Shown here piece by piece: positions 1-64,000 of a stretch of DNA of 64,000 bases (the stretch's first letter is position 1; each line of letters begins with the position of its first letter). Below the pieces are notes generated by a model that ran no database searches, was not told the origin of the DNA, and was given only the letters and a program-made list of their open reading frames with translations. The translations under genes and the position numbers were made by a program. Location: NCBI RefSeq assembly GCF_902459465.1, contig NC_047062.1:14074001-14138000 (forward strand). The letters are read 5' to 3'. This DNA comes from Asterias rubens (lineage: Eukaryota).

Positions 1-461
1 AGCTACAGCTACAGCTACGACTAGAGCAAAGGGTGTTGCTGAGGACATCCTATACTTCAACGCATGATGTGGTCATGTAGCCAAAGCCATAGCCACTAGC
101 TCAAACATGGCTTAAGCTGGTTCTCACCTTTAAGAAATTGGCATCAAGCTGACTAGCCACAGCTCGGGCTAAAAGGGTCTTTCCAGTCCCTGTACAAACG
201 AGAAATTAAACAGTTCACTCAAAATACGCAGTTTTCACTCATCAACATAAAAACTTGATGCAGTAGGGCTAGATCACAGGCACAAAAGGCCTTGTGTTTT
301 TCAACTAGCGAACGTGCGACATTTTTGAATTGCAGAAAACTCACTTTTACAAAAAATGCAACCCAAGTTAAAAACAAATGATTTTGAAAGAGAAACCCTA
401 GAAATAAAATGAAGAAAAATATTTTGGGGTGCTTTTATTGTTCTGTACTGATGTTACCCAC

Positions 462-6472
<6,011 letters not shown>

Positions 6473-6599
6473 GATGAACAATTTATTTTTGTATACTCGC
6501 TGTCGATCGGTTGAGGGCGCTATACCTGTCTGCCGTGAATCGAAAAATATCTCGGCATGTTTCAGTTTTACATTTTTTAGCTACAGAGGTCCGGTTAGA
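6473..6599. promoter_or_regulatory. Bidirectional promoter PSMC6/MRPS5
   Basis: Divergent start codons only 127 bp apart; CpG-retaining; contains TTGAGGGCGCT at 6511-6521. Confidence 0.85.
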
Positions 6600-9500
6600 A
6601 TGGCGAGTTATGGTAACTTTGCGCTGGCAAGATTGTGTGCAAATTTTTCAAAGGGTGAGTGCATTTCAAAACTACCCCTTAACATTTTCGGCCATTGTTT
6701 TACTCTGTTGGTTGGTCCACCACAAAATTTCACAAATAGGTTAAAATTAGGATTTGGCCTAGCCCTAGGCATACTGATGTAGCACAGTGCACTACACTAC
6801 ACTACATGCAAAGTAGCCCAGGGGTCGATTTCACATAGAGTTGTATGGCTAGTCCTAAGTTAGGACCCGTAACTCGTCCTAACTCGAGATAAGACTAGTC
6901 TTAACTCTTTGTGAAATCCACCCCTGGGCCCAATTTCATAGCGCTGCTAAGCATATAAATTTGCTTAGCATGAAATTTCTTCCTTGATAAAAACAGGATT
7001 ACCAACCAAACTTCAGTTTGTTGCATATTGCTTGTTACTGGTATTTAGCTGTTGTTTGTTTATCCTGAAAATCACGTGGAAACCAGACAATTGAGTCAGA
7101 AAAGAAACTCAGGATAACTTTCACTCCATCACAGCAATCTCAAATTATCCGACCACTCATGGAGGTAGAATGGTCAACTCAACCAATTTTGAAATATGCA
7201 ATAGGCCTAAAATTAACTGTTAAATTTAAGCTCATTCGGTCATCGGAGTCGGGAGAAAATAACGGGAAAACCCACACTTGTATCCGCACATTTCGCCGTG
7301 TCATGACACGTGTCTGAAATAAATCCGTAGTTCTCGATATCGAGAATTGATATTGTTTTAATGTTTTCTCAAAAAGTAAAGCATTTCATGGAATAATATT
7401 TTAAGAGTTCAGTCTTTCACCACTACCTTCTGTAAACCCTGTAAGTTATTTGCAAATCTGTGAACTTTTTTTCTATACTGAGTGAAAGGGTCCAATGGCT
7501 TTAATACCAAAATTATCAATACCAGTCAAACGGCAAACAGAAAACAGGAAAAAAGAAATACTCATATATTAATTACAAAGGTCAAGCTCCATGAGAAATG
7601 TGATGTGTTTTTTATTCAAAAATCAAACGAAATGCATTAAAATTCTAGTTTCTACAAAATGAAGAAAACACCTGCGTACTATTATACAAAAACATTACTT
7701 TGTTGCGATAATTGTCACTTCCCATCCATCCGATTATGATTATCACAAGATTAAGAAAAACAGCATCTAAACCTTTATTGACATTTGACACAGCTTCAAT
7801 GAAATTCTATTGCTGTAAATCCTTCATTATTTTAAATCTGCATGTAATTAAAACTAATCAGGTTGTAATTAATATTTAATCAATGTTTATCCTCTACGGT
7901 CTCTCATATAGGTCTCTCAGTTTCAACGACCAGACACTGCAGTACAATACCAAGCTTGACCAATAGGTTACATAACAAGCAGACGTCCAATGCATTGCTA
8001 CCAGCACCTCAGGTGGTTGTGACACCAAGCAGACACACAAGCTGGTTCAACACATGTTTGTATATCCCTTTTTTCATAGATGATGGTGTGAATACTTCAA
8101 GGGCTGTTATGGATCTTTTTTAACATTGGTCCGAATGACAACTATGAATATGATCAACACCAATACAGCTAAAAGAGCCCAGCAAGGTGGGCTGTTAGTG
8201 TTATGGATCTCTTTTAACATTGGTCCTATCAAAATGGCAACTATGATACTGATGTTTAAGGAGACTCATAGAAGCTCACTTTGTTGGGCTGTTGTCTTAT
8301 CAAATAGTGACTATGATAAGACCAATTTTTAAAGAGGGCCATAACAGCCCAACAAATTCTGCTAGTTGATGGCCACAGGTTTGTGGCTTAATTTCATGGC
8401 ACTGCTTATATAGCGAATCTTTGCCCTTAAGGCCGGTAGAATAACTTACTTTATAGGGCGCCATTAGCACAAATTTGGTGGTGATTAGTCCCATGAAATT
8501 TGGACCTCCTAAACCTGAAACCAGTAAACTTGCGAGGATAACCATGTATGAATATCGTTTGGGAGAAGTGGTGCTCGACCTTTCGAACAGTACACTCTGC
8601 TCGACTTCTCTGTACACATAGTTGTATCTGCAAGTTTACTGGTAATAGTTACTTCTTTAAAAATATACAGATCACATTTTGTACTTTTGAATGTGTATGT
8701 TATGCTCTAATTTGAGAAAGCCTAAGCTAGGGTTAAAACATGAGACCATGAACCATTTTTGCACTTTTTATAGATATTTAAAATCTCAGGTACTAGAAAG
8801 TGTTACTTTAACAGATATTGGAAAACAGATTTGATATTTCCCACCCGAAATGCTCTTTTGATTATCTGTGATTTTATTGGTGCAATGCAGTAACGGCAGA
8901 CCAGCTATGGAAAGGAATGCTGGCAACCACAGGAAAGGCTCAGACCAAGGCAAGGGGAAAACGACCCGCTAAGAGGATCAAGAAAGATCTCAACAGAGGA
9001 CAGATTATTGGAGAAGGTAACTATCAAGTTTAGGAGCACTTAGAAATAACCTTTTTTTTCTTTGTAAAGATTGCTAAAAATTGTCAGTTCTTGAAATAAT
9101 GTAGTTATTATATAAATACAAAAATATAAAACATACTTAAGAGTGTTATTTGTTCTTACCCTTACACCGATGTGCATACTCAGTACTTTTCTGAGGTCTG
9201 TGGAAAAAAACACCTCGGCAAATCACTCAGGTGGGATTCATCTGGAGAGGAGTTGTGGAAATTTAAAGAAATGGTTGCAACTAAAAGTAAAGGAACCACA
9301 GATTAAGATCTAATTTGGTTTTTTACGATTATCACAGTATACTCGGTCCTTTGCGAGTCTTAAAACTAAACGCAGTTTTTAAATGTTGTTTTTCTCAATA
9401 GGAAAGGCAAACATAGCCTGGCCAGGGCTCAACGCACCCATCGTGAAAGACCGTGTTGTGCAGACCATGGAAACGAGGGCGCCAGACCCAGAGCGGGAAG

Positions 9501-12500
9501 AGAAGCTTCAGATGATCCGTGCTCAGTGGGATAAGAAGAAGAGACGCACGGTACCCGCAGAGGAGCGAGGCTGGACCTCCAAGAGTTGGGGAGGGCGTAG
9601 ATTGGGCCCTCCTGATCCAATACCAGGAGGTGAATAATAAGGATGTTGTAAATTTTGAAAATAAGGCATCGGAGTAGTTTTAAGTTTGCGGACAACATTG
9701 ATAGTTTTGTTGTTTGTGAAATACCAGTATCCACATTTTATGTAACCTACATCAAATCTGGAATTTCATCTTTGAAAGGGCAAGGCCATTTTCATTTTGT
9801 AAAGGGCACTTCCTTTGGAAAATCTTAAAGTCAATGTGAAAATTATGATGGGGCACCAAGGCCAAGACCAGGGGCAACATAGTTCATGGCCTCCATGGCC
9901 GGCGTGTAATTTCAGGCCTGCTACACATGCATGAAAAAACAAACCTGGAAAGTTTTAAGATTAAACAGTCACTGGAGTCACAAGAAAGTAGTGGAATTTT
10001 TTTGGTACATGTTTTCATTGGCTGTGGACTCACAAGATCATAACTAATTGACCAAAGCTGTTTGAAGTGATGTTATACACCATGGTCTTTAAACAATAAG
10101 TTCTGGAAAATCCTTGTACATTTATATTTTCACTCTAACCTTTAAAATGTTTGTTGTTTTGATTTTGTTTTTATAATTTTGTTTTTCTAAACAGAGAACT
10201 TTGAAGGCTTTGATTCCCGAGTTGTGATTGTACGGCGAGTGTTCAACATGACTGGTACCGTCGGCAGAAAACGCAGTATGTCTGCTCTGGTTGTTGTCGG
10301 CAACCAGAACGGTGCTATAGGTATGAATTTCATTTTTGTGTTTGACCATCTTCCCTGTAAGGGTTCATTATGCACTTCCATTGGAAAATCTTACACTCTG
10401 TGGGAAACTTTTGAAGGGGCAACAAGGCCTAGAAAGAGGCCTCTGTGGCCTTCATGTAATTCACGGCTTGGAAAATACATGTGTAAATTGTACATGGTCA
10501 TGGTTAGACCATAGTATTATTGAAGACATTTTTACTCAACATCGATATAACTTTTATTCATTTATCCTGCAGACATGGTAGCTGCCATTGAAAACTTCAA
10601 TGTTTTATTTGTTTTTGTTTGTGTTGTTTGTTCTTCATCTGTGCAGGTTATGCGATGGGGAAAGCCCCAGATGTGATGTCAGCATTAAGGAAAGCCAAAA
10701 ACAAAGCTGCCAACTATCTTCATTACATCGAGCGCTATGACAACCACACAGGTACAACTATGATTTGTCAGGAGTTTGGCCTGAATTCATTGGTTTTAAT
10801 TGATCTCCCTTCACCTCCAGATTTGTTATTATTATATATTTCTGGTAGTGAAACCAAGGATACCTCATAAGTAAACTTCACAACTGTAGCTCGCAAGCCT
10901 GAGGAAACCTGTGCTTGCTATGTGAACCAAAAACACCAGGGTTAACCTCTACTCTTCAACGATACATGTTCTGGGTTCTTTTATGTGCACTACCAACCTT
11001 TAGTACACTGAACCTACAGCTTATTTTCCCATCTGAAAGGACAAAGTAATTTTGGTATAAAGTATCTTGCTCAAGGACATAAGTATCTTAACCACTCGGC
11101 CACGACAGGCAATGCAGTTGCAATCGTAGACAAGAGCGGCATAGTTGTGATCAAACCGCTACAGTTGTTGTGATCCTCATTAATGTATTCAAGGGGCTTC
11201 ATCTCCAGACCAAGAGGAGATGATGAGCATTTGCCCAGATTTTGTGTAATGTTTGCACAATCACATTCCTGAACATACGGATCAGTAGTCTGTAGTAGAT
11301 TACTCTGCTGACTGAAAATTTTGTATTTTTCCTTCACTTCACTGTTAAATTTGTCTTGTTGTATCAGTATCAAGAATTAAACTGAGAACTTTTGATTGTT
11401 GGTTATTTTCAGTTTATCATGATATCGAGTCCAAGTTCCAGGTGACAAGAGTGAGAATTCAGAAACAGAACAAAGGTAGGTTAACATTTCACGATTCAGT
11501 TTGCATTGAACAATTTCTACCGAAGCTAGTGTGATACAACCCTTACAAACACTAGGGAGATGGAGTCAAAACATTTACCACTTTCTATCCAAAATCATCC
11601 CCAGTTATTGGATGTTAGTGAGAACACCAGAATGGTGCATCATAAACCCCTCATGAAACCACTTCTCAATCAAGTAGCACTTTCCCACATTTCTCATTTC
11701 CCATAGTTTGTTTGAATTATTGAGCTCATATTGCCGTTTCTCCCCGTCTCATTTCTAGGCTATGGGTTACGATGTCATCGAATCCTGAAGCAGATCTGTC
11801 GACTAGCTGGTATTAAGGACCTCTATGCCAGGGTGTATGGCTCCAAGAATCCCATCAATCTCACAGTGGCTTTCATTAATGGACTCGCTAACCAGGTTTG
11901 TGTGTTTCTCTGTCCAGAAGAATCTTCTCATCTAAGATTCTATTGGTAAAATTTTCACCGAGTCAACCAACCATTTGAAACCTTTCAAGTACACACTGGT
12001 TGTGTAGGGTGGCAAAACTGCGCAGAGAACGAGCTTGGTACATATCTTAAATGACACCATGCTGCAGGTTGGAATAGTTTATCATATCAAAATACCACAG
12101 TGGGTGATATTAAATGGTCAAACAGTAGGAGAGTTGACTGTGTACTGTGTAGGTGCATTAACCATATGATATATTGCAGGCTGGTATACTTTTCAAAAAA
12201 AATACACAAACTTTCCATTTTTATATAATGCGAGTAAGTAACCCTGTAGTAGCATTTGTGTGTAGTGGCTGAGTGTACAAGTGCACTGGACTTAAGCTCT
12301 GGTGTTTCTGATCAGCGGAATGTGGTCTTGACACTTTAACCATTATTATTTTGTCCCCCAGTACCCGTATCATTACGAGAAGGGATTCACCCCAGTATTT
12401 CTGGTATGGTTGGCTGAAGATTACACCACTGCACTTTGTAAACCGTTAATGGGTGTTGTATTACAAACATAGCTCTGCATACCTTGTAGGATAACAAAGT

Positions 12501-12858
12501 AGTGCTTTGAGACATCCTCAGGTGTGATACAGTGTTGAATAAGAACTGCGCATTATTACACAAACATTATTTGTCTTTATTTTTCCAATACAATCAAATT
12601 AATCACTCTCTATTATCGTGTCTTCCTTCGATTGTACAGGAGACCCACCAACAGATAGCTGACAGGAAAGGCCTGCACGTTGTAGAGTTCCGCAAAGAGT
12701 GTGGTCCACTCCCAATCGTTGTTGCCTCCCCTGAGAAAGCACAGCTTCTTGAAGATGTGGAGGAGGAGCCTTGGGATAAAGAGCTTCCTTTAGAGTGGAA
12801 GGAAGAAAGACCAAGAAAGACCAATAGTTTCAGTCGAGAAGGAACCATTTTCTTCTAA
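6600..12858 (+). CDS. MRPS5: Mitochondrial small ribosomal subunit protein uS5m, 9 exons, about 400 aa
   Basis: Exons 6600-6654, 7912-8055, 8891-9016, 9402-9629, 10195-10320, 10647-10751, 11413-11475, 11759-11895 and 12640-12858 total 1203 nt in frame. Motifs [69 protein letters not shown] and [31 protein letters not shown] match MRPS5. The first two exons (presequence region) are less certain. Confidence 0.95.
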
Positions 12859-14939
12859 ATGTTGGGGTTTTTGATTTAAGAGAAGCAGATGATAAACTTA
12901 ACTTATGCACCTGCCTGTAGTGTCCGAGAATTCTTTCAGACTGATTCCATTTCAACATAAATTATGCTCACAATATGAGGATATTGAAAGCTGTGAGAAT
13001 AAGACAGAAGATATGGAGGGTTGAGTTTACACATGAAAGCATCGGAATACATGGGTGCGTTTTGGCGGTTGTTTCGATCATTTGCCAATAGATAGTCTTT
13101 ATGAAAACACCAGTCTCTACCTTTAAGTAAAATGCCGCTGTGTTTGCTACCCGCAAGTGGGATTTTTGTTAACATCTATAAGTGTTCGATGATATCACAT
13201 TTCAACTTGAGTGACTTTGGCTAAAAACAGCTTAGTGCAAAATTGATGACTAAGCATTTGTAGCGATCTGGCCATTCCTTCAGTCACAGCCTACGATTAA
13301 TTGCATGTATTTAAATGGGAGTGGGGGTAGGGGGGGGGATGGGGGTTGGCTCAACCATGACTCTTTGACAAATGCAGTATTTGAAATTTATGTTTAAAAA
13401 ATACCCAATGTTGCAGTTCTAATGAAAAACTCCATTTCAGCAGAGAACTGATGTGGTATCCAACTTAAAAAACAAACATGTATGAGACAAAGAAATGATC
13501 ACTGGAACTGATGTAGTTCTCTAAACCGAATGTTTTTCCCGTCACCATTGTACATTAAAATCAGCTTATATTCCTGAAGATTGATCCTCGATTAATTTTG
13601 TTTGGTTTATTCTTCATTTCAATGTTAACTCACATTGTTTATTATCTGCAGAAAACATTTAATGCTTAAAAATTGTCTGCCAAGCAAAACAAAAATGAAA
13701 CCAGGATACAGTCACAGATTGAACATGTAAGATGGTACTTTGGCTGGTAACCATATTCTGGTGAGCATAATTTTATTGTGCTTTATAGCTACTTTTTGTG
13801 CTCAAAGTAGCTTTATGAAATTGGGCCCTGGTTGTCTTAAAAAAATCCCTATCAAGATAATAGATTTAAATTCTGCTGGGGTGATTTTTGTGACCCGCCC
13901 ACAAACGTGTTTGAACTTCGGTTACTGGTCAATCTTTTTCTACAAGTCATGCTGTGCTGTGAATGCTAAAATCTTCTCACAAACTTGCAATCAAGATTTT
14001 GTCTTAGTTAGGCTGGATTTTAGGATGGCCAATGTTCCAAAATATCAATTTTATTGGACTTGAATTCAAGTATCAGCCACGACGAACTCACCAACATGTA
14101 AGCTTTCAATCACCCGATAACTAGATAGACCGCAAGAGGGCGCTATTTCATGAAAGAAAGTATTGGCTATCGGGTAGGCCACAATCACATACTTGAAACC
14201 AAGTCTGCCATTTTTTAGCAAGCATTTGTTTAACAATAATATGACAAACCAATGATGTTGAAATTATGATATCAAGTAAGGTTTCATTACGTGAACAACA
14301 GCTTTGCCAAAAGGGTAGTTGGGTTCACTTTTAAGCTATTCGAAGCATAGCGTGACTCGAACTAACTCTTAAAATTTCAGTTTTCTTGTAACTATTTCTT
14401 TTTTACTTTTTGGTACATCTTCTTCGCTACAGTCTTCAACAGATAACATTCTAAATACAATTCCATTTCTCATCATGTACGTTCTCAAAATTATCTTTAA
14501 AAAAAACTGTCATTGTCGACAATCACCTTTTGTTCCCCAAACTATTTTACATGGTCATCGACTGATCATTGGTGTCTCAATTTGAACATTGTCCAAAACC
14601 GTGGGGGAAAAAACACGGAAGAACATTTTAGCCTAACTTTTACATGCACTAAGGCATAAGCCGTTTCTCCTTTTTTCATTGGCACATAATAAACTCACAA
14701 GAGTTGTTTAAGTAGGTGAATATTCCAACAGTTTTTGGTATCCGGTATGAGAGTCAAGAATTGACGTGATTGTTTGACGACAAACACATGTAATGGCCAA
14801 TCTAAGCCTAGGAAGAAGAATCCAGGCTTGCCATCTTTGTCAAAAGTTGTCTTCTGGGAAGGCGGGGAAGAAAAATTAAAACAAGCAAGACTAAACCTCT
14901 ATTAAATCATTGCAGTAACCGCTGCTGCAATACAGCCAC

Positions 14940-15090
14940 TATGCCTCTCAGTGGTCTAGTTGGAAAGACATCTGCTCTAGAATTGCAAAGGTCGTGGGTT
15001 TAAATCCTACCCCAGTAATATGCCTGTGATTTTTGTCCACAGAACTCTGAGAAAGTGCCGAGTATATCAGTGCTAACACACATTGGTTTA
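14940..15090 (+). mobile_element. tRNA-derived SINE family 1; copies also at 20598-20745 and 45125-45265
   Basis: A-box-like gtggtctagttgg and B-box-like ggtttaaatcc/gattcgaatcc, followed by a shared non-tRNA body (gaaagtaccgagtatacagtgctaacacacat); too degenerate for a cloverleaf. Confidence 0.8.
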
Positions 15091-15843
15091 AGACTTAAAC
15101 AAAATTTTTATAAATTATCACCTGTTATAATAACTGTACTAACCGTGGGGGGGGGGGGGGACACACGCATACTTGTACGCAATTTAAATTGTGAAGTTAA
15201 CAAGACATTTCCACTTTTCTTCTTGACAGCTTTTGATTATGTATAAATTTATTTTATTTGTCTATTATGAATATAGCAACACATAAATCGCGCACCAATG
15301 TAGAGAGCTGTAAAACATTTGCAGTTTTACTTGTTTTAATATTCCTCCAATTCAGATGTTTGAAAAAAATACTTTACATCCATTTTCAATAATCAAGTAC
15401 TAGTCTTTTTAAAGCAGAGTATATGGACATTGTGTAAATAATTTTTTTTTTTAAATATGTGATCAAGTGAAAACAATTTTATCTGCACTGATGATACAAA
15501 TTTTATAAAAGGATTCAAGTTTAGAACCATATGGATAAAAACAAATCAAAATCATGCCTGATCCACAAATTTTAGCCATAGATTTAATAAAAATAAATAA
15601 TCAAATAAAGTATGGTAAACAGTGTTCTGTTTCACTACAGCATTCGTAATTGAGAACTTATTCAGTCTTGTATTTACCAAGGCATTATCAAACAAAATTA
15701 TTGAAATTTACCAAGTCCGCCTCCCTTGTGGTTTATTACTTCATTATTCTTAATCAAAAAATAGTTGTTTTAGTCTGATATAAAAAAACAAGGAAGGTAT
15801 TAGTAACACTTAAAGACTAACTAATTACATTTAAAAAAAAACA

Positions 15844-15918
15844 TGCATAAGCTTTTGTAGCAACAACTACTTCATCTTTGCATCTGATGAAGTAGTAGTT
15901 GCAACAAAAGCTTATGCA
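15844..15918. repeat. 75-nt hairpin (33-bp arms, 2 mismatches, 9-nt loop) between the convergent MRPS5 and CEBPZ 3' ends
   Basis: tgcataagcttttgtagcaacaactacttcatc-tttgcatct-gatgaagtagtagttgcaacaaaagcttatgca. Confidence 0.9.
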
Positions 15919-16298
15919 GTTTTGTATGCAATCCCTAACTCTTTAGGTGCTACTATTACCTTCTTTGTTTCATAATGCTTTTAATTACACAGCTAACGCA
16001 TACATTTTGCGCTAACTCAGTAGCGGCAAAATCTGCGGTAAGCAGAACCTTAAAACTGACCCCAGATTTTGCAGACAGCCCTCCAATTCTCAGCAGCATT
16101 GTCAAGTTAGTTGACCAAAAGAACAAAGGGGTAGTTATACCTCTGCACAAACTTATTGTACTGTACAGTAGAGATAAATTTACCAAATTGTATAATACAA
16201 AATAAAAGCAAAAATCACCACAACACAGAACCTAGCGAATGGTCAGTCAGTTGGAGAGTGAATTTTAATAAGAGTTATTTATTTCATCCATGATCCAT

Positions 16299-19200
16299 TC
16301 ACTTTCTCCTCTTTCCCTTAGCGTTTCCTCCTTTGGCTTGATAAGCCCCACTCTTGGCTCCACCCGTCTTAGGTTGTCCCTTCTGCTGCCCTTTCTTAAA
16401 TGGTTTGCCCTTGCCACGTTTCTTGGCCATCATGGTCTTCGGGTCTCTACCCTGGACCCACTGGTCTCGTTTCACCTCCCAATTCAGCTGTTTGGCATCT
16501 GTGTATATACAAAAATGGCATGGTTGTGGTCACAGGAAAAAATAAAACTAATCAAATCAATTAATCTTTAAATTTACATATACAAAACTAAACTCACAAA
16601 TGCTAAATGTGGCAATTAAAGATAGATAAAAATAATAATAAAAATGTACACAAACATATATAAACGAAATAAAGAAGTTCAGCACAGAAACAAAAATATA
16701 TATATACATATATGAAGGCTCCTGAACAATCTGATAAATCCACTCTGCGGTAGTAGAATATATAGCAAGACAGTTCCCTAAAGAACAAATTCTAACTGGC
16801 AAGTAGATACATACATGGCGTTACCGCAAACCAAAAATATATTGATACCTTACCATGACAATATCTCAAGTTGCGCTAATTTCATAGTTGCATGAAAATG
16901 ATTTGTTTTAGATTCCCCTGATGTGTACAAACAAATTTATGCTCAGCATGTTTGCGTCCCAGTAATGGCAGACAACACTGGTGCAGACAAACCCAATGGA
17001 GCAGCATGTCTATATATCATTGTGCGTTTATAAAGATTACTTACGTGCATTATCTTTGTTGGCCATGGCATTGAGGCCAATACTATCAAACTTGGCTCCA
17101 ACATGTTCATCCATCAATGATGAAAACTGCAAAGGAACATAAAAAGTAAACATCAATGAGTGTGTATATCAAGAAACTTGTCCTAACTCGAGATACAACT
17201 CTGGTCCACTCCTGGTTAATTCACTGTCAATCCATTGAACGACATATGATTTATGCTTTTATAGAAAATACTAAGCTATTTAATAACAATCTTCCTGATT
17301 TTCTGAATGCAGAACAAATCCGAAATGAGGTTAATATAGGAAGATCATCATTAGATTTTATTTGATTTTGTTTATTGCCATTTGCAAAAATGTATACAAT
17401 AGAAACCGTCTTGGCTCTCCTGCTTAAAAAATACGTAACAAAATATGATAATATGTAAATCAAGAAATACATAATATTAAGACAAGAAAGGAAATTAGTA
17501 TAAAGTCTGTCAGATTGATTACTTATCATTCAGTCCCCTAACTGCTGTTGGATTAAACCTTGGCCTGAATTGTTCTGCACTTAATTGTTTTGTATCACTT
17601 CCCTGATGTTAACAAATCAAGTAATTCATTGGCTGACAAGACAAACATTTTGCGACTTACCTCTTCTGCAGTAGCTTGTAATCCTTGGCTATCTCCACCT
17701 CCATCAGTCTTCCTCTTTTTACCTCCTCTCCTCGCTGCCTTTCCTACTTTTCTCTTGCCCGTTCCCATGGCTCCAAGGAAGTCCACATCCTGATCAGAAT
17801 CCGATTCCTCATTTACTGTACGTTTCTTGCTCTTCTTAAGCTTGGCTGCTTTGGACGAGGTTTGCTCTGAAACAAAAACAAGTTAAACAAATTAAAAACA
17901 GAAAAATTCACAGCAATGTTCAAACTTTTTCTAGTGTGATTAAGATTTTAATGTTTGAGATTAAAAGTTATATCATCACAATAAAAATAGTACACCTTGT
18001 GTTCTAGATTTGACATCAAGTATGAATTTTCTGGATACCTTTAGAAAAAATATATGCATGAATTCAATATTTTTTTAAAGATGTTTTCAGATACACTGTT
18101 AAAGAAGAGAGATAAAAAGAGAAAAAAACACTTAGCTTCTTAAAGTTGTCAAAAAATTACAAACAGCCATTTAAAAAAAAAAAAAAATTAAGAACAAATA
18201 ACAAATATTGTATATACTTTAAAGTAAATTAATATTTTACCAAAATGGATCATCCTACATAGAGTAGTACTAGTACTATCCAATTGTATCAATATATCTC
18301 TAAGCTTCCATAAATTTTCCAACAAAAATATAACTTATTCTGGCTTTTTAATGTACACTTTGTTAATCGAGGTCTACACAATTAACGGTGGAGCTGTCAC
18401 TATGAATCCAAGGGGGAAACTCAGCTGCAAATAATAATAGTAATACATTTGTAATGCGCCATCTTTCAATGACCAAATATATTTTGAGGTGCTGGGATAA
18501 AGAAGAAAACATTTAAATAATAAACACATAAGGAAAGCACATTGAAGATAAATAAAGACAGTGTATACAATGAAAACGATTAGTTCTAATATTTATTATG
18601 TTTTACAAAAAACATTCAATACACTTTACAATTTGTGCCCTAGTCACTAGGCCAGTAAAATTCCTGTGATCCTTCTCAGCTCTCTGGGAAGTATACAGCC
18701 TTAAGGTCACACTGGCCTCGATAACGAGAACGAAAATGAGAACGTTAACAATCCTTGCCCACAACTGGTTGAATTAAGCGTAAGTGTATTCTGCGCGGAG
18801 CAATTCAATTAATGGAATGCGTCCTGATCGCATCGTTTTCATTATCGCTGCAGTGTGATTGGACCTTCAGACTGCCATGGCACTCTTCAGGCTTTTTCAA
18901 TTAACCTACGCCCATTTACAACACTGGGTGAAAAGAAGCAATCATACTAGAGCATCTTGCTAAAGTGTCATGACTGGGATTAACAATGCCATAAGGTTTA
19001 TCGCGAATAGCAAAATATCAAGAGATGGCCCTGTTGAACCCACACAAACATATAGGCCATGCGTGCGCGAGTCGTGCTTGACAACATACACCGCATAGCA
19101 AACTGCCCCATCCGCCTACCCACAATGCATTGCGGTTCTGAATCGCGATAAACCTTTTGCCATATATATATCGTATGCAATGATGTGTGCGTTTCAAACA

Positions 19201-22200
19201 TGGTTTTGAAAATGTCCAGAGATTCTGTAAATTCCTCATCATTAAAATCATCCTCATCTATCTTAAAATTCAATTCAGAAACCTCACCTTCAAACTCCTC
19301 ATCAGAAGCATCGAATCCCTCCTCGTCAAACTCATCATTGACCATCTTGAAACCATCATCATCTGCATCGTCGTCCACATCGGATCCTCCCTCCTCCATG
19401 TCACTGTCATTACCAAAGTCATCTTCATCGTCACTGGATTCCTCCTCTTGGGATTTGCTCTTCTTCTTTTTGTCCTTATTTTTCCGACTCACTTCCCTGA
19501 AAGTAAACATTGCAGGAAAGCTCCATTAAAGAGTGTCCGAGTTTTGGTCACCAAAATTTGGAAAGTATACATCCTTTTTAAAGAGTGAGTGTGATTACAT
19601 TAAATTACTTGGGTCATTAAACTTAGTGGATGTACAGTTGACATGCTTGGGGCAGCCAACAGCACTACTGGTTTGTACATGATCCAGTTACGTCCACTGT
19701 TTATAAAAGGAACTACATGGAGATAACAGATGTGAGTTGCCAGAATCAAAGGATGTTTCAGAAGTTTTTGTAAAATTTCTGAAATCAAGAACAAATCGTG
19801 GAAAATGACACGCCTTTAAGATGGCAAAACGTACCCAGCAAAGTCCATGTCATCATCATCTTCTTCTACTTCTTGTTCAAAATCCATACCACCTGTAAGA
19901 TTAGAACAAAATATATACCTTTAACAATGAACTACAATTTTATTTCATAAAGACTAGTTCCAAATAGGAGAGCTTGCAAACAAAATTACAAATACTTCTC
20001 CAATGCCTTAGATAGCTTATATCAACTGTCTGCCTCAACTGTGCAACTTTTGAATTTTTGTTCTACATTCAATGTTGAGAACCAAATTCTGTCTTCCCCA
20101 ATGTAAGCTGTTGACCTACCTCAAAACCCACCAAATTGACCGTACTTTCTATCACATAGATGTAAGAACCCAGTGTACTTATCGAAAAGAGAAGGGGTTC
20201 GCCTCGGTGTTCCTGGCTGTGGCTGCTGTATGCGCCGTAGCACCTTGTAAACCCTTATAAGGTGCTACATAATTGGGTCTCAGAATTCATCACTGCAATA
20301 ACTTATCTTTCTGAAAGTTTGTATATACTCAGCGCCTTGAGTACCTTGTTTGGTAGATATGTGCGCTATATAAGGCTTTGATATTATTATTACTTGTAAC
20401 AACGAATATCTGATTATCACAATTTCAGTTTTATCTTATTGTGACTGCCTATATTTCAATTTGTTGCATCAATGGCCAAATAAATGATAATAATTACAAG
20501 AATTTAAAAGATGGAAATTTGCATCGGGGATAAAGAATATCAACCTCATATACACCCATGTGTGTTGGCACTGTATACGCAGTACTGCGTCCATAGCTAC
20601 TGGGCAATCTCGTTAGTCTAGTTGTTAAAACACTGCTCTAGAAATGCTATGGTCGTAGATTCGAATCCTGCCCAAGTGATTTTTCTCACAGAGCTCAGGA
20701 AAGTACAAAGTACACAGTGCTAACACACATCAGTGTATATGGGTAAATCCAAAATTAATAACAACGAGAACAAACAGTTTTGGGATTTTTTTCCCCCATT
20801 AGATGTGTCGAGTGTTTTTGTAAAAAGACTCACCAATAATTTGGTCGAATTCGTCATCATCAATACTTGATGCATCGCTATCAAACTCAAGGTCATCGTC
20901 CTCTGCGTCATCAGCTTCAGGAGCTTTTTTGATTTTTCCTTTTTCTTGCTCTGTGACAGGATGTTGAGGTCCTTTCTGTCTTGACGTGAAATACCTTTAA
21001 AAAGAAGAGTTTTCCCACATTGAAGTTATCCCTGAAACTTCATCAAGTTATCCCTGAAACTTCATCACAGTCTTCAGAATCTACCATTTACAGCAGGGTG
21101 AGATTTGTAATAATAACATGAACTTATAGAGCACCTTTGTCAAAGGATTCAGAGTGATGTGAGCAAGACAAAAGATATACAAAAAATAGGTTTTTAAGAG
21201 TCCCTAAAACTGTTCCAAGTATGTAGCACACTTAACTAAATCGATCAGAACCATCTCTGCCCTCACGGCTACCCATTTACTCATGGGCGATGAAAAGCAA
21301 TAATAATAATTAAGTGTCTTGCTCAAGGATACACGATGTGTCATGACTGGGACTCAAACCCACATCCTGATGGCTCAGCAACCAGAACTTGTGTCCGATG
21401 CACTTAACCGCTCAGCCACGACAAGTTTTTCTAATTCTACATACTTGTGGAAGAACATCTCATCAATGGGTATTTTCTCCTGTGATGTTTTAAGGTAATC
21501 CTTTGTGTTGACCGGTAGGAGTCTGATCGCTGATGGGTTGTAGGCTTTCCCCTTGGGCTCCATTACTGATACTCTCACTGTGGTGGCAAAACAAAAATGA
21601 CGACATAAATAAACTGCACAGTAAGCTCCAGTTCAGGAATGCTGCACATAAAAGTACTCAAAATCCAATGCTGACACTTAAAGGCAGTGGACACTATTGG
21701 TAATTACTCAAAATAATTATTACCATATAACCTTACTTGGTAACTAGTAATGGGGAGAGGTTGGTAGTATAAAACATTGTGAGAAACGGCTCCCTCTGAA
21801 GTGGAGTAGTTTTTGAGATAGAAGTAGTTTTTGAGAAAGAAGTAATTTTCCTCGAATTTGATTTCGAGAGCTCAGATTTAGAATTTCAGGTCTCGAAATC
21901 AAGCATCTAAAAGCATACAACTTCGTGCGACAAGGTGTTTTGTCCTTTCATTATTATCTTGCAACTTCGATGACCGATTGAGCTCAAATTTTCACAGGTT
22001 TGTTATTTTATGCATATGTTGAGAAAAAGCAGGTGAGAAGACTGGTCTTTGACAAATACCAGTAGTGTCCAGTGTCTTTAGGCCCATGTCTAAATTAGCT
22101 GCTGCATCTAAAATGTCCATAGCAATGCAATTTGCAACAGTCACAGTCGCCAATTCAGACGCTGCCTACAATTAGATAATGTTGGATTGAACAAAAAACA

Positions 22201-25200
22201 ACTTTTGTCAACAACTTTGTACAGGTGCCAGTTGAAAGCCATTCAACCTGTTACTGCTGAACAGCCAGGGATTAGACCAAAGTTTACAATACAAACTTAA
22301 CTTAACTTAACTTAATTAACTTAATAAAAAAATTACTTTAATTGCACAAAAACACTTTATAAAGAACCTTTACATTACGAAAACTTTAAGAAAAGTCAGA
22401 ATCCAAAACTAGTGGCGTACCATTTTCTGCTTGCTTCTTTGGGTTTCTGTAGACAAAGCGGTCCAGGAATTTCATCAGCGTGAAATCATGCAGCGGGTTG
22501 CCCATGTAGTGTACCTTCAAACCATCACGTAGGGTCTTTGCAAAGAGGGCTACCGAAGGGTGATAGTGATTCTGGAGCTGTAATATCAAAAATAAAAACA
22601 ACAATCAACCTAAAAGTCTCAATAAGTGAGGTGTCAAGTGAAGTAAAGCATGAGAAAATTTGTGGGCTATTAAAAGGGTTTGTGTACTTTTTGGGTACAA
22701 TGCAAACATCCACAGATTAACATATTAAACTTACACAGTTTAAAGATAATGATGGTAGAAAGCTTCCCTTAAAATATTACTTGCTGTAGTTTTTTTGAGA
22801 AACAAGTAAAACAATTTCACAAAAATAATGTTTATGTCAGTAAGTCGAGAAATATTCAAGCATGATTAATGGATTGACCCGACTCTCCTGAAAACATTGC
22901 TTTGTGATTTTCACCTTTTTCTAAACAAAACTGAAACTTCTACAGTATTACATACATCTTCATACGCACATCTTCATACGCCCTTTCATATAAAAAAAAC
23001 ATTCAATTGTGCATTTTCTCACTGTCACTTGGGGATGGGGGGGGGGGGGTTCCAAAGAAAGGGAAGGGAATATTGTTTACACCACTGGAAGTGTCTAAAT
23101 TTTCCGCTCCACTTATGATCCATTTCAACATGACATCAATGGATTTGATTAAAACAAACTTTTCTTTACAGACAAAAGTAAGAAAGCTCACTTTGTTGAG
23201 TTCCCAGAAGATGCTCCCCTCTGCACCGCAGTATTGAGGATTCCTGTTGCCTGGATCATATTGGGTCTTTTTCTCTGAAATAACAAATTAATCAATTGAA
23301 GAACGTGAGTATGCAAATTGGTCGCCACAAAGAAGCACTCCAATGATAAAAACATAAATGTGTTAACACAGTTGGGGTTGTGGTGTGTCATGGCTAAGCT
23401 TGGGCGATATCGATTTATTTTATTCACGATATATCGCCGACAATATATTGCGATATTTGATATAATCGCGATTAATTAAATTTGACATCATCAGTCTTCA
23501 AACTCCAAGTGAAAGTTGTAGAAGAGACAGTCATGGCATAAGAGAGATGTTCTAATGACCTATTCTTCTGGTTTTACTCCAAACCTATGGGGTGCAAGAT
23601 GTCTCAGCTAGCATAAACATCACGATATATCGCGATATATTTATATTTCGATTAAACCAAATCCATCCGATATCAAAATCGTTCCAAATTAATATCGCGA
23701 TATTCGATAATATCGTGATATCGCCCAAGCTTAGTCATGGCCTAGCGGTTAAGAGCACCAGACTCTAGCTCTGTGTCCAGCAGAGTTTGGGTTCCAGAGC
23801 AGTGACACCTGTGTCCTTAAGCAAGAAACTTTACCACTCGTCAAAAACTAAGCGGGTACAAATGTATGGACAAATAAATAAGAAACTGAATTATTACAAT
23901 AGGAGTAAAAATTCTCTAAAACATTCAAACCTGTTAGCAATACATGTAACTGTGTTGAGCGCTTGACCGCTCGGCCACGTACCTTTCTTAAAGAGTTTGT
24001 GATGGACCCAGGATGATACAGCCTCAGAGGTTACCTCTCCTTTCTCGCTCCTTATCGGTTCATTGACTTGTCTTGTCTTTTTGCTATCCTCATCAACGTC
24101 AACAAAGTGTTCTTCATTGTCAGAATCCTAAAATAAACCGCAAAAACCGTTTAAAAGGATTGGTAAGCATAAAAAACATAAATGTAGAATTTTAGCCTGA
24201 ACGCTTATTGATAATGAAGTTGTACAACCATATTTTACAAATAAATAATTATGAGATAATTAAGGTAAAAATTAAGGTAAAATTTTTCTCTCAAATAGGT
24301 TGTTTTGACTTCAGTAGAAATAAAACGTGTCAACAACAAACTAAGACGAGACTCACAATTGCTTCCATGGCAGTATTCAACAATGCAGGCTTCGTGGCCA
24401 TGATCTCAGAAACAAGGAACAGTGCCCCGCAGGCAAATGGAGGCTGCTGGGTTGACGATGTCTGCAAAAGTCTCTTCACAAAAGCCTGAAAGCAAAGTAA
24501 ACAAACTAACATAAAACACAAAACTCAGTTTAAATGTTCCATGATGCACACTTATTGGTTAAGAAAGGTCTTTAAAAGCTATACTAGCAATGTCTTATCA
24601 GAGATTTGTCCCACACCTCAAATGTTTCATCAACCCTAGAAAAAAAGCAAATTATGCTCACTTTCTCTGAAGTAAAATAAAATTTCATCCTGACAGTAAC
24701 CACGAGAAAGTGCTGAATTTAAGGGAAGCATCGTGACATGTCTGGTACCTTGACTCTGCCTATTGAGTTATCTGCTCTGAGTGACTGGTAGATGAGATTG
24801 AGGAACATGGCCTGCCTGGTTGAGTGTTCAACACTACGGTCAAGAATTTTGCTGTACAGCGCCGAGTAGAAACGGTCAGTGATGGAATGCCTGCCAAGGG
24901 AAACAAAACATAAGACTTTATTACTCTCCAAAAAGAATGCTCGCACAAGTTTACTACAAATATTTCAAAAATACACAAATTGCAAAAGAAACACCAACAA
25001 GGATTTAAGAATAAAATACATACACACCCATTCTTGCCATGTAGACAACCAGAAAATGCAAGGTTTGTGAACCACCAGTACTCATCTTTTATAAGATAAA
25101 ATAACATGGGAAATAACATGGATACAACTTAACGATTTTATGATCAACAAGTGTCTAAAATTTGTTGCTTTGTTACTTATATTATTACTATTACAGTGAC

Positions 25201-28200
25201 AAGAATTGAAGAATGTTAACAAATTCCTGCCAACAAATCGCAGGGCCTGGACAAAACCTCACATTCATTTACATTTCTAATTACTGAAACCCTGGAAATA
25301 AATAGAACTGAAAAACCGCCCACAACCAAGGTTACTTTACCTAGAGTCCAGAACTTGTTTGAGAAGCAGTAGAGCCTGAATGGCCGTGTTGAAGGCTGAA
25401 ATATGAACCACTTTGAATAACGCGTCTGTCTGCTCGTCAACCCGATCATCCCCAGCTAAAGAAAATGTAGGAAAGAATTTGAACCAAATAAAATGGTGTA
25501 TTTAATAATAACAATAGCTAGTTCTTATAAAGCACAATCACAATAACGTCTCAATACGCTTTACATTAGTGCCCTGGTCATTGGGTCATAACATTCCTTT
25601 AATATTTCTCAGGTCCCTGGGGAGTATACTTCCCTAAACTGGGCCCAATTTCATAGAGCTGCTAAGCACAACAATTTGCTTAGCATGACATTTTTGATAA
25701 AAACAGGATTACCAACCAAATTTCAAAGTGATTTTCAGGATAAGCAAACAACAGCTGAATACCAGCATACAAGCAATATGCAACAAATGGAAATTTGGTC
25801 GGTAATGTTGTTTTTATCAAGGAAGAAATTTGGCCCTGATGTGGCGTTCCAGTTGCTTTTTCATACACAATTTCAACCTCTCCCCTCACTGTACCAAAAA
25901 TCCCGCTCGAGTAAAGTTTTCTTTGTCCAAACCCATATCATTTCAAATTTTACCAAGTCTGTTTCCCTTTTGGTTTACAACTTGAGGTTCAAGACTTGTA
26001 ACTTTTTTTTCTTATTTTTATACAGACTCTGTCTACTGGAAAATGAGTGGATCACAAAACTGAATTTGACCTCGATGACCCTATTTTATGAGTGAAATGC
26101 ATGGAAATCGATTTACCGTTGGAGTAAGGGTAGGCTCTGTTGACTCCCGTTAGTACAGCACTCAACATCTTCTGATCGCTGTCCTTCTTTTTCATGCAAG
26201 CCTGGTCAAAAATTTACACAAAATACAGTTTCAAGGCTTCAAGATTTATTTTGTTTCCACAGTAACAAATCTTATACAGGCAATAGTATGAATGTACATG
26301 TTTCAATGACAAAATACCATGTCGAATATGACATCACCATTCAAAGACCTGCCCTTCAACATGGCATCTGTAAGCGTGTGCTTGTACGTGCATACGGCCT
26401 GCCCTACAAGATGGCCACTTTCATAGCAACAAGGGGGTTATTTGATACGGTCAATACAGTTTAGCCAGGCAGATATAAATACACTTTGGGGATTCTGCAG
26501 GGGAGCTCACAAAGAGTTACAAGCCTGAGCCAACAGGTACTTTCGTTGAGAGCCAAAAACCAAACATTAATGTAACTTTAAATACAGAGGTTGAGTAGTC
26601 AGTTAAAATAGCACAAGGTAGGGCTCAAGGGGCGACAAATTTCAAAATTCAATGTCCCTAAAACACAGATTAGAAGAAAAATAAATTATAATTGCAACCA
26701 AACTTTTACTGTATTTTGAACAACTGCAGTTTGTCCACAAAAAAAACCGGTAAGGACCATCCGGCACTGCAAGGATTTAGACCGTTGTCAAAAAGATGAA
26801 ATCATCTGATTAGCTGACAAGTTGCATACCTGAATGAACCTTTATTGCACATGCTATCGAAATTTTAAGTGTAGTTGCAAAATATATAATTCTATTTCAA
26901 GAATTTAAAAAGTTCTTGCTCTTGTTTTTAACCCAATGTTTTCTACTATGAATACATATAAATCACACAAAGTAATTCATTTGACATGCGCTCATACCCT
27001 TCCTGTGTAGTCTCATGACTTTAAAAAGATCGGGGGGGGGGGGGGGGGGGATAATGAGTCAGTGGTATATTTTCCCAATTTACCTTGAAGAAGGAAAAGT
27101 AGACAATGATCAGCTTGGTGGCTAAGTCCGGCTCGTCGTGGCTTAAGATAAGCTGATTCAGAAAACAAACAGCATAGTATCTAAAACAAATAACCAAAAC
27201 AGAAATAAGCAACTTTGTTTACCAACATGATGCAAAAGTACCAGTTGATCTTGCAAGCTTACATCCCATTTTCATGGCACTGCACGTTTCATTTATCTGC
27301 TTACGGTGATTTGGGCTGAAAGAAATATTATATTATTTCAATAAGAAATAAATAAAAACAATCGCATCCGCCATTGACGATGCACAGGTTGAATAAATGA
27401 ATCGTTGCTACATGTGGCTGATGGACTTAAAAACAACGTCCAGTCCTCACAATTATTAACTAGTTTCCAATTAACTACCGCTTATCATATTTTTAAAATA
27501 ATAGGTTGTTGAATGTATGGCAAGCAGTTCCATTATTGGGCCCTTGCACTGATTTCCATAGAGCTGATTGTTTTCTGATCAGCAAAATTATGCAGGCATG
27601 TTGTGGCAGAGCGGTCAAGCAGTCATCTGTTTGTTTTAATGAAACCTGTAAGTGGCTGCAATCTGCTGTTGGTTATCAATAATAAATAATGTTTAAAAAT
27701 GTATAAAACAGAGCATACCTAATTATTTGCATCTTGTAAAATTGCTTCGCATTAGCTTTCGTGTGAGGTATGAACCAAGGAGGTAGAATTATGAACTGTG
27801 CTGTAAAAAGGTTGTGCGTGCTTAAAAGTGCTTCCCTATTGCCTGTAAAAAATATAACCTCATGTTTGAGAATTTGAGCTCGCTGAGACCATCACTACAA
27901 CCATCAAAACAGCCCAAGGTCTAGTAGTGAGAAGATTATTTCCTCGCTTTTTTTCCTCACTTATTGAGCACACCTCATGCTCTGTCATCATCCTTTTGCC
28001 TTGTAGATAATGCAGGTTTTATCGACAAGTACACCAACACTAAGTTAAAAACTTCAGCTAAAATGGAATGCTCTTGAAATATATTAATAGAAAAGTTCTT
28101 GAAAATAATGTGGCGAGAGTAAAGAGCCGACAGTGGAAAAAAAAAATCCTGAGTCTTTCTCGAAGGCTAAAAGTGTTTTTAAAGAACCAATAACCCAATA

Positions 28201-31200
28201 TTTAAAGAGGTATCAAAGTTAACAGTTTTTTTTAATTCTGTGAATAAAGATGGAAAATAAACAAAGCACAAGGCCAAACGCTACCAGTTGCAGGGATCCT
28301 GCCTGCCCAAGAATACCCCAAAACAACTCCAAATATTCCTCAAAGCCAACGGTCACAAAAACAACATCGTTTCACCAGAAGTTTAAGAAGACAAACCACT
28401 CCACAACAAACATCCACAGCCTAACAAATAATCAACAGTATTTCATCCAAATTACTATAACAATCAACCCCATCCTTCAACCACAACCCTGGCCAATGCG
28501 CCAGGTTTTTGACCATGTGAGGGCGCTCTCATTTGTATTTTTTTAACGTTTCTGGGGGTATACGCGATTCATCCTGCATTGTTTTAATAACAAAACAGTA
28601 TTTATATAGCGCAAAACAAATAAAACATTCCTTAAAGTGCTTAACAGCAAAATGTAAGTATTAAGAAAACAAAACTTAAAAGCTGGTCTCAGGTCAACCT
28701 TTGATTTTCTTGCGCCCGCAACAAACCGTCGGCAATGTGCAGACAAAATATGCTCAGGTCACAACAACTGAAAAATCGTGCGCCTGCAATAGGTTCCCGA
28801 AAGTCGGGGTCTTGTTGTACAAGTTGAAATTGTTCTGCTCTGGTGACTGTCAATTTTTTCGAGCAGCGACTGTTGCAGATTGTCTTAAAATCATCACAGT
28901 TATGCTCAGGTCGTAAATAATACCCGACCGAAAGAGTTCCCGATGGTCTTAGCTCAGGCGCAGTGTGATACTGAAAAGTCAGTGCCAACTTTTTGTTGTT
29001 AACCCAAGGTCGACCTGAGGCCAGCTTAAGAGTATAATTCCAAATTTATTCCCAACAAAATTATATAAATTGTAGCCATTACTAACCTAAATGAAACCAT
29101 AAAAAAATACTAAAAACAAGAGGTGGATTATAATGACTCATTTAATGGTCTTATTGTCCGTTATGGATATGTCCGCTATGGAAACTTGAGCCCCCCCCCC
29201 CCCATTTGACTTTTGTAAGCAATTGAGGCTACTTGCACCAGCAACTTCACGTAAGTTGTTATCAAAATTGACATCACAATTGGAAAACAGAGCATGCCTG
29301 ATTATTTGCGTCAAGCAATTTGCTTTCACATGAACCGGAATATAAACAGTAATTGCGTGCCTTAAAAGAGCTTCCCTGTTGCCTATAAGAAAGCAGACTG
29401 CGTTTAATAACTTGAGAGAATGATCAAAAACTTATTAGCAGCACAAGGTCTGTTTGCTCGCTTTTTGTTCTGAGTTGATTCCAGATCAGGTCACAAAAAG
29501 CAGAAGCATACCTCTTGTTCAGTCACAATCCTTAAGGTTTGCAGATAACACAGGCTTTATCGATACAACACTAAATTCTTCAAAACTTCGACTAAAATGG
29601 AAATTTCTTGAACAATACTAAAGAAAAAGTTCTTTAAAATAATGTGGCAAGTGTATGTCTGTTTAGTTTTGGTGCTGGTCAACACGTCACGTATAGACTC
29701 CTGCAACTGTGCTTCTGGCTGGAAGCAAAATGGTCAATTCTGTTACAAGCTTGTCACCAATCCACAACTAGACAGGTATGCTGCCGACAACTTTTGTATA
29801 TCTTTAAACAGTGTTCTTGCTCAACCCGAGTCTAAGGAAGAAAATGATCACATCCAGAACATGATCCAAGCCCTCCCACAAAGTATTTTCATCAGCCTAT
29901 TGTTGGAACCTAATGTAACTGTACAACACAGCATTGATGTTAGTGACACTTTCACATACTTCAACTTTAAGCCATCATTCCTCAACACAACTCCTCCAAC
30001 CAAACGCTGCACAAGATTCAATGATAAAGGACTGTGGACATTGGGCCGATGTGAATTTCTTCGCAGCTTCATCTGTAAACAAGAGATTGGGAGAAATCCA
30101 AAGTCAGCACGTTGTGTGGCTGTTGCACCCAATGAAGACCTGTGCCTTCTGAAACACACCTACAAGGAGATCAAGTCTGATAACAACCCTGCCATCCAGT
30201 GCTGCTTTGACTGCCACTACGACCCAAATTGCTACTCTTTTAATATGATGGGACAGATGTGTGAGCTCAACAATGCCACTGCATCTCAAGTGCAAGATTT
30301 AGCATACAAAAATGGCTGTGCGTATTTTGAAGTTATAGCATAAATTAAGAACGCTCTTCAGAATGGGGAAACTACAAAAGCAAGAAGTGAGAAATGCTAT
30401 GCACTTATAAACAAAAAATTAGAACACACAAGAGGAGTTGACAGATGAACTGCATAAGGTGGAATGCATATTGTTATCATCAAATTCATGAGAATTACCA
30501 AAGAAAATAGTGAGCAGTTTATGGCAAAACACTTTAACACTATTGAACAAATTAACCGAGAAGAGAGTTCTAAGATAAGTTTTATGGAGAAACGCGAGAG
30601 CTCCCACAATTCAATGTTTAAAGAAGTAACGGAAACTAATTAATGAGGTAAGTGAGCATTTTTAAAGTTGTTTTCTCTTTGTCTTTTTATACTGGATCAA
30701 GTCTATATAAGAAATGTATACCTTTTGGTCTTTGCAACTGTTCATACATACTATAAAACTAATTTTTTGTTTCGAAAAGGTGGTAGTATTTTTGAGATAT
30801 CGCCTAAAATCTGGAGTGGTTATATCCATGCAGGAAGATTAATCCATAATTGAAGTACACAGTCTGAGAAACAATTCATGCATGAAGCTTTCTCAGAATA
30901 AAATTTGTTTCTCTTCTCTAAAACCACATTATACCTTAGAATTCTCTCATCATTTAAATTGTTACCTTATAGTCTATCAAGAATGCCACTGCTTGTGTTT
31001 TGCAAGGATTGTGGGTTGTGTACAGATCCTACAGAACGCAATGTGTTCTGTGTTCGTGGCACTTGTCAAGTTAGTTTTTGTGGTGTGTGTATTACTTGTA
31101 AAGTGAGGGTTTAATGCTTCACATGTAGAGGGCTTCACTAAAAAAAAACAAGCCTAGCAGAATCGCCTTGCCTATTAAAAAAAAAAAGAAATCCCCAAAT

Positions 31201-34200
31201 CACATATTGACCTGTTGATTTTTTACCCCCTTAGATTGTCCCATAAAGAGTCAGATTAACGGCTGTATTGATTGCACGTAGTGAAGTTTTGCAGTGTTTT
31301 TGTGATAGCTACAAACATTCATATAGGCAGGTCCACACTAACTAGCCACTGATTAAGTCACAAGTCCTTCGTCACGTTGTTTGTTCGACCTGTCGTTTTC
31401 AGGTTGTGGACTTGGTGTGTTTCAAGGAAAATTTATTTTTCACACTGTTTAAGCCCTGAGGTAAGGGACTCATAATAACTTTATCTATTTCTTGGGGACT
31501 CGATCTATTAGAAATATGTAAAAACTGTATATTTTAGAGCATCCGAGATGGGTTCTTTAAGCATTTTAAATTTTGCTATGCAAACTCTAAGGACCGCTAA
31601 CACACAAACCAAAACAATTTGTGAAGCAGTTTTGCTATTCTGGGATGAAATCAATGCGCAACAAAAGTGTTTACCTTTTGCCTATAAATATTACGACGTG
31701 TCTAATAACTTGAGATCGATGCAAACGCTTCTTCATATAACAATCAAATACACCACTAGCAGTCTGAGGTTTATTTCCTTGCTTTTTGTTAAATTTACTT
31801 CAAGAGCATTACACCAAGAGCAGAGGCACAAGCCATGCTCTGTCATTATCCTTTTGCCTTGAAGATAATGCAGGTTTTATCAACAAGTACGCCAACACTC
31901 ACTCTCACACCCTCCTCAATTTACCCAATACCCACCACTCCAAACCCAATCTTCAGATAAGTTTGCCTGTTTACAACAATAAAGTACCAGCATTAAGAAT
32001 TTCAGTTTAACCATCAAGGCAAAAAAGTTTGAAATCTTGAAAGCACATGGAGCCCCCCCCCCCCCCCCCCCCCCCGTGACTTTTGAAAGCAATTGAGACT
32101 ACTTGCACCAGCAACTTCACCAAAGTTGTAATCAAAATTGACATCACAATTGGAAATCAGAGGGTACTTGATTATTTGCGTCGCAATTTGCTTTCACGTG
32201 AACCGGGATATTAACAGTAATTGTGTGCCACAAAAGAGCTTCCCTGTTGCCTATAAGAAATCAGACTGCGTTTAATAACTTGAGATCGATGCAAACTCCC
32301 CTTCACTATAATGATCAAAACCTTATTAGCAGCCCAAGGTCTGTTTCCTCGCTTTTTGTTCCGAGTTGATTCCAGAGTAGGTCACAAAGAGCAGAAGCAT
32401 ACCTCCTGTTCAGTCATTATCCTTTAGGCTAGCTGATACCGTAGTTTTTATTGACGCAACACTAAATTCTTCAAAACTTTGACTAAAATGGAAATTTCTT
32501 GAACAATACTAAAGAAAAAGTTCTTTAAAATAATGTGGCAAGTGTATGTCTGTTTAGTTTTGGTGTTGGTCAACACGTCAAGTATAGACTCCTGCAACTG
32601 TGCTCCTGGCTGGAAGCAAAATGGTCAATTCTGTTACAAGCTTGTCACCAATCCACAACTAGACAGGTATGCTGCCGACAAATTTTGTATATCTTTAAAC
32701 AGTGTTCTTGCTCAACCTGAGTCTAAGGAAGAAAATGATCACATCCAGAACATGATCCAAGCCCTCCCACAAAGTATTTTCATCGGCCTATTGTTGGAAC
32801 CTAATGTAACTGTACAACACACCATTGATGTCAGTGACACTTTCACATACTTCAACTTTAAGCCATCAGTCCTCACAGCTACTCCTCTAATCAATCGCTG
32901 CACAAGATTCAATGATAAAGGACTGTGGACATTGGGCCGATGTGAAGTTCCTCGCAGCTTCATCTGTAAACAAGAGATCAGGAGAAATCCAAAGCCAGTA
33001 CGCTGTGTGGCTATTGCACCAAATGGAACAGCTGTGCCTTCTGAAACACACCTACATGTACAAGGAGATCAAATTTGAGAGCCAACCTGCCATCCAGTGC
33101 TGCTTTGACTGCCACTACGACTCGAAATGCTACTCGTTTAACATGATTGGATCACAGATGAGTGAGCTCAACAATGCCACTGCATCTCAAGTGCAAGATT
33201 AAGCACACATAAAAAGGTAAGGTGCTGTACTTATAACATAAAAAAGAATGCTCATCGTATGGGGGCAACAACAAAAATAAACAAAACACCAGCAACAAGT
33301 GAAAAAAAATTCTGCACTTATTACTAACATTATGCCTATAACATCCCAAATAAGTTGACAGTTGACTGCAAAAGGTAAAACGCCAGAAGAAAGTATCAAA
33401 TTCATGACATTGACCTAAGAAAATGGTTTACTGGCGAAACACTTGAACTTGATTCAACGAAATAACTGAGAAGAAAGAGATTAAGTTTTAAAGAGAATAG
33501 AGAGAGCTCGTATGATTCAAAGTTAAAGAAGTAACCAAAACAATTAATGAGGTAAGCAATTAACATTTTGTTAATTGTATCCTTTGTCATTTGTTTAATT
33601 TTCAATCATGTAGTTAAAGACACTGGAAACTATTGGTAATTGTCAAAGAGCAGTCTTCTCACTTGGTGTATCTCATCATATGCATAAAATAACAAACCTG
33701 TGAAAATTTAAACTCAATTGGTCGCCGAAGTTGCGAGGTAATAATGAAAGAAAAAACACCCTTGTCACACAAAGTTGTGGGCTTTCAGATGCTTGATTTC
33801 GGGACCTCAAAATGTAATTCTGAGGTCTCAAAATCAAATTCATGGAAAATTATTTCTTTCTTGAAAACTACAGCACTTCAGAGGGAGCCGTTTCTCACAA
33901 TATTTTATACAATCCACAGCTCTCCATTACTCATTACCAAGTAAGGTTTTATGCTAATAATTACTTTGAGCAATAACCAATAGTGTCCTTTGCCGCCAAA
34001 TATATTTTTGGTTTTCAAACCATTCATTTAATCCTGTGTTCATGTAAATGTGTTTATGTAAATATGTTTTTCTTTATATATGTTTAATGATTCATTTGAA
34101 ACATAGTTATATCATGCACAAGGCAAGAGGGTAAAGCCTAAAATAAAAACAGGAAGAAATCCTGCAAGACCCAAATAAAGGACAAGTACTAGAGTGGCAA

Positions 34201-37200
34201 GATGGGTGAGGGGAGATTGCTGACAAATCTTGAGCAGCTATGTCCACTCAAGAAGAACTTATCCTTATTTGGAAACAAACAATCTGAGAAACAATTCATG
34301 CATAAAACTTTTCTCAGTTTGGACATTTTAAAAATTCCTTTCTCTAAAACCACCTTTCTCTGAAGGGAGTTGCTTCTCAAAATGTGATACATAATCACTA
34401 GCTGCAGTGCTTCTTACCAAGTTAGTTTATATTGTCATTTATTTAAAGGCATTGTCTGACTAATGGATTTCTAATCTGTATAATGAACTTCACTGCATGT
34501 AAATACTTAAATCTCAATTACATTTTAGCCACATTCAACAGCGCAAGCGCCAAAATCAGGATGGACAAAAACATTAAATAAATGAAAATTGCACATGAAA
34601 TTATTTGAACAGACAAAACCTGACAAAGATATAAATGGCGAACAGTTCTAACATCAAAGAAGCTAAAACATAAGTTGCACTATGGACCCGACCTCCCCTT
34701 TCAGATAAAAACAGAAGAGAAACAAAGGGATAATTACAAAGGAGAGGGAAAAATCACAAGATTTCATTGATTTTTTTGTTTGAAGGCAGGAAGGGTGAGG
34801 TGGAAAATGTTAATAATAGGATTCAAATGGGTAATTCAGTTGTAATAAGAGGACACTTTATTGCTTGGAACGTAGAAGTTGTTGAACTTGTTGAAATTCT
34901 GAAGTTGAGTAGAAATTGTTGAACTTGTTCTGAAGTTGAAAGCAGCTAGAATAGTAGTTTTACACTTAGTTGTACATGGGAGTATATATAGCAGACTCGA
35001 GCACAATTTCATGACAAATGCTGTCTTCATTTGTTTCCAATCAAAGACAAAAAGTCTTGAGTAGCAATTTATTTCAAATCAAAGAAAAACCTCCTGCGTA
35101 CCAATTTGTTTCCCATCAAAGGAAAAATGTCTTGCCTGCTAATTTGTTTCCAATCAAAGGAAAAAATATCTTTGATAACAATTTACTTCCAATCAATAGT
35201 AACTTATGAGATATTCCCTCAAGGTGTTATGGGCGACTGTTTGAACACCAAACAAATTGCTGTGTGGCAACTAACTTGAGATATCAACTTCTGTAGTAGA
35301 GTTTTAATATTTAAAAACACGTCCCAACCCTACTACTTCAGGCCTAATACTTCACAAAGGCAACAAAGATGATTGCCTCCATGCCCCCCCCCCCCCCATT
35401 GCCTTGAGGCCCTTGAAATGCTCCAGTAGAAATTTACAATTTCCTCACACCAAGGAGAAAATGCCTTGTTGCCCTTGCCCTTTTAAAAACAAAGCATAGA
35501 GGCCTGCATACTTCATTAACTAATAGACGGGCTGTGTGGTGAATGCCCAGGACTACCCCAGCTGCAAACATGCAACATGTCAACTGTATAAACAGATCCC
35601 AAATTCCGACTGCCCTGTCTACTCTTTCAGAGGTTTCTAAGTTGTGGATGGGCATAGCTCCAAAAAGTCATTGGCCAACTTTCAAGAAGAAGAAAATAAA
35701 GAAAGAGAAAAACCCTGGCAATAACAAGTGGTTTTCTTCGCTTGCCTGCACACCTAAAAAACCCAATATCGAAAAACAGTGTTAACAATTTAAGATTGCG
35801 AACTCTCATGTCATTTCTTTCCAATTATATCCCACTATTGCAATTTCTTTCATATCGATGCTGCTCTACGAGTTTCCCTCTAACCAATCAACACCAAGAC
35901 TTTTATCAGAGTAGTTTGAAATTAGGCGAATAAGGGACTCCTCAAACACTTTTTAACCACGCTGAAAAGCTTTTATCGACCAGAAAAAGAGAGCCTAACG
36001 AGCCTGTTTTAAAGTTGTACTTGGGATGCTGCTGACAAATGAGAATACTCACAAGAACAATTTTTTTTCTTTTTTGGGAGAGGGGGGGGGGGGGGGTATA
36101 GGTCATTAAATGGGAGACATGTAAACACAACCAGATATTTCATTGTGTATCATGCACAGTGCATGCACTTGCTGTGCTCCAATAGGAGACTTTCCAACGC
36201 TAGGTGGCAGCAGACATACCGGGTAAATTTCCATTGTTTACGTAGTTCTGAACATGCGCATAATTCTGAGAACAATGGATTTACCCGGTAAGTCTGCTGC
36301 CCTCTATCGTCCCAGAAAGTCTCCCATTGCCAAACACTAAAAGGGAGCAAGGATACTGTAACTCATGCTCCAAGTCTCCCCGGGCCCTTTTAAAGGGATG
36401 TTTGTGTAATCCACAGTTTAAAACTACATCCTCTTGTTGCCGACAGGCTACTGCCACTTTTAACCATTTAAATCGATTAATTATTAGCCATGGTTTTGGT
36501 CTAGGGTTCAGCAAATTCACAAACCAGATTAGTAGGGTTACTCCTACTCAGATTTTCTTGAAAGAGAAAAAAAAGAACTCCTGGTGCATTTTATGCAAAC
36601 ATTTGTTGTTTGTATTTGGCTCACTAATGGTGTCACTGTGATAAAATCTTTTAAAGGAAACAATTATAAGTATACCCCAAAAATATCAAACGGGTGATTA
36701 TTTTTAAAAAACCTTAGCCTTAGTAATCAGGCTTTTTGCATAGTGGCAAATACCGTTGCCTTATTGCAAAGAAGATTGTAATGTTGGTTGGTAACTGTTG
36801 AGGCGTTGAAAATGGCACGAGGGCACTGTTCGTCAAAGGTTCAGGTGCGCGTAACATGACGCGCCAACGAGATCCCAATTTTTTTTTTTTACTTTTGTTA
36901 TAAGCCCAACTGGAGGTTTAAAAAAATGTTTTACTTTTTCTGGGATGACCTTGGCGCACGTTTTTGTGTTTACGGGGAATGTACTATTCGTTTCTTGAGG
37001 GCTTTTTGGCCCAAACTTTGATAACTGGTAACTCCAAAACCGAAAGCGTCAGCAAACTAAATTTTTGGATTTATTCGTTTGGTATGATGGTGTATCACTC
37101 TAATTTTTTGGAAGAAGATCTGCGAACCCATGAATCACACCCCCCCCCCCCCTAATTTGGTACATTCTTACAGGCAGGGACTCTTAAGTATATATTAGTT

Positions 37201-40200
37201 GTGTTTATTTGACTCTGGTTTATTTTGAACTGTGAACTAGGGTTCATTATGAGAAATTGTTTGACAATCAGCTTACATCCACATATTCCACCTTGCTCAA
37301 ATTATGAGCACACTTGCATTTAACTAAAATAGGTACAAAGTGTTACCATTTGTCAGTGAATGATAATGTCTTTACTTGTCGATGTTAATGTGAAAATTGT
37401 GATGAGTGTACTACTGCACTGTAATCTGGTCAAGAATTTGTTTTAATTTGTTTTAAGGAATGTTTTAAAGGAAGCGATGTCTAAAGATCAAGGCAAATTA
37501 TAACAATTTCAGGCCAGTTGCAGTAGTTTGTTGTTAAACGCTATTGATGTTAATATAATGTAGAATATTTTAAGTATACTGCACATTTATTTCATTTCGC
37601 AATGGGCTTGATTGTAAGTTGACGTTCAACTTTCACTATATCAATTTCATTTAGGTTTTGCTACTTTTGCATTTCCCAAAATTTGCTTTTTGTAATTCAT
37701 TTACCTTTTTATAAGTACCTTTAGCCTTTCCTAATTCGTTCAGCTTTTCCCAATTTTTTTCTAATTCATTTAGCTTTGAAAATTTACTTGGCTTTTTCTA
37801 AATTTGCCTTTCCTAATTTTGCATTTTCTCATTTAACTTTTCCTCACTTCATTTAGCCTTCCCTAATTTATTTAAATTTTCCTAATTTTGCTTTCCATTA
37901 ATTATGCTTTCCCTTCATTTACCTGTCCTAATTCAAAGGCTAAAGAACAGTTCTTTTCTCTACATATTAGCTTTTTTCCCCAAGACATTCAGTTGAAACA
38001 AGTAGGAATGGGTTGGTACAAATACCTGCATTTCTTTCTGAGGACCATTTGAACCAGCTTGCCAGATTTTGAGGGAAAAAGAACAAGGTAATTTTTCATG
38101 ATAACATGAACGTCAGTTGGGCAAAATTCTAAGTTGTTTACAAATGACAAGAAATGGAGGTCAAGTCTTATTATCAAGATGTCGATTACATAAAAGAAAA
38201 TTTTACCTTTAAGGGAATTTGGGTGCTTTACCATATATCAGATTCATGTGTGTAAGCAAAAAATGCATATCCCATGAAGAAATGTCTGCTAGTGCATGTA
38301 CACGTTCAGTATGGATTTGCGTTGTTGCATAATGTATGTGCTAAATAAAACCATTGGTTAGGTGATGTGCCTTTTGCATTCTTTTTGGTTAAGTAGTGTT
38401 TTATGAAGAAAAAACTGTCCTTTATAAGAGCTACTCCACAAGCAGAAAGCATCTGCTTACAGGCTTTATGAATAGTGTCATACTTTTTATAGGCCAATCT
38501 TGGTGCAACTTTGAATATTTTGAATATCATCTCTTCTTGCTGGCCCACGGTATTTGTTTTAATCATTCCCTTGAAATTTTACTGTAATGTATTGATGTTA
38601 TCATATTTTATATTATGGAGTTATAAAAGACACAGGAAACTGACCGAGCGAATTTACACAAATAATTTGGGGTGGAACAAAGGAAACTTGAGTAGAGCAG
38701 GATTTGAACTAATGACACCGATTTAACATGACGGCAGTCAATGTTAGCGATCTCCCTACTTTTTCAATACCTTTTTTCAGGGATGCAAGTCAGAAGCCAT
38801 ACATCTACATTTGTTCAACTCCAAATTATTTTGTATATAGTCAGTAATTTCTTTGACTACATGTCGTGACATACAATTTTCTATTGTTATATTTAAAGCC
38901 ATTAGACACTTTCGGAACAGAAAAAAAAGTTCACAGATTTACAAATAACTTAGAGGGTTTACAGAAGGTAATGATGAAAGACTTCTCTTGAAATATTATT
39001 CCATGAAATGCTTTACTTTTTGAGAAAACATTAAAACAATATAAATTCTCGATATCGAGAATTACAGACTTATTTACACACATGTCATGACATGGCGAAA
39101 CGTGCGGAAACAAGGATGGGTTTCCCCCGACTCCGATGACCAATTGAGCCTAATATTTCACAGGTTTGTTATTTTATATATAAGTTGTGATACACGAAGT
39201 GTGGGCCTTGGACAATACTGTTTACCGAAAGTGTCCAATAGCTTTAATGATTGTTTGTAACTACTTGGCACATTAAAAAATTTCCCAAGGATAAACAACA
39301 ATTAAATAAATAAATAAATAGCATTCTGCACGAGTGCTAAAAGTATAAGCTACATATTGTGACATCATACAAGTACTCCTAAACAACGTGTACATACACC
39401 CAAGTCCAAGCCATCGTGAGTGTTCACTCGCATGTACTGTACTAACACATTTCAAAATTACACAACGAGAATGGGATTGCACTGTCTGTGTGTTGAATTG
39501 GTAAATAGATTGAGTTTTGTATTCTATTGTATAGTTGATATGTTGTTCTGGAATGTTTTTGAAATTATATTTTCATTTTTTTTAACTGCGCAATGAGTGT
39601 CAAAACTTGCTAGAAACCGGTACTTAATAACTGTTCATATTATTGTTATCATTATAAATTGTATATTTTAAATGGAATATCAACTCGAATATTACTAAGC
39701 TTTCTACGAACGGGAAATAATTCAAAAAATTATAAACCATAATTGATGACAACCAATAATCAAGGAAGACCATAATTTAAAGTCAGTCCCAACGCCAATT
39801 TTGTTGCGATATAGGAATTAAGAGATGCTAAGCAGAATAGGGTTAACCAGCTGAAATGCTACGAAATGAATCATTAACTGTTTTTGACCGGTTCCCTGTT
39901 TTTGACCGGTTCCCTGTTTTGAGCCATAATCTCACAGGCAATGCACACAGTTGTATTTTTTATGTAGATCTATATTATTTATTTATGTCAACTTAAATTA
40001 CTCCGATCAGCCCCCAGCACTGCTTTCCATGCAAGGCCTCAGAAAAAAAAAATGTATTAGTAAAAAACATGTTAACACCATCAATACTGTTATAAAGGAA
40101 AGACACCATGGTCTTCTGCGATATAGCAAATCTTTACACAGAATTGTAGATTAAAGCCATTAAAACACTTTCGGAACAGAAAACAAACAAAAAGTTCACA

Positions 40201-43200
40201 GATTTACAAATAACTTATAGGGTTTACAGAAGGTAATGGTGAAAGACTTCCCTTGAAATATTATTCCATGAATTGCTTTACTTTTTGAGAAAACATTAAA
40301 ACAATAGCAATTCTCGGTATAGAGAATTACGGATTTATTTTAAAACACATGTCATGAGACGGCAAAACGTGCGGAAACGAGGGTGGGTTTTCCCCTTATT
40401 TTCTCCCGACTCCGATGACCGATTTAGCCTAAATTTTCACAGGTTTGTTATTTTATATATAAGTTGTGCTACACGAAGTGTGGGCCTATTGACAATACTG
40501 TTTACCGAAAGTGTCCAATGGCTTTAAAAGACACAAGATCAAACAAATTGTGACTTACTGTGCTTTTGGGCTGACGTTAGCACGATACAATAAGGACTCC
40601 ACTTCAGTGACGACTACTCCTTTCATGTTGGTATGAATCTCCACTGTTAAAAAGATTGTGCATAAAATTGTCGAGATTGAAAATGTGAATATTCACAGAT
40701 TTGCATAAATTTATATCCATGGCATAAAGATCTTCATGGGAAAAAACTTTCCTTGAATTTTTTTTGCATGAAATGCTTTAACTTTTCAGAAATTAGTAAA
40801 AGAATTAGTTTTTATCTTAGGAATCCAATACCCAATGTTTGAAAACTGATTTTTTTTTTCCCCACCATTTTCTTGTGACCGATTGAGCTTAAATTTGCAC
40901 AGGTTTAGCTCCAAGCCCTTTCGTCTGATTTGCACTGTGCACCCCATAGCAAAGCTGGTGACAAAACCTTCACAGTCACTGCAGCTGGGGAGTTGAACCA
41001 TCTACCCTTTTTCATCCAAACATGTAAATGTTGGGTCACATTAATTGTGGATACTGGTCTTTGACTATACCCAATCTTACACATGTGGTTTACTGGGTGT
41101 AGGAACATACTTGTGCACTGTAACGGGCCCTGAATACGAACAGGTTCGAATATGCACAATACTTGCACGGTCTATTCAGTTCATATTACTCTCAAGTCCC
41201 CTTCACCCAACCCCAAGAAAATAGAAAAGAATCTTTCTCTACTCAAAGTATACTGACCTAAACTTTGCAAGAGGTGGACGGCTCTTGCTGCCACCTTATA
41301 ATCTGGATCACCAATCTTGTTCACAACCAACGTCAGAAGGATCTGTGTCAGAGAAAGGATCAATTTAAGAAAGCAGTTTGTTTACAAAATTAAGCACCTC
41401 TAAAGGTATGTAAGGTAAAGTGTTCCCCCAACTTTTATTTTAGATCGAAAAATATCTTAACAAACTAATGACAGGAACATGTTTTTGATAAAGTGCTANN
41501 NNNNNNNNNNNNNNNNNNNNNNNNNNNNNNNNNNNNNNNNNNNNNNNNNNNNNNNNNNNNNNNNNNNNNNNNNNNNNNNNNNNNNNNNNNNNNNNNNNNN
41601 NNNNNNNNNNNNNNNNNNNNNNNNNNNNNNNNNNNNNNNNNNNNNNNNNNGTGACAGTGTGCCTTTAATACATGGATGGCTTTCGAGTTTTGTATTTTAT
41701 TTTTAATGGTTCCTTAACTTAGGAAGTCAGAATGATTACAAAATAAATCTTTCTCGATGTAAACATTTCATTAGGAATAAAGAATATCATTTTAATTTCA
41801 CCCCAAACCTATACTCAGTGATCCAACCCCCTCCCCCCCCCCCACTGAAAAAATATAGTTCTGCGGAAGAAAACATGTCCAATATAACCAATCAGCTGTT
41901 TGCTAGCTAGATTTGAATGTCTGGTACATACAATGACTTAGTGACAAGTTACCACTAACATTTTCATTCCTCAGACTCTGAAGACACGTGCTATGTCACT
42001 TGATTCAGTGTAAGCTTTTTCGTAAGAGACAGTAATAATACGTGCACAACTTTGAATGATTGAATATGCAACAACTGCACCAGGGTTAACTTTTCTGCCC
42101 CTAAACCATAGCAACTGACTCTTGTAGTCTGAAGAATTCAAACTTAAGCAGCAATTCAGTGTATGTACCAATGTCAGTTATTAAAATCAAATTCATAAAT
42201 ACCTCGGACAGTTTCCCTATTCCTATTGGTGGAGAGCGCGTCACGTGGGTGTGTATAAACCTTTGTTTATGACAGGTAAAAAGTGTTAATTCATGGGCAT
42301 GACATGCGACCTTGCACCTGTACTTAGAAGACAGTTTCTTCATTCCTATTGGTCGAGAGCAACAGCTGAAACAGTTGTGCCACATCACGCAATACGCGCG
42401 ACGCGCACAGCATTCCCTTATACGGAGTTGTTTACCCGAGGGCGGCGGAGGGCTTTACCATTTCATAGCTGGAGGGGTGTTGTGTTGAAAGAAATCATTT
42501 AACAATTATAATTTTTGCATTTATTTTACTTTTTGACCAAAAAGTGATGATGTTTTTGACCGAAAAAGTATCAAGAACCAGGCCTCGTTGGGATTAAACC
42601 ACTAGTTGAAAACCTCTTCACCACACATTGATTCCCTTATTCACAAATGGCTAATTGATTAAGTGTACCTTCTCTTGTTCAGGTTTGTGTATCAGTAGCT
42701 CATGGGCAGTGCTCATTGCTTTCTGTTTTACAGCAGGGATGGTGTCATGGGACAGCCGCTGAAAAAGGCAACAAAGAAAGGCATTAGAGATATATTTTTG
42801 ACACAAAATTAGATATAGAACCCTTGCACAAGACGCAGTGACCTACACGCACCTAACCTGTCGGCTGTTTTGGTAGTTAAAATGTACAAAAGGTGCTTTC
42901 TGTGTTGTGCAAGGGCTCAATGGGGAAAAATTATTAACCACTTGATCTCCACAAGTGTGCAGTTCTTTTAAATATGGACTATATTTGCAGAAATATGGTG
43001 AATAAATTGTCTGATCTTGGAATAAAAATATGCATTTTAGCTATAGGGATTCAAGTATTTAGGGGATAAAAGTGTGTATATGTAGTTTCCTTTTCAAATA
43101 TAGAGTCATCTCTACCACGTTTGTCATAAATAAAGTTTGCACATTGTGAAAGAACAAATACTGATATGAGTGTTTTTATTTATGCCTTTGCCTCTACACA

Positions 43201-46200
43201 TTGCCTTTTAGTTTTGTTTGTTGGTAGGGATAAGAGTAGGGTGAAAAGGGCTTTTAAAATGTATTCCAATAATTTGCTATCTTACCTCCAGTGTTACTAC
43301 AAATTCCTGGAATTTTTGTTTGAGTTGATCTTCGTAATACCACAGGACAAGCCTTCTGTTCAGGTCATCTCGTCTGCCTTTGCTCAGATGGTTCAACAGC
43401 ATGAATGGATGCTACAAACAGATTGAACAATACAAGAAAATTCAAGGAGTTTAGTGTTGCAAAGGGTAAACTGATAATCGAGACAAACACCACAAAAATA
43501 GACAAAAGACTCAAGAAATTCTTTACCTCTGAGAATTTTCTGAGTTTGCGTTTCTCGGGGAGCATCTCCTGGAGGTAGAGCTGTCTTAGCGCATCCATGG
43601 CGACCAGCGTTTCTCTCCTTCCTTTCTTCTTGACCATCGTCATGAGGGAGTCGAATGCCGAGGGCGTGTGAAGAGGTGCAGTCTGGACCTGTAGTGTCAG
43701 GGCAGCGATCTTATCGGCGAGGACACCGGTGCTGACAACGGTTCGCATCCACTGTGCTTTTGAGCTGACGTCACCCTGCTTTCCTGTATCAGGAACAATT
43801 AGTTTTATTTATTTTTAAAGACATGATGTCATACAAGAAATCATATGTATTGAACATGTGGCACTTCAAAACGATTTAATTGGGGTTACTGAAATATTAC
43901 AAATTTAAATTTAAAATAGTACACTTTTTTTTCCAACGAAACTCGGTAATAAGACTCGCTCAAATTGAATTGGGAAACTGAATGATTGGGCTATACATAA
44001 TAAGGACTTTAGTAGTTCAGTGTATGCATTTCAGGCACACTGATTAACAATCAGTAAAAGGTTGGCAGAAACATCAAATTTATGAGTAGGATTTGAAACT
44101 TTGCATGGTGGAGAATGCAACTTATTAAGGTTTGTGGTAACACCATGTACATGAGTAGGATTTGAAATTGTTCACAGTTGAGAATACAATACAAGTAAGG
44201 CTTAGAGTAACACCATGAACATGAAGCTATCTTAGGAGTTTTGGTCGCTCTAAAAAGAACCTGTTGGATAACACCCCCGTTTTTTTCAGAGCCACCACAA
44301 TTCATTAGCGAAATTCATGTACAAGGTGCAAACCTTATTACTCGATAAAGACTTATACCAATAATACGTAATGTTTCCACAGCCACATTAACACTGTAGT
44401 TAACCATGCATCTTTCTCTTATAAAAAGTCAGTACCAGTTCAAAGTAAAAACCAACCTGAAAGGTAGATTTGAATTTCATTTGAATAAAGCCTGCCGGCC
44501 AATCCCTTGTAAGCAGCAACGGTGATGTCATCAGAAAGTTCAAACTTTGTTGGATCTGACTGGAACTGGTAGAAGAAAAAAAAACAATGACAATAGTTTT
44601 TTAATGAAAACATGCATCAATGCCTTACAGCATAATATTGATCACATAAAAGATGGTTTCTCCAAACCATTTGATGACAGATGATGTCTTTTTGATTCAC
44701 ACTCGAATAATGGTAGACATTTATGACCCCTCCAACTCATGTTATAAATCTACCATCTTCTGGTAGTTACTGTGTAAAATGCCTGATTCCTGACCTTCCT
44801 CATTTTTCAGACAAAGAAGGATTTTGAGAGATCAATAGACCTTTATCATGCTGCCTCCATCTTGGTCATGTTCCTCGTATCGAATAACAATAATGAATGC
44901 TAATAATCAGCTTGCAAATAGGAACCAGACTATTTTGTTCTTCCAGCCTTGGTTTGGTAACATTGATATCAATGGGAGAAAGCCAAGATGGCTGCACCAT
45001 GATAAAAGTCTATTTGCTGCCATCATTGTTTATCATTACGAAAGGCAAGTTCTGTATTCCACCATAAATCTATTAAATCTTTGCAGTGCCCACTTCTAAT
45101 ATTTCGAACTACCTCTAGCCATGAGGCTAGCTCGGTGATCTACTGGTAAGACATCTGCTCTAGCAATGTAAAGGTCGTGGGTTTGAATCCCATCCGAGCG
45201 ATTAACATGTGGTTTTGTTTAAAGAACTTGGGAAAGCACCGAGTATACAGTGCTTTATACACCGGTGAAGGTGCAAGGGTAAACAACCAAATTATATTCC
45301 AGCATACCATGGTCCATCAGCCATGGCTTACAGCCAATTGGTTTGGCCAATTCAAGATATATTCCAGCATACCATGGTCTATCAGCCATGGCTTACAGCC
45401 AATTGGTTTGGCCAATTCAAGATATATTCCAGCATACCATGGTCTATCAGCCATGGCTTACAGCCAATTGGTTTGGCCAATTCAAGATATATTCCAGCAT
45501 ACCATGGTCTATCAGCCATGGCTTACAGCCAATTGGTTTGGCCAATTCAAGATATATTCCAGCATACCATGGTCTATCAGCCATGGCTTACAGCCAATTG
45601 GTTTGGCCAATTCAAGATATATTCCAGCATACCATGGTCTATCAGTCATGGCTTACAGCCAATTGGTTTGGCCAATTCAAGATATAAGACTTTCCACTGA
45701 AAAGTCTTCCAGTGACCTCAGTGAGGACACTGTTTGAACTTGTGGCCATCAAATCGAATGAGTCTATTCCAGTAGAAAGTGTTGTACCGCAATAAAGGCC
45801 ATGGACACTATTGGTAATTACTCAAAGTCGTTGTTAGCATAAAAACTCAGTTGGTAACGAGTAATGGAGAGCTAAACAATAATGTGTAACCTTAATAATG
45901 TGACAAATGGCTCCATCTGAAGTAGCGTTTAATCATTTTTGAGAGGTAGTTTCTCACTCAAATACTAAAAGACTTCAGGCCTCAAGCCTTTTATTGGGAT
46001 CTGGAAGCACATAAATTTGTGCAACAATGATGCCCTTTCTTTCATTATTCTCTTGCAACTTCGATGACCAATTGAGTCCAAATTTTCACAGATTTGTTAT
46101 TTTATGCATATGCTGAGATACACCAATTGAGAATACCTGTCTTTGACAATTACCAAAGGTGTCCAGTGCCTTTAAATATCAAGCAAAATCATGCAGAAGA

Positions 46201-49200
46201 TTAGTCCAAATGAAGATTTGATTCTTCATTTCTTACCTCTCGATAGAAGCATAACCCATCGGTCTCAAAGAGCAGGCTTTTCCTTGGCACGTAATCTTTC
46301 AATAGTTCTTCTGATGAAACTCTTTCCTTCCTGATGTTTTGCATTCCCGTTGATGTGCTTGACACCTCCGCATGCTGTAAGACGTCTGATTTACCCGAAG
46401 AGAGTTTTTCTTTCTTTTTAGCTGCTCCTTCCACTGCTCCTCCGGCTCCTGTCTTGTTGGTCTTCTTCATTTCTTTTGTTACTTTGGACAATCCTGAGGC
46501 AGGTTCTTTAGGAGACATTTCTTTCTTGGGAGATGTACTCGATTTCACAGTCTGCTCTTGGTTAACCATGGCATCTTGTTTTCCCTTTTTGGTAAGTTTC
46601 TTTTTCTTGTCTCGTTTGGCGATTACTTGAATGGGTTTGCTTTCCTGAGGTGTGATCTTTCGTACCTTTGAGATATTGCTGTTAACTTTTGCCAAGTCGC
46701 GTGGTGGTTTACTATAACATAAACAATAAAATAAGGGTGACAAAGGTAAGGTGTTAATTTCTTTTTCATTTACAATTATTAAGTTTCATTTTTTCTTTTT
46801 AATCTACAAAACCCCCAAAAAGATTTGACAGAAAAGCAAAATATATTTATAATAAAACTTTTATCAAAATGATTCTATTCTATTACTCTGTATGTTCAGA
46901 TCTACAACGTCAAATCTAATTATCCCTGTACATAATTTTTCAATTCCGACTGTCCTATATATGCACAGTATCGTACAATTAATGGACAGCAATATACAGG
47001 CCATTCAAATGAGAGGCAGATCACCTCATACATGTTTTAATATTTTGTCAATATCACCACCTCACTGTGAAAATTTGTCATAAAAGAACACTAAAAAAAT
47101 GTTCATGTGCTGTCATAAGATGTAAATGGTATCAACATACATTTGTGTGAGCACTGCAGTTGCAGGATGTGTAAATTATGCTTCAATCATCTGTTTGAAT
47201 TTTGAGGACCTTACTCATCATTTTCATCAGCCATAGTGAACACTGATGATGCTCAGGCATGAACACTTACTCTGATGGCACATTCTTGAAGCCCAAACTG
47301 CCAATGTAATCTTGCAGCTCATTAGGATCAACATCAAACTCCTTGTTTACCTCAGACCCAATTTCTTCATCATCTGACCCAGTGATGTCACCAATCAACT
47401 TCAGATCAGCCTTTCAGCAAAAAATAAATATATTTCTTGTCAGTATTTTCTTGTATTTTTATGTACTACTTAAAGCCATTATACACTTTCGGTACAGACA
47501 AAAAATTTAAAGTTCACAGATTTACAAAAAATTCACAGGGTTTACAGAAGGTAATGGTGAAAGACTTATCTTGAAATATTATTCCATGAAATGCATACTT
47601 TTTGAGAAAACATTAAAACAATTATCAATTCTCGACTACGAGAATTACGGATTTATAATAAACACGTGTCAAGACACAGCGTTATTTTCTCCCGACTCCG
47701 ATGACCGATTGAGCCTAAATTTTCACAGGTTTGTTATTTTATATATAAATTGTGATACACGAAATGTGGGCCTTGGACAATGTTGTTTACCGAAAGTGTC
47801 CACTGGCTTTAAGAGCCATTAAAGGAAGCAATTTAAGTTACAAATGTCTCCCTCATTTGTGTGTTGAAGGCAAGTTCTACAGTTAGCACAGGCAAGTTTT
47901 AAGTTTGTGCAGTGCAGATTTCTACCTTGCACTCAACATGTGTGATTCTTCTTCATTCCACCTGATCAGTCCAAATTAGTGACAGAAATCCAGGCCTTTA
48001 TAAATAAATGCCTAAATATCACAATATGTCCAGCTGATTGGAACTTAAACATCGTAGTTCCTTCAAGGTTAAATATTGGCATATTTATAAGCTGAAATTG
48101 CTGAAGAGGAAAGTGCTTTTGCGAGCCATTGAAAAAACTCCTTTGGGTCTTTTCTTTTCTCGATATGCGACTCCTCAAATTGGAGTTAGCATGCACGTCC
48201 AATCCACTCCATATCCTTGGCCCCAGCACGTCTGATATCAAAATCGTTCGCTTTCTTGAAAAACCATCTGCAACGATCTGCATCATGAATCATTTGCAGA
48301 TAGCCCTTCACTTTGAATTGTTCAAATATGGATCACAGGTTTTGATTAAAAAACAAATGAAATTTGAGTGTGAATTTTCTCAAAAAATCGCTCTTTTACC
48401 GCTACACCACTAATGTCGATTGTCCCCGACAGTGCGCTAATTTTTTTTCCAGGACAAACGTGGAAAATTATCAGCACACGTTCATCCTGGAGAGAAAAAA
48501 TTCCTGATCCGTGCTTTGTGTACAAACATATGAATTCGGGTCATCTCGTACCCAAGTCAACTCGTACCCAAGTCAACTCGTATCCAAGTCAACTCGTACC
48601 CAAGTCAACTCGTACCAAAGTCAACTTGTACCCGAGTCAACTCGTACCTGAGTCAACTCGTACCCAAGTCAACTCGCACCCAAATAAATGTTTTAAATTT
48701 TTGTTACTCTACTCGTACTGATAAATATTGTAGTTTAATTTATTTATTTATATTGTTAATCATACATTTAGCTATTCATTGCTGCAATGATTTTGTTTTC
48801 TTGGTTTTTTTTCATGTTGCAGTTTTTTTTTTACTTAGGCCCTACGGTGGGGAAAATTAATCAGAGAACTTTTTTTTTAATATAGGCTAGTTAGAATGAA
48901 TTTTTTGGGTTTTTTTATTCGGAAAAAGATAATAAGAACTTACGAAAAGTGTTTTGGTTGGAAAAAGTGGAACAGTATATTTGTTAAAATGTACTTGTTA
49001 TCGGAAAACGATAATCAGAACATAACACAAATGAATGAATTGAATGAATTCTTACCATGAAATTTTCTTTTGGGAACACTTTAACAGGAAAAACACCAAG
49101 GTAAACATGAAGGGTTGCGTTTTATACATAGTATTTTTTCATTGAAAATAATTGGTCTCATATGAACATGGAGGTCGAAATATTTATACCTCCTTGATAA

Positions 49201-50052
49201 CGAAGAACTAGTGTGCATCTGATCTGCTCAACGCCTTTCACGGCGACCCTTCAACACGGGAATTTAAAAGAAACCACAATGGTAATGGATTATATCTGAA
49301 TGAATATCCTAGCGGAAAAAAGGCAGCAATGAGATGAACAAACATTATTAAAAACGAAATTCGTGAGATTATTATTAATAAAAGTGAGCTCCATATGATG
49401 GTAGAACATCATTTTTATTTCCTTCGCTTACAAAATCACGTCGCACGGAAATTCTGTTTCGGCATACAACGTACGTTGTACGGTACGAGTTGACTTGGGT
49501 ACGAGTTGACCTGGGTACGAGTTGACCTAGGTACGAGTTGACTTTGGTACGAGCTGACTTGGGTACAATATTTTGGGTACGAGTTGACTTGGGTACGAGT
49601 TGACTTGGGTACGAGTTGACCTGTTTCGAAACATATATGGACACTCGTCTGGGAACTGATCTTGCACCTTACGGCTGTGACACCACGCTGCACCCATCCC
49701 AATTTAGCCAAATTTGTGCTGCAAAGGGATCACACTACTCAAGACTCAAGACAAGACTCAAGACTCATGAGTGAAAAAGTGGTGGCGTGATAGTACGGAA
49801 AGTTGTCCATACTTATTTAGCGGTACTTAAAAACCACATGCAAAGCAAGGAATTCTATTTCTAAACATCGTCGACGAGTCAATAATTGTAAAACATTTAC
49901 ACAAACAAAGATAAATTACTCACTTCGTTTCCGTCAATATATTTGATGTCATCAAGAGTAAGCTTGTCAAAATTACTACCCTTTTTCCTCTTCATTTTGC
50001 TTGTTTTCTTCACCTTTTTCGCACCACGTTTTTTATCCACGGTAGATGCCAT
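16299..50052 (-). CDS. CEBPZ: CCAAT/enhancer-binding protein zeta / NOC1-MAK21 ribosome biogenesis factor, 24 exons, about 1165 aa
   Basis: Exons 49924-50052, 47271-47410, 46237-46711, 44457-44565, 43527-43783, 43286-43411, 42669-42758, 41258-41342, 40559-40643, 27084-27180, 26117-26201, 25341-25455, 24749-24890, 24357-24485, 23983-24127, 23192-23274, 22421-22577, 21445-21577, 20834-20994, 19835-19892, 19288-19496, 17661-17866, 17045-17126 and 16299-16498 total 3498 nt with consistent phases. Motifs GVLADKIAA, KAQYYAVCFLNQ, LTGVNRAYPY, DRFYSALY, AFVKRLLQ, HYHPSVALFAKT, DFTLMKFLDRFVYRNPK and GLNAMANKDNA match CBF/Mak21. Confidence 0.96.
18993..19156. mobile_element. Small MITE in CEBPZ intron 21 (a second small MITE lies at about 18702-18868)
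   Basis: TIR aaggtttatcgcga / tcgcgataaacctt; the neighbour has aaggtcacactg / cagtgtgattggacctt. Confidence 0.7.
21250..21423 (-). mobile_element. tRNA-derived SINE family 2; copies also at 12262-12535 (+), 23387-23835 (+, interrupted by the hAT MITE), 60186-60300 (+)
   Basis: gtggctgagcggttaag..gggtttgagtccc..gtgtccttgagcaagacacttaa head shared by all copies. Confidence 0.8.
23395..23733. mobile_element. hAT-like MITE (339 bp) inserted into the head of a SINE
   Basis: TIR taagcttgggcgatatc / gatatcgcccaagctta; perfect 8-bp TSD gtcatggc at 23387-23394 and 23734-23741; subterminal atatcg repeats. Confidence 0.92.
27715..28120 (+). pseudogene. Decayed relic of the lectin gene upstream region ending in ATG TGG CGA GAG TAA
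   Basis: Colinear similarity to 29300-29650 and 32170-32540 (cttccctattgcctg.., cagcccaaggtct.., aaaatggaa.., gaaaagttcttgaaaataATGTGG); the ORF stops after 4 codons. Confidence 0.7.
28680..29027. mobile_element. MITE upstream of lectin copy 1
   Basis: TIR agctggtctcaggtcaacctt / aaggtcgacctgaggccagct flanked by TAA-like sequence. Confidence 0.75.
29642..30343 (+). CDS. Secreted C-type lectin-like domain + PAN/Apple domain protein (233 aa, intronless), nested antisense in CEBPZ intron 9; copy 1
   Basis: Single ORF with a hydrophobic signal peptide (MWQVYVCLVLVLVNTS). CTLD pattern C-xx-GW...CY...A..FC...LA....EEN..I...C......W....C....FIC (Cys23/34/52/123/137/145). PAN-type C-terminus CLLKH...CCFDCHYDPNCYSFN....CELNNAT. 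TATA-like TATAAGA at 29384. Confidence 0.9.
   Translation: MWQVYVCLVLVLVNTSRIDSCNCASGWKQNGQFCYKLVTNPQLDRYAADNFCISLNSVLAQPESKEENDHIQNMIQALPQSIFISLLLEPNVTVQHSIDVSDTFTYFNFKPSFLNTTPPTKRCTRFNDKGLWTLGRCEFLRSFICKQEIGRNPKSARCVAVAPNEDLCLLKHTYKEIKSDNNPAIQCCFDCHYDPNCYSFNMMGQMCELNNATASQVQDLAYKNGCAYFEVIA
31670..31895 (+). pseudogene. Partial relic of the lectin promoter/5'UTR block between copies 1 and 2
   Basis: ttgcctataa, taataacttgagatcgatgcaaac (identical to 32274-32297) and catgctctgtcattatccttttgccttgaagataatgcaggttttatc (shared with 27978-28022). No coding part follows. Confidence 0.65.
32533..33202 (+). pseudogene. Second CTLD-PAN paralog: CTLD intact (ORF 32533-33078, 181 aa), PAN part frameshifted and decaying; truncated gene or pseudogene
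   Basis: About 90% aa identity to copy 1 over the first 164 codons. A +1 indel near 33025 (aatggaacagctgtgc vs aatgaagacctgtgc) leaves the PAN residues in another frame (LCLLKHTYMYKEIK..CCFDCHYDSKCYSFN), with a Cys-to-Ser change and TTA-to-TAA at 33200-33202. Confidence 0.85.
36180..36329. mobile_element. 150-bp palindromic MITE in CEBPZ intron 9
   Basis: caataggagactttc..ggcagcagacataccgggtaaat mirrored by atttacccggtaagtctgctgcc..gaaagtctcccattg. Confidence 0.8.
38894..39246. mobile_element. MITE family B (about 350-375 bp); other copies 40152-40526, 47471-47811 and partial inverted 7228-7504
   Basis: TIR taaagccattagacactttcgg / ccgaaagtgtccaatagcttta; near-identical internal sequence (gttcacagatttacaaataactta..ctccgatgaccgattgagcctaa). 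Confidence 0.9.
41499..41650. other. Assembly gap (152 N) inside CEBPZ intron 7
   Basis: Run of N; flanking CEBPZ exons join in frame with no missing conserved residues. Confidence 0.99.
42200..42640. repeat. Interspersed repeat, also present inverted at 63730-64000 (cut by the window end)
   Basis: ggagggctttaccatttcatagctggaggggtgttgtg..tcaagaaccaggcctcg..accactagttgaaaacc matches the reverse complement of the last 270 bp. Confidence 0.85.
45294..45685. repeat. 65-bp minisatellite, 6 near-identical copies, in CEBPZ intron 3
   Basis: Unit atattccagcataccatggtctatcagccatggcttacagccaattggtttggccaattcaagat; period 65 read directly from the sequence; explains ORFs 45177-45737, 45323-45700 and 45343-45687. 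Confidence 0.97.
48538..49623. mobile_element. Foldback-type non-autonomous DNA element whose termini are inverted arrays of a 16-bp unit
   Basis: About 8.5 copies of ctcgtacccaagtcaa at 48545-48682, about 8 inverted copies at 49482-49623, and an AT-rich non-coding core. Confidence 0.85.
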
Positions 50053-50317
50053 TATTGAATGACAAGCGCCCTCAAGGGCCAGTTTAGAGATAGTCCGTTC
50101 TTTCGCAACCCACCCCCCCTTTTAACTTCGTTCTCTGCACACGCCCTCATATCATCCCCTTATGTAAATTGGGCACAAGCGGCGATGTGTAGATGGAAAC
50201 GAGAATTCATAATGACGAAAGATTAAAAATGGCAGCGTGCACAAAACTCTGCAATACAACATTGCGATTCCTGTGTATTGTTGGAAAATAAACTTGGGAT
50301 CTGATTTTTGGATAATC
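50053..50317. promoter_or_regulatory. Bidirectional promoter CEBPZ/DRAP1
   Basis: Divergent start codons 265 bp apart; CpG-retaining; TTGAGGGCGCT on the minus strand at 50065-50075 and a related TGAGGGCGT at 50141-50149. Confidence 0.85.
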
Positions 50318-53300
50318 ATGCCTAGAAAGAAGAAGAAATACAACGCCCGATTTCCACCAGTAAGTTGTCACAGTCACGATTGATAATGGAAGGCCTGTTC
50401 GCAAAATATTATTTTGTTTGTTACCCATTAACCATTTTTTATTTAATTATAATTTTATTTATCTTTTTAATTTTAATTAAAAAAAAAAAAAAATTAAACA
50501 TTATTAAATAGACCCTAATTAATTAGGATATTTAAATAAAAACAAGTTTTATTTATTTTTTATTTTTATTTTTTTAAATGAATCAATTAATAATAGAATA
50601 GACCTTATGCACATGACGTCATTTCAGTACGGCGCCCTCGCCTTGAGGTCAAAAGGAGGTTGTTCATAGGCCAATCTATGTGCGTTTCGATTGTTTCGTC
50701 ACCGTTTGACCTCAAAGATGGCGGCTGGATGACGTCAATGCATAAGGTCTATATTATGCCTAGCCCAATTGATTTTCAGGATTAATAATAATCATTATTG
50801 ATCAATAATAATTGAAAAATGTTTACTAATTTTTTTAATGGATAACTTTCCGTATGGCGCCACCACTTTTTCACTCATTTTTACAAAAAGGGATATATCA
50901 ATCAGGTAAATAAGTTCTTATTATATTATTGGATAACTTTCCGTATGGCGCCACCACTTTTTCACTCATTTTTACAAAAAGGGATTTATCATTGAGGTAA
51001 ATAAGATACTATATTATTTCATATCGGATGAAAAAGTGGTGGCGCCATACGGAAACTTTTCCATATTATTTCATATCGAATGAAAAAGTGGTGGCGCCAT
51101 ACGGAAACTTTTCCTTTTTAATTTTAATAAAAATGAAAGTATGATTTTGAAATCAAATTTAATTAAATGATCATTTATTTGTTTCTGTTTTTTATTGTTA
51201 AACAGGCAAGGATAAAGAAGATAATGCAGCTGGACGAAGATGTTGGCAAAGTGGCTGCAGCTGTACCGGTCGTCATTTGTATTCTTTTTAAAACAAAAGT
51301 TAGGCAGTGGCGCGCTGCAACTATGCCGGTGGCCTTTTACGCAGAACTATTTAGTACGAGTATGAGGTTCGATCTGCATTATTCGTATAGCGCCTAGCGG
51401 ATTAAACCTCATAGTTGTAGGAGTACCCCCAGTGCCCAAGTGAATATTTTGATGGCCCAGGCTTTTTAAATTTAATTAAGTTAACTAACTTCGCGTTTAC
51501 ATTCCGGTCCATAAGTTGTTCCAATCATGATGGATGCTGGTGCATGCGCATGCTCTCGCAGACACAGATTTACAGATTGGGAGGAGAGGATGGTCTTGGT
51601 CAATGGTTACAGCTTATATAAAGCCCCCTTAATGTTCTTGAGAAATTTGTCTACATGGCCCTTATTAAGTTTGTTCATTATTGCCAGAACTTGCTGAGGT
51701 TAAGGTTAGACCTTTTCTTGTACAGTTTCAGTTCATTTCCCCTCTGCTGAACGGTTGAAAAATCACAAAAGTTCTTGGGGTCCAACCCTCAAGACCCCTA
51801 GATAATCTTAAGGTCTCTATGAGATCTCCCCGCATCCTTCTGCGCTCCATTGTGGTCAACTTCACTTCCTTGAGTTCGTCTACGTGTGATAGACCTCCGA
51901 TCATTCTGATCCCTCTCTTTTGGAGTCCTTCCATGAGATCAATGTTCCTTTGTAGAAGAGGCCTCCATGCCTGGACACAGTAGCCTAATTGAGAGGCCTG
52001 ACCAACTCTTTGTAGAGTCTAATGACCTTCGACACCATGAGTGTGCTAGGCGCTGCTTCAGAAGTTTTCTTAATGGGATCAATATTAATGGGATAAATGA
52101 ATTAAATCTTCTGAAGCAAAAGTTGCATTTACAAATAATGCTTTTAGTCAATAATACCATCATACAATACCATTCTTTTCAACTTCCACTTTTCCACGAA
52201 TAATGAATGGCTGGCTTCATAACATGTTATGTATAATCATTACCATCTCTAAATTATACGGTCTCTTGAATGGTGTCCGCAGCTTTACTCAGATGTACTT
52301 ATTTTTTGTCCAGGTTTTTCTGGTGATTTTACACTTTTTTAAGCTCATACATAGTGTCTTCAAGGCAAAAACATCAAACCACCCATCTGAGTTTCAGGCC
52401 CTGTTTGTCAGCAATGGCGATGAGTCTCTGTCTCACACCTAAGAATAGAAACCTGTGTTAGTTTTAGTCCTTGACGGATACCTTCATTTAGCCAAGGCGC
52501 TGGAGATCTTTGTAGAATCTCTTCTGACAAAGTCGCTGCAACAGACTCAAGCCAGAAGTGCTAAGACGATGTCAACATCTCATATGTAAGAAATGTTCTG
52601 GGATTTATTTCTTTAATTGAACAGTAGTTTGAATATAATACAGAAATTTGGTGGAGTAAAGAGAGAACAATCATTAGTAATCTTTTAAAATAGAACATTT
52701 ATATTATAATAATAATAACAGAACCTTTATAAAGTGGATGTAATTAATAAATGCAAAGCGCTGAAAATGAAAATGAAAGAAAGCCAGAAAGATTGGGGGA
52801 GGGGCAGACTGGATAAACCAAGATTACATGCGACCAGAGAAAAGATGGGTCTTGAGGGCCTTTTAAAAGCAGTGAGACCAGTTGAATTTCCAACATAAAT
52901 CGGAAGTTTATTCCATAGCCGATGGGCAGAGACAGAAAAAGTTTGGTCACCAGCCTGGATGCGAGATTGTATTAAAACTATATTGGTTTTAATTTTACAG
53001 GAAAGCAGCACAAATAGTTAAATAATCTTTCATTAAAAATAAGATTTACCAACATAAAAATGCAGTTATTAATCTTTGTGCTGTTCCTTTTTCCGCTAGA
53101 AAACAATGCATCGAGAGTGAGGGCACATTTGATTTTCTGAAGGACCTTGTGGAGAATGTACCAGACATGCCATGTGAGGAGGAAGATGGTCCTCAACCAC
53201 CCACTGTGCATCCAACTGAGCGAAAACACAGGCAGCATAATAAGTAAGGATGGGTACAACCAGGCATCTTTCTTATAAGGTTTAGGCAGTTTTTTTTATC

Positions 53301-55074
53301 ATTGATAGACTGTGCAATTCTCATGGATATGCAAATATTGGGACCTGTTAAAGAGCACAAGTTTGTTTCCTTCACACAGGTATGCAAATGTTTGTAGGAC
53401 AAAAGCATTGCAATGTTTGGAAACATGGTCCATTGCAAAGGGCACCTCTATTAGTGACGTCTTAACTTCTAACTGGAACATTTCGAGGGGCATCAAAGCG
53501 GTGGCAAGGGGCATGAGGGCAATTGCCTTCTGGATCTGGATAGTATTGTACAATCACCTGAAAAGGGCTAACATGTATGCCTTCATTGTCGTCATTAAGT
53601 TTCAGTCATGTAACCCTTGTGATTTTACCCTTGTCCAATGTACATATGGTAGTCTTTCGTTTCTGCTCAATGAACTGAAAATTATGATTGAGACTATCTT
53701 GTCTTCTAGACCAAGGAGGAAACGCAGCAAGGATGAAGGGGCCGGTCCAAGCAATAGCCAACTGAAGCAGTCATCAGAAGAACAGTCCACATCAGAGGTA
53801 GGTCAAAACAACAAAGATTAAGAGTTCATCTCCAAAGGCCAGTTCTATAAGATTTTCTGTTAGCTTTTCCCTATCTACTGCTGCACTTATGTAACTTCTA
53901 ACAAAATTTCTCTTGCTTTCCTCCATCTTGCAATTTTTGAAGTGCAAGCAAAATGTTCATCTTCTCTCCCTTGACATTTTCTCTATTTCCCTTGCAGTAC
54001 CATAACAAAAACATACTTGGTTTAATGCATCTATACTTTTAGCAAAAGTAATGCCCAATAGCCCATTACGAACAAGCGCCGTCTTGGAAAAATAATATCA
54101 CAATGCATCTTGGGAAACCAAGCACAGTAAACTAGGTCAAGTGTTATATCTTGAAGGCATTATTTCTATTAAAAAAAAGGCAACATGTTGAATTGTTGCC
54201 CCTTTTCGAACCATCACACAGCGTCCCCCTTAACAGTGGTCCACTGGCCAAATGCACATTACAACACAGGATGACTGGCAAGTTCAGTGTTAAAAGGCAT
54301 TCGTGTTTTATCTAGTGAAAAAATTACAAGCTGACTGGTCCTGCTGGCCAGTCACTAAACAAGTCCATACAAGGGCACTCTGACACATTTCGGTATGTAG
54401 AAATACAGCTCCATAGCTACATTATGTTTGTTTTGTGATTGTTTTCCGGGGAATGTTCAGGATGACTCTGATACTGAGGAGGATGAAGGAACATACAATA
54501 GCGACGGCAACAACATGCAAGACCCTCTGGCCTCTGCTGTAGCAACTGCTGAGATACCAAGTCCGGCCTGGTAAGTTTTCTGTCGTAAGATTCATCTGCA
54601 CTGTGTTGCACCCAAAACTTGGGAATCGGGCAGAGCAGCCAGCCCTCCCTCATTCAGCAGAAAGTTAATGATAAAGAAATCCCAGGCCTGCACAGTAAAA
54701 ACATGAACGCCGTTGTGCCAACATATGCAATCCTTGCAGTTGAATCAATTATAATGGTCAGTAAAATTACTTGAAAATTTACTGAGGGTAGGAGGGTTAA
54801 AGAAAGATGAAAAGCCTCCAAGACGTCACATGTATCTCTGACGTATCAACAAATCTTTGGCAAATCATTGATCACAGTGTTTTTTCTTCCACTCTGTAAT
54901 AGTGTGCCAGGAATGCATCCAGCCCAGTCGACCTCACCGCCTACATTGCCTATGCCACCAATACCAGTCTTCCAGCCACCAACCGCAGCTATGGGTACCG
55001 TCCACATGGGCATGGGCATGTACCAGGCACCCAAGAACAACAGCACAGATGATGATGAGAATTATGATACATAA
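50318..55074 (+). CDS. DRAP1: Dr1-associated corepressor (NC2-alpha, histone-fold), 7 exons, about 240 aa
   Basis: Exons 50318-50359, 51206-51278, 52492-52585, 53100-53243, 53710-53797, 54461-54570 and 54903-55074 total 723 nt. Translation [77 protein letters not shown], then an acidic/Pro-rich tail ending DDDENYDT*, as in DRAP1. Confidence 0.95.
50598..50752. mobile_element. 155-bp MITE in DRAP1 intron 1
   Basis: TIR atagaccttatgca..tgacgtcat / atgacgtcaatgcataaggtctat. Confidence 0.8.
51730..52070 (-). mobile_element. CR1/L2-clade LINE ORF2 3' fragment (frameshifted)
   Basis: Translates as LYKELVRP/LGYCVQAWRPLLQRNIDLMEGLQKRGIRMIGGLS..LTTMERRRMRGDLIETLR, the typical post-RT C-terminus of CR1-group elements. 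Confidence 0.88.
52735..52960 (-). mobile_element. L2-like LINE extreme 3' fragment
   Basis: GDQTFSVSAHRLWNKLP..TGLTAFK resembles the G-RAFS--AP-LWN-LP terminus of L2 ORF2. Confidence 0.7.
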
Positions 55075-58000
55075 CAAATGATCCTACTGGTTTTTTGTGT
55101 TTTTTTCTACACTGGTATGTTCTTGAGATATCCCTCTCTCCGATGGACCATTCAAATGGAAGTTTGGAGTGATTAACAGTTCGTAGACCATTGGTTGATC
55201 TAATGTCATTGCAATATGCGGATTCAGTGCTTTGTGATGGTATTATCCAGTGGTAATATACAGCTAAGACAAACATAGTGTTTTGTGGAAACTATTTAGA
55301 TAGACTATTATCATCTTGAAACAAGTCAAAATGAGGGGGTCAGCCACTGGGTGTCTTTGCTTGAAATCACATGATCCGCAATGCTACTGTGCAATACCAT
55401 GGTGAGTGAAAGCCCACACTCCTGTTGACTTATCGATCAACGTCATTGGTAAAGGTTTTTGTATGACGAATGCTGTGGAGTGCACATATGGTGTAATCAC
55501 TGTATTGCTGTTGATTCATCTGAACAGATGAGGTTAAAGCTGTATCCAAATTTGGCGTCTACAGCTACTGCTACAGCTGTTGCTAAGGACGTCCGATACA
55601 TCAACACATGACGCGAAAATCTAGCTGTAGCCCTAGCTGTAGTCGCCAATTTGGACACTGCCTAAGGGTCTGTTATCTACTCATTCATGCATTCAGAGAT
55701 TGAGCAGTGCTCCAGTTTTGATTGGCGAGTCTGTTTGAGCATGGTGCCAACGGAAGTAGGGATTTAATTTAGTTCTGTAGTTATCTTTTTAGCATTTAAA
55801 TTTCTGTATATAAAGCGTTCGAGCCAGGTTTTGTATTTGGTACTTGGCAAATATGCATAACATGGCATTTTGCATGTTGACAAAAACTTTCTTTGGTAAA
55901 AGATTTTTATGTGCAGAAGAATCAACGTGATTTTGCAGAACGATGACATGAAATATTGCAAAAGACTTTGATCATAGTTTCTCTACCATCTTGGTTTGTT
56001 TTCTTCCTTCAAACCAGTGAAACTAAACTATGGCTGGAAGGGAAAACAAATGGTCTGACCCTTTTTATAAATTAAGAATTAAGGCTGTCAATGTGTCATT
56101 GTCGTTGTGTATACCAGTACAGGGAATCTCACAGAGATGACTGCAGCATGATACAGTTCATTCATTGTTTTAGTTCTTAAAAAAGTTTCTGCCTAGCATT
56201 TATAAAAAGGGGTCAACGTCTACTCTGAAAAAAAAGTTACACAAGTTGGTTCTGCACACATTGTTTATATAATTACAAGATGTGCGGAAACATGGCCGTA
56301 TTATAAATGGTCTGTCAAAAACAAAAGACCACTGATATTAGTGAGAAACAAGGTAACAAACCATTGTCTTTACAAGTGTCACAATTGTCAAAAGTAAAAC
56401 ATCACTTTAGAAGTTGGAACTTCATTTTACTTTGACACTTTTTCAGATCATTTAAGAAGGAATTACCATGTTCTTTCCTGAGGAATATTTAACAGTTATA
56501 AACATAATATAGCGTTCATTTCAGAGTTCAAAACGGAAAAATGTATACTTTTAAATTATAGTGTGTCGCATCTGACTGCTACTCGTTCATTAATTATTAT
56601 TAAGAATAGATAATATGTAAGTGGTTCATTTTAAACCACAAGGTTCATTTTAAATTACAAAACTACAACATCACCTAAATGTATTGTACTGGATTGGTTG
56701 GGCTTAACAATCATAGACAGTGTTTTTATCTGGAAATCTGTGATTATATGAAATGACGAACATTTCGGATTAATCTATAATGTGAGTCAGGAGAAAATAG
56801 TGAAAACCAGGCACAGTTTTCAGCATGTAAACACACTCCTCAAATTTGTTTGTAACAACCGAAATCCGCTGTTTCAGTTTTTAAGGTACAATTTTCTCAA
56901 ATTATGGTTTTAGATGAATCTCCTAATTGGTATGCTGTCAGACTGAAATTAAACACGGATGTTTGAAGCCTAATATCTAACCTGTATAATGCTCAAAAGA
57001 AAACATATTACTTTACGAGAAATTCAAGGCTGGGGTCGACTGGTGAGGCCATGACCACTTTCTTGTAAGAACAAATCTACCCTCTTGTTGCGCTTAACTC
57101 TTTCCCCTGTTTATAAAACTTGCTTAGTGACTAATTTTACTTCAAAATGGGGTTGGAAATATTCTATAGGCCTACGTGGTGATATGACAAGTATTGTATG
57201 TATCGATTGTTCTTTGTGAGGACACGTTTGAATGTACAAATTATAGTTTCAGAGAAAAACAATGAAATACACTGAGACAGTGAGTGTTTTGTTTTTTGTG
57301 TGTTTAATTTAGCAGTGATTTGAGTTGTTTTGATATCAGTATAGGGGGATGACATCTACAAAATTGGGTCCACTTGAAAACAGTGGACGGTAAGTTGTGG
57401 AGCCCAAACCAACGCCGAAATCAAAATATTTTTACATGTAATTATGGGGGCCTACAGAAAACAGAACTTCACTTTTATGTAGGTAATCAAAACAACCGAT
57501 GAGTCTTTAGGCATTATATTAGTTCAGAAGTGCCCTATCATTTTCCAAATACATGTAGTAAGATGTTAATGCGGTTTTTTTTAGTTTGCTAATTCAAGCT
57601 TTTATACGGCAGCGGGCTCTTTTACAAAATGAAAAATTTTTTTTTTCAAAAAATTGTTTAGGATGTTACTCGGAGTAGGCCTATCCATAGAAGATCGGTG
57701 AAGCGTATTGTAAACTTAAAATGGGACAGTGTCACATGCAAAGTCACTTCATAGGCCCTAAAACTCGGTACGAAACGTCATGAAAAGTAGGATTACGAAG
57801 CTAAACGTTCGAAGTGAGTGGATGGGACAGATATCTTTTCGAATAGGCCTACACAAAAATAAAATCCACCGACAATTTAATAGGCCTACATCATAGAAAT
57901 TCAGGCCTACCGACAAATGTTTTTAAAAGAACGAAGTCCAAAACGCATCTAGGCCATAATACTATCCCACACTTTTTTGAAATGTGAGTCGTGGGCGATG

Positions 58001-58552
58001 CACGTGCACAGTGATGAACGTAAAACTAACGCCGCATTACAATAGAGAAACTTAAAAACAATTTGTTAGGCCTGCTTACCAAAAAGGACATTCAAATTTC
58101 CCCGCCAAAAAAGTTTTGACAGAGGTTGCACCTGCTGGTTGCTGTCGTCGAGATGAAAGACATGGTCTAAACAAAATCTGCTTTAAAATGTACCTCGCGG
58201 TGCACTCAGCAGCAATGGAACTTGAATCATATTAACTTCCCGTGCTGCTCTTGTCCACTCAAGTTTTTGTAAAACTTCTTCCTCGTCCAAGCATCGTGCG
58301 CAAACTCCTTTGCCGCCTATTTTTTTGACTCATTGCCGCTTGGGGGCATGCTTGCTTTAAAAACAACAACAGTCTGGCTCCTAATACAAGTTCCCCCTGA
58401 CGTCTTGCTTTTACGCATTGTTCTGATGGTAGTTTTGTACACACACACACGTGTGACCCAATCACTATCACTGATCAGAGAGTTTCGAACAGGAAACACT
58501 TGCCATAGTCATCGGTTCGCTTATTCGCTGTTGTTAGTCTGTAACTGTAAGG

Positions 58553-61500
58553 ATGGATGGACATTTCAAACTTCAATTGAATGCAGTGGTAAAACTGAGG
58601 AGAAATAACGATGCAAAGCGTGAAGAATTGATGAAGGTATAGTTACTTTGATAGTAATTCTAGAAACTATAGGCTCGCAGGTGAGCCTATAGTTTCGCAG
58701 GTGAGCCTTATAACTTATAGTTTCTAGAAGTAGCCCTGTGCGAGGTATCCAGGCTATTGGAGTTTGCACAGTAGCTAACAGATACAGAACCCTCCTGCCG
58801 ACGGCGGAGCCGGAGGTGATACGTTATCGCAACTACTTTGATAGTACTATTTTTCTAGTACTACTTACTGATTATTAGTAACATATACTCTATAAAGTAT
58901 AAGTATAATGATGAGTTTATGACCTACATTTGATGATTTGTAGGATTTCTTTCAATGCTTGTTGACCATCATAATATTAAAAATGTGTCATTTTTGACTC
59001 ATGGAATACGTCACCCACTAACTGGATTTGTTATGAATAATGAAATGTTATGTCTTATTATGGTATTTTGTTTGACTATATAGATGAAAGAGATGGAGCT
59101 TTCACTCCAGAAATGTAAAGAGACTCTGATGGAGAGGAAGACCCAGATTTCTTCATCCATCCGGGAACAGGCCAGAGCCGTTGAAGAAATAACTTCAAAG
59201 TTACCCCCTGCATCAAGGAAACTGTTAGTGTTAATATCCTATGGGTTTAAATAACAGTTTCTTTCAAGAAGTTTTCTTCTAAATTATTCATAATTCTTTG
59301 CACACACGGGTTGCTGAATTTTTAATTGGCAGTTAGCCCACTGATGAGCTACCTATGAAGCAAGTTTGACTAATTGTACATAGTTGCGGTAAATCGTAAC
59401 TCTCAATCTAGCCCACCTTGTTGAGCTGTTAATGGCTCCGCTTTTAACATCGGTCTCATCACTGTCACCATTACTGTAATGGTGACAGTGATGAGACCGA
59501 TGTTAAAAGCGGAGCCATTAACAACTCAACAAGGTGGGTTACTCTCAATCCTCCTGTCAGTCACAAAGGGTTGGAGGGTTAGGATCACTGTACCGGTAAC
59601 TAATCTGTACAGTATTTGAGCAGTGTGAGACTGTGTCGCTTCAGTTTTAAATTTCATACAAATGACAATGTTGTAGGACTTGGAAACATGCTTTGGGACC
59701 AAGTGAGTTAACAAGCTATGAAGTCTGTTTGACCAGTGACCAAATGTTAAGTAACGGTTAAACCCTAAGATTACATTCAATCCAGTCCGCTAACTTTCAT
59801 AAAGCGCCATAAAAGGAGTCGCTTTCATTCTGTAGAAAGTACCACATGATTTTCTACTATTTAGATAGGAATTGATGATTAATTTGTGTGTAGTGGCACA
59901 TTTTTAATCTGCTGAGTGTTTCAATAGACTCCTTCAATCGAAAAGAACCCCCTAGGGAATACCCTACAACAAAACGTGAACAGACAAATTGATTGAGCTG
60001 ATTGCATTGACTACAGGTTTGACCAGTTGTACCCTCAAGTCAACAATGTCTACCAATCAGAGCTTCTTTTGCTGGAGTTAAATCAACAGCTGATGGTTGC
60101 CATGGCAAGAAGGGAGGAGACGGCCATTTTGAAAGTTCTCCAGGAAGGTATACACAGGCTAATTACTTTAAAAGTAAGATGACTGAGAGGTCAACTGCAT
60201 TGGACTCAGACTCTGTTGTCCTCGTCAGTCGAGTGTGGACTGGACAAGGTCATGACACTATGACACTTGTGTCAGTGAGCAAGACACTTAACCAAGGTGT
60301 ATTTATCGGAGCCTGCAATGGCAGAGACAGCTTATGTTGGATTGGGGTTGTATGGCTCCCCACGGAGTTGAGTAAAATGGAGGAATGGTCTAAAAGTTTG
60401 GTTATGAACAGGGATAATAATGTTGTAAACTGTCTTGATCTAGCCACAAAGACATGTGGGCTGTATGAGAATTTAAGAACCCAAAAAGACAAATTGACTG
60501 CAGCAGAAATTCAATTTCCCCTCATTGAGATGCTCTCAGAGAGAGATTGGTTTACTTTCTTCAGGGTTTATTTTTCACTTCCATAATTAAAGACTGTGGA
60601 ACATACGCTACAAGAAGTATCTCTGAAATAAATTTTCTTTCATTTTGCTCCTATCCAGAGTCGTATGTGGTCGGTGATTTCCAAGATGAAAAGAGTAACC
60701 ATGCCGGAGAGACGTGTTTTCTTCAAGAGTGGTTTCATCAGATATCTCGCTGGAAAAGACAAGCAGACCCCGATCTTAGCCCTGGAAAACCTTCAGTGGA
60801 GAGTAAGTTTAGCACCTTGAAATTCAATTTCTTTTGATAACTTCAATTTAGTAGACTTTGTTATTAAAGGTAGGGTCATATATTGTAAATGACCCCAACA
60901 ATTTTTTGTGTAATTTTTATTCAAAAGCTTATTTTGTTATAAATTTCGTCTGGAATTTCCCCAGTTGATTAGAAATAAATAACAACATTTGAATCTGAGA
61001 AATGATTCATGTATGAATTGTTTCTGAGGTTATTTAGGGCCGGTGTCCATTCGTGAATGCTCTGGCTAGAGATGCAGTTGGTCCGCACTGTCACCTTGCT
61101 AAATGTGGATGGATTCTAATTTCTATGCTGAAAAATTGCATGCCTGATTTGCACAAGAGAATACAGCTTATTAATACCATAAAACTTGTCCTTGCTTTAT
61201 GATTTAACTAGGTCATCTCATTTGCCACGCCTGTGCTCAAACTCAGTATTATTTAATTGTTTTTTACTTACAGAACACAGAATAAATGAGGACAGAGTAT
61301 TTTACTGGGCCAAGTATGAGACTCTTCCATTCAGTCATGGAGGGGTGTTATGTTTCTCAACGAGGCATTGTGGGATGTGCATTCGACTCCGCATAGAGTC
61401 ACCTAGGTAAGATGTTTTCTTCAGAGATCTAGCAAAATGACTTAATATTACACAAGTAGATAAAATGCTCATTGAATGAATAAATACATCTCACAGAAAA

Positions 61501-61841
61501 ACATCACATAAGTTTGCGAAGCAATTGTCATAACAAATTGTCTCTGACCACACAACTTGAGCTGTAACCTGTAAAAACAGTATTTAGGGAATTATTGATT
61601 TCATACAAAGAATTTGTTTTCAGATAAGTTTGATTTTCATTTTTGTATTGTGTATTCTAGAAAAATTGCTGAAGGGATTCCGTTAGCCAGTCTCCACAAC
61701 TACACAATCACATCGGATGTACCATTGGACGGCTTACAGCTTGGCTTACTACAGAGCATCAAGGAAAACCAAATGGCTCATGACTTTGTCATTAACACTC
61801 TATGGAGACTTATGGAGAACAACCTCTTGCCTTTTATTTGA
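58553..61841 (+). CDS. Unidentified protein, 6 exons, 235 aa: N-terminal coiled coil plus C-terminal globular domain
   Basis: Exons 58553-58636, 59084-59223, 59677-59702 (26-nt microexon), 60659-60802, 61274-61406 and 61661-61841 total 708 nt with matching phases and mostly strong sites (ccag|, |gtaagt, ttacag|, |gtaaga, |gtgagt). No family recognised with certainty; exons 1 and 3 are the least secure. Confidence 0.7.
59409..59541. mobile_element. 133-bp near-perfect hairpin MITE with 9-bp TSD (Mutator-like)
   Basis: 66-bp arms around a 1-nt centre (t59475) with 2 mismatches; direct repeat ctctcaatc at 59400-59408 and 59542-59550. Confidence 0.9.
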
Positions 61842-64000
61842 TTTGAAGAGCAAACATTGGATTTAACAGCAAAGCATCCAAGAAAATCAGATAAACTTGT
61901 AGAGTTTACCCTCAACTCCATACTGACCCAATTCTGTCAATCATGTGGAGGCCATTGCAAAATTTCATAAAGCTGTTTAAACGAAACTACTGCTAACTGA
62001 ATTTCTTTGCTAAGCAGAGAAATGAGTGGGGTACCAATCGCAACTGTGTAAACTTAATGAAGTTCCGACTGGTAAAATGTTTCTGCTAAGTAAAATTTTT
62101 CTGTGCATAGCAAGTTTTTGTGCTCACAGGATTGATAAAATTGGGCCCTGATGGCATCTCAAGCCTGCCCAGTGCTCCTCGTCTAGATCTACTGTTCCAA
62201 AATGCAGGAATGCAGGTCTTCACCGCTGGCCAAGCCAGTGTCCCAACCAGTTATGGGCCAAGTGGGAGAGACATTTTCTCCTGCAATTAATCTTGGGAAT
62301 CGGCTATCTAGTTTGTTACTTTGTAATCTACATACATGTAACACAAGCGATATGCTTGCTTTCAAAGCAATTTGACCTGTGTTGACCTGTGTTGACTTGA
62401 TGAAGGGCAGACTAACAACTTGGTTATTAAACCGAGGCTTTATGGTTAAACAACAAAGCATCAAAAACTACCAGATGAACAAGCTTCCCATCAACACATT
62501 ATGTAGACATTCATCATCATTAGGCATAGACATTCATCATCATTCGGCATAGACTTGCAACCGTAGCCACCTCATCCTCAAATTGTAATGGGGGTGCATT
62601 CCTTGAGTGTGGATACTGGTCTTTGACAATGGTCTTTGACAATTACCAATGCTGTACATGGGTTTTTAAATACTTCTTGTTGCTTTTATACAAACTCTGA
62701 CTCTGAAACGCATAATTAGTTAATATATGTCAGGCTTTTTGTTTAATGCTATTCACAGTTAATACAAAAAATGCACACTTTACAAATAGTATTAATAGGT
62801 GAGTTTCTGAATTATTATTCTGAAATCCAGTCACCAATTTTACAGTCTACTACATGTAATTTAGCGACCAAACTGGTCCACATACATTAGTCAATTAATT
62901 TCATCACACCTGTAGTGAATCATAGAAATACAGGACACTTTATTGTATAATAATTTGTTTCAAATAGTTTGGGTTTGAACAAAGAACAATTTTACAATTG
63001 ACATTTCCATGATTTGATTGCTGTGAAAATAACAACATTCTGAGTTAGCAAATTTGTTTGTTTAATATCCCAACCCTCATGATTGTGCTTGTATATCTAT
63101 TCAATACTACCCATGTGGTTTCAGAGGATAAATATGTTTCAAATGTGTTATTAACAATTTTAAAAGGAAAATTCATTTGGAATTACAGTGATTGGAATAT
63201 TAACCACACGATGGAATGGTCTGATTATAATACATTTTTTAACAAAATAGTTTTGTTACATGCTGTAAAACTTGTTTTCCTAAAAATGTTCAACCTATTG
63301 AATTTTACAAGAGTAGACTATGAAAACACACAAAATAATATATACAATTTCCAAAACATTGCACAAATTTTAAAGAACAAAAAAATAGCCAACAGAACCC
63401 TAGCTGACCAAATGGACGGAAAGTAAATACATTGGACAACAATGCATCAAAACATGTTTAAAATATAGAGACCTAGCTGACCATATGGACGGAATATAAA
63501 GACATTTCAAAGGTCAAATCCTCAATTTCAGTTTTTTTTTTTTTTTACAAGGCAATGGTTAAAATGATGGAGATAAACTGATAATGCATTTCAGGTTAAA
63601 CATCCACGTTATGTTGTTCAAAAACAAAAACGCAAAGAGTCTCTTTTCAAAATCTTTTACCCCTCTCTTGCTTGTATTTCGCTTTTAGTTGACACCAAAC
63701 TGCCCATTCTTAATGCCTAAATAAGGGAATCAATGTGTGGTGAAGAGGTTTTCAACTAGTGGTTTAATCCCAATGAGGCCTGGTTCTTGATAATTTTACC
63801 GAGACGAAGTCGAGGTAAATTATCAAGAACCAGGCCTCGGCGGGTTATAACCACTAGTTGAAAACCGATTCAATACACTTTGATTCCCATTCATAAATAC
63901 CTTTTCGGTCAAAAACTGAAATAAATGCAAAAAATTTAATTGTTAAATGATTTCTTTTAACACAACACCCCTCCAGCTATGAAATGGTAAAGCCCTCCAC

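Follow-up and report, generated by a model that had tools for sequence, protein, structure and literature searches.

A C-type lectin–PAN gene and its frameshifted duplicate nested antisense in intron 9 of the Asterias rubens MAK21/CEBPZ orthologue

Results

The analysed stretch of Asterias rubens DNA (64,000 nucleotides, referred to as the window) carries one intact and one broken lectin gene on the plus strand, both located within a single long intron of a minus-strand gene that, as judged from its sequence, is the orthologue of MAK21/Noc1/CEBPZ. The locus is most probably an ordinary gene-in-intron layout (estimated probability approximately 0.8) populated by two members of a very large lectin family, and the nesting would then be a by-product and not a regulatory device.

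The host gene and its intron 9

The coding exons of the host gene form approximately 23 open-frame blocks that extend roughly from 16302 to 50121 on the minus strand. In phmmer searches, the exon translations aligned with two parts of yeast MAK21, residues 268-344 (E 2.9e-12) and residues 747-803 (E 7.5e-5), and the Pfam CBF profile scored 36.6 and 31.7 bits in the exons at 24378-24599 and 24764-24880, above its cut-off of 22.1; the C-terminal part of the gene product is acidic. The identification as CEBPZ/Noc1 made in the initial annotation of this DNA is thereby upheld. MAK21/Noc1/CEBPZ is a 60S-assembly factor.

Intron 9 spans 27181-40558 on the minus strand and comprises 13,378 bp, exactly as annotated, with a GTAAGT donor at 40558 and a TTTTAG acceptor ending at 27181; the exons on either side translate into ...RANVSPKAQ and YYAVCFLNQ..., respectively. 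The annotated upper limit of about 2.7 kb for the remaining introns agrees with the spacing of the open-frame blocks, from which the largest other gap, between exons 1 and 2, was approximated at 2.5 kb. Intron 9 encloses two lectin ORFs in their entirety (29642-30343 and 32533-33078, both plus strand), together with lectin relics and an interspersed repeat. Pfam searches with the other ORFs of the intron (28692-29045, 35543-35782, 36327-36638, and 38309-38566) gave no match.

Domain architecture of the intact lectin

Copy 1 (29642-30343, plus strand) is an intact single-exon ORF of 233 amino acids with a hydrophobic N-terminus, a C-type lectin domain (CTLD, amino acids 46-147), and a PAN/Apple domain (approximately amino acids 157-231). 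A conserved GCCTATAAGAAA box (TATAAG) at 29384-29389, 258 nt upstream of the ATG, is a candidate promoter element, and it recurs at 32252 upstream of copy 2, so that both TATA-like boxes of the initial annotation were found where it had placed them. The first AATAAA downstream of the stop codon lies at 30897-30902.

HMMER analysis, which had been proposed for both domains, gave a divided result. Lectin_C (PF00059) was significant in copy 1 (38 bits, E 3e-9) as well as in copy 2 (39.6 bits), with a cut-off of 22.6. Of the two PAN/Apple profiles used (PF00024 and PF14295), PAN_1 (PF00024) reached only 8.8 bits (E 1.9) with the copy 1 domain alone, below the cut-off of 21.4. PAN_1 or PAN_4 matched 11-12 of 13 paralogues at E ≤ 1, and one of them, L022, cleared the PAN_1 cut-off with 25.9 bits. 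In a full-length AF2 run with 13 sequences, the C-terminal domain was modeled with a pLDDT of approximately 40; when the domain alone (amino acids 153-233) was later modeled from an alignment of 58 sequences, pLDDT and pTM values of 91.6 and 0.82 were obtained. Six cysteines of this domain (Cys16, 35, 39, 45, 55, and 74) are conserved in the 58 sequences. Nearly all of the best structural matches of the model in PDB and Swiss-Prot were PAN/apple modules, with the plasminogen PAN domain, the HGF N domain, factor XI apple domains, Sarcocystis SML-2, and an Eimeria PAN module at the top (probability approximately 1.0, TM 0.6-0.7). The modeled structure thus supports a PAN/Apple fold in the copy 1 protein itself.

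The CTLD was modeled confidently at amino acids 21-88 and 121-150, and Foldseek retrieved LOX-1, DC-SIGNR, MGL, and ASGR1 as top matches (E ~1e-7). Cysteines C23, C34, C52, C123, C137, and C145 are invariant across the family alignment. Before Cys137, copy 1 reads W-T-L-G-R versus the canonical W-N-D. As the WND motif is missing, classical Ca2+-dependent sugar binding appears doubtful for this domain. An E-P-N tripeptide at amino acids 88-90 immediately follows the strand equivalent to WIGL, where the confidence of the model is low. Were copy 1 expressed, its predicted signal peptide would direct it out of the cell, where the two disulfide-rich modules might bind ligands. A role in immune recognition or adhesion may be proposed by analogy with the two domain families.

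Duplication and decay within the intron

The initial annotation described a tandem array of intronless genes, each consisting of signal peptide, CTLD, and PAN domain. The tandem layout was confirmed by tblastn and a DNA search of the genome, but it comprises just two copies, of which only copy 1 is complete. Copy 2 (32533-33078, plus strand) is a shortened ORF of 181 amino acids with intact signal peptide and CTLD, in which a single inserted nucleotide at 33029 changes the reading frame ahead of the PAN domain and leads to a stop at 33076-33078. A tblastn match to amino acids 165-222 in another frame (33026-33202, plus strand) represents the out-of-frame PAN remnant; this frame has its own premature TAA at 33200-33202, and the last conserved cysteine is gone. 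The frameshifted ORF is also present on the ENA metagenome contigs P0154, P0155, and P0001. The entry P0001 was rejected as a separate allele; it represents a translation of copy 2 in which TGA was rendered as Trp. In a word-based homologue search with copy 1, the sole match was copy 2 on a metagenome contig.

The duplication extends beyond the coding regions. Block 1 (29191-30687), which runs from the promoter region through copy 1 into the 3' flank, and block 2 (32061-33592), which carries copy 2, are both on the plus strand and share 83.5% identity across 1,557 nt; the upstream 450 bp are 90% identical between the two copies. The units are 2.87-2.90 kb apart, in accordance with the annotated spacing of about 2.9 kb. 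A DNA search of the genome found the duplicated block nowhere else at the DNA level. The two copies probably go back to a tandem duplication at the DNA level in which upstream DNA was copied as well.

The initial annotation had considered the intronless gene a possible retrocopy and had proposed a tblastn-type search for an intron-containing parent. At least 126 family matches were found in the genome (see below), and they, too, are mostly single uninterrupted frames, so intronlessness is a trait of the family. No A-tract was found after the AATAAA at 30897. With an intronless family and 450 bp of co-duplicated upstream DNA, retroposition is not indicated, and these findings, together with the missing poly(A) remnant, speak against retrogene status of the two copies.

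Further traces of lectin sequence were detected on the plus strand of the intron. The segment at 27967-28121 is what remains of the promoter, 5'UTR, and start region of a lectin gene (73-74% identity to 29505-29655 and 32396-32546), and a second relic of an upstream region lies at 31655-31899 (74% identity to 32224-32451), with a 74-nt core 91% identical to 27968-28041. Downstream of copy 2, a SINE-like interspersed repeat of about 340 bp (33614-33950) is inserted, for which a first look at the genome gave 7,531 candidates; the 40 copies scored were approximately 90% identical, and contig depth was extreme. The lectin satellite cluster and interspersed repeats have probably together enlarged intron 9 to its present 13.4 kb.

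Sequences from other individuals suggest that the locus is still changing. ENA contig L026 corresponds to window positions 35347-35789 followed directly by 31975-33653 (99% identity), which points to an apparent tandem duplication of a 3.8-kb unit (31975-35789, plus strand; junction 35789 to 31975) in another individual. Mosaic copy-1/copy-2 alleles were found in metagenome and Logan contigs, with the caveat that short-read assembly may chimerise paralogues that are 92-95% identical. With this caveat, the mosaic and junction contigs support gene conversion and the local birth-and-death anticipated by the initial annotation, in line with one intact copy, one frameshifted copy, and two 5' relics. 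The copies would thus still exchange sequence and vary in number.

Relation to the sea-star CTLD-PAN family

Six-frame searches of the A. rubens genome yielded at least 126 family matches, mostly full-length single frames without stops, with tandem clusters on C6, C7, C19, and C22. A whole-library profile search was dominated by multi-CTLD proteins and left six usable single-unit relatives. As had been presumed, the domain pair is not new: members are annotated in Asterias rubens (e.g. XP_033628955.1), A. amurensis (XP_071792473.1), and Patiria miniata (XP_038047129.1) under RefSeq names such as 'snaclec 3-like' and 'galactose-specific lectin nattectin-like', and the A. rubens protein P0152 is encoded in the genome at 100% identity. 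Copy 1 shares with this family the signal peptide, the long-form CTLD, a PAN module of about 75 amino acids, a total length of approximately 230-250 amino acids, the single coding exon, and the invariant cysteine pattern. Unlike its relatives, it shows only 32-38% identity to its nearest paralogues (best 38%) and has lost Trp45, Trp83, and Cys86, which hardly vary within the family, as well as the partner cysteine of Cys86. It also differs from the large family clusters in being part of an isolated pair within a host intron. By sequence, copy 1 is a further, divergent member of the CTLD-PAN lectins of sea stars.

The loss of these residues is among the observations that would fit a locus in which both copies are dead, with copy 1 open but silent and drifting toward a pseudogene amid the debris of a lectin cluster. 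The dN/dS ratio between the copies (0.69-0.94), from which constraint on copy 1 is not demonstrable, is in accordance with such a state; the elevated value could nevertheless stem entirely from the lineage of copy 2. The exact copy 1 protein was absent from a collection of 15 billion proteins, which is weak evidence because five paralogue ORFs were likewise absent. RNA evidence was not found for the lectin in the runs searched (X5-X7), as none of them contained lectin words. Against this, the frame of 233 codons is intact, all canonical cysteines of the CTLD and the PAN domain are kept, the PAN domain is predicted to fold confidently, and an intact 233-amino-acid mosaic allele (P0156) is present in another individual. 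We therefore regard the death of both copies as rather unlikely and retain the reading of one intact and one broken lectin.

Transcription across the nested locus

Sequence coverage of the lectin was assessed in Logan contigs, which derive from runs of unspecified kind and carry neither strand nor ends. The host CEBPZ exon was present in RNA-like and metatranscriptome runs. In the RNA-like runs X5 and X6, the fraction of CEBPZ exon-3 words was 0.98 and 0.94, respectively, whereas that of lectin words was 0.00. The proposed coupling of lectin output to ribosome biogenesis thus found no support. According to this proposal, induction of the nested lectins would interfere with CEBPZ elongation and thereby link a secreted defence or adhesion output to ribosome assembly. 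The convergent, overlapping layout would permit such an effect, and studies of other systems have documented that nested genes and their hosts can interfere in transcription (PMC3192792, PMC5174743, PMC13309782). Nevertheless, no lectin words accompany the almost complete CEBPZ exon in X5 and X6, copy 2 is broken, and nested pairs in mammals do not diverge in expression even though they interfere (PMC8467205), which renders this regulatory link highly improbable.

In runs X1 and X2, part of copy 1 and its upstream region was recovered as one contig (29229-30072) that starts at 29229 or 29350, ends abruptly at exactly 30072, and continues with 28 letters not matching the window; positions 30073-30365 are empty. 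A strong minus-strand 3' splice site is located at this break (30073-30074, tttctcccaatctcttgtttacag followed by ATGAAGC). CEBPZ exon 9 might accordingly be spliced into the antisense strand of copy 1 and the transcript end within the intron, which would yield an isoform that is truncated or targeted for decay. The junction of exon 9 with 30072 would read Gln and then TGA, minus-strand ATTAAA and AATAAA motifs follow downstream at 29146 and 29050, respectively, and the 28 unmatched letters are close to k-1, as expected for a unitig meeting a shared exon. Run X2, with 100% of the CEBPZ exon-3 words in approximately 140 Mb of contigs, looks RNA-like, and splicing of host transcripts into nested genes and L1 elements is a known phenomenon (PMC3192792). 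However, the contigs of X1 and X2 are strandless and may derive from either RNA or DNA, with the 28 letters themselves unreadable. The contig end at 29229 coincides with the end of DNA contig L029, which points to an effect of the graph or of a repeat, and a transposon-insertion allele at 30072 would give an identical pattern. Exonisation is therefore quite unlikely to account for the break. The farther-reaching proposition that some CEBPZ transcripts are spliced from exon 9 to 30072, terminate after one codon, and so tie CEBPZ dosage to a polymorphic lectin is very unlikely; if true, the dosage of a ribosome-assembly factor would depend on a polymorphic, fast-evolving lectin insert.

Discussion

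The locus is best read as duplicate lectin genes that landed in an intron of a housekeeping gene, with the nesting probably incidental. Opposite-strand nested genes are common, and their intronic form is the commonest type of gene overlap (PMC5174743, PMC13309782, PMC12274878); nested genes typically arise when short young duplicates insert into long introns (PMC5174743). The copies described here resemble the opposite-strand nested genes of Drosophila, mammals, and C. elegans in that a short young duplicate lies wholly within a long intron, and differ from typical cases in that the nested unit has been duplicated and has decayed in place. Literature searches retrieved no description of this locus or of any CTLD-PAN gene within CEBPZ.

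At the protein level, the modeled PAN/Apple domain of copy 1 resembles those of plasminogen, HGF, factor XI/prekallikrein, Sarcocystis SML-2, and Eimeria MIC5, with a predicted helix on a curved beta-sheet and conserved disulfides (TM values normalized by query). Unlike these known modules, with which it shares 13-20% sequence identity, it stays below significance in the Pfam PAN_1 search.

The locus opens no new question, since antisense nesting in introns is frequent, sea-star proteins with this domain pair are already annotated, and none of the data connect the lectin with ribosome biogenesis. Its value would be that of a datable case in which secreted lectins of a rapidly expanding family may seed the introns of housekeeping genes and then duplicate, recombine, and decay there.

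Host gene and its large intron

The host gene comprises about 23 coding blocks on the minus strand, which were delimited as open-frame blocks from ~50.1 kb down to 16.3 kb. Two of its exons matched yeast MAK21 (PDB; residues 268–344, E 2.9e-12, and residues 747–803, E 7.5e-5), and the Pfam domain CBF was found above its curated cut-off in host exons (24378–24599 and 24764–24880). On the grounds of these MAK21 matches and the CBF domain, the host is best assigned as the MAK21/Noc1/CEBPZ orthologue, and the CEBPZ identity proposed in the initial annotation is thus borne out. The A. rubens genome (G000) contains a second CBF-domain gene (contig C5, 19386613–19388715), presumably a NOC4L or NOC3L relative, so that the CBF protein of the window is not the only one.

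The coordinates proposed for intron 9 (27181–40558) were exact. Read on the minus strand, the sequence 5′ of the donor ends with ...AAAGCACA, followed by GTAAGT from 40558; the acceptor TTTTAG ends at 27181, and the next exon starts with ATACTATGC. The terminal sequence of CEBPZ exon 9 was ...CCCAAAAGCACA, and the joined reading across the intron was ...RANVSPKAQ before the junction and YYAVCFLNQ... after it. That the remaining CEBPZ introns are shorter than ~2.7 kb was confirmed approximately, from the gaps between coding blocks rather than from a spliced alignment; by this spacing, blocks 1 and 2 are separated by the largest other gap (~2.5 kb). In an upstream CEBPZ intron, a 65-nt unit occurs about five times head to tail (45258–45652, minus strand), and a 46-amino-acid open frame (AMADRPWYAGIYLELAKPIGCKPW...) recurs there in rotation through all three frames. 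The intron between exons 7 and 8 includes a run of 152 N (gap or masked) at ~41500–41650.

Lectin units and repeats within intron 9

Two lectin units were found on the plus strand of the intron. Copy 1 (29642–30343) is an intact open reading frame of 233 codons. Copy 2 (32533–33078) is 95% identical to copy 1 at the DNA level across signal peptide and CTLD, and a 1-nt insertion at 33029 causes its frame to end after 181 codons at 33078; its PAN-coding part lies in another frame and has a premature TAA of its own (33200–33202) 5′ of the last conserved Cys. Both copies are part of a duplicated plus-strand block (29191–30687 versus 32061–33592, 83.5% identity), which includes 450 bp 5′ of the ATG that are 90% identical between the copies. 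The TATA-like boxes described earlier (GCCTATAAGAAA) are present and conserved in both units. Downstream of copy 1, AATAAA first occurs at 30897, where it is not followed by an A-tract. The 5′ edge of each duplication block is marked by a poly-C tract (29191–29203 and 32044–32084), at which contig breaks tend to fall; in the metagenome contig L026, the tract 5′ of copy 2 has 10 C fewer.

The term tandem array holds for these two plus-strand units, but neither tblastn nor a whole-genome DNA search revealed further ones. Two plus-strand stretches (27967–28121 and 31655–31899) resemble the promoter, 5′UTR, and start region alone and are relics of additional lectin units. A SINE-like repeat of ~340 bp lies at 33614–33950; a genome search for it yielded 7,531 first-look candidates, of which the 40 scored copies were ~90% identical, and its contig depth was extreme in four of four runs. 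A moderately repeated stretch is located at 28697–29090. Two direct repeats close to the 5′ intron end (38893–39247 and 40151–40527) are 87.5% identical and 1.26 kb apart; an inverted relative is found at 33660–33765, and related inverted fragments adjoin the SINE-like element. The other open reading frames of the intron gave no Pfam match.

Domain architecture of the lectin protein

The proposed combination of CTLD and PAN/Apple domains stands at the fold level. The Pfam profile Lectin_C was significant in both copies, and the AF2 model of copy 1 contained a confident CTLD with structural matches to LOX-1, DC-SIGNR, MGL, and similar chains. Pfam PAN gave no significant match to the window protein (E 1.9); it matched 11–12 of 13 paralogues, one of them above the PAN_1 gathering score. 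The C-terminal 81 residues of copy 1 were judged by a model built from an alignment of 57 paralogues and relatives (pLDDT 91.6), whose best matches among PDB entries and Swiss-Prot models were almost all PAN/apple modules. These comprised the plasminogen PAN and the N domains of HGF and MSP, the apple domains of factor XI and prekallikrein, Sarcocystis SML-2 and an Eimeria PAN module, leech antiplatelet protein, and PAN domains of plant S-receptors. The CTLD of copy 1 has W-T-L at the position of W-N-D in Ca2+-dependent lectins and lacks one Trp and one Cys pair, both nearly invariant in the family; because of these replacements, classical sugar binding is not assured.

Family context and origin of the copies

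In a six-frame search of the genome (417.6 Mb), copy 1 gave at least 126 matches, which are arranged in tandem clusters (contigs C6, C7, C19, and C22); among the matches listed, the nearest paralogue was 38% identical. Relatives are annotated as snaclec- or nattectin-like in Asterias rubens, A. amurensis, and Patiria miniata, and an annotated A. rubens relative is encoded in the genome at 100% identity. The genes had been described as intronless and possibly retroposed. They are indeed single-exon genes, but as most genome matches extend over the full length in a single stop-free frame, the lack of introns is a family trait and uninformative on retroposition. Since the two copies share their 5′ DNA, they appear to have arisen by local duplication at the DNA level.

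Probable exchange between the copies

Between copies 1 and 2, dN/dS was 0.69 in the CTLD and 0.94 in the PAN part, values that fit a relaxation of constraint on one copy or both. Sequence exchange between the two is indicated by contigs from other individuals. The metagenome contig L029 (ENA ERZ1764467) encodes an intact 233-amino-acid protein that is copy-2-like to 30060 and copy-1-like from 30088 (94.6% overall identity to copy 1), and the metagenome-derived protein P0155 has a copy-1-like N-terminus with a copy-2-like remainder, frameshift included. In Logan contigs of sequencing run X3, variant letters at copy 2 were those of copy 1 at four of five sites, and at copy 1 the variant letters in X2 were those of copy 2. 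L026 (ENA ERZ23498661, 99% identity to the locus) joins 35789 directly to 31975, as would be expected from a tandem duplication of the 3.8-kb copy-2 unit. Together, these contigs lend support to continuing gene conversion or unequal crossing-over with copy-number variation and, with the intact copy, the frameshifted copy, and the two 5′ relics, to the suggested local birth-and-death; the contigs have to be read with the caveat that short-read assembly may create chimeras between 92–95% identical paralogues (longest identical run between the copies, 85 nt). The assemblies containing L026 and L029 are environmental metagenomes that include DNA matching the starfish locus. The 202-amino-acid metagenome protein P0001 is spurious and represents copy 2 translated by one gene caller with TGA as Trp.

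Transcription and possible effect on the host gene

In a word search, the lectin was absent from all runs on record as RNA. Two RNA-like runs from this species, X5 and X6, contained a fraction of 0.00 of the lectin words, with control values for CEBPZ exon 3 of 0.98 and 0.94, respectively. Parts of the intron were present in strandless contigs of X1, X2, and X4 (run kind unrecorded). In X1 and X2, a contig that starts to match at 29229 or 29350 has its last matching position precisely at 30072 and continues with 28 non-matching letters; no contig of these runs covers 30073–30365. On the minus strand, 30072 directly follows an excellent 3′ splice site within the lectin coding sequence, with poly(A) signals beyond it at 29146 and 29050, and host CEBPZ transcripts could be spliced into the antisense strand of the lectin, as has been reported of nested genes and of L1 elements (PMC3192792); exon 9 joined at this position would read Gln, then stop. 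The contig end, within 30061–30100, also coincides with the interval in which the mosaic L029 switches between copies, and it could also reflect assembly or an insertion allele. Interference between nested genes exists, in mammals without driving expression divergence (PMC8467205); the proposal that lectin induction is coupled to CEBPZ output finds no support.

The nested antisense anatomy itself is genuine, and most of the earlier reading of it was correct. In animals, no form of gene overlap is commoner than nested genes on opposite strands, which typically originate from short, young duplicates landing in long introns (PMC5174743). The lectins in the CEBPZ intron are an ordinary case of such nesting; both belong to a known sea-star lectin family, and one is intact, the other broken.
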